Source: Armatimonadota bacterium (lineage in GTDB: Bacteria; Armatimonadota; Zipacnadia; Zipacnadales; JABUFB01). Taken from it: a stretch of DNA of 64,000 nucleotides. Below the pieces are notes generated by a model that worked only from the letters and a program-made list of their open reading frames with translations, was not told the DNA's origin and ran no database searches. The number at the start of each line of letters is the position of its first letter. Position 1 is the stretch's first letter. Position numbers and translations under genes: made by a program. The stretch is taken from positions 9,144 to 73,143 of the forward strand of contig JABUFB010000011.1 in assembly GCA_013314775.1 (NCBI GenBank). Reading direction: 5' to 3'. This document shows, piece after piece, positions 1 to 64,000 of the stretch.

Positions 1-1
1 C

Positions 2-883
2 GCCTCGCCCATGCCGCTGCATGTGGAGCACTCCGTGCAGGCGCTGAAGGCCGGCAAGCATGTGCTGTCGGAAGTCACCGCCGCCACCAGCATGGACCAG
101 TGCTGGGAACTGCTGGAGACTGTGCGCTCCACCGGGCGGAAATACATGATGGCCGAGAACTACTGCTGGTTCCGGCCGTGGTCTGTGGTCATGGGCATGG
201 TCCGCGCGGGGCTGTTCGGCGAGGTTTACTACGGGGAATCCGAGCAAATTCAGGAATTCAAAGGCGGCCTCCCGCCGCTTGAAGACGGGTACACATGGCG
301 CACCGCGGAACTGGCCATGCGCCTTGGGCACCACTACATCACCCACGATCTCGGCCCGCTCTACTGGGCTTTCGGAGAACGCATCAAGAACGTGGTCTGC
401 ATGGGTTCAGGCCAACATCACCTTCCCTGGGCGGTCGCGGATGACACCTGCACCGTGTTACTGGAAACACTCCGGGGCCGCCTCATCCGCATTCGCCTGG
501 ACTTCTTCTCCGACCGGCCTAATAACTACACCTACTATGGCCTTCAGGGCACCGGCGCGGCATACGAAGGCCCGCGGGCAGCAGGCGAGGAGCACCGCGT
601 CTACGTGCATGGGCGCACCGACCCGGGAACCTGGGAGAGCTTGTGGAACTACGCGGACTACTTGCCCGATGCGTGGAAGAACCTGCCCGAAGAGGCCGTG
701 AACGACAGCTACGACGGCGGGGCCCCGCTGATGATGGAGGAGTTCGCCCGTTGCATCCTCGATGACACGCGCCCGCCGGTGGACGTGGTGGATGCGCTGA
801 ATCTCACCGCGCCGGGTCTACTGTCCGAGGTGTCACGATCGAAGGGCGGCGCACCGGTGGAGGTGCCGGAGTTCAAACTGTAG
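2..883 (+). CDS. Gfo/Idh/MocA family oxidoreductase, C-terminal part (5' end lies outside the window)
   Basis: The frame is open from the window edge to TAG at 881-883. The translation 'HVEHSVQALKAGKHVLSEV...YMMAENYCWFRPW' is typical of the junction between the Rossmann and C-terminal domains of Gfo/Idh/MocA dehydrogenases. Confidence 0.75.
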   Translation, partial: ASPMPLHVEHSVQALKAGKHVLSEVTAATSMDQCWELLETVRSTGRKYMMAENYCWFRPWSVVMGMVRAGLFGEVYYGESEQIQEFKGGLPPLEDGYTWRTAELAMRLGHHYITHDLGPLYWAFGERIKNVVCMGSGQHHLPWAVADDTCTVLLETLRGRLIRIRLDFFSDRPNNYTYYGLQGTGAAYEGPRAAGEEHRVYVHGRTDPGTWESLWNYADYLPDAWKNLPEEAVNDSYDGGAPLMMEEFARCILDDTRPPVDVVDALNLTAPGLLSEVSRSKGGAPVEVPEFKL

Positions 884-1265
884 GGCTTGTTGCCCTGTGG
901 TGGGGGCGCGACAACGTTGTCCCGGAAAGGTGCCCCTGCGGCTCGAGAGCCGCGCCGTCACACGCGTCCCGAATGCGCCCTCGCTGACGGTACTGCTCTG
1001 TCCAGCCATTGCCGCCTCATGCCGGCTGCTTGCGGCAGGCGCGGAGTGGACCGCAAGGATCTGCGCCCTGCGCCTGCAGAAGGCGTTCTCCGACGGCGAA
1101 GGCACCGGCGCTGGAGAAGCTCCGGACCGCCGCCGGGACCATCCGCCGGCAGGTGCGCCGGCTCTGTCCGCCCTTCTGAGCATGACCTGGTGCAACCCGC
1201 GCTCCCACTCTTGCGGCTACCGGGGACAGCGTGTATCATCGACCCCGGCTCACACTTCCCTACCG

Positions 1266-3122
1266 ATGTATGGACGGTCCTGTATGCCATCAGTATATCT
1301 GCTCCTGCTTGGTCTGTGCGGTTTCGGCCTGGCGTACCGCTTCTACGGCGCCTTCCTGGCGGCCAGAGTCACAGCCCTGGACGCATCCCGCGAGACTCCC
1401 GCATTCACCCATCGCGACGGCAAGGACTACCATCCGACCAATCGCTGGATCTTGTTCGGGCACCATTTCGCGGCCATTGCCGGCGCGGGACCGCTTGTGG
1501 GACCTGTGCTTGCAGCCCAGTATGGCTACCTGCCAGGCGCCATCTGGATTCTCATCGGCGCCATCTTCGCCGGCGCGGTGCATGACTACATCATCCTGTT
1601 CGCTTCGGTGCGCAATCGAGGCGAATCGATCTCGCGCATCGCCGAGCGCTACCTCGGCAAGACCGCCGGATGGTGCGCGGCCTTCGCCACGTTGTTCATC
1701 ATCATCGTCGCCCTGGCTGGACTGGCGATGGTGGTGATCAATGCCTTGGGCGAGAGTCCCTGGGGGGTTTTCACCATCGCCTGCTCCATCCCCATTGCGC
1801 TGCTCATGGGGCAATGGCTCTACAGGATCCGCCCGGGCCGCGTGGCCGAGGCTTCCGCCATCGGTGTGCTGCTGCTATTGCTGGCAGTTGTGGCCGGAGA
1901 CCCGATCTCCCGCAGCTCCATCGCCTCGTGGTTCACACTGACCAAGTCCCAACTGGAGATAGCGCTACCCACATACGGCTTCATCGCCGCGGTCCTGCCG
2001 GTGTGGATGCTCCTGTGCCCGCGCGACTATCTATCAACCTACATGAAGCTGGGGACCGTGGGCCTTCTCGCGATCGGGATTTTCGTAGTCAACCCGCACC
2101 TTGCTATCCCGCCAACCACCGAGTACCTGTCCGGTGGCGGACCGGTGGTTCCCGGTCCCGTCTGGCCTTACGTGTGCCTAACCATCGCCTGCGGAGCGAT
2201 CTCCGGCTTCCACGCCCTCATCGGTTCCGGCACCACGCCGAAGATGATCAGCAACGAGAGGGATGTCCTGCCCATCGGATACGGAGCCATGCTGGTAGAG
2301 GGTTTTGTGGGGCTGATGGCTCTCGTGGCAGCCTGCACACTGCTGCCCGAGCACTATTTCACCATCAACGCCGACCCCGCGAAATACCAGGCGTCCGCAC
2401 AGACCCTGGAGCAGGTCAGTCGCATCGCCCAGGAGGTCGGTGAGGGAACACTGGTAGGCCGCACGGGCGGCTCCGTGACCCTTGCGGTTGGCATGGCCCA
2501 GATTTTCCGCAACTTGCCCGGGATGGGTGCGATGATGTCCTACTGGTACCATTTTGCGATCATGTTTGAAGCCCTGTTCATCCTCACCACCATCGACACC
2601 GGCACCCGCGTGGCCCGCTTCATCCTGCAGGAAATTGCCGGGCGCGCATACGCCCCACTAAAGAGCGGAACATGGCTGCCGGGTGTGATACTCACCAGCT
2701 TCCTGGTCAGTTTCGGCTGGTTCATTCTGGTGCGAGGAGGGACCGTGGCCACCATCTGGCCCATGTTCGGCATCGCCAACCAGTTGCTGGCCGTGGTGGC
2801 ACTCGCCGTAGGGACGTCGTACATCCTCCGCCACGCCGCGAAAAAAACCTATGCGCTGACGACTTTTCTCCCCTTCACTTTCCTGGCTGTCACCGTGTTC
2901 GCGTCAGGTATTCAGTTCAGTCAGAAGATGCTTCTCGGCGCGCAACCCGACTATCTCAAGGGCCTGCTGGCAGTGATGATGATGATCCTCGCGGTGGTCA
3001 TCTGCTGGGAATGTGCGCGTAATTGGCGCCAACTCCTGTGCGGAAACTGCGCGCCATTGCCGGAGATCGATTCCGACCAGGACCTCCTGCGCCTGGCCGA
3101 GGGCACGGAAATCGCGGACTAG
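1266..3122 (+). CDS. cstA: Carbon starvation protein A (CstA family peptide/pyruvate transporter)
   Basis: The translation 'YRFYGAFLAARV...DYHPTNRWILFGHHFAAIAGAGPLVGPVLAAQYGYLPG' is the hallmark CstA N-terminus, and the protein is polytopic and hydrophobic throughout. The ATG at 1266 was verified; ATG 1284 is an alternative start. The 897-1265 extension in the ORF track is not protein-like. Confidence 0.9.
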   Translation: MYGRSCMPSVYLLLLGLCGFGLAYRFYGAFLAARVTALDASRETPAFTHRDGKDYHPTNRWILFGHHFAAIAGAGPLVGPVLAAQYGYLPGAIWILIGAIFAGAVHDYIILFASVRNRGESISRIAERYLGKTAGWCAAFATLFIIIVALAGLAMVVINALGESPWGVFTIACSIPIALLMGQWLYRIRPGRVAEASAIGVLLLLLAVVAGDPISRSSIASWFTLTKSQLEIALPTYGFIAAVLPVWMLLCPRDYLSTYMKLGTVGLLAIGIFVVNPHLAIPPTTEYLSGGGPVVPGPVWPYVCLTIACGAISGFHALIGSGTTPKMISNERDVLPIGYGAMLVEGFVGLMALVAACTLLPEHYFTINADPAKYQASAQTLEQVSRIAQEVGEGTLVGRTGGSVTLAVGMAQIFRNLPGMGAMMSYWYHFAIMFEALFILTTIDTGTRVARFILQEIAGRAYAPLKSGTWLPGVILTSFLVSFGWFILVRGGTVATIWPMFGIANQLLAVVALAVGTSYILRHAAKKTYALTTFLPFTFLAVTVFASGIQFSQKMLLGAQPDYLKGLLAVMMMILAVVICWECARNWRQLLCGNCAPLPEIDSDQDLLRLAEGTEIAD

Positions 3123-3207
3123 AGGCGCGTGGCGAAGGCGGACATCCCGGCAGTGACTGACCGGGACCGTTGAAGCCGAAGGGATGTTGCGCAGGGGCGG
3201 AGCGTTT

Positions 3208-3250
3208 GCCCCTCTTGCAGAGGGGCTCAGAGCACTCCCGACGGAGTGCT
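3208..3250. terminator. Two adjacent GC hairpins between convergent genes (likely bidirectional terminators)
   Basis: First hairpin: GCCCCTC(3208-3214)-TTGCA-GAGGGGC(3220-3226). Second hairpin: AGCACTCC(3231-3238)-CGAC-GGAGTGCT(3243-3250). Both lie between the cstA stop and the stop of the minus-strand gene. Confidence 0.5.
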
Positions 3251-3295
3251 GACCCAGCGCGTCCGGGCGACCATATCCGCAAGTTGTCGAAAGGC

Positions 3296-5305
3296 TCATC
3301 GCTTCCAGATGCAACGGTAGTTGAAGCGCCGATTGGGTGCGCTGTCCCCATCGGTGCACAAGGAGATCACGTCCAGCAGGTCTGCAGGGTTGTCGCACCA
3401 GTGGAAGTCGAAGATGAACTCGTCGCCGGCCAGGCCGAGCAGAGCCCGTGGCACTGCGAGTTCCAGCGCATTCCCCGCATACCGGTATTCCAGGTGGGCT
3501 ACGTTCACCCACGGGCCCGCAGGATCGTCGGGACACCAGCGCTTCAGGGTTGTCCTGCGCTTGCTGGACACGTGCCGGTTGATGATGAAATCGTACCCGT
3601 GCCAGCCAGTGGATGAATTCTTGTCCGCATCAAGCAGCAGGAGCATCCAGTTTCGGTCGGTGTGGCGCGTCAGGGGTGCCGCTGTCTCGGCATAGAAGAA
3701 AACAGTGCCCTCATCCACGGCCACCTTGCTGGTGAGGATGTCGTTGCGTCCGGAGTCATTGGCGTAATGTAGACCGCCATAGCCATTGTAGTTGCGGTGG
3801 GCCGTGTCCCCGGCGGTGTCTCGGTACTCAACGCATACGGCTTCCCAGTCACCGAAGTCACCATCTAGGGTTATGTTGTGCAGCCCACTCAGCTCCGGGA
3901 TCGGGCGCACTCCTTTGTAACGCCGAATGTTCTGGGCCATCTGCATGTAGTAATTATCCGTGTAGCCGCCCTTCATCGGTTGGATGCAGCGATTGAACTC
4001 GGGGTTGTACTGGTCTACGAAGAAATAGTCGCTCTGGCGGCGCATGAAGGGGAACTTGGTGCCCCGAGCAGGCGGGTACTTGCCGGCGGTCCACTCGTTC
4101 CAGTCATTGATGTACATGAACTGCGGGTTGGCCGACAGAGCTTCCTCCCACCGTTGCTGGAAGTAGATGCCGTATCCTTCCGGATGCTCGACGGTCTTGC
4201 CGAGCCACGGGACATATGTCGGCACAGGTAGGTCCTGCTCGTTCAGTTCCGGTTGGCCGTGCTCAACCGTCCAGGACTTACCCACCAGGCTTGACGGGTG
4301 CTGCGCGGGGGTTACCGCCGCCTCTTCCCTCATGCCCTCGTGAGTCGACACACGCTCTTCGGGCCTCAGAGCCGCCACTCGCTTGTCGTTCATATCCAGC
4401 CCGAAGCTCCAGTTGTCCTCAGTGCCCACAAATCGTTTCCCAGCCCACTCGTAATAGCCCCACCACATGGTGCGGAGGGTGAAGAATTCCTTCACCTCTT
4501 TGCTGTAGTCCTTGTAGAACTCGTCGGCATAGTCCGGGTCGCCGTAGTGCGGGTGCTGCGGATCGGTCTTCGCGGACGGGTCATAATGTGGATTGGGGTT
4601 CCGCACCCCGCCGCCATTGGCATCCACACTCGGATTGGCGTTGTACAGCAGAAGCGGCTTCCCGTCCCACATGAACCACAGGTCCTTGTACTTCTCCGTC
4701 TTGTAGATGCGGTCGTACAGGTCCTGCACTACGGTGATGACCGGTCCATTGAAGGCCCAGAAGCAGAACTGTGGCACCTTGTTCCCCTCGGCCTTCATTT
4801 TCTGCATCACCGGGAAGACAACGTCCCACTCGTCCCAGTAACGCACCGCATTGGTCACATCCATCACCAGCACGTCCACCCCGGCGTCCGCGAGCATTGA
4901 CATGTCCTTGCGGATTACCCACTCATCCTTGCTCAGGAAGTATCCCATCTCCGGTTCGCCCCAGTGGTAGGAGCCTTCCGTCCAGAGGGGATGATTGGCA
5001 TCGAGACGAGCAGAGGGGTCCTTCGCGAGGATCTTCGCCACATCCGCCGAGTACGGGCTTTTCATCCCGTGGGCAGAGTCGCTGTGCCAGGTGATGTAGA
5101 AGATGCCCACCACCCGCCGCTGGTCGGTCTTCACCGGCCCCACCTCATCGAGTGTCGGCATGGTTCGCCCCAGAGCGTCAGTGGCCACCCAGGTGTCTGG
5201 GTAGATGTCTCGATAGTAGACATCCTTCTCCTGGCCGAATGAACCGACGGCGGAAACCAATGCAAGAAAGACCGCGAGGGCGGGGATCCCCATGGGCAGC
5301 TCCAT
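3296..5305 (-). CDS. Secreted putative glycoside hydrolase (GH71/GH99-like TIM-barrel region plus C-terminal beta-sandwich)
   Basis: A signal peptide 'MELPMGIPALAVFLALVSAVGSF' begins at an internal ATG (5305). The 'VVGIFYITWH' and 'NDWNEWTAG' motifs resemble GH99/GH71-like families. The family assignment is tentative. Confidence 0.55.
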   Translation of the reverse strand: MELPMGIPALAVFLALVSAVGSFGQEKDVYYRDIYPDTWVATDALGRTMPTLDEVGPVKTDQRRVVGIFYITWHSDSAHGMKSPYSADVAKILAKDPSARLDANHPLWTEGSYHWGEPEMGYFLSKDEWVIRKDMSMLADAGVDVLVMDVTNAVRYWDEWDVVFPVMQKMKAEGNKVPQFCFWAFNGPVITVVQDLYDRIYKTEKYKDLWFMWDGKPLLLYNANPSVDANGGGVRNPNPHYDPSAKTDPQHPHYGDPDYADEFYKDYSKEVKEFFTLRTMWWGYYEWAGKRFVGTEDNWSFGLDMNDKRVAALRPEERVSTHEGMREEAAVTPAQHPSSLVGKSWTVEHGQPELNEQDLPVPTYVPWLGKTVEHPEGYGIYFQQRWEEALSANPQFMYINDWNEWTAGKYPPARGTKFPFMRRQSDYFFVDQYNPEFNRCIQPMKGGYTDNYYMQMAQNIRRYKGVRPIPELSGLHNITLDGDFGDWEAVCVEYRDTAGDTAHRNYNGYGGLHYANDSGRNDILTSKVAVDEGTVFFYAETAAPLTRHTDRNWMLLLLDADKNSSTGWHGYDFIINRHVSSKRRTTLKRWCPDDPAGPWVNVAHLEYRYAGNALELAVPRALLGLAGDEFIFDFHWCDNPADLLDVISLCTDGDSAPNRRFNYRCIWKR

Positions 5306-5471
5306 TCTAGAGGCAACATGACTTGCGTCGCCCCAGGTTTGGTGCATCTTCGACGAGGCGCGCGAAAGACCTCCGATGCTACGCGGCAGGTTGCGGTGAA
5401 GCGGGCGTGGAAGAATCACTTGCTGCACCGTCGGAGCGGGTCCGTCAGCCTGTCAGGGAGGACAGAGTACC

Positions 5472-7079
5472 ATGCAACCGGGCACAGTAAACTGCGTAAA
5501 TGAGTGGTCATACACCGCAGCGAAGGAACACGCCGATCCCTTCAATGAGCTGGCGCTTGATATCCTGGTCTCCGGCCCGCGTGGGCAGGAGTGGCGCGTG
5601 CCCGGTTTCTGGTGCGGCGGCAGAAACTGGAAAGCCCGGTTCGCCCCGCCCGAACCGGGTCTCTACAGGCTCCGGAGTATCTGCTCTGACTCGTCGGACA
5701 CGGGCCTGCACGGTGTCGAGGGTGAGTTGCGGGCTGACCTCTACCGTGGCGAGAACGCGCTCTTGCAGCACGGCCCCCTCAGTGTTCATGACAGCCGCCG
5801 GTACCTTGTACACGCCGACGGCAACCCCTTCTTCTGGCTGGCTGACACCTGGTGGATGGGCCTGTGTAAGCGCCTGTCGTGGCCGGAGGGCTTCCAGACA
5901 CTGCTGGCCGACCGGGTACGCAAGGGCTTCTCGGTGATCCAGATCATCGCAGGCCTCTACCCCGACATGCCGTGGCATGATGAACGAGGCGCCAATGAGT
6001 TCGGGTATCCCTGGGAAGAAGACTTCAGCCGAATCGTGCCCGAGTACTGGGACCTGGCGGACCAGCGGATCGCGGCGCTGGTGGAGGCCGGGCTCGTCCC
6101 CTGCATCGTTGGCTGCTGGGGATACTTCCTGCCCTGGATGGGTGTAGAGCGTCTCAAGCAGCACTGGCGGTATCTGGTGGCCCGCTACGGGGCCTATCCA
6201 GTGGTCTGGTGCCTGGCCGGCGAGGCCACTATGCCCTACTATCTGAGCCAGACCCGCGAGCAGGACATGGCGCTGCAGAAGAGTGGCTGGACCGAGATTG
6301 CGGCGTACGTGCGAAACCTGGACCCCTGCCGGCGACCGATCACGATCCACCCGACGAGCGTGGGGCGCGACCAGGTCGAGGACGACAGCCTCCTGGATAT
6401 CAACTGGCTCCAGACGGGCCACGGCGGACGAGACAGCGTGCCCAATACCGTGAACCTCATGACCAGCGAATATGCCCGGGAGCCGCGTATGCCCGTGATC
6501 AACTCGGAGGTCTGTTACGAGGGGATCATGGAATCCTCGCGCGAGGAGATCCAGCGGTTCATGTTCTGGGCCTGCATACTTTCCGGGGCCTGCGGCCATA
6601 CCTATGGGGCCAATGGCATCTGGCAGGTCAATGAACCAGGGCGGCCGTATGGTCCCTCGCCCCACGGTCTATCATGGGGAGACAGGCCGTGGACCGAGGC
6701 GTACCAGTTGCCGGGGTCGGGTCAGATAGGGCTGGGCAAGCAGTTCCTCGCGAGCCTGCCGTGGTGGCGGCTCGAGCCCTGCCCGGAACTTGTGGAGCCC
6801 CACTGGACGCCGGAGCGGCACTGGCACCCATTCGCGGCCTGGGTGCCGGGCGAGTTGTGGGTTATCTACGTTCCTACCAACTGGTTCCTTGCGCCGGGGG
6901 AGATCCCGGTGGTCAAGCGCCTGGACCCGGCACAGCGTTACCGTGGCTTTTACCTGAACCCGTCCGACGGCAGCCGGCGCGACCTGGGGAGCTTCAGCCC
7001 CGATCCGGACGGCAGCTGGCAGGCCCCCATGCCCAACGTTCTGCGGGACTGGGTGCTGGTCGTGGAGCGGGAACCGTAA
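5472..7079 (+). CDS. DUF5060 + DUF4038 protein (glycoside hydrolase family 140-like, apiosidase family)
   Basis: ATG at 5472 follows a GGGAGGA RBS. The N-terminal Ig-like region reads 'WRVPGFWCGGRNWKARFAPPEPGLYRL'. It is followed by 'NPFFWLADTWWMG...GFSVIQIIAGLYPD', characteristic of DUF4038/GH140. Confidence 0.7.
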   Translation: MQPGTVNCVNEWSYTAAKEHADPFNELALDILVSGPRGQEWRVPGFWCGGRNWKARFAPPEPGLYRLRSICSDSSDTGLHGVEGELRADLYRGENALLQHGPLSVHDSRRYLVHADGNPFFWLADTWWMGLCKRLSWPEGFQTLLADRVRKGFSVIQIIAGLYPDMPWHDERGANEFGYPWEEDFSRIVPEYWDLADQRIAALVEAGLVPCIVGCWGYFLPWMGVERLKQHWRYLVARYGAYPVVWCLAGEATMPYYLSQTREQDMALQKSGWTEIAAYVRNLDPCRRPITIHPTSVGRDQVEDDSLLDINWLQTGHGGRDSVPNTVNLMTSEYAREPRMPVINSEVCYEGIMESSREEIQRFMFWACILSGACGHTYGANGIWQVNEPGRPYGPSPHGLSWGDRPWTEAYQLPGSGQIGLGKQFLASLPWWRLEPCPELVEPHWTPERHWHPFAAWVPGELWVIYVPTNWFLAPGEIPVVKRLDPAQRYRGFYLNPSDGSRRDLGSFSPDPDGSWQAPMPNVLRDWVLVVEREP

Positions 7080-7113
7080 GGTGTCGCGTCGAACCAATGG
7101 AGGGCAGCGATCG

Positions 7114-8841
7114 CTAAGGAGACACGGATACCCGGCCGGCCCCCTCCAGCACCACCGTCTGCGGATAGAGGCCGGCCGTAAGCGCGACAGCCCCGTCCAT
7201 CGGTTCGGCGCTGGTTGCGTTGCCCATTGGGTCGAGGAGTAAGACCCGTTGCGCGTCTGTCTCCAGCCGCACAGGTCGGGCGTCTCCGCCAGCCGTGAAG
7301 ACCGGCACCAGTCGCTGATCGCCCTTCCGGAACTCGTACACGTACAGGCCGTTCCGCTCGGTGAGAGTCCCCGCGAATGTCGCCCCCGCGTAGTAATCCA
7401 TGAACGCGGCGACCGCTCCGTATGTGAATCGCGGGCACATGAAGTAATCGATGTAGCCCCAGTCGCCGGAGCCCCGAGGCCCGCCGATATCGCGGCTGCA
7501 ATAAAGGAGCGCTGCCTTGTTGCCGTGGGCCCAGCAGAAGAGCAGCTTCTGAACCGCGGTTGCCGCCGAGTTGCGCTCCATATCCAGCCGCCAGTTGGCG
7601 AAACCCATCTCGGTGTTCATGAAGGTCGGCCTGTCATACCCTGACGCCGCATGGACCGCGCGCATGGCCACCATCACCGAGCTGAGATTGTCCACGCCGC
7701 CGTGGGAATGGTAGCCCACCGCGTCTACCCAGGGCCTGATTCCCCGCGCTATCATCCCAGTGCGCTCCGGGTCCACGAGACACAGTCCCCCGCTGATGAT
7801 GGTCGCCTGCGGATACCCCTTGCGCACCGATTCGGCCATCCACTGGTGAGTGTCCACGAATTCCTGCACCGTGCCGCGCCAGAAGTCGGCATTGTCCGGC
7901 TCGTTGTATAGCTCGATGAACTCCGAGTGCGGACCATATCGGGCGGCAACGGCTTCAGCGTACTTGCGGACAACCTCCTCCCGTCGCGGATAGCGCCACT
8001 TCGGGTCAGTCACCGCCTCATACTGCGGCATGAGGGTCCATCCGGTTTCCAGCGGAAACCCGATCTGCAGGGCCAGCCTGAAACCCCGGGAAGTGAAGCA
8101 CTCCATGCACTTGTCGGCCAGTGTGAAATCCATCTCTCTGTCGGCGGCAGGCCAGGAGACGGGAAGGTCCGGCCGCACCAGCACCATCCCCAGGCGCGCG
8201 GAAAGGTCCGCGTCCATCTCCCTCGCCTCCTGTTCGCTGAGACCCGGAGGATTGGCCGGCCCGAAGTCATTTCGCCAGTGCTGGCGGCCGGGGAAACTGC
8301 ATGTTCCCACCAGGAGCTCGCCCCTTCGCCACTGTTCACGCCGGTCGAGGTTGGAGGGGCAGACGCTGAAGCTCCTCGCCAACCGCGCCTTGCACACGTC
8401 CCCGGAGAAGGCATCCAGCGTCAGCAGGTAAGTGCCCCGGCCGGTTACCCGGACCGCAACGACTTCCGAAGCCGGCACGTTGATCCGGTGCTGCGCAACC
8501 GGACGACAGTTCCAGTCCCAGAAGGTGAGAACCGCCCTGTCCCCTGTTCCCTCGGCGCTCACGGTCAATGCGATTTCGTCCCCAGGGCTGACAACCCACT
8601 GCCAGTCCTTCGCGGGGGCAATTCTCAGGCCCGGGGCCATGCGGTCCGCATCCTCCACTTTCGCCCAGAGCGCCGGCACTCCTGGCTCCGGGATCGCCGG
8701 CGCAGTCGGCTCCAGGTCCACAACCACAGGGGCACCGGTTGCAAGCGCAGACAACCCAGAGCACAGGGCGAGCGCCCAGATGGTCGCGGCAAGAGCCCAT
8801 TGCGGAACCACTCCGATTGGTCTGGCCCTGGCGCATGGCAT
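7114..8841 (-). CDS. Secreted clan GH-A (beta/alpha)8 glycosidase (GH5/GH39-like)
   Basis: ATG at 8841 was verified and a signal peptide 'ALAATIWALALCSGLSALA' follows. 'IELYNEPDN' is an acid/base NEP motif and 'FMNTEMGF' is a nucleophile TE motif, both typical of clan GH-A. Confidence 0.6.
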   Translation of the reverse strand: MPCARARPIGVVPQWALAATIWALALCSGLSALATGAPVVVDLEPTAPAIPEPGVPALWAKVEDADRMAPGLRIAPAKDWQWVVSPGDEIALTVSAEGTGDRAVLTFWDWNCRPVAQHRINVPASEVVAVRVTGRGTYLLTLDAFSGDVCKARLARSFSVCPSNLDRREQWRRGELLVGTCSFPGRQHWRNDFGPANPPGLSEQEAREMDADLSARLGMVLVRPDLPVSWPAADREMDFTLADKCMECFTSRGFRLALQIGFPLETGWTLMPQYEAVTDPKWRYPRREEVVRKYAEAVAARYGPHSEFIELYNEPDNADFWRGTVQEFVDTHQWMAESVRKGYPQATIISGGLCLVDPERTGMIARGIRPWVDAVGYHSHGGVDNLSSVMVAMRAVHAASGYDRPTFMNTEMGFANWRLDMERNSAATAVQKLLFCWAHGNKAALLYCSRDIGGPRGSGDWGYIDYFMCPRFTYGAVAAFMDYYAGATFAGTLTERNGLYVYEFRKGDQRLVPVFTAGGDARPVRLETDAQRVLLLDPMGNATSAEPMDGAVALTAGLYPQTVVLEGAGRVSVSP

Positions 8842-9126
8842 TGAGGTGCGATCTCCTCTTCATTGAAGTTCTCAGGTGGTCCACCGGCGTTCTATTGCTC
8901 CTCATCTGCTTCGCCTTTCTTTGCGGGCATTCCTTTGGCGGGGAGCAGCGCGCGCCGTGATGAGAAAATGCCTGGAGCGAAGATGCCGGTCTGTTGCCTG
9001 ATGATGGGCCCCGGGTGCCGTGGGGCGCTGAAGTTCGAACCTTTCGGTGACTGCGCAGGCAGGTGTGGCGGTCTCAGAAGACGCAATCTGTGGGCAGCAC
9101 AGGAAACACCGAAGGGGGCGCAGGAC

Positions 9127-12100
9127 ATGACCAGACGGACGATCGTCGCTGTCATCGCTGTGGGGCTTCTGGGGCGCATTACGCCCGGCCCGGCATGGGC
9201 AGACGGGGAGGGCAGCGCCACCATCGCCCCCGATACCCCGGCAGTCGCGGGGACGCGGGACACGTGGACGATCACTTACCGGCCAGGCCCGGAGGGCATT
9301 CAGCCCGGCGGCGGACTGCGCCTGGCGCTTTCAGGCTTCCCCATAAGGCTCTTCGCTCTTCCCCAGACAGATCGCCCAACAGACCCCAACTACACAACTG
9401 CGCATTGCTCCAACCCGGTAGTCCCCATCACCGTGCGAGTAGTGCGGGATCTACGCCAGGGTTGGCAGGATGTGCAGGAACTTGAGGTGCTGGTGGGCGA
9501 ACCGGGGCTGGCCCCGGTTGACAGCCTGTCCATCGTCTACGGGGACAGATCCCAAGGGGGCCCGGGCGGGCAGATGCGCCCCCATGAAGGTGACGAGCTG
9601 CCCGTGAGGATGTACTCGGACACCGACGGGGACGGAAAGTTCGCGCCCTTGGCCGAGTTCCCGCGCTTGACTCTCGCCGGCGGCACGGCTACCCGGATCG
9701 CGGTCTTTGCACCCAGTGACGCGGTGGTTGGCGCCCCGGTGCGCATTGCGGTCTCGGCGCGAGATGATCGGGACCAGTTGGCCACATCGGGGCCACGCGA
9801 AGTGCTCCTGACCGGGGCCGGACTGCAGGAACCGGTTTCTATTCGCTTCCCTGAAGGCGAACGCTGCGTGGCGCCGGCGGAGGTAGTCTTCGCAAGCGAA
9901 GGCATCCACAAGATCACAGCATCAGCCGGAATCGGCACCGCAACGGCCCCGACCGTCGTCACCGAGTTTTCTGCACAGACGCGTCCCGACGCCGAGGCCG
10001 ACCCGGAGTTCATCCCGGCCCTGCAGAGCGTCGAAGTTTCGGCTGTCAAAGCAGCCCCCGGCAGCGTTCTCGCGATCAGGCCAGTCTGGCGCAATGCCGG
10101 CACCGCCGCAGCATCCCGGGACTACCGGATCAGTTGCCATCTCGAACGCCGTCCGCCGCAGGGCCGAGCGCTGGCCAACTGGGACTATGATCCTGCGCCC
10201 CCAACCACGCAGTGGCATCCCGGCGGTGACTACACACAGGAGCGCCTCTGCCCAATCCCCCGGGATATCCCGCCGGGTGAGCATGCGCTGACCCTCGGCA
10301 TGTACCACAGCCCCGAGCCTGGCAAGTTCGTGGTGCTCGCATCCTTCGAGGTCTGCCGCATCATGGTGGGCCCCGATATGCCCCTCGTCCTGCGAATGCA
10401 CCCGGGGGAATCCAACCCGGTGCGGGTGCGCGCGAAAGCGCCCCGCTGGAGACTGCTCTGGGGCGATACCCATTGCCACACCGAGAACTCCGTCGACGGC
10501 TCCGGTTCTGTCCAAGGGCTGTACTGGTACGCGCGGGATGTCGCGCGGCTGGACTTCTGTGCATGCGCGGACCATGTCGGGCACAGCTACCCCGAAGACC
10601 AGTGGCGCCATATCCAGGAAATGGCCAGGAGGTTCTATGAATCGGGCCGGTTCGTGAGCATTCTCGGATATGAATGGTCGAATGCCGAACACGGAGACAA
10701 GAATGTCTATTTCGTCCGGGACGACGAACCGATCCGCGTGCCCCGCAGCGGCCAGGCGGAAGACCTCTTCGCCATGCTGCAGGGCGTCAATTGCATCGTA
10801 ATCCCGCACCACCCGGCTTACCCCGTGGGCTTGCGCGGGACGGACTGGGGTCGCATCGATCCCGCTTTCGTGCCGGTGGTCGAGATGTGTTCCGCCCACG
10901 GCAATGGCGAAGTCATGGACAATCCACGCCCGTACGGAGCCAACAAGCCCATGGGACCGTCGCTTCCCGGGGGGTTTGCCCAGGATGCCCTTGCACGGGG
11001 GCTTAGGATCGGCTTCATCGCTTCGAGTGACGACCACACTGCCCACGCCGGTCGGGTGGGGTTCCTTGCTGGGGTATACGCGGAATCACTGGATCGAGAG
11101 GGCATTTTCGAGGCCCTCCGCAGCCGGCGTTGCTACGCGTCGACAGGAGCTCGCATTCTCCTCGATGTGACCGCGGACGGACAGCCCATGGGAAGCGAGA
11201 TCACCGCCACCGCGCCGCCGCTCATCCGGGTAAGCGTGCACGGGACAGCGGACCTGGGCGCGGTGGAGATCATCCGCGACGGGCAGGTCTGCCACCGAGT
11301 CCGTCCTGAGGGCCCGGACTGCGAGACCGAGTATCGCGCCGACAGCCTGGGATTCCGCGACGGCTACTACTATGCTCGGGTCACCCAGCGCGATGGTGAG
11401 ATGGCGTGGTCTTCTCCCATCTTCGTACGCAATGCCGGACCGCGCCCCGAATTGGCTCTGGACAACCTGGACATCGAAGACGACAACGCTGTCGCTGTGA
11501 CCGTTCGCAATGACGGCGCGGTCGCCACCAGTGTCGCGACGATACAGTTCTTCGTGGACCATATGCCTTCCACTCCGGTTGCCCGGGAGGCCGTTCCGGT
11601 ACCCTCGGGCATCGGCGGCCTCATGAGCCGCCAGGCCGGACTTCAGGTCTGGCGCTGGCCGGTGGACGAGACCTCTCTCAACGTCTTCATCCGATGGGGC
11701 GGGGACGACGAATCACGGCAGTGCGAGGGTGAAGTGCGACTGGAAGACGGGCAGGGCTGGATCTGGACGCCTTTCCATGCTGAAAGCTCTGATCTCTACG
11801 AGGAACCGCAGCCCGGGGTTATCCGCTGGCGGACGGATGCGGAGGCAGGCACTGGAGATGGATTGAACCTGTGGGTAAAGATCGATCCCCGCAGGCCGAC
11901 GCGCTTGACCCTGGATGCGAAACGGGGTGGTGCACGTCGTCCGGCGGAGATCTACAGTCGCCTGGGACCGACCCAGTCCTTGCCCCTTGCAATCCCGCTG
12001 GTGGAGTACCAACCAGACAGGTTGATCGGAGAAGCCACGCTTCCGGAACTCGCGCCGGGGCAGGAGCGCAGGATCACCATGCCCTGGCGGCCGGAAGGCG

Positions 12101-12222
12101 CACCCGCCGGCGACCTCATCTGCCGGATCCTGGCTGCTGACGGCAAGGTGGAGGCCGAGGCGCGACTGGTCGGTGCAGGAAAGCGCGATTCCAGCAAGGG
12201 TATTGAAGCTCAGGGACGGTGA
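9127..12222 (+). CDS. Secreted PHP/DUF3604-like metallohydrolase with Ig-like and CARDB-like flanking domains
   Basis: ATG at 9127 was verified after a G-rich RBS, and the signal peptide is 'MTRRTIVAVIAVGLLGRITPGPAWA'. The metal-binding motif 'WGDTHCHTENSVDGSG...CADHVGH...IPHHPAY' is of PHP/DUF3604 type. The C-terminal 'VAVTVRNDGAVATS' is CARDB-like. Confidence 0.6.
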   Translation: MTRRTIVAVIAVGLLGRITPGPAWADGEGSATIAPDTPAVAGTRDTWTITYRPGPEGIQPGGGLRLALSGFPIRLFALPQTDRPTDPNYTTAHCSNPVVPITVRVVRDLRQGWQDVQELEVLVGEPGLAPVDSLSIVYGDRSQGGPGGQMRPHEGDELPVRMYSDTDGDGKFAPLAEFPRLTLAGGTATRIAVFAPSDAVVGAPVRIAVSARDDRDQLATSGPREVLLTGAGLQEPVSIRFPEGERCVAPAEVVFASEGIHKITASAGIGTATAPTVVTEFSAQTRPDAEADPEFIPALQSVEVSAVKAAPGSVLAIRPVWRNAGTAAASRDYRISCHLERRPPQGRALANWDYDPAPPTTQWHPGGDYTQERLCPIPRDIPPGEHALTLGMYHSPEPGKFVVLASFEVCRIMVGPDMPLVLRMHPGESNPVRVRAKAPRWRLLWGDTHCHTENSVDGSGSVQGLYWYARDVARLDFCACADHVGHSYPEDQWRHIQEMARRFYESGRFVSILGYEWSNAEHGDKNVYFVRDDEPIRVPRSGQAEDLFAMLQGVNCIVIPHHPAYPVGLRGTDWGRIDPAFVPVVEMCSAHGNGEVMDNPRPYGANKPMGPSLPGGFAQDALARGLRIGFIASSDDHTAHAGRVGFLAGVYAESLDREGIFEALRSRRCYASTGARILLDVTADGQPMGSEITATAPPLIRVSVHGTADLGAVEIIRDGQVCHRVRPEGPDCETEYRADSLGFRDGYYYARVTQRDGEMAWSSPIFVRNAGPRPELALDNLDIEDDNAVAVTVRNDGAVATSVATIQFFVDHMPSTPVAREAVPVPSGIGGLMSRQAGLQVWRWPVDETSLNVFIRWGGDDESRQCEGEVRLEDGQGWIWTPFHAESSDLYEEPQPGVIRWRTDAEAGTGDGLNLWVKIDPRRPTRLTLDAKRGGARRPAEIYSRLGPTQSLPLAIPLVEYQPDRLIGEATLPELAPGQERRITMPWRPEGAPAGDLICRILAADGKVEAEARLVGAGKRDSSKGIEAQGR

Positions 12223-12292
12223 GACGCGGATAGCCACCAAGGGCCATCAGCCGCCGCCCGACCAGGGCTGGGTCATCGTCGCCCATTGCTTC

Positions 12293-12323
12293 GTGAGCCT
12301 GGATACGGATCATCCAGGCTCAC
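12293..12323. terminator. Perfect 12-bp hairpin between convergent genes
   Basis: GTGAGCCTGGAT(12293-12304)-ACGGATC-ATCCAGGCTCAC(12312-12323), located between the stop at 12222 and the stop at 12359. Confidence 0.55.
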
Positions 12324-12358
12324 GTGGCCAATCGACTTGAGTAGCAGGTTGTGACTGA

Positions 12359-13600
12359 TCACCCATTCTTCGGCTTCAGGAAGAGCACCTCGGCGCGCTC
12401 GATCCATCCGGATCGCAGGTCCATCCGGAACCAGCCTTCACTGTTTTTCTCGTGGAAGCGAGTGGGCGAACGCTTGCCGAACTCCTTCAGGTCGTACTGC
12501 GCCCACGTCTCGCCCATGTCCAGCGAGATAATGATGCCGGTATCCAACGGCGACGCCGGGGCGCAGTGCGAGGCCAGTATCACCCCATCCTGGATGATCA
12601 TCGCGCCGGATTCCACCCCGGGGTTGAACAGGAGCGTATGCTTTGTACGATCTCCGATGTCCGCCGGGTCGCACCGGAAGATTCCCCGGTCGTAAGGCTC
12701 TGGGCCGTTTGAGTCGCTGATCCAATAGAGCTGTCCGTCCACGAAGTTGATTCCGCCCGCCTTGTATCGCGAGTTCAGATGGTCGGTGATGATGACCTTC
12801 CACTCCCACTGGTCTGTCGCCGCATCGTACGTTCCTCTTAGCCAGTGGCACTCAAGGAACTCTGCCCTGTCTGCGTCCCCGGTGCAGGCATAGAAAGCGT
12901 CCTCCGCGGGATTGTAAACAACTGTGTGAAGGTGCCGGCAGCGAATGGGGTTGTCGGGGTTTCCCAGCAGCGTGCCTTCGGGACCGCCTCCTGGAGAGCC
13001 ATTATCCCGCGTGTACGGGTTCTGGCCGAAGGCATAGGCGAGTTTGACCGTCTGGCCGCCGTCGACAGAGTAGTAGATATTCACTGGCGCGGCGCCCCCC
13101 AGCACATTGCAGTAGTTGCCCCAGATCAGCATCTCTTTGCCGTTCACATCGAAGGAATTGGTGCCCGGGAGGGTGTGGAAGTACCAGCCGGGCCGTTCCG
13201 GGTCCTTGGGCGTATGCGGCAGGTAGTCGCTCCCATCCACGTCCTTCACGGTTACCTGCTCGCAGCTTCGCAGGTTGTCCGTGCTGACGTACAGTCTCGA
13301 ACCCGTGGCGAAGACGATGTTCCCGCATTTCAGGATGCAGCTGAAAGTGATGTCGCGCGCATCGGGGAAGTCCAGCACGTGGGGCCAGGTGTGCCCGTTG
13401 TCCTCAGACAGCATCACCTTGCCCTCCGTGTACGCAAAGGCCTTGTTGTCCAGCTGGGAATCGATGTACCGGTCTTCCGGCCCCAGCCGGTACCAGAAGT
13501 GCTCCGTCTCGCCGATCCTTGTCTCGTGCATAGCGATGCATTCCTCTATCGGTGTAATCGGGACGTTCCCTGTCCAGTGGCTTCCTCGTCTCCTGACCAT
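12359..13600 (-). CDS. BNR/sialidase-like beta-propeller protein (putative exo-glycosidase, no signal peptide)
   Basis: Repeated Asp-box-like elements ('SEDNGHTW', 'SVDGGQTV', 'SLDMGETW') are typical of sialidase-fold propellers. The start is uncertain among GTG 13603, ATG 13600 and ATG 13531. Confidence 0.55.
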   Translation of the reverse strand: MVRRRGSHWTGNVPITPIEECIAMHETRIGETEHFWYRLGPEDRYIDSQLDNKAFAYTEGKVMLSEDNGHTWPHVLDFPDARDITFSCILKCGNIVFATGSRLYVSTDNLRSCEQVTVKDVDGSDYLPHTPKDPERPGWYFHTLPGTNSFDVNGKEMLIWGNYCNVLGGAAPVNIYYSVDGGQTVKLAYAFGQNPYTRDNGSPGGGPEGTLLGNPDNPIRCRHLHTVVYNPAEDAFYACTGDADRAEFLECHWLRGTYDAATDQWEWKVIITDHLNSRYKAGGINFVDGQLYWISDSNGPEPYDRGIFRCDPADIGDRTKHTLLFNPGVESGAMIIQDGVILASHCAPASPLDTGIIISLDMGETWAQYDLKEFGKRSPTRFHEKNSEGWFRMDLRSGWIERAEVLFLKPKNG

Positions 13601-13617
13601 CACGCACTGCCGGCAGG

Positions 13618-16458
13618 CTACACCAGGGCGATGTCATGCTCCTTCAGAGCGCGCCAGATGCTGTGCATGAGCCTGCCCTGCACCGTGGGCAGACTGTCGA
13701 TGTGGTCGGTCCACGCGACAAGCTGGAGGTTCAGACCGTTCGCCGCGAGCTTGCTGAACAGAACCTCGGGCTCGGGGGTATCTAGTACCGAATCTTGAGA
13801 GATTGCGGCTTCACGTAGAACCTCGGCAACGGTGTCAAAGTCTGTGTCCGGCGCAACAGCGACGTCCACCACCAGGCGCACCCGGCGATCCCGCTGGCTC
13901 GAGACGACCACGTTCTGGGTGTAGAAGACGGAGTTAGGGATGACCACCAGGCGATTGTCCTGGGTCCGAATTGTGGTTGAACGCACGGTGATATCCGCGA
14001 TGGTGCCGCTCTGTCCGGCCACGTCAACATAGTCGCCGGCGTTGATAGACCGGTCCAGCATGATGATGAGGCCGCAGATGGTGTTCTTCGCAATATCCTG
14101 GCTTCCGAAGCCGATGGCGATGCCGAACATCCCGGCGAAAGCGGCGAGGATGCTCAGTTGCATCCCCGCCACCAGAATCGCCAACACGATGCCCCCTGCC
14201 AGGAGGCAGTAGTACAGTACACTCCCCACGGCGTGCCGGGTGCCGTGATCCCACCTTTGGGATAGGGCGGCAGATTCCTGCACGCAACGCCGGGCATACC
14301 CTGCCGCCCAGGAGGCAACCACCCATACTAGGATCGCTTTGGCGATGGCGAGTATGGATATCTGCGCGCCCTTGACATCAATCAGCGGCTGTGACACCAA
14401 GGCAATGAGGTCGTAGAGATGATAGCGACGGACTCCCCAGATGCGAGCGAGCAGCAGGGCACTGAGGAGCACGAAGGCAAGCCGGATGACCTGCTGCATC
14501 CATGGTCGGTGGACTAAGCCCGCCGGACCGTGGGGTGTCACCGGGAACCGGGTCATTAGCTCCCGGTTGAGGCGACCATATGCCGGCCACGCAACAGCCA
14601 CGAACAGAGCGCTGAGCACCAGGGAACGCGCCAGGTAGCTGCTCAGGTTGGCGTAACCCATCGCTGTCATTACAAGCAGAGCCACCGCGGCCAGCGAGAC
14701 GAATGCGTTGAGCCTCGTCGCCCATTCGGGGAGACCGCAAGCAGCTTGCCCGGAAGCGTTGCCGATGAGCGCCAACGAACCGCGTGCAGAGTTTGTCAGC
14801 CAGATGAGGAAGATGACCGCGCCCAGACCGTAGAGCAGTTTCAGCGCGAGCTCCACGTCGGCGTGGGGATAATCGTAAAGGGCGAGGGTGTGGATTACTG
14901 GCAGAAGCAGTGCCGAGTAGACCGCGATGGCGTGGGCCGCGGTCGCAGTGCGCCGGGACGTCGCGGCGTCACACCGCAGCAGGCCGAAGCCCTCTTCTCC
15001 AGGAGCCAGCACAATGCGCACCAGCGGTCTCGCCGCCGCGTACGCGCACCAGGCAAAGACTAACCCTGTAAGCGACAGCGACCCCGAAGGCGAGAGGGGC
15101 AGGGACTGCACTCCCGCGGCCAGCAGCGCGAAAGCAAGGGCGGCACGCACTATCTCAAAGCCACGGGCATAGCGCCAGAGGGTGAGATCGCGCTGCTCCT
15201 GTGGCAGCATCTCCAGCCGGCTTCCCATTTCATCCGTGAGACGCCGCCTCAGCCGCCGGAACCCGACCGCCAGCAGCACCCCGGCCAGCCCGAGCCCGGC
15301 GAGTTCGGTTATCGGCCACGATGGCGGCGTACCGTCATCGGGCTCGAACTCAGCACCCGGCCAGACCCCTGTGCGCAGGTAGGCGCCGATTGACCGAATC
15401 AACCGGCGAAAATCGTCCGCGGCCGTCACAGGCGTCTGGGCGGTGATGCGGACCTCGCTGCGACGCAATAGTCCGCGGGTCTCGGCGACCTCCAGTGCGG
15501 CGTCCAGACGGGGAACGATGTCACTCACCAGACGTGCGTTAGCCACAGCCATCTGTGCGGCCGCCTGGAAGTCCGCCTTTGCCTGAGTCGCCAGCGGGAT
15601 CCCCGATTCCAGGGTGCTCACAAGCGTCCGGTCAAGCCGCAGAGCTCGGGCACGCTCAAGAGCTCGGCTGTATGCGTCTATCTCGGCCCCTACATCCTGC
15701 GCGGCCTGTGTGAGTTCGTCGTACAAAGCGTCGAAGCGTTCCTGCCCGGCGATCAACCGCTCCCGCTCCTCACGCCCCTGCGCAGGCCTGACACGCCCCC
15801 GACGTATCGCCCACGGGAGATGTACTCCCAGTTTCTCAAGCCTCTTGTTTTCCTTCTCCAGTTCGCGAAGCCGGCGCGCAGCCAAGGCGGCCGTCATGCG
15901 CAATTCACTGCGCCACAAGACGACCTTGTGAGTGAGGGCGTCGCTGCTCAATGCGGCTTGCCCGGGTCTTGCTCTTCCGCCATCGGCTTCCGGTCGCGAC
16001 AGGGATTCCAGGGCCCCGATCACCTCCGCCTGCCGGCGCGAGCGCGTGACCGGTGCCTTGACACGTTCCGAGGGCTCCTCGGCTTCCGGGGTCTGAACCG
16101 GGGCCTGCTCCCCCTCCGCAGCCCGGTACATCTCGCTGTCTGAAGATCCCGCCTCGCCTTCTGCCGAGGTCGCTGGCCCTGCATCAGTCGGCTCCGCGAC
16201 TGCATCCCCATTCGCAGGCCCCGGAGATGCGGAAGAAGGGGCATCCGGCGCGTCGACCTCCTCTGGGGCCGGAGCCGATGAAGTGCCATCCGCGGAGACA
16301 TCGCGGTTCCCGCCGGGTCCAGGCAACGCATGCATGGAACCTGGAGCTTCGGGCGCTCGGTTCTCATCCTGCGCGATCGCGAGGCCGATCGCTGTCGAGG
16401 CCAGCAAAAGGGTCAGAACCGCAGGGAAGATGCTGTTGCCGGGACTCATTCTGATCAT
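13618..16458 (-). CDS. Large mechanosensitive ion channel, MscS family (MscK/KefA-like architecture)
   Basis: The C-terminal 'GFGSQDIAKNTICGLIIMLDRSINAGDYVDV...IRTQDNRLVVIPNS' is the MscS pore/beta-domain signature. It is preceded by multiple TM helices, a coiled-coil periplasmic region and a signal peptide. ATG at 16458 was verified. Confidence 0.85.
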   Translation of the reverse strand: MIRMSPGNSIFPAVLTLLLASTAIGLAIAQDENRAPEAPGSMHALPGPGGNRDVSADGTSSAPAPEEVDAPDAPSSASPGPANGDAVAEPTDAGPATSAEGEAGSSDSEMYRAAEGEQAPVQTPEAEEPSERVKAPVTRSRRQAEVIGALESLSRPEADGGRARPGQAALSSDALTHKVVLWRSELRMTAALAARRLRELEKENKRLEKLGVHLPWAIRRGRVRPAQGREERERLIAGQERFDALYDELTQAAQDVGAEIDAYSRALERARALRLDRTLVSTLESGIPLATQAKADFQAAAQMAVANARLVSDIVPRLDAALEVAETRGLLRRSEVRITAQTPVTAADDFRRLIRSIGAYLRTGVWPGAEFEPDDGTPPSWPITELAGLGLAGVLLAVGFRRLRRRLTDEMGSRLEMLPQEQRDLTLWRYARGFEIVRAALAFALLAAGVQSLPLSPSGSLSLTGLVFAWCAYAAARPLVRIVLAPGEEGFGLLRCDAATSRRTATAAHAIAVYSALLLPVIHTLALYDYPHADVELALKLLYGLGAVIFLIWLTNSARGSLALIGNASGQAACGLPEWATRLNAFVSLAAVALLVMTAMGYANLSSYLARSLVLSALFVAVAWPAYGRLNRELMTRFPVTPHGPAGLVHRPWMQQVIRLAFVLLSALLLARIWGVRRYHLYDLIALVSQPLIDVKGAQISILAIAKAILVWVVASWAAGYARRCVQESAALSQRWDHGTRHAVGSVLYYCLLAGGIVLAILVAGMQLSILAAFAGMFGIAIGFGSQDIAKNTICGLIIMLDRSINAGDYVDVAGQSGTIADITVRSTTIRTQDNRLVVIPNSVFYTQNVVVSSQRDRRVRLVVDVAVAPDTDFDTVAEVLREAAISQDSVLDTPEPEVLFSKLAANGLNLQLVAWTDHIDSLPTVQGRLMHSIWRALKEHDIALV

Positions 16459-16786
16459 GGGCTACATTCCCCGGTGCCGGCGAGGTTACATGCGGATGCC
16501 CAATGCTGCCCCTGCCGGGTCGGTGGACACAGACTTTGCTGAGGTTATTTCACCCAAGATTCGATCAGACCTGCCCTGCCTCCTGATAAGAAGCAGCCGA
16601 TTCCAGTTGGCGGTCTCGTAACTCACTTGTGAACAGGTCACGCCCACAGCGCCCATTCCTCAGCAGTGATTTCCCACCGATAGCGTTGGATACGGCGCGT
16701 AGCCAGTTCAACATTCGGGGGCGAATACTCGAGGGCACGCGGCCCGACGAGTGGGGCAACGAGGGAGTGGGCAGGGCTTAGGAACG

Positions 16787-16815
16787 GGCGGGGCCGCAGG
16801 GGACACAGCCCCGCC
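16787..16815 (-). terminator. GC hairpin 11 nt downstream of the peroxiredoxin stop
   Basis: GGCGGGGC(16787-16794) and GCCCCGCC(16808-16815) are separated by a 13-nt loop. There is no clear U-tract, so this is a weak intrinsic terminator call. Confidence 0.4.
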
Positions 16816-16825
16816 TGTGATGCTG

Positions 16826-17431
16826 TCAGAAGGCTTCGTCTGGTTTCCAGACTTCCCAGACGCGGCCCACGAGGTCCGGGCCGGGGCTCAGGGTGGCCTT
16901 GCCCGGCTGCCAGCCCGAAGGCGTGGCCTCTCCAGTTTCGCGCACACGCTGGAAAGCCTGCAACTGGCGGATGAGCTCGGACACGTTCCGGCCGACGGAG
17001 GGGGTGAGAATCTCCATCGCCTGGATGATCCCATCCGGGTCGATGATGAAGCGCCCGCGGTTGTGCAGGCCCGCTACGGCATCATAGACACCGTACACCC
17101 GGCCGATTGCGCCCGTGGGGTCGGCAACCATGGGGTACGGTATGCCGCCTTCCACCATTTTCGACAGTTCGACTTCGTCCCAGATCTTCGCGGTGAAATG
17201 CTTGTCGGTGCTCACGGCGAGGACTTCTGCATCCATCCCGGCAATCTCATTGTACTTGACGGCGACCGCCGCCAGCTCCGTCGGTCATACGAAGGTGAAT
17301 GCAGCGGGGTAGAAACACATCACCACCCACTTCGGGCGGTACTCGGACAGCTTCAGGGTCTTGAACTCGCCACGATGGTACGCAACAGCCTCAAAGTCAG
17401 GGGCCTCCTTGCCGATGGTCGCCACTTTCAT
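16826..17431 (-). CDS. prxU: Selenocysteine-containing peroxiredoxin (AhpC/Prx1-type scaffold; UGA at 17285-17287 read as Sec)
   Basis: Two track ORFs (17285-17542 and 16826-17236) are in the same frame. The joined translation reads '...[14 protein letters not shown]-[TGA][27 protein letters not shown]...', which is the canonical FTFVCPTE active site with TGA in place of the peroxidatic Cys codon. ATG 17431 is preceded by AAGGAG; the alternative start at 17542 adds an Ala-rich 37-aa extension. Confidence 0.8.
17258..17282 (-). promoter_or_regulatory. Candidate bacterial SECIS hairpin immediately 3' of the in-frame UGA
   Basis: The minus-strand RNA is UGA-CC-GACGG-A-GCUG-GCGG-CGG(U)C-G-CCGUC. 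It has a 5-bp lower stem (GACGG/CCGUC), a short upper helix with a possible bulged U, and a G-rich apical loop. The structure starts 3 nt after the UGA. It was folded by eye only. Confidence 0.45.
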
Positions 17432-17746
17432 CGCTGAACTCCTTGCCGGTGCGGCAGCTGCCGCTTCTGTTGCGAGTTCCTTCTCCGCGCCCAGTGGACC
17501 GGCCGCGGCTTCGACACAGCCTTTCTTCTTTTCGTCAGCCATAGAACCACATCCTCATGTCGATCTGGGCTGGTAAAAACGACACGACAAGGTGCTAATT
17601 CGCCGGGCGAGCGGTTCACTCCTTGCGTGACGCAGGCAGTTGAGGGAACACCGGCTGACCTGGAGCAATAGACAGGGTGCGATCGAAGATGGAGGAGTTG
17701 TGCGCGATGTGAGGCGAGACGCCGCCGGAGTTGCGTGAATTGAGTC

Positions 17747-18112
17747 TCAAATAGGCAGATTCATCGCCACCGCGCGTTTCAGATCTGCGAGGCCAAAGGG
17801 CTTCCGCAACATGGGTGCCTGGACCCCGCGTGCCTGTTCGTGCATCTCGCGCTCCGGCAGACCGGTCGTGAGAATTACAGGCACTTCGGACCACTCGGGA
17901 TCCTTTCGGATGGCCAGATAGAGGTCGCGACCTTTTCCGTCGCCCAGCACAAGATCCAGCAAGACGAGTTCGGGGGGAGGCCCGCACAGAAGGGATAGTG
18001 CTTCTCGCAGGCCCGTGGCAACGACAGGAGTGTACCCAAGACTTCTTACGCAGTCGGCCAGAACCGCCAGCTGTACCGTCTCGTTTTCCACGATGAGTAT
18101 TCTGATATCCAT
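17747..18112 (-). CDS. Single-domain response regulator (CheY-like receiver)
   Basis: The translation 'ILIVENE...LVLLDLVLGDGKG...VPVILTTG...LRKPF' carries the acidic pocket, phospho-acceptor Asp, Thr and Lys of receiver domains. There is no output domain. ATG at 18112 was verified. Confidence 0.85.
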   Translation of the reverse strand: MDIRILIVENETVQLAVLADCVRSLGYTPVVATGLREALSLLCGPPPELVLLDLVLGDGKGRDLYLAIRKDPEWSEVPVILTTGLPEREMHEQARGVQAPMLRKPFGLADLKRAVAMNLPI

Positions 18113-18292
18113 GGCATCCCCCCCGCTAAGAGGGATGGCACAGAAAGGCCCAGAGCACGTTTTTGATTATACCCAGCTTCGGTTTTCGGACCCTCAAGGG
18201 TCAATCAGTGGAATCTAAAGCTTGCGCGTACTCACGGGCGCCATGGTGCCGGTGGCCCGCGGATTGCCTGCTCTGCCTCGGCGCGGCAATGA

Positions 18293-18301
18293 TGTGCTAC
18301 A
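18293..18301 (+). promoter_or_regulatory. Possible extended -10 element (TGCTACAAT) for the URO-D family gene
   Basis: TGCTACAAT lies about 97 nt upstream of ATG 18398, in the divergent intergenic region. No convincing -35 element is present. Confidence 0.3.
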
Positions 18302-18397
18302 ATGCCAAAGAACCGGCTCCAGTCCAACCGGGCTGGGACACTGCGCCAAGGACATCGACATTACCCGCCATCACATCAGGAGGCATTGCAATACCCC

Positions 18398-19351
18398 ATG
18401 ACACCCCGAGAGCGTTTCATCGCGGCGCTGGAGCGCAGGCCACTGACAGGCCGCGTGCCCCACTTCGAACTTGTCTTCTTCCTCACCATGGAGGCCTTCG
18501 GCAAGGTCCACCCAAGCCACCGCAACTACGGCCAATGGGACCAGATGGAAGAGAAGGAGCGCCGCCTGCACATCGCGGACATGGCCGACCTTTACATCGC
18601 CACTGCTGAGCGGTTCGAGCACAGCGCCATCTTCCTGCACCCAAACCCGGGCCGGCTGGAGAGCGTCTTGCAGCTTATCGACGCCGTCCGGGAGCGATCA
18701 GGCGACCGGTATTTCCTGATGATGCACGGAGACGCCACCTTCAGCATCCCCGGCGGCGGCGCCATGCAGGAGTTCGCTTACCGCATGGTGGACGACGCCG
18801 ACGGGCTCAAGGCCCAGGCCGCGGCCATGGTGGATGGGCAACTCGCGCACCTCGAGCGCCTGCGTGCCCATGGAGGGCTTGACGGTCTGGCGCTTTGCGC
18901 AGACTACTGCCTCAACACAGGCCCATTCCTGAGCCCGGCTCAGTTCAGCGAGTTCGTGGCGCCGTATCTCGCCAGGCTGATCCAGGGACAGCGCGACATG
19001 GGGTTTTACGTGATCAAGCACACCGACGGGAACATCATGCCGATCATCGACCAGCTTGTGCAGTGCAACCCGCACGCGCTCCACTCCATCGACCCGCAGG
19101 CCGGCGTGGATATCGCTGAAGTGAAGCGGCTCTACGGCAACCGCCTGTGCATTATCGGGAACGTGAACTGCGGGCTCCTTGACACTGGGACGGAGGAGGA
19201 AGTCCGTGAGTCATGCAGGTACGCGCTGCGCCACGGAATGCCCGGCGGAGGGTATATCTTCTCCACCAGCAACTGCATCTACACGGGCATGCGGCTCTCG
19301 CGCTATGAGTTGATGCTGGACGTCTGGCGGCAGGAGGGCAATTATTCTTAG
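18398..19351 (+). CDS. Uroporphyrinogen decarboxylase (URO-D) family protein (MtaA/CmuA-like methyltransferase fold)
   Basis: ATG 18398 was verified, with AGGAGG at 18378-18383. The translation 'MTPRERFIAALERRPLTGRVPHFE...IKHTDGNIMPIIDQL...IDPQAGVDI...IIGNVNCG' is typical of URO-D family enzymes. Confidence 0.7.
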   Translation: MTPRERFIAALERRPLTGRVPHFELVFFLTMEAFGKVHPSHRNYGQWDQMEEKERRLHIADMADLYIATAERFEHSAIFLHPNPGRLESVLQLIDAVRERSGDRYFLMMHGDATFSIPGGGAMQEFAYRMVDDADGLKAQAAAMVDGQLAHLERLRAHGGLDGLALCADYCLNTGPFLSPAQFSEFVAPYLARLIQGQRDMGFYVIKHTDGNIMPIIDQLVQCNPHALHSIDPQAGVDIAEVKRLYGNRLCIIGNVNCGLLDTGTEEEVRESCRYALRHGMPGGGYIFSTSNCIYTGMRLSRYELMLDVWRQEGNYS

Positions 19352-19368
19352 GGTCGCGAACGAGCGGC

Positions 19369-22300
19369 TCACGGCTCCGTGAAGTGACCGATCTTCAGGT
19401 TCGCATAGTGGATGTCCTGGGCCACGTGTGGCCAATTGCGGAAGGAACCGAAAGCGATGCCGCGCAGGTCACTGTCGCGGCCCGTAATCGTCTTCTTCAA
19501 TTGGTCATCCAGAAAAAAGCGCCACGTCGCGCCGTTGCGATGGATGACCAGCCGGTGCCACTTGTTCGGGGCCACGTCCGTGGCCAGCACCTCACCCAGG
19601 CCCAGGAGCGTCACGGGCTTGCCCGCACTTTCGCCATTGTCGAACTGCACCAGTGGTAGAAACTCAGCATCCTTGGCGGGCCGCCCGCGCTTGAGCCCGA
19701 AGGCAGCTCCCGCGTCGGCTGCTTTGTACTCGCCCTCGTCAGTGGACTTGAAAACCAACTCACCCGTGAGCCGGAAGTCAAACTGCACGGCCCATTGCTT
19801 CTGTTCGGGCAGAACCTCATCTGACTCTGACCACACTGCCACATGGGATCGCTGGTCCCGCAGATGCAGTGTCGGCGCCTTCGCGAAACTCCGGCTGACC
19901 CGGGCGATGCCGAAAACCTGTCCATCGCGCTCCTGGATCTCGCGCTGCCAGCCGGCTGGGATACTCCCCACCTCCACATCCGCGAAGTCCTCATTGAGGA
20001 ATGCACCATCGCAGGCGTCTCTGAAGTCATCCTCAGGAAGGTGAATCGCGACCGGCTGATGGATTCCCGCCTGATATGCGGAGTTGTGGATGCGCACCAC
20101 CAGCAGGTTCTCACCCGGGTTCAGGAATTCCGGCTTGACTTTGACTGTGAAGGGGCGATCCCACAGATCCTCCACCCCCAACTCCTGCCCCGGCATGAAC
20201 TCCGATTTCAGCGTGTGCTCCCCCACCAGCCTGCCGTTGATGTACACCCAAGCCTGCTCATCAACGCCACCAAACTGAAGCTCAATCGGCTTCCCACCAT
20301 GTGCGGCCGGGAGCGTGAAGGTGGTGCGGTACCAGCCAAAGCCGATCTGGTTGCCTGCGGGGGTATCTGCCAGGAACGCGGGGACCGTCACGGCGATCCA
20401 GTTGTCCGCACCCTCCAGATCCGGCCGGAACCACTCCGCTGCGACGCCTTGATCTTCGAGGTCCCACCGGAAGGTCCACGGTCCCCACGCCTCGGGCGGG
20501 AGCAGGTGCTGGTCAAAGCGCCTGTCGGCCACGGTCCGCATCTCCGAAAGGAACTCCCGGGCGCCTGCGATTGTGCGGCTTCCGTCGAAAAAGCCCAGGT
20601 TACTGATCTCAAGGCGCGCGCACAATTCGTCGAGTTCATCAGCGACCGCGGCGTAGTGCCTCAGGTCGGGCGGTTCCTGCCCGTCCCGCATCTGCATGAA
20701 GAGCTTCGCCGCTTCCACGTACACAACACCGGTCTTGAGCAACGCGACCCGGCGGCGTGTTGTGTCATTGTCGGCAGCCGCCTCGGCACGCTCAAGAATC
20801 GCCCGCGCCTTTGCTACGAAACCATGGTCGAACATGCCCTCGTCGTGGATGGCGTGGATCCAGTCGCGCTCCCGGCTGAAATCGGTGTATCGGGCACAGT
20901 AATCCCAGAGCAATTGGTGATACGCATAGACGGCCGGCGCGGCCGCTCCATAGTAGCCCCAGATGAAGTCCTGGATTAACGCCTCCACGTCGAGCGTGGG
21001 GTCCCACATCAGTTTCCCGAAAACCCAGTTGCGCAGCGCTTCGGCCGGCTTGTCCGACCCTCCCTGCTGGATGAGGATGGCCTCGGCCTGCTGCTCGGAG
21101 AAGAACCGAATGTTCTCGGCAATTGCCCGGATGTTGGGCATCGGCGCGTAGGTGTGCCGGTACTGCGACGGGTACATCCACAGTAACATGCGCGGGCTGA
21201 TCTCTTTCCAGCGCGCCCAGCTCTGACGTTGGGCCACCAGCCGGTTGCTGGGCGTCGGCGGCTCCTCGGCCAGCTTGTCATCGTAGAAAGAGTGGTAGGG
21301 CCAGGTGAAGCTTGCGCCCCAGTCCAGGCAGTACCGAACCGCCACATTGGAGCGGGCCTTGATGTCCGCCGTTGGTGGGCGATTAGAGTTCCAGTACGAA
21401 ATAGTGCTGATGGTGGCGTCCGGGACTTCTTTCTCCACCAACTCGGCGACACGGTTCACGAAGGTCAGCAAGAGCCCGCTCCAGGCGCCTGTCTCGCGTT
21501 CCACCGCCATGCAGTTGTCGCACTGGCAGTGGCCGGCCCAGTCCATGGCGGAGACGTCGAGCCTGCGGCGTCTCGGTGCGGCAGGGCGCAGGGCGTCGAT
21601 GGCGGTCCTGGCCGCAACCTCGGCCACTTCGGGGTTGGAGATGCAGAGCTGGGCGTTCTCCCACTGCCGCTTGCCGCCAACCAGCGAGAAGTATTCGGGA
21701 TGGGCTTCAAAGTACTTCGCCGGGGGCACCAGCCAGTGGAAGGTGTGGGCGACACCCCCTCCGTGCATGAACCAATACTGGCCGTACTGCGTTGCCCAGC
21801 CGCCGTTGAAGCGGTTGCGCAGGCCCCACGGCATCGAGGTGATCTGGAAGTCCAACTCGCGCAGGGGCACGCCCGGCCTGCGGGTTCGGGGTACTATGCG
21901 GGCCGACAACGAGGGCTGTCTCACCACGCGGGACTCGCCTTTGGCCCATGTCGGCGCTTCCAGCGCATTGTTCATGTCCCTTACGCGGGCATCCCAGTCT
22001 GGACCAGCCATGGGAGTCGCCACGTACCAGCGGACGCCCAGATCTTCTTCCAGCAGTGCGAAAGCCGCGAGCATCGTCCCGACAGGCTCCTCGCCCAGCA
22101 GGAAGACGCGCTCGCCTTCCACTGCGATAGCGTAGCCGCCTTCACCCGCCTGGCGCTCCTGTTCACGCGCCGCGTCCGTGACGCGGCTGGTTCGGCCCAC
22201 GCAGAGTTCCCGTTCCCGGACGGGTTCGGTGTCGGGCGAGACGGGGAAATCCGCGCCGGTGATCTCTCCCAGCCAGAGCCGCAGCTCACTGGCAGCGCGG

Positions 22301-22572
22301 GTTTCCGCTGCGGTTGCGGTCGCGGGCACCACGATGACATAGTCTGTCTCGCCATCGGTGGAGAGTGTCAGCGTGACCGCCTGGCCCTTTGGGGCAAGGG
22401 AGTTGCGCCAGCCGTCCCAGACCTCGGGCGGGTCCGCGAGGTACCTCTGCGCCCAGCCTGGACGGTCTTCCGGTGCGGATGACGCCCAGCTGATCGTGAA
22501 CATGATCCCGAGGATCGCCGGCACCAGGCTCTGCCATCTCATGTGAGTGCCTCCCTGGGGGCCTTGTCTCAT
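19369..22572 (-). CDS. Secreted DUF4838 protein with a GH2-type sugar-binding domain and a C-terminal DUF1080/LamG-like domain
   Basis: 'FHWLVPPAKYFEAHPEYFSLVGGKRQWENAQLCISNPEV' is DUF4838-like. 'WYRTTFTLPAAHGGKPIELQFGGVDEQAWVYINGRLVGEH' is a GH2 N-terminal jelly-roll. The C-terminal 'WHRLVIHRNGATWRFFLDDQ' is a concanavalin-like fold. The ATG at 22572 overlaps the upstream TGA (ATGA). Confidence 0.65.
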   Translation of the reverse strand: MRQGPQGGTHMRWQSLVPAILGIMFTISWASSAPEDRPGWAQRYLADPPEVWDGWRNSLAPKGQAVTLTLSTDGETDYVIVVPATATAAETRAASELRLWLGEITGADFPVSPDTEPVRERELCVGRTSRVTDAAREQERQAGEGGYAIAVEGERVFLLGEEPVGTMLAAFALLEEDLGVRWYVATPMAGPDWDARVRDMNNALEAPTWAKGESRVVRQPSLSARIVPRTRRPGVPLRELDFQITSMPWGLRNRFNGGWATQYGQYWFMHGGGVAHTFHWLVPPAKYFEAHPEYFSLVGGKRQWENAQLCISNPEVAEVAARTAIDALRPAAPRRRRLDVSAMDWAGHCQCDNCMAVERETGAWSGLLLTFVNRVAELVEKEVPDATISTISYWNSNRPPTADIKARSNVAVRYCLDWGASFTWPYHSFYDDKLAEEPPTPSNRLVAQRQSWARWKEISPRMLLWMYPSQYRHTYAPMPNIRAIAENIRFFSEQQAEAILIQQGGSDKPAEALRNWVFGKLMWDPTLDVEALIQDFIWGYYGAAAPAVYAYHQLLWDYCARYTDFSRERDWIHAIHDEGMFDHGFVAKARAILERAEAAADNDTTRRRVALLKTGVVYVEAAKLFMQMRDGQEPPDLRHYAAVADELDELCARLEISNLGFFDGSRTIAGAREFLSEMRTVADRRFDQHLLPPEAWGPWTFRWDLEDQGVAAEWFRPDLEGADNWIAVTVPAFLADTPAGNQIGFGWYRTTFTLPAAHGGKPIELQFGGVDEQAWVYINGRLVGEHTLKSEFMPGQELGVEDLWDRPFTVKVKPEFLNPGENLLVVRIHNSAYQAGIHQPVAIHLPEDDFRDACDGAFLNEDFADVEVGSIPAGWQREIQERDGQVFGIARVSRSFAKAPTLHLRDQRSHVAVWSESDEVLPEQKQWAVQFDFRLTGELVFKSTDEGEYKAADAGAAFGLKRGRPAKDAEFLPLVQFDNGESAGKPVTLLGLGEVLATDVAPNKWHRLVIHRNGATWRFFLDDQLKKTITGRDSDLRGIAFGSFRNWPHVAQDIHYANLKIGHFTEP

Positions 22573-23312
22573 CCCATGCCACCCACGCTGCGGCCACCGT
22601 CGATGATGTAATTCGCGCCGGTAATAAAGGCCGCATCATCGGAACACAAGTAGAGAATCAGGTTCACAATCTCCTCCGGCTCAGCGGCTCTGCCCAGTCG
22701 CGTCTTCATATTCGCCATCTCCGGGCGTGTCAGCACAGGCCCGGGAGACACGCAGCAAGAGCGAACCCCGTGGGGTGAGCCATACAGGGTGATCGACTTC
22801 GTCAGCCCGATCATCGCGCTCTTCGCGGCCCCGTAGTCAAGGCACATGGAGCCGGTCACGCCGTCCACAGAGCCCATATTGATGATGACACCGCGTTTCT
22901 GCCGGATCATGTGCCCAAGCACTGCGTGGCAGAAGTACACGGCGCCCTTGAGGTTCACATCAAGGCCCCAGTCCACGATCTCGATGGGGATCTCGTGGAA
23001 AGGCTCGGTGCGCCCATGCACACGGGATGACGCGCCGCCCGCGCTGTTCATGAGGATGTCCACACTGCCATAGCGATCCACCGCGGCGTCCACGGAGAAC
23101 TTCACCTGGTCATAGCAGCGAACATCCACCTGTAACCCGATGGCCTCTCCCCCATCGTCGCAGATGCCCTGCGCTGCGGCCCGGACCGCGCTCTCGTTGA
23201 CATCAGTGAGTACGACCCGGGCGCCTTCAGCGGCAAGACGCTGCCCGGCCAGCAAGCCCATACCCGATGCTGCACCCGAGATGATTGCGACGCGGTCTTC
23301 AAATCTCATCAA
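22569..23312 (-). CDS. SDR family oxidoreductase (FabG-like)
   Basis: 'VAIISGAASGMG' is a TGxxxGxG-type motif. 'NSAG' is present, and 'YGAAKSA' is the catalytic YxxxK. Confidence 0.85.
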   Translation of the reverse strand: MMRFEDRVAIISGAASGMGLLAGQRLAAEGARVVLTDVNESAVRAAAQGICDDGGEAIGLQVDVRCYDQVKFSVDAAVDRYGSVDILMNSAGGASSRVHGRTEPFHEIPIEIVDWGLDVNLKGAVYFCHAVLGHMIRQKRGVIINMGSVDGVTGSMCLDYGAAKSAMIGLTKSITLYGSPHGVRSCCVSPGPVLTRPEMANMKTRLGRAAEPEEIVNLILYLCSDDAAFITGANYIIDGGRSVGGMG

Positions 23313-23321
23313 TGGCTCCTT

Positions 23322-24065
23322 CTATCTCAACGGCCCCAGAGTGCGACCGCCATCGATCATGTAGTTCGCGCCCGTGATGTATGCCGCTTCGTCTGAAGCG
23401 AGGAACGCCACCAGTGCCGCGACTTCCTCCGGTTCACCCCCGCGCCGCAACCAGGTACCATGCGTCCAGTCGCGCCGGGATTCGTCGTAGATTGCTCCCG
23501 GCGAGACGCAGTTCACATTGATTCCGTACTCGCCCAGTTCCATCGCCAGTGCCATTGTCAGCGAGATGATCCCGCCTTTGGCTGCGGAGTAAGCCGCCCA
23601 GTTCGGCAGGCCCGCTGTTCCGGCGATAGACCCGAAGTTGATGATCTTGCCATAGCGTCGCTGGACCATCCCATCCAGTACGGCCTGAATGCAGATCATG
23701 GTGCCGTGCAGGTTCAGGTCGATGACCCATTTCCAGACGTCTTCCTCGGCGTCCTTGAACGGGGAAGTCTTCCCGAGAAGCGCGGCACCGCCACCGGCGT
23801 TGTTGACGAGGATGTCCACCTTGCCGAAACGGGCCTCGACATCGGAGACCATCGCGCGCACTTCGGCACTCTTCGTGACGTCCGCTGCGAAAGCCATGGC
23901 CTCCCCACCGGACTCGACGATCTGGGCCACGACCTGCGCGGCGCGCTCTCCATTGATGTCATCCACGGCCACTGCGGCGCCTTCCGATGCGAAACGGAGA
24001 GCAATCGCCCGGCCGATGCCCCTCCCGGCTCCGGTGATCACGGCCACTTTCCCAGCTAGCCTCAT
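23322..24065 (-). CDS. SDR family oxidoreductase (FabG-like)
   Basis: The motifs 'VAVITGAGRGIG', 'NNAG' and 'YSAAKGG' are present. Confidence 0.85.
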   Translation of the reverse strand: MRLAGKVAVITGAGRGIGRAIALRFASEGAAVAVDDINGERAAQVVAQIVESGGEAMAFAADVTKSAEVRAMVSDVEARFGKVDILVNNAGGGAALLGKTSPFKDAEEDVWKWVIDLNLHGTMICIQAVLDGMVQRRYGKIINFGSIAGTAGLPNWAAYSAAKGGIISLTMALAMELGEYGINVNCVSPGAIYDESRRDWTHGTWLRRGGEPEEVAALVAFLASDEAAYITGANYMIDGGRTLGPLR

Positions 24066-24087
24066 GTCGCTCGTTTCCCTCCCAAGA

Positions 24088-25068
24088 TCAGCCTGCGGCC
24101 TGTGGAACCGTCAGAACAACTTTGCCCAGATTCTCGCGGCGTTCCAGGATCGCGTGGGCGGCTTCGGCTTCAGTAATGGGGAGTGTCGCATGGATCACCG
24201 GCTTGATCGTCCGTGCCGCAAAGGCATCCCACAGCGCCCGTTCCATGCCCGCAAGTATCTCGGCCTTCATCTCAGGTGTACGGCTTCGCAGCGTGCTCCC
24301 GATAAGCCGGATACCCCGCCTGAAGAAACGGTTCACGTCCAGTTCGGTCACCGGGCCGCCCAGTGTGGCGATGATGATCCAGCGGCCACCGACGGCCATC
24401 TTCTCGATGCAGCGCCCGAGTTCCGGCCCCGCGATGCAGTCCAGGGCGATGTCCACCGGGTGTTCGTCCATGGCCGCGAGCAGGTCGTCGGTGGTGCGGT
24501 TGACCACGAAATCCGCCCCCAGTTCGCGGACGAACCGGGCCTTATCGTCGTTGCTCACCGTGGTCATCACCGCGCCGCCGAGAACTTTCACCATCTGGAT
24601 CGCAGCCATTCCAAGGCCGCTCGCACCGGCCTGGATGAGGACGGTGTCACCGGCTTTCATGCCGCCTTCGACGCAGATGTTCAGGTAGGCGGTGGCGAAG
24701 GCCTCCGGAATTGCCGCGGCCTCAACCATCGAGAGCCCTTCGGGAACCGGAAGCGCCATGGTTGCAGGCACGGCGACCCTTTCCGCATACCCGCCTCCAC
24801 CCAGAAGGGCGCAGACCTTGTCGCCCGGCTTCCAGCGAGCCCCCTCCGGCGCGTCGCGGACAACACCAGCCACTTCGAGACCCATCCACTCCGGCCAACC
24901 CGGCGGCGGCGGATAGTCCCCCGCGCGCTGCATGAGGTCGGCGCGGTTGAGCGCAGCAGCATGCACATCAATGACGATCTCGCCCGGTTGCGGCACGGGA
25001 TCGGGGACTTTGCTCCACACGAGTGAGCCATCTTCGGCTACGAGCACGGCGTGCATCGTGGTCTCCAT
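24088..25068 (-). CDS. NAD(P)H:quinone oxidoreductase-type medium-chain dehydrogenase (Qor/zeta-crystallin-like)
   Basis: The translation 'VAAALNRADLMQRAGDYPPPPG...GDTVLIQAGASGLGMAAIQ' is typical of the MDR quinone oxidoreductase subgroup. The start could be M1 (25068) or M5 (25056). It overlaps the 3' end of the upstream gene. Confidence 0.8.
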   Translation of the reverse strand: METTMHAVLVAEDGSLVWSKVPDPVPQPGEIVIDVHAAALNRADLMQRAGDYPPPPGWPEWMGLEVAGVVRDAPEGARWKPGDKVCALLGGGGYAERVAVPATMALPVPEGLSMVEAAAIPEAFATAYLNICVEGGMKAGDTVLIQAGASGLGMAAIQMVKVLGGAVMTTVSNDDKARFVRELGADFVVNRTTDDLLAAMDEHPVDIALDCIAGPELGRCIEKMAVGGRWIIIATLGGPVTELDVNRFFRRGIRLIGSTLRSRTPEMKAEILAGMERALWDAFAARTIKPVIHATLPITEAEAAHAILERRENLGKVVLTVPQAAG

Positions 25069-26063
25069 TCCGTGTACCCGGCGGCGGCCAGGAGCGTCTC
25101 TTGCACCAGGAGTTCGTGATCGTACGAGTAAGGGTTCTCGATCTCCCCTCTAATTACCCGCGCGAATTCGATGAGCTGGTCCTCGTATCGCCCGTTCATC
25201 ACGCCCACGTCCACCAGATGCGTTCCCGCCGGGTACTCAGCGGTGTCTTCCAGAAGCGTCAGGCGCACGTGCAGCGGGTCAATCCCGTAGTTTCCCGCCG
25301 GGCGCTCAAGCGGGCAGATCTCCACTGTGCCCTTGGTTCCGCAAACGATCATCCGCCGATGATTCATGCCGTCGACTTCGGTGATGGCTGCACGCACGGT
25401 AGCTGTGGCCCGGGGATACTCGAGCACCGCGAGCCCGTTATCCTTGAGGCCGTCGTCGCGGGTCGATTTCAGGAAAGGCACAACGTTATCCGGCCGGCCA
25501 AGCATCGCGATGACCAGGTCCAGCAGGTGGCAGCCGAAGTTGTACATCGCGCCGCCGGCGAACTGGGACAGGAAACTGCGGTAGTGGTCCCCGTCGTACC
25601 GGCTCATCACCACGTGGACCTCGAAAGCCTCGCCCAACCAACCCTCGCGCAGTGCCCGAAAGCAGAACTTGATCGCCGGGTTGACCCGGTACATGTAACC
25701 AAGCTGTACGGCCAGACCTTTCGCCCTGCAGCCGTCGATGAGCTGCTGGAAGGGCTCCATCGTCTCTCCGCCGGGCTTGTCCACGTGCAGGTGCAGGCCG
25801 CGCTCCATGCAACGGAGCGCAGTGGGAATCAGGTCGGGGTTGTTTGTCTCCACCGCGATTGCCTGCAGGTCTGGAGTGTCGAGAAGCTGCTCTTCCGACA
25901 TGAACTGGATGCCCTCATACGACCGGGGCGAGGGCCAGTCGGGGCTGTCTTCCGTCACCACCCCGACAACGTCAAAGTACTCGGGGAGGCGACGCAGCGC
26001 GTCCATGATCCCTGAAGCGTGCTCGTGCCCGATGCCGATCTGTCCGATCTTGATAGGGTTCAT
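25038..26063 (-). CDS. Gfo/Idh/MocA family oxidoreductase
   Basis: The N-terminal Rossmann region reads 'IKIGQIGIGHEHA', followed by 'LHLHVDKPGGET' (the EKP-like motif region). The ATG overlaps the stop of the upstream gene (ATGA at 26060-26063). Confidence 0.8.
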   Translation of the reverse strand: MNPIKIGQIGIGHEHASGIMDALRRLPEYFDVVGVVTEDSPDWPSPRSYEGIQFMSEEQLLDTPDLQAIAVETNNPDLIPTALRCMERGLHLHVDKPGGETMEPFQQLIDGCRAKGLAVQLGYMYRVNPAIKFCFRALREGWLGEAFEVHVVMSRYDGDHYRSFLSQFAGGAMYNFGCHLLDLVIAMLGRPDNVVPFLKSTRDDGLKDNGLAVLEYPRATATVRAAITEVDGMNHRRMIVCGTKGTVEICPLERPAGNYGIDPLHVRLTLLEDTAEYPAGTHLVDVGVMNGRYEDQLIEFARVIRGEIENPYSYDHELLVQETLLAAAGYTEWRPRCTPCS

Positions 26064-27064
26064 CGAATCATGTTCCAGTCGAAAACGATCCCCAGTGGCG
26101 GATGGGGTTCCTCGGCCAGGCGTGTATACACCTGCGGCGCGCGTTCCGGCGAAACGATCTCGGAAATGATCGGCCGGACCTGCAGCCGCTTGGCAGCGAT
26201 GAGTGCGAGAAGCGTGCGGTGGTCGTCCTTCGCGGTCCAGTACCCCGGTGAGGACTCAACTTGAGGGCGCACGAAGGTATGGGCCCCGATGAGCGACACG
26301 CCGGTCAGGTGCACATACCGATAGAAATCGATGTTCGCGTCGGGGATTCGCGTGCAGCCCAGGAGACTGATGCGACCTTTCCGCGCCACACAGGTGAGGG
26401 CCTGCTGGAGCGCCGCTGCGATGCCGGTGACTTCCACGATCGCGTCGGCGCCTTTGCCGCTGGTCAGCTCCTTGACCTTCTCGGAGAGGTTCTCCTCTTC
26501 CGGCGAGAAGGCATGGTCGGCCCCCAGGCGCAGAGCGAGGTCTCGGCGTTTCGGGTCAAGATCGGAGACGATCACCGGAATGGCGCCGTCGATCCTGGCA
26601 AGCTGTGCGGCGAAAGTCCCCAGAAGCCCCAGGCCGATCACCATGACAGACTCGCCAAGCTCGACCCGCAGTTTGCGCACTCCCTGCAGGCTCATGGCGG
26701 CGATGACCACGAAGGCCGCATCCAGGGATTCGATGCGATCATCGCTCACCAGCGTAAGATCGGCGGCGCTCTGCAGCGCGTGGGAGCGGTGGCCGGTGAA
26801 GTTGACCAAGGCCCGGTCACCGACTTTCACGCTGTCGACGCCTTCTCCCAGGGCAATCACGCGACCGACACCGCAGTAGCCTGGATAGTAAGGGAATCCG
26901 CCCGAGGTGTTGGGCAGGTTCATCAGGTTCGCCCGTTCGGTGCCGGCGCTGATCACCGTGTAGTCGCTCTCGATGAGAACCTGACCCGCGCCGGGTTCGG
27001 GTACGTCGAAGGGCTTGAGTACTGCATTCGCGATGGACTCAAACACGATATAGTGTCCGGTCAT
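26060..27064 (-). CDS. Medium-chain (zinc-type) alcohol/polyol dehydrogenase family protein
   Basis: The GroES-like N-terminal region ('GYCGVGRVIALGEGVDSVKVGDRA') and the Rossmann 'VMVIGLGLLGTFAAQLA' support the MDR superfamily. Confidence 0.75.
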   Translation of the reverse strand: MTGHYIVFESIANAVLKPFDVPEPGAGQVLIESDYTVISAGTERANLMNLPNTSGGFPYYPGYCGVGRVIALGEGVDSVKVGDRALVNFTGHRSHALQSAADLTLVSDDRIESLDAAFVVIAAMSLQGVRKLRVELGESVMVIGLGLLGTFAAQLARIDGAIPVIVSDLDPKRRDLALRLGADHAFSPEEENLSEKVKELTSGKGADAIVEVTGIAAALQQALTCVARKGRISLLGCTRIPDANIDFYRYVHLTGVSLIGAHTFVRPQVESSPGYWTAKDDHRTLLALIAAKRLQVRPIISEIVSPERAPQVYTRLAEEPHPPLGIVFDWNMIR

Positions 27065-27118
27065 GTAAGCCTCTCTTCTTTGTCCTTCCGTCCTGCCGGT
27101 CCGAACGATTGCACCGGG

Positions 27119-29344
27119 TCAGTACAGCACCGGGCCGTTCAACTTCTCCCACGCCAGGTACTCCGGGCATGAATAGATGATGGTGGCCAGGGCATTGAGG
27201 CCGTGCCATTTCGCGATGCCGCCGTCATTGCCGGTGACATCCCGCAGGAAGTTCGCTCCGATTTGGTCACGGTACGCGCGGATGCGCGGGTTGTCTTCGA
27301 AATCGCGCAGGTACTCGCTGCACAGCACGTACATGTGCCCGTTCGACCATGAGGAATGCCGCGTGGGCCGCCAGAGGGGCTGGCCGGTGATGACGGCGTT
27401 GGTCTCGGTCAGGAAGCTGTACAGGCTGCGCAGGGCAAGGGCCATGTGGCCGGCGTCGCTGGAGCGGTTGATCAGGTCGGCAACCCGGGATCCAGGCTGC
27501 AGGGCGTTGATGATATTCTGTGCGCCGTAGCCCACATGGCAGCCGCCCTCGGCGAGACACCCCCGGTCATACCAACCATGGCTGATAACCGCCTGCGTGG
27601 ACGCGGCGATGCAGTTGCGCACCACGGTCTCCGCTTCCGGCAAGGGCACGGCGCCCGTGTAGTCCTCGGCCGCAAGCACCCACCACGCCTGCCCGCTGAT
27701 TGTCCGTCCATCGTAGACCGAACAGCCCTGGCAGGGCAGCCATTTCGGATCGCAGACATGTCGCGCGAGTATGGCTGCGCGCTTCATGATCCGCTCGGCA
27801 AGCGCATCGCCGCCGGGCAGATCCTTGCAGTGGAAGTACAGCTGGCAGGCGAGTTTCAGCACAAAGCCGTCATTCTGCAGGATATCTGCGGTGTTCGTGG
27901 AGTGGCCCGCCTTGAGTTCGGGCCATTTCTGCTCCAGCTCATCGTGGCAGCAGTGAACTTTGCCATCCTCCTGCACCATCTTCTCCAGGATGAACAGCAC
28001 GTCATCCGTGACGATGCGTTCCGCGAACTCGGCCCGGTCGATCTCGCCCAGGGCGCGGAAGACTTTTGCGCAATGCAGGATGCCGAATCCGCCGTCGTGC
28101 AAGAGCTCCAGGAACTTGCCGGTGTCGCCGCTGTAGAGCTTGAGCCACTGCGGCCAGGTTTCATCGGCGAAGGGGTCGTAGGTAGAAGGGATCAGGGCCT
28201 TCATCCCCACGAAGTGCCCTCCGAAGAGCCGGTCATGGTTGAAGCCCGCGTGGGCGACCTGGAAGCTGGCGAGAGCGTGGGCCCGGCTCTCATCCGGCCG
28301 GCGCACATACACTTCCGCAGCGCCGACTCGCCCGCCGCAGAGGGACTTGCCCTCTCGCACGAGATCAGCGATCACGAGCCAGGCTCCAGGATCCAGGGGA
28401 AGCTCATCGCTGCTGAGTTCGGCCGGAAGAACACGGGTCGCACCGGAGGGCACGGGCCCGGCCAGCGGAACGGCGAGGTCCACTTTCTTGCCCGAGAATA
28501 ACTCCCGGAATTGCACCTCGAACCGGTCCCTCTGCGGGTCGAGAGACAGGCCCCTGCCGGCGGAGACCCGCAAGTTCAGGTATAGGTGGAACCGACCGGC
28601 GGTCGCGAGTGGGAAGTAGATCGCCCCGGTGGGCTCAATCTGCAGCGCCACCGTAGCCTCGCCATCCGCAGGCGCGATCTGGGGCATGCGGAACATGGCC
28701 ATATCGGGATCGGGCTTCGGGGACGCGGGACCGCGTGCAGCCACGATCTTCGGGCGAATGCGGGGCGAGTAGCCCTGTTCCGGGAGCGCGTCGGGTGGGA
28801 CGAAGCCGCTCCGCGCCGGAACGAAAGCGATCACGTCAACGTAAGGCGAGTCATTGCCCGCGCGTGACAGAACAAGGGCATGATCCTTGCCCTGCGCAAC
28901 AGTCAGCACGGTGGGTTGGCCGTCCCGGGCAGTCTGGCGCCAGTAGAAGGCGCCGTCGTCGCCTGGGTCGGGGCACACGCCTGCCGGAGCAGGACCCGGC
29001 TCGCCTTCACCGAAGGGGCCGAAGGCGACAGCTACGGAGCGGTTGTTGTCCCCGGCTCGGGTGCGAAGCCAGAGGTGGTAGTCCCCGGGAGGCAGCGTGC
29101 CGTCACCGATATGGTAGGCGATGACACCGGGCTCCGGGACCTCATTCAGCGTGGCGCAGCGTCCACGGCTGGTGCCTTCCCAGACCCCGCGGCCATACCT
29201 GCCCGAATTTCCGGGCGCCCAGCCGGGAACGGCCCCGCCCAGGTAGTCCTCGCCCTCAAGGTAGAAAGCATCCTGCGCACACGCCATCGAAACTGCCAGG
29301 AGAATGCCCATCAAAGCCAGCGGGTTCATGATCCACCTCGCCAT
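27119..29344 (-). CDS. Secreted hypothetical protein (N-terminal CBM-like region, C-terminal probable alpha/alpha-toroid; possible glycosidase or lyase)
   Basis: The signal peptide is 'MNPLALMGILLAVSMACAQ'. The long C-terminal helical region is rich in W, H and C residues. I recognise no diagnostic catalytic motif. Confidence 0.4.
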   Translation of the reverse strand: MARWIMNPLALMGILLAVSMACAQDAFYLEGEDYLGGAVPGWAPGNSGRYGRGVWEGTSRGRCATLNEVPEPGVIAYHIGDGTLPPGDYHLWLRTRAGDNNRSVAVAFGPFGEGEPGPAPAGVCPDPGDDGAFYWRQTARDGQPTVLTVAQGKDHALVLSRAGNDSPYVDVIAFVPARSGFVPPDALPEQGYSPRIRPKIVAARGPASPKPDPDMAMFRMPQIAPADGEATVALQIEPTGAIYFPLATAGRFHLYLNLRVSAGRGLSLDPQRDRFEVQFRELFSGKKVDLAVPLAGPVPSGATRVLPAELSSDELPLDPGAWLVIADLVREGKSLCGGRVGAAEVYVRRPDESRAHALASFQVAHAGFNHDRLFGGHFVGMKALIPSTYDPFADETWPQWLKLYSGDTGKFLELLHDGGFGILHCAKVFRALGEIDRAEFAERIVTDDVLFILEKMVQEDGKVHCCHDELEQKWPELKAGHSTNTADILQNDGFVLKLACQLYFHCKDLPGGDALAERIMKRAAILARHVCDPKWLPCQGCSVYDGRTISGQAWWVLAAEDYTGAVPLPEAETVVRNCIAASTQAVISHGWYDRGCLAEGGCHVGYGAQNIINALQPGSRVADLINRSSDAGHMALALRSLYSFLTETNAVITGQPLWRPTRHSSWSNGHMYVLCSEYLRDFEDNPRIRAYRDQIGANFLRDVTGNDGGIAKWHGLNALATIIYSCPEYLAWEKLNGPVLY

Positions 29345-29358
29345 TCGCTGTGATCCGG

Positions 29359-30126
29359 CTACTTGCCCATCGCCCTCAGGGCTTCAAGCGACCGCTTGCA
29401 GACATCGAAGCCTAGACCGTCCGGGCCGCCTTCCTCCACCACGTACCACTCCACCGGCTGGGTGGTCTCGCAGAGCTCAAAGATAGTCGGCCAGTCCGCC
29501 TGGCCTTCCCCGATGACGCCGCCCGGGCCTGCGCCGTAGTCCTTCAGATGCACCGACCGCGCCCGTCCGGGGAACTTGCGCAGCGTCCCGATTGGGTCGC
29601 CCCCGCCATTTGCGCAGTTGCCGATGTCCATCTGCATGATGACTTCCGGGGCGGTGTTGCTGAAGAGAATGTCCCAGGCGATCTCATCATCCACGATCTC
29701 GAAGTCGAAGCCGTGGGCGTGGTAGCCGCTATACATGCCCAGGGGGGCCAGCTTCTCGGCGGCATCATTGAGGATGCCTGCAAGCTCCATGATCGTCTCG
29801 CGCGAGGACATGCGGGGCTTGTCAGCGGCCACAATCAGGAACTTGTTACCCAACACCTGGTTCATCTCGATGGTGCGCTGCAGGTTATCTCCCAGCAGCG
29901 CAGCGGTGGCCAGATGGAATCCGCAGCAGGCCAGCCCGCTGTCGTCGTACATTTTGCGCATTGCCTCGGGGCTGTGGCCCATCCACTCGAGAACGGAGCC
30001 GTCGTACCCCCACGGCTCCGCGCCGACGTAGCCAATCTCGGCCACGGACTTCAGCGTCGCCGCGAGATCCTTCTGCACCTCGCCACGGACCGAGTACAAC
30101 TGCAAAGCCACCGGTATCTTGCTCAT
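29359..30126 (-). CDS. Sugar phosphate isomerase/epimerase (xylose isomerase-like TIM barrel)
   Basis: ATG 30126 was verified and is preceded by AGGAG. The translation 'IPVALQLYSVRGE...GYVGAEPWGY...YHAHGFDFE...VHLKD' is typical of AP endonuclease 2 / xylose isomerase-like TIM barrels. Confidence 0.75.
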   Translation of the reverse strand: MSKIPVALQLYSVRGEVQKDLAATLKSVAEIGYVGAEPWGYDGSVLEWMGHSPEAMRKMYDDSGLACCGFHLATAALLGDNLQRTIEMNQVLGNKFLIVAADKPRMSSRETIMELAGILNDAAEKLAPLGMYSGYHAHGFDFEIVDDEIAWDILFSNTAPEVIMQMDIGNCANGGGDPIGTLRKFPGRARSVHLKDYGAGPGGVIGEGQADWPTIFELCETTQPVEWYVVEEGGPDGLGFDVCKRSLEALRAMGK

Positions 30127-30408
30127 ATCGTCTCCTGTGCTCGAGGAATTGGTTGACGCGCGAATATCGTCACACGTCTTGCCCGGTGTTTTCCCTGCCC
30201 GGCTGTTCGGGACCTGCCCAGCGCGTGAGGGTGCGCTCGCGAGCGCCAGAACCGGTGGGACGACACGCGGCGGTGAGGAACACATCTGCGTTGAAGACAC
30301 AACAGGCGCCGCCGTGGAATTGAGGCCGTGCCTGACGGCGATGACGTGACGGTGGTGGCCATGAGACCGCGCTGACATCAGGCACGAGGCGCGATGTGCC
30401 GTGCCCTC

Positions 30409-33234
30409 CTACTCTACCGCCACCACCTGCAGGGCATCGAACCAAGCCTGTCCGGGGCTGAGCAGGCGCAGTGCCGGGCTCTTGCGCCCACCTGGATCGG
30501 CAATGAACTCCACAGAGTACTCTCGCCACCGGGTCGTCAGTTCGTGTTCCGCCTGCGCGCCCTGCACTGTATCCAGGGCGAGGCGGAACCGCTGCCCGTC
30601 TCGATCGCCGCGCGCCCAGACCGACAGGCGGTACTTCTGGTCCTTGGCCAGCGTCAGGGGGAAAGGCGCGACGCTGATCCCCCTGTCCTCGGCCGGAGTA
30701 CACAACCGCAGCGATTGTCGCCCATGCACCGCCGTGCGCGGGTCCACAAACCACGAGGCGGCCGGATCGTTCGAGCTGATGTAGCTTCCATCGGGCGTGC
30801 CCACGTTGTGCGCTTCCTCGAAGCTGGGGTTGAGGATCAGGTTGCCCGGGTCCAGCGCCGCGAGATCCGCCGGCGGCGGGTCCACCTGGATCCGGTAGGC
30901 GCGGGTCCCGAAGCCGTCGATCATGTCATTCCACTTGCCGTCGCTGATCGGGACTCTCCGGTTCTCAAACAGCACTTCCGCTTCCCCGTCACCAACACCC
31001 TCCAGCGCCAGGTCAAGCACCAGCGGCTTGTTCTCCACATTCGCGCAGAGCAGCGTCACCGCGCCGCGTTCCCTGAACGCCGCCACGTGCACCTGGGGCG
31101 TCCCGCAGGTCACCTTCGGCGCTTCCTCGGGGGATGCCAGCGCCGGCACCAGCTGCGAGAGTTCCAGCATCAGGCGCCGGACTTCGCTCCACAGGTCGGG
31201 ATTGTTGGGATTGCTCACAGGCGGCCGGCGAATGAAGGGCTGCACGCCCTTGCAGCCGTGAATCAGCGCGAGGTAGGTCATGACGCGCTCTTCCTGACGG
31301 GAGGGCTCACGCCTCCACCACTCCCCGCCGCCAAAGGCCTGGGGCACGATCCACAGGGGCAGCGCATCTTGGGTGTCGCTGCGGATCTGCCGGCAGAAGT
31401 CCACCACGTTCGTCACCGGCGCATGGGGGATCGGGTACGGGTCGGTCATGATGATGTCCATGCCCTTCACGTAGCGCGCCGCTGCCTGCGATTGGCAGAA
31501 AACCATGGTCACCGGATGGCACGGGTCGAGTTCCTTGATGCGCCGGTACGCCGCCTCGCATTCCTCCGGCGTGGCCCAGCCCAGTTCCGGTTCATCTGCC
31601 AGGTAGTAGGCCAGCAAGGCCGGATGGTCCTTGAAGGCCGCGATCTCCTCCTCGAGCCACTGCCACTTCTCATCATCCTGCGGCGCGCGCGATGCCCCGC
31701 GAATGTCAAGCTGCACCATTACCCCCACTTCAGCGCAGCGGTCCATCATTTGCCGCAGGTTGTCCCGTTCGTTGCGGCGCTCCGCGATGCCCCCGGGCAG
31801 GTAGGGCGCGACAGTGTTGAAGCCCAACGGGGCCTCATGACTTGCGACTGACGACGCGATACCGTAGTCGGTATAGCAGGACTGCGGGCAAAAAGGCAGC
31901 CCGCGCACGATCAGAGTGTGGGTCGCGTTGTCAATGATTACCGCATTGGGCTGCGGATCGGCGATGAGCATGTCGCAACTCGCCGACCCCAGTTTCTCAT
32001 CGCCGCGCCACAGCACTGCCGTGATCGCATTGCGTCCCAGAGACAACGCATCAAGCGCCAAGGGGACGCTGGTGGGCCTTCCTGCGACAACCGGGGCTTC
32101 AGCGAGCGCACCTTCAGGCCCCCGGACCTCGATACGCAGGCCGTCGCCGGCTTCTTCAGCGACGCGCACCAGAATCGCGCCCTGCTCCCCGGTCAGATAG
32201 GGCAAGCGCCCAGGGGTAATCGTGAGCAATCTCGGCACCTCCACCGGCAGCGGTGGCGACACGTAGATAGCCTGCCCGGCCGCCACGAGTTCGAGGTGGC
32301 TCGCGTACCGACCTGGCCCCGGCAGCGCGACGGTCAGATTCGCTTTCACTGGACCGTCAGCAAGGCTGACCGCCTGTTCGTCAATGACCTCTGGCTGCAC
32401 GCCGTCCAGGACCAGCCGCGCACTCAGAGTCTCAGGACCGCCCTCCAGACGCGCCAGTCTCATGCTGACCTTGAGCTTCTCGCCGATCGCCCGGTCGGGC
32501 GCATTCAGTTCGGAGATGCGCACCCCGCCCACATCCAGCGGCGACGGCTCGAAAGCGAACTCCGCTGACAGGGTTCGCTCCACCCCGCGCGGGAAGGCAT
32601 CGTCACGTCCCAGCCACAGGCTCTGGCGGTGTGCGTAGTCGAAGAGCGTGAGCCCCTGTTCTGCGGCGATGGTCAGCTTTCCGAACAGATTCTCGAACTC
32701 CATCCGCGTCATCCCGCCAAAGGGGTTGCTGACGCCGCCGAAGGTCAGGGGAATCTGCCCCTCCGCATTGCCGCCCGGGCCACTTGCACGCCATTTCGCC
32801 CCCACAAACCAGCCGGTGGCGGGGCGGCAGATGCAGGTCTCGTAGTTCATCGCCTGGTCCCAGGCGTTCTGCGTGAAGGCATAGGCTATGGTAAAGCGGT
32901 CGCCTGGTCCGGCAGTCACCGTCTCGGTCCAGGCGATCTTCGGGTCGGTGCAGGTGATGGTCAGCACCCGCGTCTCTCCCCGGGTTTCGAGGGACGCGGA
33001 CATGCGATCGGCACCCCAGGCCGACTGGCTCCACGCCCACCCGGGCGGGTAGGCGACCACGGGGCTGAGCGTGCCTTCAAGCATGCTCCTTCCGTCGCAG
33101 GTGACCACGAGACCTCGGTCCAGGCTCCAGCGCAGAGTCAGATGATCCAGGGGGATTTCCACAGGAGACGTGTCAGCCCAGGAAGGCAGGGCAGTGAGTG
33201 CGAGGAGGAAGAGAAGGCAGATTCTGCGCACCAT
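30409..33234 (-). CDS. Secreted multidomain glycosidase-like protein (clan GH-A-like TIM barrel plus C-terminal CBM4/9-type jelly-roll)
   Basis: The signal peptide is 'MVRRICLLFLLALTALPSWA'. 'AYYLADEPELGW' is a GH-A style acid/base motif. The C-terminal 'NLILNPSFEEAH...WREYSVEF' is typical of CBM4_9 modules. Confidence 0.55.
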   Translation of the reverse strand: MVRRICLLFLLALTALPSWADTSPVEIPLDHLTLRWSLDRGLVVTCDGRSMLEGTLSPVVAYPPGWAWSQSAWGADRMSASLETRGETRVLTITCTDPKIAWTETVTAGPGDRFTIAYAFTQNAWDQAMNYETCICRPATGWFVGAKWRASGPGGNAEGQIPLTFGGVSNPFGGMTRMEFENLFGKLTIAAEQGLTLFDYAHRQSLWLGRDDAFPRGVERTLSAEFAFEPSPLDVGGVRISELNAPDRAIGEKLKVSMRLARLEGGPETLSARLVLDGVQPEVIDEQAVSLADGPVKANLTVALPGPGRYASHLELVAAGQAIYVSPPLPVEVPRLLTITPGRLPYLTGEQGAILVRVAEEAGDGLRIEVRGPEGALAEAPVVAGRPTSVPLALDALSLGRNAITAVLWRGDEKLGSASCDMLIADPQPNAVIIDNATHTLIVRGLPFCPQSCYTDYGIASSVASHEAPLGFNTVAPYLPGGIAERRNERDNLRQMMDRCAEVGVMVQLDIRGASRAPQDDEKWQWLEEEIAAFKDHPALLAYYLADEPELGWATPEECEAAYRRIKELDPCHPVTMVFCQSQAAARYVKGMDIIMTDPYPIPHAPVTNVVDFCRQIRSDTQDALPLWIVPQAFGGGEWWRREPSRQEERVMTYLALIHGCKGVQPFIRRPPVSNPNNPDLWSEVRRLMLELSQLVPALASPEEAPKVTCGTPQVHVAAFRERGAVTLLCANVENKPLVLDLALEGVGDGEAEVLFENRRVPISDGKWNDMIDGFGTRAYRIQVDPPPADLAALDPGNLILNPSFEEAHNVGTPDGSYISSNDPAASWFVDPRTAVHGRQSLRLCTPAEDRGISVAPFPLTLAKDQKYRLSVWARGDRDGQRFRLALDTVQGAQAEHELTTRWREYSVEFIADPGGRKSPALRLLSPGQAWFDALQVVAVE

Positions 33235-33343
33235 GGCAGGCTCCCTTGCGAACACTGACAGGTTGGTGACACACCGGGACCATTTCGTCCCGCAGCGCCG
33301 CAACCCCTCCGCACAACCGCGTTCGGAGATAGAGGGTTCCTGG

Positions 33344-36076
33344 TCACCTGGCGCTTGCTTGACGGGCGACCTCTTCCGGACTCAGGGCGCGAGCGTACAG
33401 CATGAACTCCGCCACGCGTCCCGGGAGACATTCATTGCCGGCGTACAGCGGATTGCAGCCCACACCCACGGCGGCGCTCTGCGTGAAGGGACCGGTGGAG
33501 GCGCAGGCTGTGTTTCCGGCCAGTTGCCCGTCCAGATAGAGCATTAGGCTGCCCTCCTGTCTGACCGCGGCCACGTGATACCAGCGGCCCAACTCCACCG
33601 GGACACCCGCCATGGGCTGCGTCCAGATCCCCTCGATTCGCGCGACCACCTTGCCATCATCGATGGTGATCCGCAGCGGGTCATCTCCGCCTTGGCACCA
33701 TCCGCTGACCACCTGGGCGATGCGGCCCTGGGGGTATTCCTCCAGGTAGAACCATGCGGAGGCGCTGTAGTCTCCAGTCGGCCAGTACGCAAAACCGTAG
33801 ATGAGCTTGCTGTCTCGGCCATTGAGGCCGATCGCGCCGGCCGGGTCTCCATCGCGCTCGGCCGGGAGCAGTTTCTCGGCCCGGACGAGTTGACCGAACA
33901 GTGGCTCCGGAGCCCCAGTGAGCGGCGCAGCAACCACGGCTCCGTCTTCGCGAACCTTCAGTGGCACCGGAATCGGTATCCCCTGCGTGGGAGCTCCCGC
34001 CTCCACAGTCAGTGTCCGCCAGCCGCCTGAGTTCCTTCGCGAAACCCCGTCGCGTTCGCGGACCACCTGCCAGGCATACAGGCCCGGCTGCAGGTCCACC
34101 ACCTGGTACGGCACGTCGGGGTGACTGGTGTGAACCACCGGACCGCCAGGTTCCCTACTGATGACGAGGGTCTGCCCCACGTCCACGGGCTGTGGCCGGG
34201 CAGGCGGTACCCAGGCAAAGAGCAGTTCGCCTGGCGCGAGTCGCGCACCGTCTGCGGGTTCGGTCAGATGGAATACGCCGGGCCCGGCACCAGTTGCCGG
34301 GAGCCAACTGCGGTAGGGATTGCCCGCGGCGCCGGCGCTTGCGAAATCGCACAGGACCACGCGCCTGTCAGGGGGGCCCACCTCCACCAGCAGCCACGGA
34401 CGGGGGCGCCGATCGCCGATTGGCAGGTCGACGGGGTTCAGGGCCCGCATATCCAGAGCCGGCAGCTCGTGCTCGTCCAGCCGGTTGAAGCGCTGGTCCC
34501 AGGCAAGGAGCAGCGGCCCCCTGAAGATGCATGCCCGGCCGACACAGGCGCCCTCGCCTCCCTCGGCCCGCAGCGACATGTCGAAACTCAGCTCAATTCG
34601 GTCACCCCTGCGCCATTCGCGTCTCAGTGCGAGCCAGCTCCCGGGGTTCACCCCGGCCACAGGCTCGCCATTGAACCTCACGACACTAGACGCGGACCAG
34701 CCGGGGATGCGTAGCCGGAGGGAGAATTCTCGAGGTTCGTCGATGTCGATGGTCAGAGTGATTTCACCATCCAGCGGATATCGGGTCTCCTGCTGAATGG
34801 CAACAGGCGTTCCGTCCGCCAGACTGACATGCGCTACGCCCGGACCGTAGAAGCAGACGCGCAGCCCCTCTGTATCACGCAAGACGGCCCATTCGCTGAG
34901 CACCCCGAGGATCCGGGGCGCGTTCACCGAGCAGCAGTTGAGTTCCGGCGTACCGGGACGCGCCTGAAAGACGATGTCGTGGGCGCTGGCACGGCGGACG
35001 CCATCCATCGGCGTGTTGTACGTCCACCATCGCCCCGAGGGGTGCTGTGCGCCGATGCCGCCGTTGTACGTGGACCGCTCAAGCTCGTCAGCGGCAATCA
35101 CATCGCCGGTGAGTTGCAGCATGTTCGCGCAGATGGCCATCCAGGCAACGGTGCAACAGGTCTCGATAGCCCCGGCGGCATAGGGGTCGCCGACGGCCTG
35201 CTCGCCAGTGGAGAATCCGCCGGTGTTGTGTACATCCAGCCGGCGTATGGAATGCCAGAGGTTAGTGAACGCGGTCTTGTAGCGTTCCTCACCGGTGACA
35301 CGGTACAACTCCACCAGCCCCTGCAGATCGTGCAGGCTCTCCCAGCGGGGTTTCGGGGTGCGGAAGAACGGGATGCCTGCGAGGCCCTGGCGGAGGTAGT
35401 CGCCGGCCTGTTCCCAGTCCTTCTCCACCTCGCGCGCCATGCGCAGGTAGCGTTCTTCTCCGGTTACCCTGTACAGCCGCACCAGGCCGGTAAGTATCGC
35501 CATGTTCATCTCCGGGCTGCCGGCGTCGACGACCCGCTTGCCGGTGTCCAGGTAGGTCCCGCAGACGCAGTCGCCGATCCCCCGGGCAATTCGCAGGGCA
35601 TCGACGTCCCCGGTGTCCTGGTGCCAGTCGAGGAGCGCTGTCAGAATGTGGTAATGCCCCCACAAGTCCCACTGACCCAGAAGGCGCTGCTCCTTCGGCC
35701 ACGGACCGAGGTAACCGTCCTCCGCCTGGCATGCCCCGAGATCAGCGATCATCTGCCGAATGCTCTGATCCAGTTCGGCGCTTTCCACCATGCGACGCGC
35801 CTGGATGGCGGCGATGAGATGCTTGCCTGCGAACTCGCCCGACCACGGCAGCAGATCAGGCTCAGGCTTCCGGTCACGACGGCGCATCATCTCAATGATC
35901 CCTGGATTGGCCTCGGGCATCGGGAGCAGCCAATTGCGCAGGTTGGCGTCAACGCGCTCTCCCACCACCCCGGCGAAGTCACATCGCGCTCCGGGTGAGG
36001 GTTCGCAGGCCATCTCGCCCTGTGCGTTGAGTGAGGCCGCATAGAGGGCAAGAGCGAAGGGGGTGGTGATCAGCAT
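33344..36076 (-). CDS. Glycoside hydrolase family 127/146-like (DUF1680, beta-L-arabinofuranosidase family) with a C-terminal LamG domain
   Basis: The N-terminal (alpha/alpha)6 region contains 'IETCCTVAW' (the Glu-x-Cys motif) and 'ELNCCSVNAPR' (a Cys-Cys pair). These match the Zn/nucleophile residues described for GH127 HypBA1. The C-terminal 'WYHVAAVRQEGSLMLYLDGQLAG' is LamG-like. Confidence 0.7.
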   Translation of the reverse strand: MLITTPFALALYAASLNAQGEMACEPSPGARCDFAGVVGERVDANLRNWLLPMPEANPGIIEMMRRRDRKPEPDLLPWSGEFAGKHLIAAIQARRMVESAELDQSIRQMIADLGACQAEDGYLGPWPKEQRLLGQWDLWGHYHILTALLDWHQDTGDVDALRIARGIGDCVCGTYLDTGKRVVDAGSPEMNMAILTGLVRLYRVTGEERYLRMAREVEKDWEQAGDYLRQGLAGIPFFRTPKPRWESLHDLQGLVELYRVTGEERYKTAFTNLWHSIRRLDVHNTGGFSTGEQAVGDPYAAGAIETCCTVAWMAICANMLQLTGDVIAADELERSTYNGGIGAQHPSGRWWTYNTPMDGVRRASAHDIVFQARPGTPELNCCSVNAPRILGVLSEWAVLRDTEGLRVCFYGPGVAHVSLADGTPVAIQQETRYPLDGEITLTIDIDEPREFSLRLRIPGWSASSVVRFNGEPVAGVNPGSWLALRREWRRGDRIELSFDMSLRAEGGEGACVGRACIFRGPLLLAWDQRFNRLDEHELPALDMRALNPVDLPIGDRRPRPWLLVEVGPPDRRVVLCDFASAGAAGNPYRSWLPATGAGPGVFHLTEPADGARLAPGELLFAWVPPARPQPVDVGQTLVISREPGGPVVHTSHPDVPYQVVDLQPGLYAWQVVRERDGVSRRNSGGWRTLTVEAGAPTQGIPIPVPLKVREDGAVVAAPLTGAPEPLFGQLVRAEKLLPAERDGDPAGAIGLNGRDSKLIYGFAYWPTGDYSASAWFYLEEYPQGRIAQVVSGWCQGGDDPLRITIDDGKVVARIEGIWTQPMAGVPVELGRWYHVAAVRQEGSLMLYLDGQLAGNTACASTGPFTQSAAVGVGCNPLYAGNECLPGRVAEFMLYARALSPEEVARQASAR

Positions 36077-36270
36077 CTTCAGTCACCTCATTGGAGACAG
36101 GGATGTCGGTATCACCTGAGCTCCGAATACAGCCCATTGATTACGCGCCGGCGCGACGGACACCTCCCTGCCGGCTCAGGTATTGGCCTTCTCAGGGGCC
36201 AGGCGCAGGTGCGGCAGGGGCCCAAGCGGAACCAGTCGCGACAGAGAAATCGACGAAGAGGAACACAGCA

Positions 36271-37050
36271 ATGAGGGTTCTCGTAACCGGAGCAGCCGGC
36301 AGACTGGGGCGCAAGCTGGCGAAGGCGTTGGACGCTGAGCATGACCTGGTGCTGACTGACGTGGCACGGCTGGATGATGCGCGTTTTGTCCCACTGGATG
36401 TGACTGACCTTGTGGCGGCGCGCACTGCCGTTGCAGGCTGTGACGCTGTCGTCCACATGGCCATTCTCGACTGGCCACCCTGTAGCGCCCGAGAGGCTCT
36501 GCGATACGCCCCCGCGTCCATCCAGGTTCACGCCACCGGGACCTGCAACATGCTGCAAGCCGCACTCGAGGGAGACGTGAAGCGCTTCGTGCATATCAGC
36601 TCGGTGAGTGCACTGGACGGCCTGCCGGCCGACACCCACGCGGATTCCCAGACCCGGCACTACAGCAACTCCATCTACGGCCTGACCAAGGGGTTTGGCG
36701 AGGACATCTGCCGCATGTTCCACTGCAACTTCGGGCTGCCAATTGCGGTCCTGCGGCTGGGGACGATCTACCTGCCTGAGGGCGATGGGGCCTGGATCGG
36801 GAACGTGTTCATCCCGGATGTCACGAAGCAGAATCCCCTGGCGCCGGCGTCGTCGCGTGTGCATGCTGATGACGTGGTCCGCGCCATCGCGCTGGCCCTG
36901 CATGTTACCGATCCCGCGTACTCGCTTGTGCACATTGTGGGGGCGGATTCTGGAGGTCGCTGGGACTTGGCAGAAGCCAGACTGGACCTGGGCTGGGAGC
37001 CCCGATATGCCTTCGGCCCGGACGGCCTGCCGCGCGCACAACAGGGATGA
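36271..37050 (+). CDS. NAD-dependent epimerase/dehydratase family protein
   Basis: ATG 36271 was verified. 'MRVLVTGAAGRLG' is a GxxGxxG Rossmann motif and 'YGLTKGFGE' is a YxxxK motif. Confidence 0.8.
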   Translation: MRVLVTGAAGRLGRKLAKALDAEHDLVLTDVARLDDARFVPLDVTDLVAARTAVAGCDAVVHMAILDWPPCSAREALRYAPASIQVHATGTCNMLQAALEGDVKRFVHISSVSALDGLPADTHADSQTRHYSNSIYGLTKGFGEDICRMFHCNFGLPIAVLRLGTIYLPEGDGAWIGNVFIPDVTKQNPLAPASSRVHADDVVRAIALALHVTDPAYSLVHIVGADSGGRWDLAEARLDLGWEPRYAFGPDGLPRAQQG

Positions 37051-37080
37051 ATTGGCGCCACGTTTTCACCCTCGGGAGCA

Positions 37081-37608
37081 TCAGCTGCCCGACCACACAG
37101 CCAGGCCGATCAGGCCGCAGGCGACCACCACAATCCCCGCGTCGACGCGCTTCCAAAGGAGCGCGCCCAGCGCCAGGACGGCCAGCAGCGCCTGGGGGAG
37201 AGTACCGCAACTGTTGCGCGCAATCGGGACGGCCGCCGCCACGATAAGCCCGACAACCCCGGGACGCACACCTTTGACAAACGCCATCACCCGCTTGTTT
37301 CCCTGCAACCGGGAAAGCCGGTTTGAGGCGAGCACGGTCATCACGAAGGAGGGCAGAAAAATGCAGATGGTCGCCAGTGCCGCGGCCACTACCCCCCCCA
37401 CTTTGTAGCCCACGAAGCTTGCGGTCACCAGTACCGGGCCTGGGGTCATCTGGCCAAGAGCAACGGCATCCACGAACTCCTGCTGGGTGAGCCAATGGTA
37501 CCTGTCCACCACGTCCGCTTGCATGAGCGGGATCATCACCAGCCCGCCGCCAAACACAAGGGCCCCCACGCGCAGGCAGACCAGGCAAAGCTGAAAGACC
37601 TCGTTCAC
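37081..37608 (-). CDS. Chromate transporter family protein, half-size (short-chain CHR)
   Basis: 'FGGGLVMIPLMQADVV...WLTQQEFVDAVALGQMTPGPV' is the CHR signature. The GTG start overlaps the upstream TGA (GTGA at 37605-37608). Confidence 0.8.
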   Translation of the reverse strand: MNEVFQLCLVCLRVGALVFGGGLVMIPLMQADVVDRYHWLTQQEFVDAVALGQMTPGPVLVTASFVGYKVGGVVAAALATICIFLPSFVMTVLASNRLSRLQGNKRVMAFVKGVRPGVVGLIVAAAVPIARNSCGTLPQALLAVLALGALLWKRVDAGIVVVACGLIGLAVWSGS

Positions 37609-38147
37609 GGCTGGTCCTCCTCATGTTTCGGCCGATAGATAACCAGCCCGGCGAGACCGGCCGCGAGGATGACGATCGCGGGGTTCGCACCGGCTACTGT
37701 GGAGACTCCCGCGGCCAGAGCAATCAACAGGCCTGCCCGGTCTGTGACGTTCTTTGCACCCATCCGCCACGCAGTTGCCAGAATTATGGCCAGCACGGCG
37801 GGCCCAACCCCCATGAAGAACCCGGCGACTTGGGGGATCCTGCCGTGGGCGAGGTACAACGGCGTCAGCACCAGCATCAGCACGAACGCGGGCAGGATCA
37901 GCGCCACGGTGCTCACGATTGCACCCGGCAGACCTCGCAGCCTGAGCCCGATGTGGGTTGCGCAGTCCACCGCCACCGGTCCAGGGAGCACCTGACCGAT
38001 CGCGACGCCTTCTGCGAAGTCTTCCTCACTCACATCGTGGGACTTCTCCACCAACTGGTGCTGCATGAGCCCGACAAGAGCCATCGGTCCGCCAAATCCG
38101 GTGGCGCCGATGCGCAGGAACTTCGCGGCCAGAGTAGTCAATCTCAC
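37605..38147 (-). CDS. Chromate transporter family protein, half-size (short-chain CHR)
   Basis: The translation reads 'LRIGATGFGGPMALVGLMQHQLVEK...FAEGVAIGQVLPGPVAV'. I prefer GTG 38147, which overlaps the ThiF-like stop (GTGA), over the track start at 38219, which would overlap the upstream gene by 75 nt. Confidence 0.75.
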   Translation of the reverse strand: MRLTTLAAKFLRIGATGFGGPMALVGLMQHQLVEKSHDVSEEDFAEGVAIGQVLPGPVAVDCATHIGLRLRGLPGAIVSTVALILPAFVLMLVLTPLYLAHGRIPQVAGFFMGVGPAVLAIILATAWRMGAKNVTDRAGLLIALAAGVSTVAGANPAIVILAAGLAGLVIYRPKHEEDQP

Positions 38148-38902
38148 CCGATGAGACCTCCGCACGCCGGGCAGTCCACGCGGCGCGCAACGGGAATCCG
38201 GCACATCTCCACATCCCACACATCCACCTGAACCAGATCCTCTACCGTGTCGCAGTCGCAGCCCGCAAGTATCTTCAGTGCCGCCGCAACCTGCAGCGAG
38301 GCGATTATATTCACCACCGGCGCGATCACACCTGCCGTAGCGGCCGTCTCGCTGGAATCGCGGTCCGGCTCAGTGCAGTAAAGGCAGCACAGGCACGCGT
38401 CTCGCCCGGGGCGGATCACCTTGGTCAGCCCGTAGGAGCCGGACACAGCCCCGTAGATGAAGGGGATGTCGGCCTCGCAGGCTGCCCGGTTCAGGGCGAA
38501 CTTGGCCGCGAAGTTGTCCACTCCGTCGATGATCAGATCCGTGCCAGCGGCCAGTTCGGCGACATTGTCCGAGTCGAGGCGCGCGACAATGGGCTCGATA
38601 GCCACCCGGGAGTTGCAGGCTCGGAGCTTCTCTGCAGCCGCATGGACCTTGGGTTGCCCCGCGGCGACATCGGTCTCGTCATAGAGCGACTGTCTCTGAA
38701 GGTTGGATAGTTCAACGGTGTCGTGATCGACCAGGCGCACAGACACCCCGGCGCGAACCAGCATGCCGGCCGCGTTGGTGCCAAGCGCGCCCACTCCGGC
38801 CACCAGTACAAGCTTGCCACACAGCCCTGCCTGCCCAGCCTCGCCTACCGGCCCGAACAGTATCTGCCGTTCATACCGTTCCATGCCCTGCATTAGCGCC
38901 AT
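38144..38902 (-). CDS. ThiF/MoeB/HesA family E1-like adenylyltransferase (paralog 2, canonical motifs)
   Basis: The motifs 'VAGVGALGTNAAGML' (GxGxxG), 'VDHDTVELSNLQRQ' and 'DLIIDGVDNF' are present. Two CxxC pairs ('CLCC', 'CPAC') are also present. There is no rhodanese domain. ATG 38902 was verified. Confidence 0.85.
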   Translation of the reverse strand: MALMQGMERYERQILFGPVGEAGQAGLCGKLVLVAGVGALGTNAAGMLVRAGVSVRLVDHDTVELSNLQRQSLYDETDVAAGQPKVHAAAEKLRACNSRVAIEPIVARLDSDNVAELAAGTDLIIDGVDNFAAKFALNRAACEADIPFIYGAVSGSYGLTKVIRPGRDACLCCLYCTEPDRDSSETAATAGVIAPVVNIIASLQVAAALKILAGCDCDTVEDLVQVDVWDVEMCRIPVARRVDCPACGGLIG

Positions 38903-38937
38903 ACGATCCTTCGCCTTTCTTGCCCCGCGAAGCCCAT

Positions 38938-39213
38938 TTACGCCCCAGCGACCGGGGGCACTATTGACACCACGGCGCCGTCCCGCAGTGGCGTGGCAAG
39001 ACCATCAAGATCGTGGATATCTCGTCCGTCCACGAAAACGCGGACGAAAGACTTCAGTTCACCGGCTTCGTCATACAGCGAGCCCTGCACACCCGGGAAT
39101 GCGGCCACCAGCTCCATCAAGGCGTCGTTTACGCTGCCGGCGGCAGTCGTGAGGGTCTTCTGGTGGTTCGTGTGCCTGCGCAATGGAGTGGGCAGTTTGA
39201 TGACTGCGGGCAT
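38938..39213 (-). CDS. MoaD/ThiS-family ubiquitin-like small protein ending in ...PPVAGA
   Basis: The 91-aa protein has an ATG at 39213 after a GGAGGT RBS. The C-terminal 'VRVFVDGRDI...DGAVVSIVPPVAGA' closely resembles the MoaD/SAMP-type 'FPPVSGG' tail. The terminal codons GGG GCG TAA were read directly from the sequence. Confidence 0.75.
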   Translation of the reverse strand: MPAVIKLPTPLRRHTNHQKTLTTAAGSVNDALMELVAAFPGVQGSLYDEAGELKSFVRVFVDGRDIHDLDGLATPLRDGAVVSIVPPVAGA

Positions 39214-39228
39214 GGGTGGACCTCCGCT

Positions 39229-39978
39229 TCAGCTTGCGTCGCCGCAGACGGGGCAGTCCCGGCGGCGGTGGATGGAGTAGACGTCGAAACTCATATCCTC
39301 CCCGTCGTACACGAGGAGCCTTCCGGTGAGTGGCTCGCCGTACCCGGTGAGAACCTTCACGGCCTCCAGCGCCGTCAGTGCTCCGAGGCTTCCCGACAGG
39401 GCTCCCAGCACACCAAAGCCCATGGGGTCCCACCAGTCCGGAACTTCCGGCACGAGGCACTCCAGGCAGGGCGTGTCGGGCGGCACGATGGCGGTGATCT
39501 GCGCTTCCATGCCGTTCATGCCGCTGTCGATCATAGGCTTGCCTTGTCGCCAGCATTCTCGGTTGAGGATCAGGCGTTCGGTGAAATCCGGCGACGTGTC
39601 GCAGACGATGTCCACCTGGGACACCCAATCTGCGGCGTTCTCCTCGCTTGCGTTGGCAGCATACGCCACGACTTCAAGGTCCGGGTTGAAGCGCAGCAGC
39701 GTCTCCTGAGCCTGGGGGGCCCTCGGTTTGCCAATGCCGTCGCCTCGCATGAGAATCTGGCGGTTCAGATTCGATGGCGTCAGGTCTCCTGCGTGGGCGA
39801 TGACGAGCTTCCCGATGCCCGCCGCCGCAAGCCAGATCGCAGTCGGGCCACCCAAACCGCCCAGGCGTGTCACCAGAGCCGACGAGTTGCGAAGCTTCGC
39901 CTGGGCCTCCACCCCAAACCCTGGAATCTGAATCTGCCGCTTGTACTTCTCCAACTCGAACTCGGTCAGTTCGAACAA
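39229..39978 (-). CDS. ThiF/MoeB/HesA family E1-like protein (paralog 1, divergent nucleotide-binding motif)
   Basis: 'YKRQIQIPGFG', 'GLGGLGG', 'SNLNRQ' and two CxxC pairs ('CLEC', 'CPVC') are present. 'IAHAGDLTPSNL' replaces the canonical 'DxDxVxxSNL'. The apparent start is TTG 39978. Confidence 0.75.
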   Translation of the reverse strand: MFELTEFELEKYKRQIQIPGFGVEAQAKLRNSSALVTRLGGLGGPTAIWLAAAGIGKLVIAHAGDLTPSNLNRQILMRGDGIGKPRAPQAQETLLRFNPDLEVVAYAANASEENAADWVSQVDIVCDTSPDFTERLILNRECWRQGKPMIDSGMNGMEAQITAIVPPDTPCLECLVPEVPDWWDPMGFGVLGALSGSLGALTALEAVKVLTGYGEPLTGRLLVYDGEDMSFDVYSIHRRRDCPVCGDAS

Positions 39979-40014
39979 AACGATACACTCCCGTCTTCAG
40001 CAGCGGTTCGGGCG

Positions 40015-40935
40015 CTAATCCGGTGCGTGCGAGGGCCTGCTCAAGAGCCCCCACTGAGCCGCACCGAAGGCGAACACGGAGAACACCAGCATGATCAACG
40101 CAAGACCCACCGCGGTGTCTACGTCGGACTGCATCAGGCTGAAGATCGCCAGCGGGGCGGTCTGTGTGCGCCCCGGGAAGCTTCCGGCGAACAGCACCGT
40201 CGCGCCGAACTCGCCCATCGCCCGGGCCCAGCAGGTGAGAATGCCGGCAAGGATGCCGCTTCTCGCAAGTGGCAGGGTCACCAGCCGGTAGGTCGCCAGG
40301 CGACTGTAGCCGAGGGTCCACGCGGCTTCCTCAAGGGAGCGTGGGACCTGCTCGATGGCGGCCTTCGCGATGCGCACCAGAAAGGGCGAAGACACCACGA
40401 ATTGGGCGATCACGACAGCGGGGAAGGTGAATGAGAGCGGATGCCCGGCGTCAGCCAGGAAATGCCCCAGTATCCCGCGCCGACCCCAGACGAGTATCAG
40501 CGCGACACCCATCACGAGCGGCGGCAAGGCGATGGGCAACTCGATCAGCGAGTTCATCAATCGCTTGCCCCGGAAATGAACGCGCGCCAGGCAGAGGGCC
40601 GTAGGCAGCCCGAGCAGGATCGCAAAGCCGGTGGACAACACGCTGGCCTGCAAGGTCAGGGCCAACGTTCGCCGGAATTCTTCGATTGCCTCGGGACTAA
40701 GGAGGCGCTGCAGCGGGGCGTAGAAGAACAGGCCGGCAAGGGGGCCGACCGCGAGAACCACATACAGCGTCGCGATGCCAACAAGCAGGACCCCGGCCAG
40801 GCCTCGATCCAGATGCACGGTGTGTTCGGCAAAGGTAGATATCAGCGTCCGTCTGGCCGGAGACGAGGACAGCTCAAGCTGCTCTGCCCCGCTCTCCCAG
40901 TCTCGTTCCGCGCTTCCGATGAGGGCATCCTCCAT
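40015..40935 (-). CDS. modB: ABC transporter permease, molybdate/tungstate/sulfate (ModB/CysT-like) type
   Basis: 'EEAAWTLGYSRLATYRLVTLPLARSGILAG' is the EAA loop. 'GEFGATVLFAG' and about 6 TM segments are also present, as is typical of ModB-type permeases. Confidence 0.7.
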   Translation of the reverse strand: MEDALIGSAERDWESGAEQLELSSSPARRTLISTFAEHTVHLDRGLAGVLLVGIATLYVVLAVGPLAGLFFYAPLQRLLSPEAIEEFRRTLALTLQASVLSTGFAILLGLPTALCLARVHFRGKRLMNSLIELPIALPPLVMGVALILVWGRRGILGHFLADAGHPLSFTFPAVVIAQFVVSSPFLVRIAKAAIEQVPRSLEEAAWTLGYSRLATYRLVTLPLARSGILAGILTCWARAMGEFGATVLFAGSFPGRTQTAPLAIFSLMQSDVDTAVGLALIMLVFSVFAFGAAQWGLLSRPSHAPD

Positions 40936-40938
40936 GCT

Positions 40939-41793
40939 CTACTGCGGCTCCTGTCGGTGTACCGTATAGCCGTGCTCCTTGAAACTGCTCTGCGCTTCCT
41001 CTGCAGTCAGGAACTCAATGAAGGCCTTCGCAGCTTCCGGCTGCTTCGACCATTTGATCACAGCGGCGGGGATGTTCCGGGGCCGGGCGATTCCGGCCGG
41101 CAGGGCTACACCCTCCACCTTCTCGGGGTACTGGCGGGGCCAGGCGTCCCACCCGATCACCGCGTCTGCCTCGCCGAGCAGGAGCGTATTCAACACGTCT
41201 TCGCAATTGCCGGCGTAGGACACGATGCGCGGCTCGACCTTGTCCCAGAGCCCCTCTGCCTGGAGCATCTGCTGTGCGATGTCGCCGAGGCACACCGCCT
41301 TGATGTCCCCGATGACTACTCGCAGGCCATCCCGCGCGAGGTCTTCCAGTCCCTGGATGTCCTTCGGATTCCCCTTCGCCACGCAGATCGTGGGCACGAG
41401 ATCAACCAGTGGCGTGCGGGTATCCTTCAGCACTGCGCCCTTCGCTTCGGCTTTGTCCATAAAGTCATCCGAGCCCGGGATGTATACGTCTCCGTACTGC
41501 TCCTGCGTGAACTGGGTCAGCACAGCACCGGACCCGCCGAAAGTGATGTCGACCTTGACGCCAGAACGCGCCTCGTAGACGCTGGCGAGTTGCTCCAGCG
41601 CGGGCTTCGAAGCGGCACCAGCGAAAACCGTGATTGCGTCGGCCGGGCGCTGCATATCTGCGGGGTCGGCGTGCTCAGGCGCGGCTGCAATCACCCGCTC
41701 TGCACTCTCCCGGGGAGCCTGACAACCACCGAGCACCGCAATGCCCAGTAGTGAGATTGCTGTGACGACAAGGGCGAGTCGGGCGCGTACCAA
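40939..41793 (-). CDS. modA: Oxyanion (molybdate/tungstate-type) ABC transporter substrate-binding lipoprotein
   Basis: 'ITVFAGAASKPALEQLASVYE...VDITFGGSGAVLTQ' is ModA/WtpA-like. The lipobox is 'LLGIAVLGGC'. The likely start is TTG 41793, 5 nt after GGAGGA. The upstream part of the track ORF (to 41967) is not protein-like. Confidence 0.7.
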   Translation of the reverse strand: MVRARLALVVTAISLLGIAVLGGCQAPRESAERVIAAAPEHADPADMQRPADAITVFAGAASKPALEQLASVYEARSGVKVDITFGGSGAVLTQFTQEQYGDVYIPGSDDFMDKAEAKGAVLKDTRTPLVDLVPTICVAKGNPKDIQGLEDLARDGLRVVIGDIKAVCLGDIAQQMLQAEGLWDKVEPRIVSYAGNCEDVLNTLLLGEADAVIGWDAWPRQYPEKVEGVALPAGIARPRNIPAAVIKWSKQPEAAKAFIEFLTAEEAQSSFKEHGYTVHRQEPQ

Positions 41794-41937
41794 TGGGGTC
41801 CTCCGATCGACACGATCGCGCGCTGTTTGCCCGGTCTGCTGTTGCCGGCTGCCGCGCGGCCTTGCACAGAGAAGTGCGAGCCCTGTCCGCGGCTGCAACA
41901 GGTACCGATCCGAAGCGTCCGCGGCGAACCCTGGTCT

Positions 41938-41962
41938 AATTCCTACTGTAATAATAGGGATT
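41938..41962. promoter_or_regulatory. AT-rich imperfect palindrome (candidate operator/promoter core) in the divergent intergenic region
   Basis: AATTCCTA(41938-41945)-CTGTAATAA-TAGGGATT(41955-41962) pairs at 7 of 8 positions. It is the only AT-rich island between modA and the beta-helix gene. Confidence 0.35.
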
Positions 41963-42282
41963 AGCAACGTGCAATGAGGGAAGGAAACAGGAAGAATAGC
42001 GCAAGATCACCGTCCGCCCCGGCCGTCCGAACAGACCTGTGCAGTCATAACTGCGCAACCCTGGGCGTCTGCGCATTTCCTACCGCCCGCGCGCGATGGC
42101 AAGAAGCAAATCGCCTGCAGACAAGAATGACTTCGGCCAGTGCAAACGTCTTTCGCGCATGCCCGACTGTGCGCTATTATTCCACTGGCGCATATCATGA
42201 GGATCCGTACTCGCATCGGCGCTGTACTCAAGTCCTCGTGCCCAAGAGGTCGGATCCCGTCGCAGTCTGGGGGACGCATGCC

Positions 42283-44727
42283 ATGAAAGCTTCTGGCGGA
42301 TGGGTACTCTTAGCCTCAGCTCTTCTCCTGTCCCAGGTTCAGGCGCAGATCGTTGACGACTTCTCCCAGGGGGGGTGGCGGCTGTTTGAGTCCACCCCGG
42401 GGACCATCAAAGCGGAGGCGGGAAGCCTGTATCTGCAGGATGCCGACGGGGAGCCGGCGTGGGTCACTGCAAGCAAGGTGTTCACTGTCGACGTCGACAA
42501 GACGCCGTTTTTCGTGGTCGAGGTCGCATCCATCTCGGATGGCGGAACGGTCAAGTTGATCCGGCGCGATCCCTATGACAAGCGGGTCTCGGTTGAGATG
42601 GACAGGCCCGGGCTGTATGCGGTGGACATGCGCAGCCAGTATGGGTGGACAGGATCAATTGACATCGAGACATGCCTCTATGCCAATGGTGACGGAGAGA
42701 ACATTACCTACAGGTACGTAAAGTTCGCAGAGAAGCTGACTGAGGCCGAGCAGGCGCTCATCAAAGAGCGGGAAGCCGGCCCGAACGTCAGGCTTGAGGT
42801 GCCCCCGTTCGCCGTGGTACCGCTTTTCAATGCCTGTTCCGTGTACTTCACCAGTCCCAGGCTGGATTCGCTGCAGATGCGGTTCCGCGAGAAGGGCGGC
42901 CAATGGCAGCCGGCATTTCCCCCCGCCTACTTTCAAGAAGACGGCATGTACCGTGGCAGTATCGTCAATCTGGCGGAGAACACCACGTACGAACTGGAGC
43001 TTTCCGACGGCGAGGGGAACATCCTGGCCAACACCAACTTCACCACGTGGAGTTCCGATGTGCCCATCGCGAAAACGGTGGTGCTGGACGAGGCCAGCTT
43101 CGACGGGCACCTGGTGATCACCGACGCGGGATCGCGCGACGGCTGGATCCGGTACACAGCGCGTGAGGGCTTTGTGTTGCGCAATGACCGGCAGGGCCCG
43201 CTCATTGAACTCAGGAGAGCAAAGCATGTCATTCTGGACGGCCTGACGTTGCGCGGGGGACTGAAGGAGGCCATCGCCATCGACAAATGCGAGCACGTCC
43301 GCATCGCCAACTGCGACATCGCGGGCTGGGGCAGGATCGGTACGCAGCGGTTCGACCTGGACGGCAAGTTCTACACGCAAGCCGGCGAGGCGATCAACTG
43401 GGACAGCGCTATCCTCGTCCGCAAGAGCCTCGGCACGGTGGTGGAGCGCTGCTACATCCACGACCCGGTGAACACCGCCAACCCCTGGTACTGCTCGCAT
43501 CCCGCAGGCCCGCAGGCAGTGGGCATCGACAAGCCTCAGTCTACGGTCATTCGCTATAACGACTTCATCGGCAGCGACCTGCACCGGTGGAACGACGCGA
43601 TCGAGGGCGCTGGCAATTTCGACCTGAATGGCGGCTTCAACCGGGACGCCGACATCTACGGGAACTTCATGTGCTTCGCTAATGACGACGCCCTCGAGAT
43701 AGACGGGGGGCAGACCAACGTCCGGGTCTTCCGCAACAGGTTCGAAGGTTGCCTGTGCGGCGTCAGCATCCAGGGGTGCATGTCCAGCCCGTCATACGTA
43801 TTCCAGAACCTGCTGGTGAACATGGGCGACGAGCGCGGGGTGGGCGGACAGACGATTAAGACCTCCTCTTATGCAAACGGCCCCAGCGCTGTCTCCTTCA
43901 TCTTCAACAATACGTGCTATGGCGATTCCGGAGACCTCAACCTGCCGGGCAACTTGCGCATTGTCGCGAAGAACAACATTTTCGCCGGAAGGTCTGCCGT
44001 GACCGGCCGCAAGCGTTCGCCACAGTCGGAGATCGACTACAACCTGCTGTCCACCGAAGAGGATGTGCGCGACCCCAACAGCATCCACGGCGAACCCGGC
44101 TTCACGGACGCCGAAGCGGGCTTGTACGAGCCGACAGGCACATCGAAGGCCGTGGGCAGCGGCACGGAAATACCCAACTTTGCGCCCTCGGCAGACGGCA
44201 AAGTGGACATGGGTGCCATTGCTGCCGGTTCCGGCGCGACGCTACCCGAGCGCCCGATCCCTGTGCGGCTGGACCGATACCACCTCCGCTTCTCACCGGA
44301 TGAAGTACGGGCGGGTAGCACGAAGACCATTGTGACCACGGTGGAAGACCGAGACTTCTCCAGCCCCTTCCGCATCGCCAAGAACGATGCATTCGACTGG
44401 TTCGCCGTGACACCGGAGAAAGGCGTCCTGCAGTCCGGGCAGACGGTGCAGCTCTCCGTAACCCTCATCCCGGACAGGATGCAAGCGCGGAAGGTGTACC
44501 GGGGAGCTTTCCTCATCAGGCTCCCCAACGGCTTCTCCCGCCCGGTCACGGTGTACGCGAAGACCGACTTTGTGCCTCCTGTCAAGCCGGACAGCAAAGG
44601 TGGGGTGCATTCCGCGAGAGTAGGTGGGTTTTGGGGCGGATATGGCAGGAGCCGTCCTCTTGGAGCGAGAATGGAGTTGCGCTCACAAACACCAGTCTCA
44701 CGGGAGGACGGCCCACATGTCTATTAG
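42283..44727 (+). CDS. Secreted right-handed parallel beta-helix protein (pectate-lyase fold; possible GH141/PL-like) with its C-terminus replaced by IS-derived sequence
   Basis: ATG 42283 was verified and the signal peptide is 'MKASGGWVLLASALLLSQVQAQ'. Beta-helix repeats are present ('ILDGLTLRGG', 'VRIANCDIAGWG', 'NNIFAGRS'). From about 44602 the reading frame runs into the IS inverted repeat, giving the tail 'GGVHSARVGGFWGG...'. Confidence 0.6.
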   Translation: MKASGGWVLLASALLLSQVQAQIVDDFSQGGWRLFESTPGTIKAEAGSLYLQDADGEPAWVTASKVFTVDVDKTPFFVVEVASISDGGTVKLIRRDPYDKRVSVEMDRPGLYAVDMRSQYGWTGSIDIETCLYANGDGENITYRYVKFAEKLTEAEQALIKEREAGPNVRLEVPPFAVVPLFNACSVYFTSPRLDSLQMRFREKGGQWQPAFPPAYFQEDGMYRGSIVNLAENTTYELELSDGEGNILANTNFTTWSSDVPIAKTVVLDEASFDGHLVITDAGSRDGWIRYTAREGFVLRNDRQGPLIELRRAKHVILDGLTLRGGLKEAIAIDKCEHVRIANCDIAGWGRIGTQRFDLDGKFYTQAGEAINWDSAILVRKSLGTVVERCYIHDPVNTANPWYCSHPAGPQAVGIDKPQSTVIRYNDFIGSDLHRWNDAIEGAGNFDLNGGFNRDADIYGNFMCFANDDALEIDGGQTNVRVFRNRFEGCLCGVSIQGCMSSPSYVFQNLLVNMGDERGVGGQTIKTSSYANGPSAVSFIFNNTCYGDSGDLNLPGNLRIVAKNNIFAGRSAVTGRKRSPQSEIDYNLLSTEEDVRDPNSIHGEPGFTDAEAGLYEPTGTSKAVGSGTEIPNFAPSADGKVDMGAIAAGSGATLPERPIPVRLDRYHLRFSPDEVRAGSTKTIVTTVEDRDFSSPFRIAKNDAFDWFAVTPEKGVLQSGQTVQLSVTLIPDRMQARKVYRGAFLIRLPNGFSRPVTVYAKTDFVPPVKPDSKGGVHSARVGGFWGGYGRSRPLGARMELRSQTPVSREDGPHVY

Positions 44728-46047
44728 CCAGCAGAGCCGCGCAGACCTTCAGTCGCGTATCAGAGAATGGGTGGACCAGCAGGCGTCCGCGGGGGACGTG
44801 ACGGAGTTGGAGGAGTTCGCTTTGGAAGTCAGCCAGTGTGTGGGGCAGGCGGTGGTGGAGCATGGTCTGAGCCGTGTGGACCCGACAATGGGCTATCGCA
44901 AGAGCAGCATTCCATGCGACTGTGGTCGCAAGGCGCGGTTCGTCAATTACCGCGAGCGGACGCTTGGGACGATCTATGGGCCGGTTGTCGTGAAGCGGGC
45001 TTACTACCACTGTAAGCACTGCCGAAGGGGTCATGTGCCGTGGGACCGTGATCAGGGGATTAGCACGTTGATGTGGAGCCCGATGGCGAAGTGTCTTGTG
45101 GCAGAGACGATTGGTCGGCTGACGTATGGCGAAGGGGTATCGTTGCTGAAGCGGCTGCTTGGCTTCTGCATCGAAGAGAGCGGTTCGGAGCGGGTGATGG
45201 ATGAAGTGGGCGGGCGTCTGCGCGGGGAGGATGCGGAGTTGATGCAAAGCTACGATGTGGAGCAGATCTCGCCGCTGGTGCAAGACGCCCCACAGCGGCT
45301 GTACGTGAGCATGGACGGCGCCAGCGCGCACATTGACGGGGCGTTCCATGAGGTCAAAACGGGGGTGGTGTATGAAGGCCTTACGGGCACGGACGGGATC
45401 GATAAGGCGCGCAATATGCGCTACGTGGCGGCCCAGGAGCCTGCGGAGAAATTCGGCCATCGGCTGTACGTGGCGGCGGCCCAGTCGGGGGTCGCCCAGG
45501 CTTCGACAGTGGTGGTGATCGGCGACGGGGCGGAGTGGATCTGGAACCTGTCGGCGCACCACTATCCGGGGGCGATTGAGATCGTGGACTATTGGCACGC
45601 GTGCGAGCACATCCACGCGCTGGCGAAAGACTACTATGGTGAGGGGGATCTGAATGGCAAACGGTGGGCCAATGACCATTGCCGGTGGCTCAAACAGCGC
45701 GGTCCGGGGACTTTGCTGCGGGCTTTGAAACGGATGCAACCGAAGACCGATGCCCAGCGCGAGGCAGTCGCCCGCGAGACACGATACTTCACGAACAACC
45801 ACCAGCGCATGCAGTACGCCCGTTACCGGGCGGCGGGGTTGATGATTGGCAGCGGGCCGGTGGAGGCGGGCTGTAAGACGGTAGTGGGCGCACGTCTGAA
45901 GCGCAGCGGAATGCGCTGGTCGGGCCGAGGTGCCGACGCGGTGCTGGCGGTGCGCTGTGCCCTGCTAAGCGGAGAGCAAAATCGAGTCCTTCGTGTGGCC
46001 AAAGCAGCATGAAACGTGAATCTACCTACAAAACTGAGTCGCACCCC
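44602..46047 (+). mobile_element. Insertion sequence, ISKra4-like, about 1.45 kb
   Basis: The termini are GGGGTGC (44602-44608) and GCACCCC (46041-46047). The imperfect inverted repeats follow the pattern GGGGTGC-N12-TAGGT on both ends. They enclose a single transposase ORF. No target-site duplication is visible. Confidence 0.6.
44717..46012 (+). CDS. ISKra4-family-like transposase
   Basis: ATG 44717 follows GGGAGGA. The translation 'YYHCKHCRRGHVPWDRDQG...DGASAHIDGAFHEVKTGVVY...IGDGAEWIWN...IVDYWHACEHI' shows the zinc-ribbon plus DDE-like pattern I associate with ISKra4/UPF0236 transposases. Confidence 0.65.
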   Translation: MSISQQSRADLQSRIREWVDQQASAGDVTELEEFALEVSQCVGQAVVEHGLSRVDPTMGYRKSSIPCDCGRKARFVNYRERTLGTIYGPVVVKRAYYHCKHCRRGHVPWDRDQGISTLMWSPMAKCLVAETIGRLTYGEGVSLLKRLLGFCIEESGSERVMDEVGGRLRGEDAELMQSYDVEQISPLVQDAPQRLYVSMDGASAHIDGAFHEVKTGVVYEGLTGTDGIDKARNMRYVAAQEPAEKFGHRLYVAAAQSGVAQASTVVVIGDGAEWIWNLSAHHYPGAIEIVDYWHACEHIHALAKDYYGEGDLNGKRWANDHCRWLKQRGPGTLLRALKRMQPKTDAQREAVARETRYFTNNHQRMQYARYRAAGLMIGSGPVEAGCKTVVGARLKRSGMRWSGRGADAVLAVRCALLSGEQNRVLRVAKAA

Positions 46048-46071
46048 GCGATCAGTCGCGACGCGCGGGCA

Positions 46072-46725
46072 TCAGTCTATGCTCCACAGAGACGGGTCCT
46101 CCAACTGCGCCATGGTCAGCAGCTTCACGTGGCCGTCAGCAAAGCAGACCTGGCACTTCCCGTGGTGGTACATGCACTCATCTATCAGGGGGTGAGCGGC
46201 AGCTCCGAGTGCGGGGATGTTCAAGCGCTCGCCTTCCTCGTTCGGCACCTGTCCGTCCAGAAGCATGAGAGTGCGGGACGGGTCCATGCAGGCATCAAGG
46301 GCCCCCGGGGTCACGAAGGTCATCTCGCTGTTCACGCGGTAGGTGGGCAGGTACGGCGGCGCATCGGGACAGTACAGCACCCTCTCGTTGCGCAGGTAGG
46401 GGTACACCAGGTCCCACCAGACGATATCCAGTTGCCCCTGCCACTCCGTGGAAAAGCGCCCGCCGGGCATCTTGGTGGTCGCCGGGGGCAGCATGCCGTC
46501 CCAGTCGTCCGCGTACATGAACAGCGAGACGCCCACCTGGCGGATGTTCGAGGCGCAGGTCGCCTGCCGGGCCTTGGCGCGCGCGGCGCTGAACACAGGA
46601 AACAACAGCGCGGCCAGCACACTGATGATGGCGATGACCACCAGCAACTCGATCAGCATGAAAGCCGCGCGTCCGCGCAGGCGCCTGCTAGAGGCCGCGG
46701 AGCACGCCGTTCGTCGACGGTACAT
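46072..46725 (-). CDS. Prepilin-type N-terminal cleavage/methylation domain protein (H-X9-DG / DUF1559-like pseudopilin)
   Basis: The translation reads 'AAFMLIELLVVIAIISVLAALLFPVF' and the C-terminal 'HHGKCQVCFADGHV' is the H-X9-DG motif. The start is tentative (internal ATG 46725) and overlaps the upstream gene end. Confidence 0.65.
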   Translation of the reverse strand: MYRRRTACSAASSRRLRGRAAFMLIELLVVIAIISVLAALLFPVFSAARAKARQATCASNIRQVGVSLFMYADDWDGMLPPATTKMPGGRFSTEWQGQLDIVWWDLVYPYLRNERVLYCPDAPPYLPTYRVNSEMTFVTPGALDACMDPSRTLMLLDGQVPNEEGERLNIPALGAAAHPLIDECMYHHGKCQVCFADGHVKLLTMAQLEDPSLWSID

Positions 46726-47776
46726 TGACGACCACCGCCAGACTCGGCACCGGGACCCATGCAGCTTCGGTCCGGCGCCATCCCGAGTTGTGCCAGCCCG
46801 TGACCTTGATCTCAGGCGCGCGCCCCCAGTCGGGTTCGAACGAGAGTGGGCGCTTTCCGGATTCCTCGCGCACCTTCGCCACGACCATAGCCGCGACCTC
46901 ATCCGGGAGTTCACGGAACGCTATCTCGGCCACGAAGCCCCGACTGCGCAGTATGGCCCATTGTTGGGCGCAGAACAGCGGAACGACAGCGTTCCTGAAC
47001 CCCAACCTGAGTTCCTCGCCCGAGAGACCGGACAGCTCCGGTCTCGCGTCTATGAGCCGCATCGCTGCGTCGAGGCGTCGATACGAGCCGAGAGTAAGTC
47101 GCAGGAAGACTCCGGCATAGTCGCCGGTCGCGCCCAATGCCCCTGCGAACGCCCCGAGGAACCGCCGGTTGTCAGGGGCGGACAGATACCCCGCAACCCG
47201 CCATGGCGCCAGCTCAGGGTGGGGAAAGACCACCGATCCGGCCAGCGCGCCGGCTTCTCGCGCACCAGCCAAGGCCTGGGACACATCAACTGGCGTGGCG
47301 AAACGCATGGGCTTCCCTACGTCGCCTGCCGCCTGTTCGGGCATCGGTTCGGGCGCCGGTTCCCCGCGCTCCTGGGCCGGAAGCATGGCAGGCCAGCAGA
47401 CGATGGTGGACTCCACTACGCCCCAGTCATAGCCGAAGGCATCGTGCAGTCTGTCAAGGACAGTCCATACCGGCTCCGCGTTAGCCGTCAAACGGGCTTC
47501 GCGTAGTTCCGCGCCGGGGGCGACGCTCAACATCCAGTCGCGCTCCGCGCTTTCTGCGATCCGCGCGACGATGTCAACGACAGTGCCTGTGGCGTCGATC
47601 GACACCTCTGCATCGAGAAGTGCGCGCGCGGGAACGACGTCCGGCGGCCAGAGCAACGCGTGAACGGGAAAACCGTTTGGTGGGAGAACATCGGCAGACT
47701 GGCACCATGCGCCGGAGTCTGCCATACATGCCACTAGCGCCGCTGTTACCGCAAACCGCAGCATGTGTGCGCCCAT
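46688..47776 (-). CDS. Secreted hypothetical protein
   Basis: ATG 47776 was verified and the signal peptide is 'MLRFAVTAALVACMADSGAWC'. Codon usage is consistent with coding. I recognise no domain. Confidence 0.5.
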   Translation of the reverse strand: MGAHMLRFAVTAALVACMADSGAWCQSADVLPPNGFPVHALLWPPDVVPARALLDAEVSIDATGTVVDIVARIAESAERDWMLSVAPGAELREARLTANAEPVWTVLDRLHDAFGYDWGVVESTIVCWPAMLPAQERGEPAPEPMPEQAAGDVGKPMRFATPVDVSQALAGAREAGALAGSVVFPHPELAPWRVAGYLSAPDNRRFLGAFAGALGATGDYAGVFLRLTLGSYRRLDAAMRLIDARPELSGLSGEELRLGFRNAVVPLFCAQQWAILRSRGFVAEIAFRELPDEVAAMVVAKVREESGKRPLSFEPDWGRAPEIKVTGWHNSGWRRTEAAWVPVPSLAVVVNVPSTNGVLRGL

Positions 47777-47881
47777 GGCGGCGTGTCACCTCCTGCATTG
47801 GCTCCGGGTGGGGACGATCTAGGGCCCGTCCCCGCCCCTGAATAGGTCCAATAGCCGCTCCGGCGTTCCGGCGAGAGCCTG

Positions 47882-48649
47882 TTACCCGCCACCCATCATT
47901 CCCTGAACGGTTATGTCCGCCTGCGCCCCCTGGCCAGCGGTCACAGTGACATTCGTCTCACCGCCCATCATGGCATCAGTCTTGGCGACGTACCCACCGG
48001 GCCAGACCATGCGGATCTGGTACGTCCCTCCGTTGTCGGTGTCGGCCGCGTACCCGGTGGGCTGTCCGTACTGGTAGAGTTCGACGTGTGCGGAGATCCC
48101 TTCGCCGCCGGGCCCCTTCACGGTGCCGTACACCCAGCCGCGGCAGGGCGTGACTTCCACTGGCTTCGAATAGGGGCCCACCTCGTCATCGTTGCGGCTC
48201 CCCTCGTCGGCGGGCATGTGCATCCCCTGATCGTCGAACCACCAGCGATCCACGGCCTGGAAAGCTACGGACTCCACCCAAGGGAAGGCGCACCCGACGA
48301 ACTGGTATGTGTAGGTGCCCGTGACACCGTCTGTGCCGATCAGGTACACACTCCAGCCCCAGCCTCCCTGGCAACTCTCGATCAGGGGTTTGCCGTCCGC
48401 ACTCACCCACCAACTGGGGTCAATGAAGACCCCGTGCCCCGTCGGCTCCCCTTCTTCCATGATGTCCGCGCTGTCCTTGTCAGTCGACGTGACCAGGTAG
48501 TTGAGAGTCTGTCCCCCCGCAATGGTCACGTATCCGCCGACAGTGGCCGCCAATGGGTTCGGACTGGGCCACCACTTCATGTAGGTCTCCGCATACGCCA
48601 TACTCGCAACCAACAGCACAACCAGAACTCCTACGCTGACTCGGTACAT
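47882..48649 (-). CDS. Secreted protein with a C-terminal carboxypeptidase-regulatory-like (CarboxypepD_reg) domain
   Basis: The signal peptide is 'MYRVSVGVLVVLLVASMAYA'. The C-terminal 'VYGTVKGPGGEGISAHVELYQ...TDNGGTYQI' is typical of a CarboxypepD_reg beta-sandwich. I prefer ATG 48649, which follows AGGTGA, to the GTG at 48658. Confidence 0.55.
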   Translation of the reverse strand: MYRVSVGVLVVLLVASMAYAETYMKWWPSPNPLAATVGGYVTIAGGQTLNYLVTSTDKDSADIMEEGEPTGHGVFIDPSWWVSADGKPLIESCQGGWGWSVYLIGTDGVTGTYTYQFVGCAFPWVESVAFQAVDRWWFDDQGMHMPADEGSRNDDEVGPYSKPVEVTPCRGWVYGTVKGPGGEGISAHVELYQYGQPTGYAADTDNGGTYQIRMVWPGGYVAKTDAMMGGETNVTVTAGQGAQADITVQGMMGGG

Positions 48650-48736
48650 TCCTCTCACCTCTCGCGCCGTGTATGTGGTCAGCAGGTACGACTGTCAGGC
48701 GGTGGCTGTGAGGAGGTCGTCCGGCAGGGGGTGCGC

Positions 48737-48749
48737 GGGGGGGGGGGGG
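48737..48749. repeat. Homopolymeric G13 tract (C13 on the transcribed minus strand)
   Basis: Counted directly: 13 consecutive G at 48737-48749. The tract lies about 90 nt upstream of the 48649 start codon and downstream of the predicted promoter. Confidence 0.95.
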
Positions 48750-48886
48750 CGACTCGCACCGGCAGGAATCCGTGCCGGGTGCGCTCTTCCGGGCGGGTGT
48801 GAACCTGGATCCTGGACCTGAGGGTAATCACTGCGCTTCCCCTCCCCGACCCATTCTCGACGTTGCGAGACGGACCACTTGTGTCA

Positions 48887-48914
48887 ATTATACGAATGGG
48901 AGGGGCAAAGTCAA
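48887..48914 (-). promoter_or_regulatory. Near-consensus sigma70-type promoter TTGACT-N16-TATAAT
   Basis: On the minus strand, TTGACT (48914-48909) is followed by the 16-nt spacer TTGCCCCTCCCATTCG and then TATAAT (48892-48887). It lies just downstream of the eno terminator and about 230 nt upstream of ATG 48649. Confidence 0.55.
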
Positions 48915-48950
48915 GGCCGTTGTGCGGCCGACCGGTCGGGCCACATGCAA

Positions 48951-48982
48951 AGCGGCCGTCCCGATGTCTCAGGACGGCCGCT
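48951..48982 (-). terminator. Intrinsic terminator-like hairpin downstream of eno
   Basis: AGCGGCCGTCC(48951-48961) and GGACGGCCGCT(48972-48982) form a perfect 11-bp stem with a 10-nt loop. The hairpin is 28 nt after the eno stop and is followed on the minus strand by UUUGCAU. Confidence 0.6.
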
Positions 48983-49010
48983 CGTGTTCGCTTCGGTCTG
49001 TTGCCGGGCT

Positions 49011-53104
<4,094 letters not shown>

Positions 53105-53168
53105 CAACGTTCCTCCCTGGTATCTCGGGTCTCCACGACCCTGACTGATCTGTTTCACTACAAGCACT

Positions 53169-53438
53169 TCAGATGTCCAGTTCAACCTTCTCGGTTGACA
53201 AGAGCCTCACATAGTTGTCCCGCTCGCTCTTCTGAACCGGCCGGGCCGGGACCGCGAGCACTTCGTGGATCGTGACCTTCATCCCGATGCGCACCGTGAT
53301 TAGATCTCCGACCCTCACGTCCGCCGATGCCTTCGCCGGTCTTCCATTGATCTCCACAAGCCCTGCATCGCACGCTCGCTTGGCAACAGGACGCCGCGCG
53401 ATGACCCCGGTGGACTTGAGAAAGAGGTCGAGCCTCAC
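53169..53438 (-). CDS. S4 domain RNA-binding protein (Hsp15/YlmH-like small protein)
   Basis: 'VRLDLFLKSTGVIARRPVAKRACDAGLVEINGRPAKAS' is a classic S4 motif. GTG 53438 was verified and lies 5 nt after the mazG stop. The longer track ORF overlaps mazG and is rejected. Confidence 0.7.
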   Translation of the reverse strand: MRLDLFLKSTGVIARRPVAKRACDAGLVEINGRPAKASADVRVGDLITVRIGMKVTIHEVLAVPARPVQKSERDNYVRLLSTEKVELDI

Positions 53439-53442
53439 GAAA

Positions 53443-54219
53443 TCATTCCGCCTTAGACCTTTCCCAGAGCACGTCCATCTCCGCGAGGGACATGTCGGAC
53501 AGGTCTTTCCCCATCTCCCGCGCCTGCTGCTCCACCGAGCGGAATCGAGCCGCGAAACGGTCGCAGGCCATGCGCAGCGCGTCCTCGGCATCCACCTTGA
53601 GGAAGCGGGCGACGTTGACGAGGGCGAAGAGGACATCTCCGAACTCACGCGCGATGGCCGACTGGTCGCCCGAGGCCCGGGCTTCGCGCAGTTCGGTGAG
53701 TTCCTCATCGACTTTCTGCAGTGGACCGTCGAGGTCAGGCCAGTCGAAGCCCACCTTCGAGGCCTTTTTCTGCATGTCCGCTGCCCGTTTCAACGCGGGT
53801 AGTGAGCCCGGGATACCGTCGAGAACAGACTGGCGGGATGCAGATTCCTTCTCCGCGCGCTTCAGCCGCTCCCAGTTGTGAAGGACTTCATCACTTCCGG
53901 CCACCTCGGTATCGCCGAAGACGTGGGGGTGGCGGTAGATGAGTTTTTCGTTGATACGGTCGCAGACAGCGCGGATGTCGAAGTTGCCGAGTTCCTCAGC
54001 GACCCGGGCGTGGAAGACCACTTGCAGCAGCACATCTCCCAGCTCTGCGCATAGCTTGTCGCTATCGCCGCTGTCTACCGCCTCCACAGCCTCGTAAGCT
54101 TCCTCGATCATGTACGGCTTCAGCGTCCGGTGGTCCTGTTCACGGTCCCAGGGACACCCCCCAGGAGCCCTGAGCCGGGCCATGATCTCCACCAGTTCAT
54201 CAAACTGCTTCATGTACAC
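53443..54219 (-). CDS. mazG: Nucleoside triphosphate pyrophosphohydrolase MazG
   Basis: The translation 'LRAPGGCPWDREQDHRTLKPYMIEEAYEAVEAVD...ELGDVLLQVVFHA...EELTELREA' shows the tandem MazG EExxE motifs. Confidence 0.9.
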   Translation of the reverse strand: MYMKQFDELVEIMARLRAPGGCPWDREQDHRTLKPYMIEEAYEAVEAVDSGDSDKLCAELGDVLLQVVFHARVAEELGNFDIRAVCDRINEKLIYRHPHVFGDTEVAGSDEVLHNWERLKRAEKESASRQSVLDGIPGSLPALKRAADMQKKASKVGFDWPDLDGPLQKVDEELTELREARASGDQSAIAREFGDVLFALVNVARFLKVDAEDALRMACDRFAARFRSVEQQAREMGKDLSDMSLAEMDVLWERSKAE

Positions 54220-54340
54220 CCACGGTCCTGTCGCGACTTCGGGCGACCGCCTGTTCGCGGCCGCCCGAACATTTCATGGCACAGTTGTCGCAGGCCTGGT
54301 AAGCCCGCACTACCGATGAGGGTCGCGGTCTGGGTTCCGT

Positions 54341-55381
54341 CTACTCGGACTTGGCCGGCTTGCCCTTCCCACCGGCACGCGGCGCTTCTGCGGCTGGAGC
54401 CTTGCCCTTCTCAGCCGGTGCACCCTTGCCGGCCGACGGCGCTCCTTGACTCTCTGGTCCGAAGCTCGGGATGTTCGCCTTGGGCGTGAACATCTCATTC
54501 AGGTCGGCGTACTTGGGGTCGACGATGTTGACCGTGGCCTTCTCGCGCAGTTCGGAGAGCAGCTGCTGCGGATCCTTGGCCTGCCGGGACTTGAAGGCCT
54601 CTTCGATGCGCGCGCGGTCCTTCTCCAGGGAAGCCTGGGACGCAGGCAGCACCTCGATGAGTTTGACGATATACCAGCGTTCCTCAACCGCAAAGGGCTC
54701 GCTGATCTGCCCAGGCTTCATTTTCGCCAGGGTCTGGGCAACGGCCGGTGGGAAAACCTGTTCGCGGGGCATCGGCGGAAGTTCCCCGCCATTGTCGCGG
54801 CTCATCGGCGAGACGCTGTGCTGTTTGGCGAGCTTCGCGAAATCGACGCCTTCCTTTTTCAGTTCGGCGGCGATCTTCTCGGCCTCCGCCTTCGTGGCGA
54901 CCACGATCTCGGCGTACTTGACCCGCTCTGGCTGGCCGAAAGCGGACTTGTACTGTTCGAAGAACTTCTTCAGTTCCGCTTCATCGACCTTGACGTCCTT
55001 GGTGCAAAGCATCTGCACCTTCATTTCCATCGCAAGACTCTCGGCGACGTCCTCTTCGGTCATTCCCCTGGACGCCAGCATCTGAGCGAAAGATTCATCG
55101 GAGCCGAAACGCTCCTTGATCTCCTTCATGCGCTCGTCGATTTTCTCGGGGGGCAGGGTCATGCCCGACGCGGCAAAGGCATCCTCAATCAGCTGGCGGT
55201 TGATCATCCCCAGCAAGGCTTCGCGGCCCTGATCCTTTTCAAGCTTCTCCAGGAACTCGGCCCGAGTGATCTTGGTATCACCCACAACGGCGATCGGTTG
55301 CTTCCCACAACCCACGAATCCGGACACGCAAAACACAAACAGCAGGGCGAGACCGCCCAGCCTGAGGCAATGCACGGGCAA
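54341..55381 (-). CDS. Peptidylprolyl isomerase, parvulin type (PrsA/SurA-like lipoprotein)
   Basis: The lipobox is 'FCVSGFVGC'. A SurA-like N-terminal domain is followed by the parvulin region 'VKYAEIVVATKAEAEKIAAELKKEGVDFAKLAKQHS'. The start is uncertain (TTG 55381 or GTG 55375, after AAGGAG). Confidence 0.75.
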   Translation of the reverse strand: MPVHCLRLGGLALLFVFCVSGFVGCGKQPIAVVGDTKITRAEFLEKLEKDQGREALLGMINRQLIEDAFAASGMTLPPEKIDERMKEIKERFGSDESFAQMLASRGMTEEDVAESLAMEMKVQMLCTKDVKVDEAELKKFFEQYKSAFGQPERVKYAEIVVATKAEAEKIAAELKKEGVDFAKLAKQHSVSPMSRDNGGELPPMPREQVFPPAVAQTLAKMKPGQISEPFAVEERWYIVKLIEVLPASQASLEKDRARIEEAFKSRQAKDPQQLLSELREKATVNIVDPKYADLNEMFTPKANIPSFGPESQGAPSAGKGAPAEKGKAPAAEAPRAGGKGKPAKSE

Positions 55382-55431
55382 GACGAACAACTCCTTTCGC
55401 GTGGCTTAGTGCCACATGCGCAGCGTAGCGA

Positions 55432-55460
55432 ATTATAGCACAGGGCAATCACCGCGACAA
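55432..55460 (-). promoter_or_regulatory. Sigma70-type promoter with extended -10 (TTGTCG-N17-TATAAT, TGC upstream of the -10)
   Basis: On the minus strand, TTGTCG (55460-55455) is followed by a 17-nt spacer ending in TGC, then TATAAT (55437-55432). It lies about 50 nt upstream of the parvulin start. Confidence 0.5.
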
Positions 55461-55492
55461 ACAAAACTTCCGGGCGCGGAAACACCCGGAAG
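55457..55492 (-). terminator. Rho-independent terminator downstream of fliA
   Basis: The minus-strand RNA reads CUUCCGGG-UGUUUCCGCG-CCCGGAAG, followed by UUUUGUUUGU. The stem arms are at 55485-55492 and 55467-55474. Confidence 0.7.
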
Positions 55493-55518
55493 TGGAAGCG
55501 GTGTTTGGCTGTTTCTGA

Positions 55519-56247
55519 TTAACGGAGTGGCGACAGGCTTAGTTCCCGCTCCGCCATTCCGCGCAGCCGCTGGATCGCCTGTCCGTGTATCTGGCAAATG
55601 CGCGACTCTGTTACGTCGAGAATCAGCCCGATCTCCTTGAGCGTCATGCCCTCCTGATAATAAAGCGCGATCACTTGGCGCTCCCGGTCCGGAAGGCGCG
55701 TCACCGCGCGGGAGATCACCTTTCGGATAGCCTCCTGCTCAACTCTGATCGCGGGGTCGCCGTAGGTGTCCCAAGGCTCCACGTCCTCGGTCTCTTCATT
55801 GCGGTCATCATCGCCGGCGAGAGCTTCTTCAAGGGAGAGCAGCGTTGCCGCGCTGGTTTCGTCCAGGAGATCGCGGTATTCGTCGATGTCCAACCCAAGC
55901 GCAGTTGCGATCTCATGTTCAACTGGAGGCCTGCCCAGCTCGTACTCAAGGCGGGCTGCGGTCCGCGCCGCATCACGCGCCCGACGGCGAACACTGCGCG
56001 GCGCCCAGTCCTTGGACCGCAGACACTCCATGACCTCCCCACGGATCACCGAACTGGCGTAAGTAGCGAGTTTCGCGCCGCGGGTCGGGTCAAAACGGTC
56101 CACTGCCTTGATCAGACCGAGAATGCCGGCGCTGACCAGATCTTCGCGCTCCACGTTCTCCGGAAGGTGCGCCCCGATGCGGCCCACGATGTGATGTACC
56201 AGGGAGATGTGCTGGACGATCAGCTGCTCTCGCGTAGCCGGATCCAT
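55519..56247 (-). CDS. fliA: FliA/WhiG family RNA polymerase sigma factor (sigma-28 type)
   Basis: 'DLVSAGILGLIKAVDRFDPTRGAKLATYASSVIRGEV' is region 2. 'LPDRERQVIALYYQEGMTLKEIGLILDVTESRICQIHGQAI' is the region 4 HTH. The start is tentative (ATG 56247); the ORF is open up to 56496. Confidence 0.8.
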   Translation of the reverse strand: MDPATREQLIVQHISLVHHIVGRIGAHLPENVEREDLVSAGILGLIKAVDRFDPTRGAKLATYASSVIRGEVMECLRSKDWAPRSVRRRARDAARTAARLEYELGRPPVEHEIATALGLDIDEYRDLLDETSAATLLSLEEALAGDDDRNEETEDVEPWDTYGDPAIRVEQEAIRKVISRAVTRLPDRERQVIALYYQEGMTLKEIGLILDVTESRICQIHGQAIQRLRGMAERELSLSPLR

Positions 56248-56550
56248 CGGGATCCCCCCTGATGAGTTGAGACCGACCGCCACCAGCTCCATTCCCATCA
56301 TCGCCCGCGCAAGGGCGGCGAGAGAGCAGACGACCGGCCGGTGACTATTCGGGCCCGTCTCTTCGATCCGGTACCCATGGACCCTCCCTCTGCAATTCCC
56401 ATGCCCGAGGCTCGAACTCTTGACCGGCGCTGACCCACTGCCCGCGACGCGCACCAGTTCCAATGCGCCTGGATCGATTCTCGGGCCCCACGGCAAGCGT
56501 CCCTGGGCTCTTCAATCCACCCCTCAGTCTGCTGCTGCCCCGCGCGCCGC

Positions 56551-56579
56551 ATCTTACCAATCCAAGTAACAAAAGTCAA
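56551..56579 (-). promoter_or_regulatory. Sigma70-type promoter TTGACT-N17-TAAGAT in an AT-rich island upstream of fliA
   Basis: On the minus strand, TTGACT (56579-56574) is followed by a 17-nt spacer and TAAGAT (56556-56551). The surrounding segment (about 56555-56640) is conspicuously AT-rich. Confidence 0.45.
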
Positions 56580-56656
56580 CAAAAAGACTTATTCTTATTG
56601 AAAAACTAATGAAACAGGCAGCAAATGTGTATTTGCCACCTGATCCCCCGGCAGTC

Positions 56657-57388
56657 CTATTGAAGGCCTTTGGTCCATCCGGGAGCAGGCAGAAGCACCC
56701 GGATGCCGGGACCGCCATCGTTCAGGTCGCCGATCATTCCTCCATGCTCTCCCGCCACACGCGCAGCTGTCACCAGGGCGATCCTGTGCCAGGGTACGCA
56801 GGCAACTTCGGACGTCTCCGCATTCGCAGAGGACTGCTGCACCTTCACTGTCATCCCGACCATGCCCTCAGGCAGCGTTTCATGCCCCTGTGGGAGAACC
56901 GACACAAGAAGCGCATCGCCCGCGGAAGACTGGTTGAACATAGCCTGCAAGCAACAGCGCACCAACTGGCGCAACGCCGACGGCACACCCCAGGCCAGCA
57001 CTGGGCGCACCGCGTTCCTGAGCCTGGCGTCCAGTTTCACGCCCCGACTCTCCGCGAGACGAGCGATCTCATGGATCGATCGCTCGGCGAGCTCCGTAAG
57101 GTCCACCTCGCGGTGCTCCGACCGGATCCACAGGGCGGCGTCGGCGAGGGTGATGAGATCGTCCAGCGCCCAGGCGATGAACTGTGCCTGATCCACGATG
57201 ATCCCACAGTATCGGCACTTCATGTCCTGACTGTGACTGGTGCCAAGGGTCTCCGCGCACATCTGGATGGCTGTCAGAGGCGAGCGGATCTCGTGGGCCA
57301 GTGCGTGAGCGAAGCGACTGTCGATCACGGGAAAGTCGGCCGGAGCCTCACCTGGCACGGGGTGGGACGCTTCGGCGGCTGCTGACAT
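56657..57388 (-). CDS. Soluble histidine kinase core (HisKA + HATPase_c) without a recognisable sensor or TM domain
   Basis: The H-box is 'FAHALAHEIRSPLTAIQ'. The C-terminal 'EHGGMIGDLNDGGPGIRVLLP' is a G-box-like element. The protein is 243 aa with no hydrophobic segments. Confidence 0.7.
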   Translation of the reverse strand: MSAAAEASHPVPGEAPADFPVIDSRFAHALAHEIRSPLTAIQMCAETLGTSHSQDMKCRYCGIIVDQAQFIAWALDDLITLADAALWIRSEHREVDLTELAERSIHEIARLAESRGVKLDARLRNAVRPVLAWGVPSALRQLVRCCLQAMFNQSSAGDALLVSVLPQGHETLPEGMVGMTVKVQQSSANAETSEVACVPWHRIALVTAARVAGEHGGMIGDLNDGGPGIRVLLPAPGWTKGLQ

Positions 57389-57585
57389 GGGATGGAGCCT
57401 TTCTGTGCGAGCCGGACCGGAGCCGATCCGGGGTGATATGTGGGTACCGGCATCAGGTTCGGTATCGGTGCAAGGGGGAGACCGCTTGACTGCGTAACAG
57501 GTAAAAAACGCGCTCAGATGGGCAAATGTGACAGACCGCGCCGGCCCGAGGAGGAGCCGACGCGGTCCATGACAGGGGCCGTGGT

Positions 57586-59904
57586 TCAGAACCCCGGCAG
57601 TCCGGCGATGATGCGTGGGATGTCCGCCAGCGTCGGCTTTTCGAAGGCGTGCCGGTTCCAGGACACCAGCCGGTCGGCGCTTCTAAGCTGAACGGTAAGC
57701 ACTGCGCCGTCCGAAGCTCTCTGGCCCGCGAGCTCGCTCACATCGCAGATGACTTGCGCGGAGTTGGCAGGCGCGGAACAGCGGCCTTCGATCGACTGCG
57801 CCACGATGCCCGGCGTCTCTTCCAGGGACACCGAGTAGGTCAACTCGAGTTCCTGCGCAGTGTCGTTGGCCACATGCAGTAGCAGTTCGCCGCCATCGCC
57901 GTGCATGAAGGACGCATGCACGGGTTCGCAGGCCCACCGCACATAGTTGCAGGCCAACTTTGGGCGCAGGTAGTAGTCGATCACCGCGTCGGATATCTGC
58001 GGCCAGCAGTCGGCCACGTTCCACAGCAGTATCCCGCCACAGTCCCAGTTCGCCTTGCGCTGACGGCAATGCTCGGTCCAAAGTTTGTACGCTTCGCCCT
58101 GGCAGATCTGAGAGGCGAGAATGTAGGTCTCCAGGTCCGAAGGCATCTCACCGAAATAGGCGATCACCGAGTCATCCAGCGCCTTGCGCCGAGGCGGGCG
58201 GAAATCCAGGTCCTCGTGGACGCCGATGTGGTGGTCCCACACCGCGTTGTCATTGGGCCACAGGTTCGTGGGGCTGGCGAACACCATCATCGTCTCCAGT
58301 GCAGGGCAGGACAGGTGCCCGATCTCACTGATGAACCTCGACTTGTCCTGCGTGTAGACCGGGTCCTCAAAGGGCGTTCCGTGGTGCCAGCAGTGGGTGT
58401 CGCCCTGGTTCTGGTCCTGCGGGTTCACGGTCGGGTCCGGGCTGTAGGGGCTGGAGGGCACGTAATCACGAGTGCCGTCGAACCGCTCGATTGCGTCTGG
58501 CAGAACCTGTCGGACGATGGTGTTCTTGCGCACATCGATATTCTCGCCGAACCATCCCCAGTAGGCGCAGTCGTTTTCATTGTCTCCGGACCATAGCGCC
58601 AGGCAGGCGTAATTGCGCAGGCCACGGATGACCGCCTCGGCCTCCTCGGCCATGATTGCCAGGAAGTCAGGGTGGGTCGGGTAGATGGCACACGACATCA
58701 TGAAGTCCTGGTAGACCATGATGCCCAGCTCGTCAAGCTGCTGGAACCAGGCGTGGGGTTCGTAAACGCCGCCGCCCCAGACTCGCAACATGTTGAGGTT
58801 CATGCGTCGCACCATGTCCAGCAGCTCCCGGTGCTTCGCACCCTCGGCGCGAGCGTGGTAGCAATCCGCAGGTGTCCAGTTCATACCCCGTGCGAAGACC
58901 TTCACCCCATTGAGCTCGAACACATACGACACCCGCCCCGGGCCCTCCTCTTCTTCCACCAGGCGCACCGTCCGCAGGCCCTGCTTGCGGTGGCGACGGT
59001 CCAGTAGCTTGTCTCCGTCGAAGAGACTGACAGTGAGGTCGTACAGGTCAGGATTGCCGATGTCCCACGTCCACCAGAGCCGAGCGTTCTCCACATCGAA
59101 GCTTGCCGCGCACTCGTCTCCGTCAAGCGGCGCTTCCCAGCGGAACTCACTATCGCCGCAGACCCCGGACACCTCGACGCGCAGGCCCTCTGCGCTCCCT
59201 GAAATGATCTCCACCGACACGTCATGCCGCACCGACGCCCGGGTCCCGTTTTCAGCAAGGGGATTGGCAGGGCTAGGGGTGATGGCGGTCACGCGCAGGA
59301 AATCGTCGCTTATGCGAGCGCGCTCAAACGCTTCCAGCCGCAGGGAGCGCCAGATGCCGGCAGTCACGATGCGCGGGGCGATGTCCCAACCGTAGCACTG
59401 GTCGATCTTCCGGGCCCACAGGCGCTCGGGGGTGTTCATCGTCGCGTGGGCACCGTCCAGCGGGAGGCCTTTCACGGACTCGATCGGCGAAGCCAGCCGG
59501 ACTACCAGCTCATTGCGCTTTCCGGGCTGCAATGCGCCGGTAACGTCAAAGCGGCACGGGGTGAACATGTTCGAATGCCGCCCTACCTCTTTCCCATTCA
59601 GCCAGACGGTGGCGAATGTATCGAGGCCCTCGCAGACCAGTTCCACGTGCTCGCCGACGAAATCCGGGGGCACCCGGAACTCCCGCCGATACCACCATTC
59701 ATGCCCTTCGAGTTCATACAGTTTCTTCGTGTTGAACTCGAAGAAGGGGTCCTCAATGTGACCGGCGACCAGCAGATCATAGTGAGCACAACCGGGCACG
59801 GTTGCCTTGATCCATGAGATGCCCTGAACCTCATCCGGGCGACCCTGCCCATTCTTGCAGTGCCATAGTTGCCATTCGCCGTCGAGACTGAAAGTGCGAG
59901 ACAT
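57586..59904 (-). CDS. Glycoside hydrolase family 2 (beta-mannosidase / exo-glucosaminidase-like)
   Basis: ATG 59904 was verified after GGAGGA. The translation 'FSLDGEWQL...VELVCEGLDTFATVWLNGKEVG...MNLNMLRVWGGGVYE...LALWSGDNEN...FISEIGHLS' shows the GH2 domain order and the acid/base and nucleophile regions. Confidence 0.8.
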   Translation of the reverse strand: MSRTFSLDGEWQLWHCKNGQGRPDEVQGISWIKATVPGCAHYDLLVAGHIEDPFFEFNTKKLYELEGHEWWYRREFRVPPDFVGEHVELVCEGLDTFATVWLNGKEVGRHSNMFTPCRFDVTGALQPGKRNELVVRLASPIESVKGLPLDGAHATMNTPERLWARKIDQCYGWDIAPRIVTAGIWRSLRLEAFERARISDDFLRVTAITPSPANPLAENGTRASVRHDVSVEIISGSAEGLRVEVSGVCGDSEFRWEAPLDGDECAASFDVENARLWWTWDIGNPDLYDLTVSLFDGDKLLDRRHRKQGLRTVRLVEEEEGPGRVSYVFELNGVKVFARGMNWTPADCYHARAEGAKHRELLDMVRRMNLNMLRVWGGGVYEPHAWFQQLDELGIMVYQDFMMSCAIYPTHPDFLAIMAEEAEAVIRGLRNYACLALWSGDNENDCAYWGWFGENIDVRKNTIVRQVLPDAIERFDGTRDYVPSSPYSPDPTVNPQDQNQGDTHCWHHGTPFEDPVYTQDKSRFISEIGHLSCPALETMMVFASPTNLWPNDNAVWDHHIGVHEDLDFRPPRRKALDDSVIAYFGEMPSDLETYILASQICQGEAYKLWTEHCRQRKANWDCGGILLWNVADCWPQISDAVIDYYLRPKLACNYVRWACEPVHASFMHGDGGELLLHVANDTAQELELTYSVSLEETPGIVAQSIEGRCSAPANSAQVICDVSELAGQRASDGAVLTVQLRSADRLVSWNRHAFEKPTLADIPRIIAGLPGF

Positions 59905-60047
59905 AGAAATCCTCCGAGAACGGGTCTCTGCTTCCAAGAGGGTGTTGCCAAGAGTGCCACCGCTTCCGCAAAGCAGTGCTTATGCGGCAGTCCGGGGTCG
60001 GTGCACCTTGCCGCGAAACGCCGAGGTGAGGCCGGCGTTCCTTTCCC

Positions 60048-61064
60048 CTACCCCCACCACTTCGGCCGGCGGCGGAAGGGCTGTTTGAACTGATTCTTCA
60101 ACGCCTTGCGCTCCTCGAGGGACACCATGCACGCCCGGATGCACCCGCGCCCACCGCACATCGCCGGGAAGTAACCCGATGGCCTGGGATAGTACTGACC
60201 CATGCGCCGCTGCAGTTCCAGCGCTTCCTCGGGCGACAGCGCCTTTTCCCCGCGGCGTATGGCGTCTCCGTCGGGCATGTCCGTCAGGGCATCCGGGGGA
60301 AGGAAGGGGTTCACATCCTCCACCGGGCTCACGTAATAGCCGAAGCAGCTCCAGGCGTCAATGTCGCTCCATTCCAGTTCCCGTCCGGCGACTGTGACCT
60401 TCACCGTCTTGTCCGCTTTGATCGCGTGGCCCGGGCACTCGCGGACGCAGGCCATACATCTGTTGCAGAGCGCAGGCCCGTCGTAGATCGGGTCGGGCTC
60501 CAGTGCGGCGTCGGTGAGCATGAACGCGAACCGCTGCCTGGGGCCAAACTCGGGGGTCAAGAACACTTTGCTGAACCCGATCTCCCCCATGCCGCAGATG
60601 AAGGCCGCCAGGCGGAAATGCAGGTAGATATCGGGCGCCGGTTGCCCTTCACGCACCGGGCGCGAGTACTTGACCCTGCGGCCGTAATCGGCGGGTTCAT
60701 CGGGATCATTGGTGACATCCGAGATGGTGTTGATGCTGCCGTAGTTGCGGATGTTGCTGGCCTCGTATCCGTGGTCTTCGATAAAAGCGGCCAACTGCCG
60801 CAGGACGATGGGTGCGTAGACCTCGTTGATGTTCGCATAATTCATCGCCGGGTACTGGTAGAAATGAGTGCCCTCTTCGATACCCCGCAGATCGCCCCGA
60901 AAGATGCGGAAACCCAGGCCGATGATGGTCTTGGCTTCCGGGTTGATGAACCGCGGATCATTCTCAGGCGGCGCTCCTTCGAAGCGGTTGATGTCGCCGA
61001 TTCCCACGAGGTCCGCACCACAGCTTTTCGCGAATCGCTTCACACTCTCGGCGGTCAGCTCCAT
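60048..61064 (-). CDS. 4Fe-4S cluster protein of the reductive-dehalogenase / epoxyqueuosine-reductase-like fold
   Basis: ATG 61064 was verified after AGGAGA. The N-terminal 'AKSCGADLVGIGDINRF' is QueG/RdhA-like. 'CNRCMACVRECPGHAI' is a CxxCxxCxxxCP ferredoxin motif, and a second Cys cluster reads 'MCGGRGCIRAC'. Confidence 0.55.
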   Translation of the reverse strand: MELTAESVKRFAKSCGADLVGIGDINRFEGAPPENDPRFINPEAKTIIGLGFRIFRGDLRGIEEGTHFYQYPAMNYANINEVYAPIVLRQLAAFIEDHGYEASNIRNYGSINTISDVTNDPDEPADYGRRVKYSRPVREGQPAPDIYLHFRLAAFICGMGEIGFSKVFLTPEFGPRQRFAFMLTDAALEPDPIYDGPALCNRCMACVRECPGHAIKADKTVKVTVAGRELEWSDIDAWSCFGYYVSPVEDVNPFLPPDALTDMPDGDAIRRGEKALSPEEALELQRRMGQYYPRPSGYFPAMCGGRGCIRACMVSLEERKALKNQFKQPFRRRPKWWG

Positions 61065-61282
61065 GTCTGTCTCCTGAACCGGCAGGCGGACGACAAAGAT
61101 CAAAGGCCCGTGAGATAGAACGCGCAGGCCAAGTTCTCCAAACTCGCGCGGATTCCCTTCAGCAGGGCAAGGAGGTCCGCTGCCGATGCTGAATATGTTC
61201 TCCGCGGTTAGCCGGAAGAACGCGCTCACGCCCCTTTGGGGGCGTGCTGTCCGGGGGCGTATCTCCACAGGGGGTGCATGAG

Positions 61283-63703
61283 ATGGGTTGCAAGGAGCAC
61301 TGCCGCGGGCACCGCGTCCACCTGCTGTTTGTCTTCACCGGTCTGCTGGTCGCACTGGCCGCCAGTTGCGCCGCCCAGGCCCTCCCTCATTCCACGGTCA
61401 TTTTGAAACAGACGGTGATCGTCGACCCGTCAGGCTCGGCGGATGCGACCCTCACTATCACCTTCAATCCGAAAGACGCCTATCACGATTTGCGCAAGCA
61501 GTACCCCAACTTGTACGTACTCTTCCGTGACCTGAACAGCGAGCGCGCGGATTTCGAGGCGGAGCCCAACACCCTGAAAATCGAGGCGGACGATGTCGCG
61601 CGCGCCATCAAAATCACGGCGCGGATCATCGGCTTCGCAGCGTGCGTACGGAACCGGTGGACCTTCTCGTTGCTCGACGGTGAGGAAGTGGTCATGCAGG
61701 ATGGCGGTAAAGTTTTCACGGCCATCGTCATGACCCCGCTGCCCATGGCCACGGTGGTCGCGGTGAGCAGTTATACCCTGCCCCCGGATGCTTCAGATGT
61801 CCAGGCCGAGCCGGGGAAACTGAGCTACCGCCTGCCCCACACCCGCATCACCTCGGGCAAACCCGCGGTCGATGTGAAGGTGAAAGCCAAAGAGCGGATC
61901 ATGTCCGCTCTCTATAAACTCTACGGCAACCCGAAGCTGGGGAATGGGGCTTACTGGGTGGCGAAGACCATTGTCCGCAATACCGGGCAAGAGCCAATCT
62001 ACGACCTGCGGATCACCTACCGGCTGGGCGAGTACTCAGATGTGCATGTGCCCGAACAGTACTCCATGGTCAGCCCTGGCGGCGCGGTGGTGGACGTCTA
62101 CTACCCGATGATCCTGTCGAAGGTCACACAGATCAAGACCGAGACCCCGGCTCAGCTACTCGTGAAGGTGGAATACACGGACCCGGACGGCCAGAAACAT
62201 GAGCAGGAGTTGGCCGAACGCATCGGCATCCTGGGCATCAACCAGTTTCTCACCTCGAACCTGCGCACTGAAGAGCGCGTGGGCGGCTGGATGGATGCCT
62301 ATAACAACTCGCCGCTGCTGGCCGCGTACGTGACCCGGGTGGACGAAGCGGTGAAGCAGTTCGCGGGGTACGTCAGCGACCTGGCAGGCGGTGTGGCCGC
62401 CGCTGCCAGTGACCAGGAAGCCATGAAGTGGCTGGAAGCCGCCTATAACATGCAGTTGTACAACGACATTGTCTACCAGACGCCCTCGGGTTTCTGGACT
62501 GAAGCCCACGGCCTCGTGCAGGAGGTCAAGTACCCGCGTGACGTGTTCCGCGATAAGGCCGGCACCTGCGTGGATCTTGCAATCACCTTCGCAGCCCTCG
62601 CGGAAACCGTGGGTATCAAGACCGCGCTTATGGTCATCCCCGGCCACGCCTTCTGCGTCGTTGAATTGCCTTCGGGGATGCTGCTACCCGTGGAGAACAC
62701 GGGCCTCGGGGGCGGCGCAACGCGCATGACCTTCGCCCAGGCGTGCAACGTGGGGTGGGCCAACTTCCAGGATGCCCTGCAGAACAAGCCCTTCTACCTG
62801 GTAGATGTACGCGCCCAGCTTGAAGCAGGCTTGCCCAACCCCGAACTACCGCCCGTCTCTGCGGACTTCTTGCAGGAATGTGGCATCCGGCGCTTGACAC
62901 CGATGACCGGTCCGATGGGGGTTCCTGGCCCGGGGCCGGCATACTTGGGGCCGCCGATCCCCGCCGGACCTGCTGTCGCCGACCGCTGGGATACGTGGAC
63001 AGACCCGGAGCAGGCCGCGTTCACCGTGCAGGTCCCCACAGGATGGCGGACCACCGGCGGGATGTTCAGGGTGACCGATCGAGAGCATCGCATGCGCATC
63101 AACTGCACCGCCCCGGACGGCAGCGTGTTCGTAGTTGCGGGCGACGACCGGCTCCCGGTCTATGTACCGATCACACCGCAGATGGCGAATGGGGGCATAA
63201 CGGAAGGCAACCTGGTGGACCTGGGCGACGGCACACAGGGAGAGGCCCGGAGCTTCATGACCGGCCAAGAGTTTGCAGTCTGGTACGCACAGGCGAGGCT
63301 CGGCGAGCAGTGTGGAGATTTCCAGTGGATCAACCCGCGCGACCTGCCCGAGGCAGCCCAGATACTCAACCAGGCCATGCCCCCAGGCACGCAGGTGCTC
63401 CGCTCGGTAGGCGATACCGCCTTCACCTGTCGCATCGCAGGGCTCAATGCCCGGGGCTACTGCCTGTGCATGACCGAGCTGACCCAGGGCCCGCAGCCCC
63501 GCTGGCGGGCGGCACAGGTGTTCGGGTTCATCGCAGTCGACGGCAGCGAGGAGATAGGCAAGAAGGTGCTGGACCGCATCGTGACCACGGTCCAACTGCG
63601 CGAGCAATGGGGCGGGGCCAATACCGGAGCAATGCAGCAGATGCTCACGGACATCGGGCAGATGGTGACGCGCAGTATGATTGGGCTGAAATGGACGGGG
63701 TAG
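61283..63703 (+). CDS. Large secreted protein with a transglutaminase-like cysteine protease core
   Basis: The signal peptide is 'HLLFVFTGLLVALAASCAAQA'. The region 'DKAGTCVDLAITFAALAETVGIKTALMVIPGHAFCVVEL...VENTG' matches the Cys-His-Asp/Glu arrangement of the transglutaminase-like superfamily. Confidence 0.55.
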   Translation: MGCKEHCRGHRVHLLFVFTGLLVALAASCAAQALPHSTVILKQTVIVDPSGSADATLTITFNPKDAYHDLRKQYPNLYVLFRDLNSERADFEAEPNTLKIEADDVARAIKITARIIGFAACVRNRWTFSLLDGEEVVMQDGGKVFTAIVMTPLPMATVVAVSSYTLPPDASDVQAEPGKLSYRLPHTRITSGKPAVDVKVKAKERIMSALYKLYGNPKLGNGAYWVAKTIVRNTGQEPIYDLRITYRLGEYSDVHVPEQYSMVSPGGAVVDVYYPMILSKVTQIKTETPAQLLVKVEYTDPDGQKHEQELAERIGILGINQFLTSNLRTEERVGGWMDAYNNSPLLAAYVTRVDEAVKQFAGYVSDLAGGVAAAASDQEAMKWLEAAYNMQLYNDIVYQTPSGFWTEAHGLVQEVKYPRDVFRDKAGTCVDLAITFAALAETVGIKTALMVIPGHAFCVVELPSGMLLPVENTGLGGGATRMTFAQACNVGWANFQDALQNKPFYLVDVRAQLEAGLPNPELPPVSADFLQECGIRRLTPMTGPMGVPGPGPAYLGPPIPAGPAVADRWDTWTDPEQAAFTVQVPTGWRTTGGMFRVTDREHRMRINCTAPDGSVFVVAGDDRLPVYVPITPQMANGGITEGNLVDLGDGTQGEARSFMTGQEFAVWYAQARLGEQCGDFQWINPRDLPEAAQILNQAMPPGTQVLRSVGDTAFTCRIAGLNARGYCLCMTELTQGPQPRWRAAQVFGFIAVDGSEEIGKKVLDRIVTTVQLREQWGGANTGAMQQMLTDIGQMVTRSMIGLKWTG

Positions 63704-63865
63704 CAGTCGTTGGCCGCATTGGGGGACCGGCATCCAACTCCCGGCCTCACCGGGGGGGGGCTGTACCCAATGCTTTGTCTGCGCAGTCCCGCGCCGAACG
63801 AGACGGTCGGCCCACGCGAAGCTTGATGCCGGCCCCCCGGTGCGGCTAACTCCCCGGCGCCCCGC

Positions 63866-64000
63866 TTACAGCGTCAGCGTCACCTTGTGCAGGCCCCGGG
63901 GAGTGTCCGGGTCCAGCCCCTTCTCCAGCGCGATGCTGTAAGCCAGCAATTGCCCGATCACTCCGGCCACCATGGGCGTGCACTCTTCGGGCATCTCCGG
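63866..64000 (-). CDS. C-terminal end of a SIS-domain sugar aminotransferase/isomerase (GlmS-like); 5' end lies outside the window
   Basis: The minus-strand translation '...PEECTPMVAGVIGQLLAYSIALEKGLDPDTPRGLHKVTLTL*' resembles the GlmS/SIS C-terminus ('PLQLLAY...G.DVD.PRNLAKSVTVE'). The stop is TAA at 63866-63868. Confidence 0.5.
   Translation of the reverse strand, partial: PEMPEECTPMVAGVIGQLLAYSIALEKGLDPDTPRGLHKVTLTL

Follow-up and report, generated by a model that had tools for sequence, protein, structure and literature searches.

A putative selenocysteine peroxiredoxin of the PrxU family, divided in annotation by its own active-site TGA codon, in an Armatimonadota genome

Two adjacent minus-strand open reading frames in a 64-kb stretch of DNA from an Armatimonadota MAG (the whole of this stretch is referred to as the window) are very probably the two parts of one functional gene, prxU, which encodes a peroxiredoxin of the Prx1/AhpC fold with selenocysteine (Sec) as its peroxidatic residue 86. 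The gene is a mis-annotated ordinary member of the established PrxU family and does not represent a new kind of system. The original prediction of a selenoprotein peroxiredoxin of the PrxU type is upheld by a score above the curated cut-off of the family model NF040737, by the conservation of the TGA in relatives, by a covarying hairpin that follows it, and by the use of TGA as a normal stop codon elsewhere in the window. The positions of the features discussed below are collected in Table 1.

Table 1. Sequence features of the prxU locus, in window coordinates.
Feature	Position	Strand	Description and basis
Putative Shine-Dalgarno-like GAGGA	17552..17556	minus	9 nt before ATG 17542; suggested by reading of the sequence
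prxU coding sequence	16826..17542	minus	238 codons including Sec86, and terminal TGA stop 16828-16826; single frame across the internal TGA; NF040737 match
N-terminal arm motif G8-C9-V-E-A-A-A-G-P-L17	17492..17521	minus	Cys9 codon 17518-17516; candidate resolving Cys
Cys76 codon	17315..17317	minus	10 residues before Sec; Phe in AhpC/Prx1; second candidate for the resolving thiol, or a structural one
UGA codon, residue 86	17285..17287	minus	Peroxidatic position of PxxxTxxU (P79...T83..U86); alignment and TGA conservation
SECIS-type hairpin in the ORF	17257..17274	minus	nt 14-31, with the U of UGA as nt 1; stem UGGCGGC(G)/(C)GCCGUCA; apical G22-U23 at 17266-17265
Arg162 codon	17057..17059	minus	Conserved peroxiredoxin active-site Arg (NRGRFIIDP); invariant column in alignment A1
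Thr207 codon	16922..16924	minus	Position of the AhpC C-terminal resolving Cys; GEATPSGW here, GEVCPAKW in AhpC (1we0, 5b8a)
G+C-rich hairpin	16787..16815	minus	11 nt after the prxU stop; 11-bp stem; possible terminator with weak U tract; tentative

The reading frame itself is straightforward to establish. The two ORFs, 17285-17542 (85 aa) and 16826-17236 (136 aa), share one frame, and frame analysis finds that the sole stop separating them is the TGA at 17287-17285, as had been claimed when the pair was described as abutting across a single TGA; translation through this codon also reproduces the read-through peptide given at that time. On the 3' side of the internal TGA the frame is open for 152 codons, up to the TGA stop at 16828-16826. 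The distance from the internal TGA to the next methionine (Met102, ATG 17236) is 16 codons and not 18 as first counted, but the accompanying claim, that the stretch is peroxiredoxin-like and that the stop is not the end of the gene, holds for these 16 codons, which are conserved and encode the PTEL active-site helix. The expected splitting of the gene by ORF finders and gene callers is also found in practice, since public gene calls, including those of both Logan assemblies considered below, divide prxU into products of 85 and 136 aa, and the 85-aa fragment is on record in NCBI.

The start of the joined frame requires revision: the 201-aa product beginning at 17431 that was originally put forward is probably too short. 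From the sequence features at the 5' end, translation most likely begins at ATG 17542, which would add 37 N-terminal residues and give a product of 238 aa with Sec86. The upstream start is preferred because the 238-aa form covers positions 1-232 of the 233-position NF040737 profile with a higher score, where the 201-aa form covers positions 34-232 only, because the upstream Met and the Cys motif of the N-terminal arm are kept in the closest relative (L090, 87% identical), because the internal Met38 is not conserved in that relative, and because GAGGA stands 9 nt before the ATG. The internal ATG at 17431 has a good AAGGAG in front of it and was considered as the main start, but it was rejected on the ground that Met38 is Ile in L090.

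The identity of the protein was evaluated by alignment and by profile scoring, with Sec entered as Cys for the latter. The in-frame TGA sits in the sequence FTFV-TGA-PTEL of a Prx1/AhpC-type peroxiredoxin, at the end of the active-site stretch P79-A-A-F-T83-F-V-U86. When the joined product was aligned to the Prx/AhpC families, which was the check suggested with the original prediction, the TGA fell on the peroxidatic Cys of the motif FSFVCPTEL/FTFVCPTEL in the solved AhpC and Prx2 structures. Arg162 is aligned with the Arg of DRGTFIIDP / DRATFVVDP in AhpC, and the peroxiredoxin active site, consisting of P79, T83, U86 and R162, is complete. The Pfam matches of the joined product (with Cys for the stop) are AhpC-TSA (3.4e-33), Redoxin and 1-cysPrx_C (the generic PF10417). 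The most specific assignment is provided by the NCBIfam equivalog NF040737 'peroxi_PrxU', which scores the 201-aa form at 333.4 bits and the 238-aa form at 345, against a curated cut-off of 270; the AhpC model TIGR03137 gives 191.6 bits, which is under its cut-off of 272, and the 1-Cys Prx6-type models (NF009668, NF009669 and related models) give 104-112 bits, under cut-offs of 211-261. The fold was examined through an AlphaFold model (pLDDT 88) of a Cys homologue, P0006, which is 65% identical to the window protein and whose best PDB matches are Prx2, Prx3 and AhpC, with target-normalised TM values of 0.90-0.94. The window protein has in common with the typical 2-Cys AhpC and Prx1-Prx4 enzymes (TIGR03137; PDB 1we0, 4ma9, 7kiz) the fold, the FTFVxPTEL motif, the Pro/Thr/Arg residues and the C-terminal 1-cysPrx_C/arm region, and it differs from them in having Sec as the peroxidatic residue, Thr207 in place of the resolving Cys, Cys in place of Phe at -10 from the Sec, and an added N-terminal arm with a Cys.

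The conservation of the TGA was evaluated in the 80 closest loci obtained by scanning GTDB genomes, one for each species. A TGA is found at the homologous codon in 79 of these loci (82 gene copies), with a TGC in the remaining one, and the TGA loci span Chloroflexota, Zixibacteria, Ignavibacteria, Thermodesulfobacteriota, Acidobacteriota, Nitrospirota, Bacillota and Myxococcota, among others. Among 120 database homologues, the site is occupied by W in 43, which results from translation of TGA with code 4 or 25, and by Cys in 40. The TGA is also present in L090, and in a comparison with this relative over 155 codons from the TGA onward, synonymous codon differences number 55 and non-synonymous ones 18; the half of the gene downstream of the TGA is therefore translated and under purifying selection. 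At the level of the individual sequence, the 820-bp region that includes the TGA matches two independent Logan assemblies, SRR6186653 and SRR16606022, one of which differs by a single synonymous C/T away from the TGA.

The recoding of a TGA as Sec in bacteria depends on a hairpin in the mRNA, and a hairpin of this type is present within the ORF. It has the form U-GGCGGC-(G)GU(C)-GCCGUC-A, follows the TGA at a distance of 12-14 nt and consists of the L-A-A-V-A-V codons; folding of a 38-nt segment gives it as the structure of minimum free energy, at -12.4 kcal/mol. Several general methods of RNA analysis do not single it out. Folded as a single sequence, it does not exceed the stability of shuffled G+C-rich controls (z = +0.50 over 76 nt, -0.41 over 38 nt); RNAalifold found no consensus for the alignment of 83 sequences; and no Rfam family reached its gathering threshold anywhere in the window. 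Because the RNAalifold consensus was empty, explicit pair counts and mutual information were relied upon instead, and these were computed from an ungapped alignment of 83 TGA genes. It must be borne in mind in reading these counts that the protein sequence itself dictates some of the stem, because the first and second positions of GCN GCN GUN GCN (Ala-Ala-Val-Ala) pair by necessity.

The comparative signal from the 83 genes is strong. G22 and U23 are invariant, and 87% of the cells in the helix 13-21/24-32 are paired. Positions 21 and 24, which are the third positions of an Ala and a Val codon and which flank G22-U23, form an A-U pair in 52 genes and a G-C pair in 31, and are broken in none. 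The pair 18-27, also composed of two third positions, is G-C in 69 genes, A-U in 7, C-G in 3, G-U in 3 and unpaired in 1. The covariation score of the helix is 0.268, as compared to 0.140 ± 0.009 in shuffles, of which 0/500 reach the observed value, and the score does not exceed 0.120 when the register of the helix is slid. In mutual information, the helix pairs take ranks 1, 2, 4 and 7 among 351 variable column pairs; the intervening ranks belong to neighbouring positions, which in nearly every case fall inside one codon. At position 16/29 the bases form a U-U mismatch in 24 of the 83 genes, whereas the window sequence has a G-U wobble there. The hairpin is identical between the window and L090 while the flanking synonymous sites differ. 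In five Cys-form relatives the pair 21-24 is broken or a wobble in three, and two keep most of the stem; one locus with TGC at the site (L041) has kept the hairpin whole, as if it had switched from Sec to Cys only recently. The embedding of the element in coding Ala-Ala-Val-Ala codons, with perfect synonymous covariation, is an observation of some interest in its own right.

Judged on sequence and predicted pairing, this structure fits published descriptions of the bacterial SECIS, which has a stem of 6-8 bp and, some 20 nt downstream of the UGA, a conserved G in the loop (PMC4605307). A detailed comparison can be made with the SECIS of E. coli fdhF, in which the corresponding loop bases are G23/U24 (PMC8659212). 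Both elements are hairpins within the ORF that begin about 11-14 nt after the UGA, with an apical G-U about 20 nt downstream and a stem of 6-9 bp. The prxU candidate differs from the fdhF element in that its G22-U23 places the register one nucleotide nearer to the UGA than G23-U24, in that it is without the bulged U17 and has the U-U mismatch or G-U wobble at position 16/29 instead, and in that its loop-flanking bases 21 and 24 are always paired, as A-U or G-C.

The machinery needed to read such a signal was sought in the window. A Pfam scan of the predicted window genes found no selA, selB or selD, and a tRNA scan of the 64 kb found no tRNA of any kind, and hence no tRNA-Sec; nor does a tRNA-Sec stand beside prxU in 60 related loci. 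A scan of the window for coding-like in-frame TGAs, which would reveal other selenoprotein genes, gave only prxU itself, antisense artefacts, and a ThiF stop followed by ThiS. Most of the named relatives of the enolase belong to Armatimonadota, and one identical protein carries the label Acidobacteriota. At the level of the lineage, a 2026 survey reports that Sec-type hydrogenases and selC occur in MAGs of Armatimonadota (PMC13582414). This literature provides lineage-level support for the Sec trait, and by analogy with these MAGs the host genome would be expected to carry selA, selB, selC and selD.

Several explanations other than Sec insertion must be weighed against this evidence. The two fragments given by gene callers, together with the lack of Sec machinery in the 64-kb window, are also what would be seen if the catalytic Cys codon had suffered a chance nonsense mutation, for which a single-base change from TGC or TGT to TGA suffices, and the two halves were decaying or non-functional. 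A pseudogene of this kind is, however, highly improbable in view of the presence of the TGA in nearly all of the closest loci across many phyla, the covarying hairpin at a fixed distance from it, the uninterrupted 152 codons from the TGA to the stop with their excess of synonymous differences against the TGA-bearing L090, and the score of the whole protein above the PrxU cut-off. The public record, in which both ORFs are called as genes, could alternatively be taken at face value, as an 85-aa N-terminal protein and, from ATG 17236, a 136-aa C-terminal protein, each expressed on its own. We give this almost no weight: each half makes up no more than part of a thioredoxin fold; the stretch of 16 codons from the TGA to Met102, with its active-site helix, shows the same conservation as the remainder of the gene; and the position of 17236 has no conserved Met in relatives, being occupied by L, V and other residues in alignment A1. 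A sequencing or assembly error, or a variant code that assigns TGA to Trp or Gly, has a similarly negligible probability. The W shown at the site by many metagenome protein catalogues superficially suggests code 4 or 25, but an enzyme with Trp or Gly as its peroxidatic residue would be dead, and TGA terminates 18 of the 39 other predicted genes of the window, among them dehydrogenases, chromate-transporter halves and ThiF genes, with Pfam matches that reach the last residues of the proteins. A reassigned genetic code is excluded because TGA is the ordinary stop of window genes with such full-length matches, and an error is opposed by the recovery of the TGA region in two assemblies from different sequencing runs.

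A more serious alternative accepts the recoding and questions only the amino acid that is inserted. The UGA may be recoded through the SECIS and SelB but read wholly or partly as Cys by tRNA-ReC (SelC*), in which case the enzyme would be at least partly a Cys form. Such SelB-dependent recoding of UGA to Cys would share the UGA and SECIS signal with Sec insertion, and it is described for Armatimonadota genomes in the survey (PMC13582414): tRNA-ReC-like genes stand beside canonical selC in 5/5 Armatimonadota genomes with UXXU-type hydrogenases, and tRNA-ReC is reported there, with reference to Vargas-Rodriguez et al. (2018), to decode UGA as Cys when a SECIS follows. The PrxU family also includes Cys forms, which are presumably functional. 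On the other side, tRNA-ReC accompanied canonical selC in that survey and did not replace it (PMC13582414), no tRNA-ReC is found among the window sequences, which contain no tRNA at all, and the family keeps TGA across phyla in place of TGC or TGT, which argues that Sec itself is selected. Insertion of Cys is accordingly regarded as improbable, if less so than the explanations considered above, and the selenoprotein reading is preferred.

Under the preferred reading, a scheme for decoding and catalysis can be proposed. A bacterial SECIS hairpin recruits SelB carrying Sec-tRNA(Sec). In the prxU mRNA the UGA at 17287-17285 would be recoded rather than read as a stop, with the transcript folding into the SECIS hairpin 12-14 nt downstream, and SelB with its Sec-tRNA(Sec) would insert Sec at the UGA. 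The selenolate of Sec86, held in the PxxxTxxU pocket with Arg162, would then attack the peroxide to yield a selenenic acid. The oxidised Sec would have to be resolved by another thiol, because the usual C-terminal resolving Cys is missing (Thr207); this may be Cys9, Cys76 or thioredoxin directly, and thioredoxin would then regenerate the enzyme. Judging from its family assignment, the PrxU protein is probably thioredoxin-dependent, a term which here comes from the name given by the NCBIfam model NF040737; genes for thioredoxin or thioredoxin reductase were not found among the predicted genes of the 64-kb window.

The distribution of cysteines in the family bears on which thiol might be the resolving one. 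The position of the AhpC C-terminal resolving Cys (207) is Thr in 70 of the 83 TGA genes and Cys in 2. Near the N-terminus, the family shows the motif [DE]-[GS]-C-V-[KQE]-P-A-[KRG]-G-P-[ILV] followed by a variable linker, in a region covered by the NF040737 profile. The search pattern for this motif matched 71 of the 83 TGA genes, and its Cys lies 74-78 residues before the Sec in 59 of the 71 matched genes, the distance being 77 in the window protein. The conserved N-terminal Cys arm coincides with the loss of the classical resolving Cys. Of the 83 TGA genes, 81 have the Cys at -10 from the Sec, and the homologues that are without it are nearly all Cys forms, most of which have other cysteines.

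Tentatively, Cys9 on the N-terminal arm might be the resolving residue, swinging into the active site to form a selenenylsulfide with Sec86 that is then reduced by thioredoxin; we regard this as rather doubtful. If it is correct, a resolving role for Cys9 would explain the loss of the C-terminal resolving Cys in the family. In the predicted model of P0006, a 10-residue block that contains most of the arm motif has a pLDDT of about 70, as compared to about 52 on either side, and takes part in a beta-bridge, which may be a weak hint that the arm docks. No description of an N-terminal resolving Cys in PrxU-type or Prx1/AhpC-type peroxiredoxins was found in the literature searched.

Comparison with a known member of the family places the window protein in context. 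Like PrxU of Eubacterium (Peptoclostridium) acidaminophilum and the family defined by NF040737, it has a Prx1/AhpC-type fold, a UGA/Sec at the PxxxTxxU motif and no C-terminal resolving Cys. The E. acidaminophilum protein described in 2001 is reportedly a short form of about 203 aa. Unlike it, the window protein and most of the relatives found carry the 37-residue N-terminal arm with its Cys motif, and the hosts also differ, one being an Armatimonadota MAG and the other a clostridial fermenter of amino acids. The original prediction held that Sec-peroxiredoxins are known but rare. The first half of this statement stands, the E. acidaminophilum enzyme having been verified experimentally according to a later paper that cites the work (Sohling et al. 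2001, cited in PMC13188914), while the second does not, in view of the near-universal TGA among the closest loci of many phyla and the existence of a curated family. By 2006, 12 genes for Sec-containing Prx had been counted across bacterial genomes (PMC1794560), and PrxU now has its own dedicated NCBI annotation model (NF040737).

The practical consequence of the analysis is a correction of annotation: one selenoprotein of 238 aa takes the place of the 85-aa and 136-aa fragments, or of a version with Trp as the catalytic residue, that are found in the source record and in public gene catalogues. The gene also marks its Armatimonadota host as a likely user of selenium with a Sec-based defence against peroxide. 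Of greater interest than the gene itself are the patterns seen across the family, namely the N-terminal Cys arm and the SECIS formed from Ala-Ala-Val-Ala codons, which provide leads for the study of mechanism. No discussion of the N-terminal Cys arm or of the coding-embedded, covarying SECIS of PrxU was found in the literature searched, which is not proof of novelty.

The surroundings of prxU in the window can be described briefly. The G+C-rich hairpin that follows the stop codon has a folding energy of -24.5 kcal/mol and a z of -1.63, with 11 of 200 shuffles folding as well, and it was not called by a consensus terminator scan. A lone response-regulator gene (17747-18112) lies on the same strand, 204 nt upstream of prxU, and a gene for an MscS-type channel (13618-16458) lies 367 nt downstream.

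Trp occupies the peroxidatic position (FTFVWPTE) in 43 of the 120 homologous proteins taken from public catalogues, and this residue is the TGA, to which metagenome gene callers applied code 4 or 25. Translation of the TGA under either code therefore gives many Sec-peroxiredoxins the wrong catalytic residue in these catalogues.

At the peroxidatic codon, TGC in place of TGA is found among the 80 closest loci only in L041 (positions 10235-10282), from an Acidobacteriota MAG. The SECIS-type hairpin (GGCGGC-GGUC-GCCGCC) is still complete despite the TGC, and this locus looks like a recent Sec-to-Cys conversion. Two further related loci, L088 and L089, carry planctomycete-type Cys forms. Both have a Lactamase_B-rhodanese gene directly downstream of the peroxiredoxin gene, and in both proteins a signal peptide precedes the N-terminal Cys motif. 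At the related locus L087, a FUR-family regulator gene lies just upstream on the opposite strand.

Two TGA-containing prxU copies, about 1-5 kb apart, are present in each of three genomes (L042, L057 and L079; see table), and in L042 and L079 one copy has neither the N-terminal Cys arm nor the Cys at -10. A further prxU (L032, position 3358) stands on a contig binned and labelled as “archaeon”, yet the hairpin that immediately follows its TGA within the ORF is of the bacterial type, which suggests either a mis-binned bacterial contig or horizontal transfer.

Within the region of the window prxU that encodes the N-terminal arm, at 17431-17445, a strong AAGGAG lies 7 nt ahead of the internal ATG at 17431, from which a second, short PrxU isoform lacking the Cys arm could be produced. 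The Met at this position is not kept in the closest relative, L090, which has Ile.

Taxonomic labels also conflict for the window enolase: a 100%-identical NCBI protein is labelled Acidobacteriota, whereas a 99%-identical protein and all named matches at 74-77% identity are labelled Armatimonadetes or Armatimonadota, which is a binning conflict among public MAGs of the window organism.

Features of the window and paired prxU copies in related loci
Feature	Locus	Position	Strand	Content or match
Enolase gene	window	49014-50294		
Gene cluster	window	37081-41967	-	half-size chromate-transporter genes (2), ThiF-family genes (2), ThiS-family gene, ABC permease, SBP_bac_11 binding protein
ORF	window	44624-46009		UPF0236, 1.2e-10
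Paired prxU copies	L042	7701 and 10250		
Paired prxU copies	L057	5913 and 11255		
Paired prxU copies	L079	6662 and 7537		

In the minus-strand cluster, the chromate-transporter halves and the ThiF/ThiS genes, with the ThiS-family gene (38938-39213) between the two ThiF-family genes, are followed by the permease and binding-protein genes, and the whole may constitute a sulfur-carrier or oxyanion uptake module. The ORF matching UPF0236, which we take to be a transposase-like family, may mark a mobile element.

What the first reader, a model, noticed from the sequence alone, without database searches (positions are those of the whole stretch)
37081..41793. Seven-gene operon fusing oxyanion transport with a ubiquitin-like protein and two E1-like enzymes (ModA-ModB-E1-Ubl-E1-ChrA-ChrA)
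- All seven genes are on the minus strand with tiny gaps or overlaps: 3, 36, 15 and 35 nt, then two GTGA start/stop overlaps at 38144-38147 and 37605-38608-side junction 37605-37608. This implies co-transcription and translational coupling.
- The content is unusual: a molybdate/tungstate-type binding lipoprotein and permease, a MoaD/ThiS-like Ubl sandwiched between two ThiF/MoeB paralogs, and a pair of half-size chromate-ion-transporter (CHR) proteins.
- None of the usual partners of a sulfur-carrier Ubl is present (MoaE, ThiG/ThiH, CysM, TtuA, JAMM peptidase).
- I do not know a described pathway with this gene set.
- One hypothesis is a dedicated sulfur-relay or thiolation module coupled to uptake or handling of a group-6 oxyanion (Mo, W or Cr). 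Another is a Ubl-conjugation-type regulator of the transporter.
Basis: partly seen in the sequence, partly recalled or inferred. Interest (0 to 1): 0.7.

Follow-up and report, generated by a model that had tools for sequence, protein, structure and literature searches.

The report
Molybdate transport operon with HesA-like module
A conserved seven-gene operon in Armatimonadota bacteria joins molybdate uptake to an unusual three-protein module: a relative of the unexplained nitrogen-fixation protein HesA, a ubiquitin-fold protein ending in Gly-Ala instead of Gly-Gly, and a normal activating enzyme; this gives a new way to study how cells handle molybdenum together with sulfur.

Summary
The seven minus-strand genes are real, at the stated coordinates and with the stated spacing.

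- **Conservation.** The E1a-Ubl-E1b core recurs in at least nine Armatimonadota lineages. It always lies next to ModA/ModB-type genes, half-size CHR genes, or both, in three different gene orders. The linkage is therefore selected, not chance.
- **The two E1s are not equivalent.**
  - E1b has every canonical MoeB/ThiF catalytic residue.
  - E1a keeps the fold (pLDDT 96, TM 0.9 to MoeB/ThiF) but has invariant replacements of the ATP/Mg residues (D62H, D64G, K86R, D130P). It falls in one clade with cyanobacterial nif HesA.
  - Other members of that clade, in Verrucomicrobiota, Planctomycetota and another Armatimonadota lineage, also sit beside ModA-type ABC transporters.
- **The Ubl.** It is CysO/MoaD-like but ends in Gly-Ala in every lineage retrieved. 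That change inactivates MoaD experimentally. No MoaE, CysM, ThiG or JAMM gene is nearby.
- **Best reading.** This is a molybdenum-plus-sulfur handling module downstream of molybdate import, related to the unsolved function of HesA, not an ordinary MoaD/MoeB pair. The mechanism is inferred, not shown.
- **Verdict.** A new variant of a known kind, of moderately high interest.

The parts
40939..41793 (-). ModA-type oxyanion-binding lipoprotein (284 aa; the longest ORF runs on to 41967)
   Evidence: SBP_bac_11 at E 5e-59 and TIGR01256 modA at 103.6 bits against a cut-off of 62.5. No WtpA or TupA match. All the best PDB matches are ModA structures. TTG start with GGAGG upstream. The gene call on the identical contig gives 284 aa.
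40015..40935 (-). ModB-type ABC permease (306 aa)
   Evidence: BPD_transp_1. TIGR01581 (NifC-like Mo porter) at 218.8 bits (cut-off 210.3) and TIGR02141 modB at 199.4 bits (cut-off 182.6).
39229..39978 (-). E1a: HesA-like ThiF-family protein with a rewired active site (249 aa)
   Evidence: ThiF at E 8e-54, but below every NCBIfam cut-off. G38R, D62H, D64G, K86R and D130P (E. coli MoeB numbering) are invariant in 120 close homologues. It is monophyletic with cyanobacterial HesA. AF2 pLDDT 96, TM 0.90-0.92 to ThiF/MoeB.
38938..39213 (-). Ubl: CysO/MoaD/SAMP1-like beta-grasp protein ending ...PPVAGA (91 aa)
   Evidence: ThiS family at 43.8 bits; NF041918 SAMP1 at 60.4 bits (cut-off 60). Best PDB match is M. 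tuberculosis CysO, 3dwg_C. The terminal codons GGG GCG TAA were read directly. The Gly-Ala end is conserved in all 13 Armatimonadota copies retrieved.
38144..38902 (-). E1b: canonical MoeB/ThiF-type adenylyltransferase (252 aa)
   Evidence: ThiF at E 2e-60; best models are PRK12475 and TIGR02356. R14, the G-x-G-A-x-G loop, D62, D64, R73, K86, D127, D130, N131 and the four zinc cysteines are all present. R135K and C187A are fixed in 43/43 of its group, against R and C in the longer relatives.
37605..38147 (-). ChrN: N-terminal-type half-size CHR transporter (180 aa); its start overlaps the E1b stop (GTGA)
   Evidence: Chromate_transp at E 7e-44. It matches positions 1-166 of TIGR00937. Overlap read; gene call.
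37081..37608 (-). ChrC: C-terminal-type half-size CHR transporter (175 aa); its start overlaps the ChrN stop (GTGA)
   Evidence: Chromate_transp at E 1e-47. It matches positions 203-368 of TIGR00937. Overlap read.
41794..41973 (.). Divergent intergenic region upstream of modA; presumed promoter and regulatory region
   Evidence: An AT-richer stretch lies between modA and the plus-strand gene that starts at 41974. No Moco riboswitch or other Rfam family was found. No sigma-70 consensus match was found in this stretch, and matches in the scanned region were no more frequent than in shuffles.

Best explanation
This is a conserved Armatimonadota operon for acquiring molybdate (possibly tungstate) and processing it in the cytoplasm.

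**Transport**
- ModA (a lipoprotein) and ModB form the import channel.
- The ATPase ModC is encoded elsewhere in this lineage, but inside the cluster in sister lineages.
- ChrN and ChrC form a two-piece CHR oxyanion transporter. It is an optional accessory. Its most plausible role is to remove look-alike oxyanions such as chromate, or to balance oxyanion levels.

**Cytoplasmic module: E1a-Ubl-E1b**
- E1b is a canonical adenylyltransferase. It most likely activates the Ubl's unusual Gly-Ala C-terminus so that a cysteine-desulfurase persulfide can convert it to a thiocarboxylate.
- E1a is a HesA-like protein. It keeps the whole MoeB fold and the zinc site but has lost the ATP-ribose and Mg2+ aspartates in favour of invariant His, Arg, Pro and Glu residues.
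- I infer that E1a acts in a step where imported molybdenum meets carrier-bound sulfur. Examples would be forming or delivering a thio-molybdenum species, or handing molybdenum to an acceptor. This parallels the molybdate- and cystine-suppressible role of HesA in nitrogenase cofactor assembly.

**Shown versus inferred**
- Shown: the gene identities, the residue patterns, the clade membership and the conserved synteny.
- Inferred: which E1 acts on the Ubl, that a thiocarboxylate forms, the molybdenum-sulfur chemistry, and the direction and substrate of the CHR pair.
For: - **Conserved linkage in three gene orders.**
  - Order A: ModA-ModB-E1a-Ubl-E1b-ChrN-ChrC.
  - Order B: ModA-ModB-ModC-E1a-Ubl-E1b.
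  - Order C: ModC-DUF1003-E1a-Ubl-E1b-ChrN-ChrC-SBP-ModA-ModB.
- **E1a-like genes in other phyla also sit beside ModA-type ABC systems, without a Ubl or E1b.** This holds for Verrucomicrobiota, Planctomycetota and a second Armatimonadota lineage. Their binding proteins all pass the TIGR01256 cut-off.
- **E1a and HesA are related.**
  - They share G64 and R86 and both lack D62 and D130.
  - They form one clade in 32 of 40 bootstraps, with the signature columns removed.
  - The replacements are invariant, and a new invariant Glu134 appears, so the site is rewired, not decayed.
- **HesA genetics.** The mutant loses nitrogenase activity. It is rescued by high molybdate or cystine, and nitrate reductase is unaffected (PMC6361004).
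- **HesA-clade genes also neighbour ThiS-family genes elsewhere.** Examples are a cyanobacterial nif cluster and locus L093.
- **A terminal Gly-to-Ala change makes MoaD non-functional** (PMC4326299).
- **E1b carries R135K** at the residue that holds the carrier's tail in ThiF.
- **An Aminotran_5 cysteine-desulfurase-like gene** lies divergently next to the order-B loci.
Against: - No biochemical data exist for any of these proteins.
- The acceptor of the putative sulfur is not encoded nearby.
- E1a orthologues at 59-71% identity stand alone in three Armatimonadota lineages, with no transporter, clear Ubl or E1b beside them. E1a's role therefore does not strictly need this operon.
- E1a has Pro130 where HesA has His130, so the two may differ in function.
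- HesA's own mechanism is unknown, and its phenotype comes from diazotrophs, whereas no nif gene is present here.
- The tools cannot separate molybdate from tungstate, or from another oxyanion.
- I could not check whether the genome has MoaE or other Moco genes elsewhere.
Confidence: 0.45

Rival explanations
1. An ordinary molybdenum-cofactor supply operon. The Ubl is the genome's MoaD and E1b its MoeB. MoaE and the other Moco genes lie elsewhere. E1a is a side paralogue that serves another pathway.
For: - ModABC genes often sit beside Moco genes (general knowledge).
- E1b's nearest longer relatives are Bacillus-type MoeB, model PRK12475.
- The Ubl matches the archaeal MoaD-type model TIGR01687, but at 42.5 bits, below the 49.5 cut-off.
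Against: - The terminal Gly-Ala is conserved in every lineage, and G81A in E. coli MoaD or G82A in MoaX abolishes function.
- No MoaE, MoaC or MogA lies within about 10 kb in any triad locus.
- E. coli MoaD is not among the Ubl's PDB matches; CysO is the best match.
- E1a is the slowest-evolving gene of the cluster and is linked to ModA-type transporters on its own in other phyla.
- No Moco riboswitch is present.
Confidence: 0.22
2. E1a and E1b form a eukaryote-like heterodimeric E1. E1b is the catalytic subunit. E1a is a non-catalytic partner that supplies the arginine finger, as SAE1 does for SAE2, for one Ubl.
For: - E1a lacks D62 and D130 but keeps Arg14, the full fold and the zinc site.
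- The two genes flank the Ubl in every triad.
- E1b has a complete active site.
Against: - E1a orthologues and other HesA-clade members occur without any E1b nearby.
- E1a's replaced residues are invariant and not drifting, and a new conserved Glu134 appears, which suggests its own ligand site.
- Some clade members have Trp at position 14.
- No structural or interaction test could be run.
Confidence: 0.15
3. A CysO-type sulfur-assimilation module. The ABC system and the CHR pair import sulfate or thiosulfate, and the Ubl carries sulfur for cysteine or methionine synthesis.
For: - The Ubl's best structural relative is CysO.
- Distant relatives at 39-44% identity sit in clusters with two ThiF genes, PALP enzymes, a NIL domain and a JAB peptidase.
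- ModB also scores against the sulfate permease models, though below their cut-offs.
Against: - The binding protein passes the ModA model and matches sulfate or thiosulfate binders only at E of about 1e-3; its PDB matches are all ModA.
- No PALP enzyme, JAB peptidase or sulfate-reduction gene lies in any triad locus.
- The Ubl lacks the Gly-Gly end of the CysO-type relatives.
Confidence: 0.07
4. A Ubl-conjugation system that regulates the transporter, or an anti-phage E1/Ubl system.
For: Two E1-like genes and a Ubl are present. There are weak PADLOC matches to the E1 half of E1-E2 fusion proteins.
Against: - There is no E2, E3 or JAB/deubiquitinase gene.
- Neither E1 has a cysteine at the MoeB Cys187 position.
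- The Ubl has no PADLOC match, and the E1 matches cover only the generic adenylation domain.
- The neighbours are transporters and not defence genes.
Confidence: 0.03

Closest known systems
HesA of nif clusters (cyanobacteria, Paenibacillus, Frankia)
   Same: - E1a groups in one clade with cyanobacterial HesA.
- Both lack D62 and D130, and both have G64, R86, E134 and the four zinc cysteines.
- Both are tied to molybdenum: HesA by genetics (PMC6361004), E1a by synteny with ModA-type transporters.
- Both can neighbour a ThiS-family gene.
   Different: - There is no nif context here.
- E1a has His62, Pro130 and Arg38 where HesA has Arg62, His130 and Gly38.
- E1a is flanked by a Gly-Ala Ubl and a second, canonical E1.
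- HesA's own mechanism is unknown.
MoaD-MoeB (molybdopterin synthase sulfur carrier and its adenylyltransferase)
   Same: - E1b has all the MoeB catalytic and zinc residues.
- The Ubl has the ThiS/MoaD beta-grasp signature.
- The pair lies next to a molybdate transporter.
   Different: - The Ubl ends in Gly-Ala.
- No MoaE is nearby.
- E1b has R135K and lacks the C-terminal extension of about 90 aa found in its Bacillus-type relatives.
- A third, rewired E1 is present.
CysO-MoeZ-Mec-CysM and related thiocarboxylate-dependent Cys/Met pathways
   Same: The Ubl is most similar to CysO. Such clusters can also have two ThiF genes flanking the carrier (locus L051).
   Different: Those clusters carry PALP enzymes and a JAB peptidase, their carriers end in Gly-Gly (sometimes with an extension), and they have no ModA-type transporter.
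ModABC molybdate transporter
   Same: ModA and ModB pass the curated ModA and ModB models. Sister loci carry a ModC with a TOBE domain.
   Different: This version has no ModC anywhere in 64 kb. The transporter genes are in one operon with the E1-Ubl module and the CHR pair.
Short-chain CHR pairs (for example Bacillus subtilis Chr3N/Chr3C chromate efflux; recalled from memory, not checked here)
   Same: Two adjacent half-size Chromate_transp proteins are present, one matching the N-terminal half of full-length ChrA and one the C-terminal half.
   Different: - Scores are far below the ChrA/ChrB equivalog cut-offs (67-75 bits against 250).
- There is no chrB-type regulator.
- The pair is translationally coupled to an E1 gene.
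- Substrate and direction are unknown.

Membership tests
ModA (molybdate-binding protein of ModABC) | Matches the curated ModA model above its cut-off; periplasmic or lipoprotein binding-protein fold | tested here: met
   TIGR01256 at 103.6 bits (cut-off 62.5). No WtpA or TupA match at E<=0.01. The best PDB matches are ModA structures. A lipobox is present.
ModA (molybdate-binding protein of ModABC) | Binds molybdate or tungstate selectively over sulfate | not testable with these tools
   Needs ITC or crystallography. ModA proteins can also bind chromate (PMC9171197).
ModABC transporter | Complete set of binding protein, permease and ATPase | tested here: not met
   No ModC-like ATPase is present in the 64 kb window. 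ModC is present in the order-B and order-C loci.
MoaD (MPT synthase small subunit) | C-terminal Gly-Gly with a terminal glycine | tested here: not met
   The Ubl ends in VAGA in all 13 copies retrieved. G81A and G82A mutants are non-functional.
MoaD (MPT synthase small subunit) | Partner MoaE present | tested here: inconclusive
   No MoaE was found by tblastn in the window or in any triad locus. The rest of the genome could not be searched.
MoeB/ThiF adenylyltransferase (E1b) | Arg14, glycine-rich loop, Asp62, Arg73, Lys86, Asp130 and the Cys4 zinc site | tested here: met
   All are present in E1b and in 43/43 members of its group.
MoeB/ThiF adenylyltransferase (E1a) | Asp62, Lys86 and Asp130 for ATP/Mg2+ binding | tested here: not met
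   E1a has His62, Arg86 and Pro130, invariant in 119-120 of 120 close homologues. It scores below every NCBIfam cut-off. The fold itself is retained.
HesA | Groups with nif-cluster HesA to the exclusion of canonical MoeB/ThiF, and shares its derived active-site residues | tested here: met
   Monophyly in 32 of 40 NJ bootstraps. G64, R86 and E134 are shared, and D62 and D130 are lost in both. Positions 38, 62 and 130 differ in the residue used.
HesA | Located in a nif cluster and required for nitrogenase | tested here: not met
   No nif genes are present in the window or in the triad loci. E1a is therefore HesA-like, not HesA.
CysO-type sulfur carrier system | Gly-Gly carrier with a PALP sulfhydrylase (CysM or ThrC-like) and a JAMM peptidase | tested here: not met
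   None of these is present in the triad loci. They are present in the distant locus L051.
CHR (chromate ion transporter) family | Chromate_transp domain; two halves form a functional unit | tested here: met
   Pfam scores of 150 and 163 bits. The two proteins match the N-terminal and C-terminal halves of TIGR00937 respectively. Transport function was not tested.
Ubl conjugation or anti-phage E1-E2 systems | E2 domain, a catalytic cysteine on the E1, and a JAB peptidase | tested here: not met
   Only the generic E1 halves match PADLOC E1-E2 models. There is no E2 or JAB gene, and the Ubl has no match.

The most novel reading that the evidence does not exclude
HesA-like proteins are a widespread, unrecognised class of ThiF-fold enzymes. 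They no longer adenylate in the usual way. Instead they act on imported molybdate together with a ubiquitin-fold sulfur carrier, for example by making or delivering a thio-molybdenum species. On this reading, the Armatimonadota operon shows the complete system in one place: importer, dedicated carrier with a Gly-Ala end, its activating enzyme, and the HesA-like enzyme. It would also explain what nif HesA does.
Probability: 0.25. Interest if true: 0.85.

Novelty: new variant of a known kind. Interest (0 to 1): 0.66.

Why it matters
- **HesA.** It has been a required nitrogen-fixation gene of unknown function since 1990 (the date cited in PMC6361004), and it is part of the minimal nif sets used to engineer nitrogen fixation. 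Three findings here turn a vague "Mo and S related" phenotype into testable biochemistry:
  - its clade has a specifically rewired E1 active site;
  - its relatives sit beside molybdate ABC transporters in three non-diazotroph phyla;
  - in Armatimonadota it comes packaged with a dedicated ubiquitin-fold carrier and a canonical E1.
- **The Ubl.** A naturally conserved Gly-Ala C-terminus on a sulfur-carrier-type Ubl challenges the rule that these carriers need a terminal glycine.
- **The CHR pair.** Its coupling to ModAB suggests a link between molybdate uptake and handling of look-alike oxyanions.

Tried and rejected
- **Moco riboswitch.** Rfam on 36500-42500 at E<=1 gave only two sub-threshold, irrelevant matches.
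- **Promoter and terminator scan.** Counts did not differ from shuffled sequence.
- **Other neighbours from sister loci.** I searched the window for ModC, DUF1003 and the cysteine desulfurase seen there. None was found; only a distant URO-D homologue matched.
- **Anti-phage reading.** PADLOC gave only generic E1-domain matches.
- **First guess about E1a.** I first took it for the housekeeping MoeB of the phylum, because its orthologues at 59-71% identity stand alone. I dropped this once the invariant loss of D62 and D130 was seen.
- **Literature.** The search for a link between CHR transporters and molybdate gave only an indirect lead: ModA binds chromate. One search was wasted because the term 'ThiS' matched the word 'this'.
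- **Partner proteins after HesA-like genes in the PVC loci.** The 381-aa and 305-aa proteins have no Pfam match and are not similar to each other.

Full report
**1. Observation**

The region holds seven consecutive minus-strand ORFs. An identical public contig carries the same gene calls:

| Gene | Coordinates | Length |
|---|---|---|
| ModA | 40939-41793 | 284 aa |
| ModB | 40015-40935 | 306 aa |
| E1a | 39229-39978 | 249 aa |
| Ubl | 38938-39213 | 91 aa |
| E1b | 38144-38902 | 252 aa |
| ChrN | 37605-38147 | 180 aa |
| ChrC | 37081-37608 | 175 aa |

- The gaps of 3, 36, 15 and 35 nt follow from these coordinates.
- Both GTGA overlaps were read in the sequence.
- ModA starts at a TTG that follows a GGAGG.
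- Pfam and NCBIfam confirm every assignment. ModA passes TIGR01256 (103.6 bits against 62.5). ModB passes both TIGR02141 and the NifC-like TIGR01581.
- ModA's best solved relatives are all molybdate-binding proteins.
- The flanking genes are a convergent epimerase-family gene, a GH127 glycosidase and a divergent 917-aa gene. They are unrelated to the operon.
- The window has no ModC-like ATPase and no MoaE, MoaC or MogA.
- There is no Moco riboswitch.

**2. Is the arrangement conserved?**

The source is an Armatimonadota bacterium: a MAG contig shows the same seven genes at 83-96% identity. tblastn mapping of the seven proteins onto loci from genome and metagenome scans found E1a-Ubl-E1b in nine distinct lineages, with E1a identity of 70-96%. 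At least eleven further E1a/E1b pairs appear to share a contig, judged from matching contig lengths.

Three gene orders occur:
- **Order A** (the window and its close relatives): ModA-ModB-E1a-Ubl-E1b-ChrN-ChrC.
- **Order B**: ModA-ModB-ModC(TOBE)-E1a-Ubl-E1b, followed by a URO-D family gene. There is no CHR pair. An Aminotran_5 gene lies divergently upstream.
- **Order C**: ModC-DUF1003-E1a-Ubl-E1b-ChrN-ChrC-SBP-ModA-ModB.

Linkage that survives reshuffling argues for functional coupling. The CHR pair and ModC are each dispensable in some lineages. E1a is the slowest-evolving gene. Against locus L002 it is 84% identical, while the other four shared genes are 56-64% identical.

**3. The two E1s differ in kind**

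Both were aligned to E. coli MoeB, and the numbering below is MoeB's.

- **E1b**
  - It has Arg14, the glycine loop, Asp62, Asp64, Arg73, Lys86, Asp127, Asp130, Asn131 and the four zinc cysteines.
  - Its nearest relatives outside the phylum are 340-aa Bacillus-type MoeB proteins.
  - The Armatimonadota group has fixed R135K and C187A in 43 of 43 sequences.
  - Position 135 corresponds to ThiF Arg132, which holds the carrier's tail (PMC12596934).
- **E1a**
  - It has G38R, D62H, D64G, K86R and D130P. Each is found in 114-120 of its 120 closest homologues.
  - Its predicted structure is confident (pLDDT 96.1) and superposes on ThiF and MoeB at TM 0.90-0.92.
  - The scaffold and zinc site are therefore intact, but the ATP-ribose and Mg2+ ligands are gone.

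**4. E1a belongs to the HesA clade**

- An exhaustive search of 50%-identity representatives returned about 30 clusters among the top 150 with the same kind of signature.
- The named members come from Armatimonadota, Verrucomicrobiota, Planctomycetota and 'Deltaproteobacteria' MAGs.
- One member (P0398, about 47% identical to E1a) sits between nifW and hesB, downstream of nifB, nifE, nifN and nifX. Its relatives are cyanobacterial proteins, several of them named 'protein hesA'.
- All 120 of these HesA sequences have Arg62, Gly64 and Arg86, and His, Phe or Tyr at position 130.
- In a neighbour-joining tree of 116 sequences, built without the signature columns, all 43 sequences lacking both Asp62 and Asp130 form one clade in 32 of 40 bootstraps.
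- Residues specific to this clade are Gly44, His/Arg62, Gly64, Met77, Arg86, Pro/His130, Glu134, Met154, an inserted Trp183 and Phe188.
- This is a conserved alternative site, not decay. The new Glu134 beside Arg135 could even replace the lost acid, so catalysis cannot be excluded.

**5. HesA-like genes and molybdate transporters**

Outside the triad lineages, HesA-clade genes lie directly beside ModA-type ABC systems:
- in Verrucomicrobiota: SBP-permease-ATPase-ThiF;
- in a Mariniblastus MAG: the same order;
- in a second Armatimonadota lineage: ThiF-ArsP-SBP-SBP-permease.

All these binding proteins pass the ModA cut-off.

A rough estimate suggests this is not chance. A random gene lies within five genes of a modA-type gene with a probability of well under 1%. 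Here it happens in four deep lineages of roughly nine sampled. That estimate is inference, not a formal test.

HesA-clade genes also neighbour ThiS-family genes:
- one ending in Gly-Gly in the cyanobacterial nif locus;
- one with Gly-Gly plus an extension in L093.

Three Armatimonadota E1a orthologues stand alone. One of them has a weak, sub-threshold ThiS-like ORF 250 nt upstream.

**6. The Ubl**

- It is a ThiS/MoaD-family beta-grasp protein. Its closest solved relative is M. tuberculosis CysO, followed by SAMP1-type and MoaD-related proteins. E. coli MoaD is not among the matches.
- It ends in ...PPVAGA followed by TAA.
- All 13 Armatimonadota copies retrieved end in Gly-Ala, down to 47% identity.
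- More distant relatives end in AGG, with or without one extra residue. One such locus, L051, was examined and also carries PALP enzymes, a NIL domain and a JAB peptidase.
- Replacing the terminal Gly with Ala gives a non-functional carrier in E. coli MoaD and in M. tuberculosis MoaX (PMC4326299).
- The Gly-Ala end, the missing MoaE and the co-varying R135K in E1b together argue that this is not a standard MoaD-MoeB pair.

**7. Proposed mechanism**

- *Shown:* the identities, residue patterns, clade membership and synteny.
- *Established elsewhere:*
  - A Paenibacillus hesA mutant loses nitrogenase activity and is partly rescued by high molybdate or cystine. E. coli moeB and Klebsiella nifQ do not fully rescue it, and nitrate reductase is unaffected (PMC6361004).
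  - ModA can also bind chromate (PMC9171197).
- *Inferred:*
  - ModAB, with a ModC encoded elsewhere, imports molybdate or tungstate.
  - E1b adenylates the Gly-Ala Ubl, which then becomes a thiocarboxylate.
  - E1a acts where molybdenum meets this sulfur.
  - ChrN/ChrC handles look-alike oxyanions.
- *Alternatives:* an ordinary Moco supply operon, a heterodimeric E1, CysO-type sulfur assimilation, or Ubl conjugation. These are weighed in the rivals section. PADLOC gives only generic E1-domain matches.

**8. Novelty and limits**

- In the searchable literature I found no description of the HesA active-site signature, of HesA-like genes next to ModABC outside diazotrophs, of a Gly-Ala sulfur-carrier Ubl, or of this operon. 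That library is incomplete.
- The tree is a simple distance tree.
- Contexts were sampled and not surveyed exhaustively.
- The host genomes could not be searched for Moco genes.
- No interaction or activity was tested.

I rate this a new variant of known kinds (sulfur-carrier Ubl/E1 systems and HesA). If the HesA-like protein proves to be a molybdenum-sulfur enzyme, it would rate higher.

Noticed in passing
window 16826-17542 (-): A peroxiredoxin gene (AhpC-TSA plus 1-cysPrx_C) is interrupted by a single in-frame TGA exactly at the peroxidatic cysteine position (...[15 protein letters not shown]...). This makes it a candidate selenocysteine peroxiredoxin (PrxU-like) and probably not a pseudogene. 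A GC-rich hairpin starts about 14 nt after the UGA, but it is not significant against shuffled sequence.
   Followed up: partly
L090 1-12786 and L094 1-14879: In Verrucomicrobiota and Planctomycetota, the HesA-like gene lies in a larger shared cluster. The cluster holds a PQQ-beta-propeller/Laminin_G_3 protein, a MacB/FtsX-type ABC pair, a ModA-type ABC system, the ThiF gene, and then an unannotated 305-381 aa protein. The two unannotated proteins are not detectably similar to each other.
   Followed up: partly
L095 7001-8459: In a picocyanobacterial nif cluster the order is nifW-hesA-hesB, followed by an 89-aa ThiS-family gene ending in Gly-Gly (ThiS at 30.6 bits). This suggests that nif HesA may have its own ubiquitin-fold partner.
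   Followed up: partly
L051 9029-14038: A distant cluster also has two ThiF genes flanking a CysO-like Ubl: PALP, ThiF, a ThrC-like PALP with a zinc ribbon, ThiS (ending in Gly-Gly), NIL, ThiF, JAB. It is a thiocarboxylate-dependent Cys/Met-type cluster.
   Followed up: partly
L085 2992-5017 and L087 3029-5056: The order-B loci have a divergent trio just upstream of the transporter: an Aminotran_5 (cysteine-desulfurase-like) gene, a Biotin_lipoyl-Thioredoxin_3 fusion of 174 aa, and a 95-aa protein. This is a possible sulfur source. It is absent from the window.
   Followed up: partly
window 18302-19351 (+): A URO-D family gene about 19 kb from the operon is 30% identical to the URO-D family gene that directly follows E1b in the order-B loci. 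Its significance is unknown.
   Followed up: no
window 44624-46012 (+): A 462-aa ORF with a UPF0236 match (transposase-like) lies about 2.8 kb beyond the operon's upstream neighbour. A local rise in GC skew occurs at 44-46 kb.
   Followed up: no
L017 9528-9749: A 73-aa ORF lies 250 nt upstream of a 'stand-alone' E1a orthologue. It has a weak, sub-threshold ThiS match (E 0.008) and ends in ...VELFS with no glycine tail. It may be a degenerate beta-grasp partner or a chance match.
   Followed up: partly
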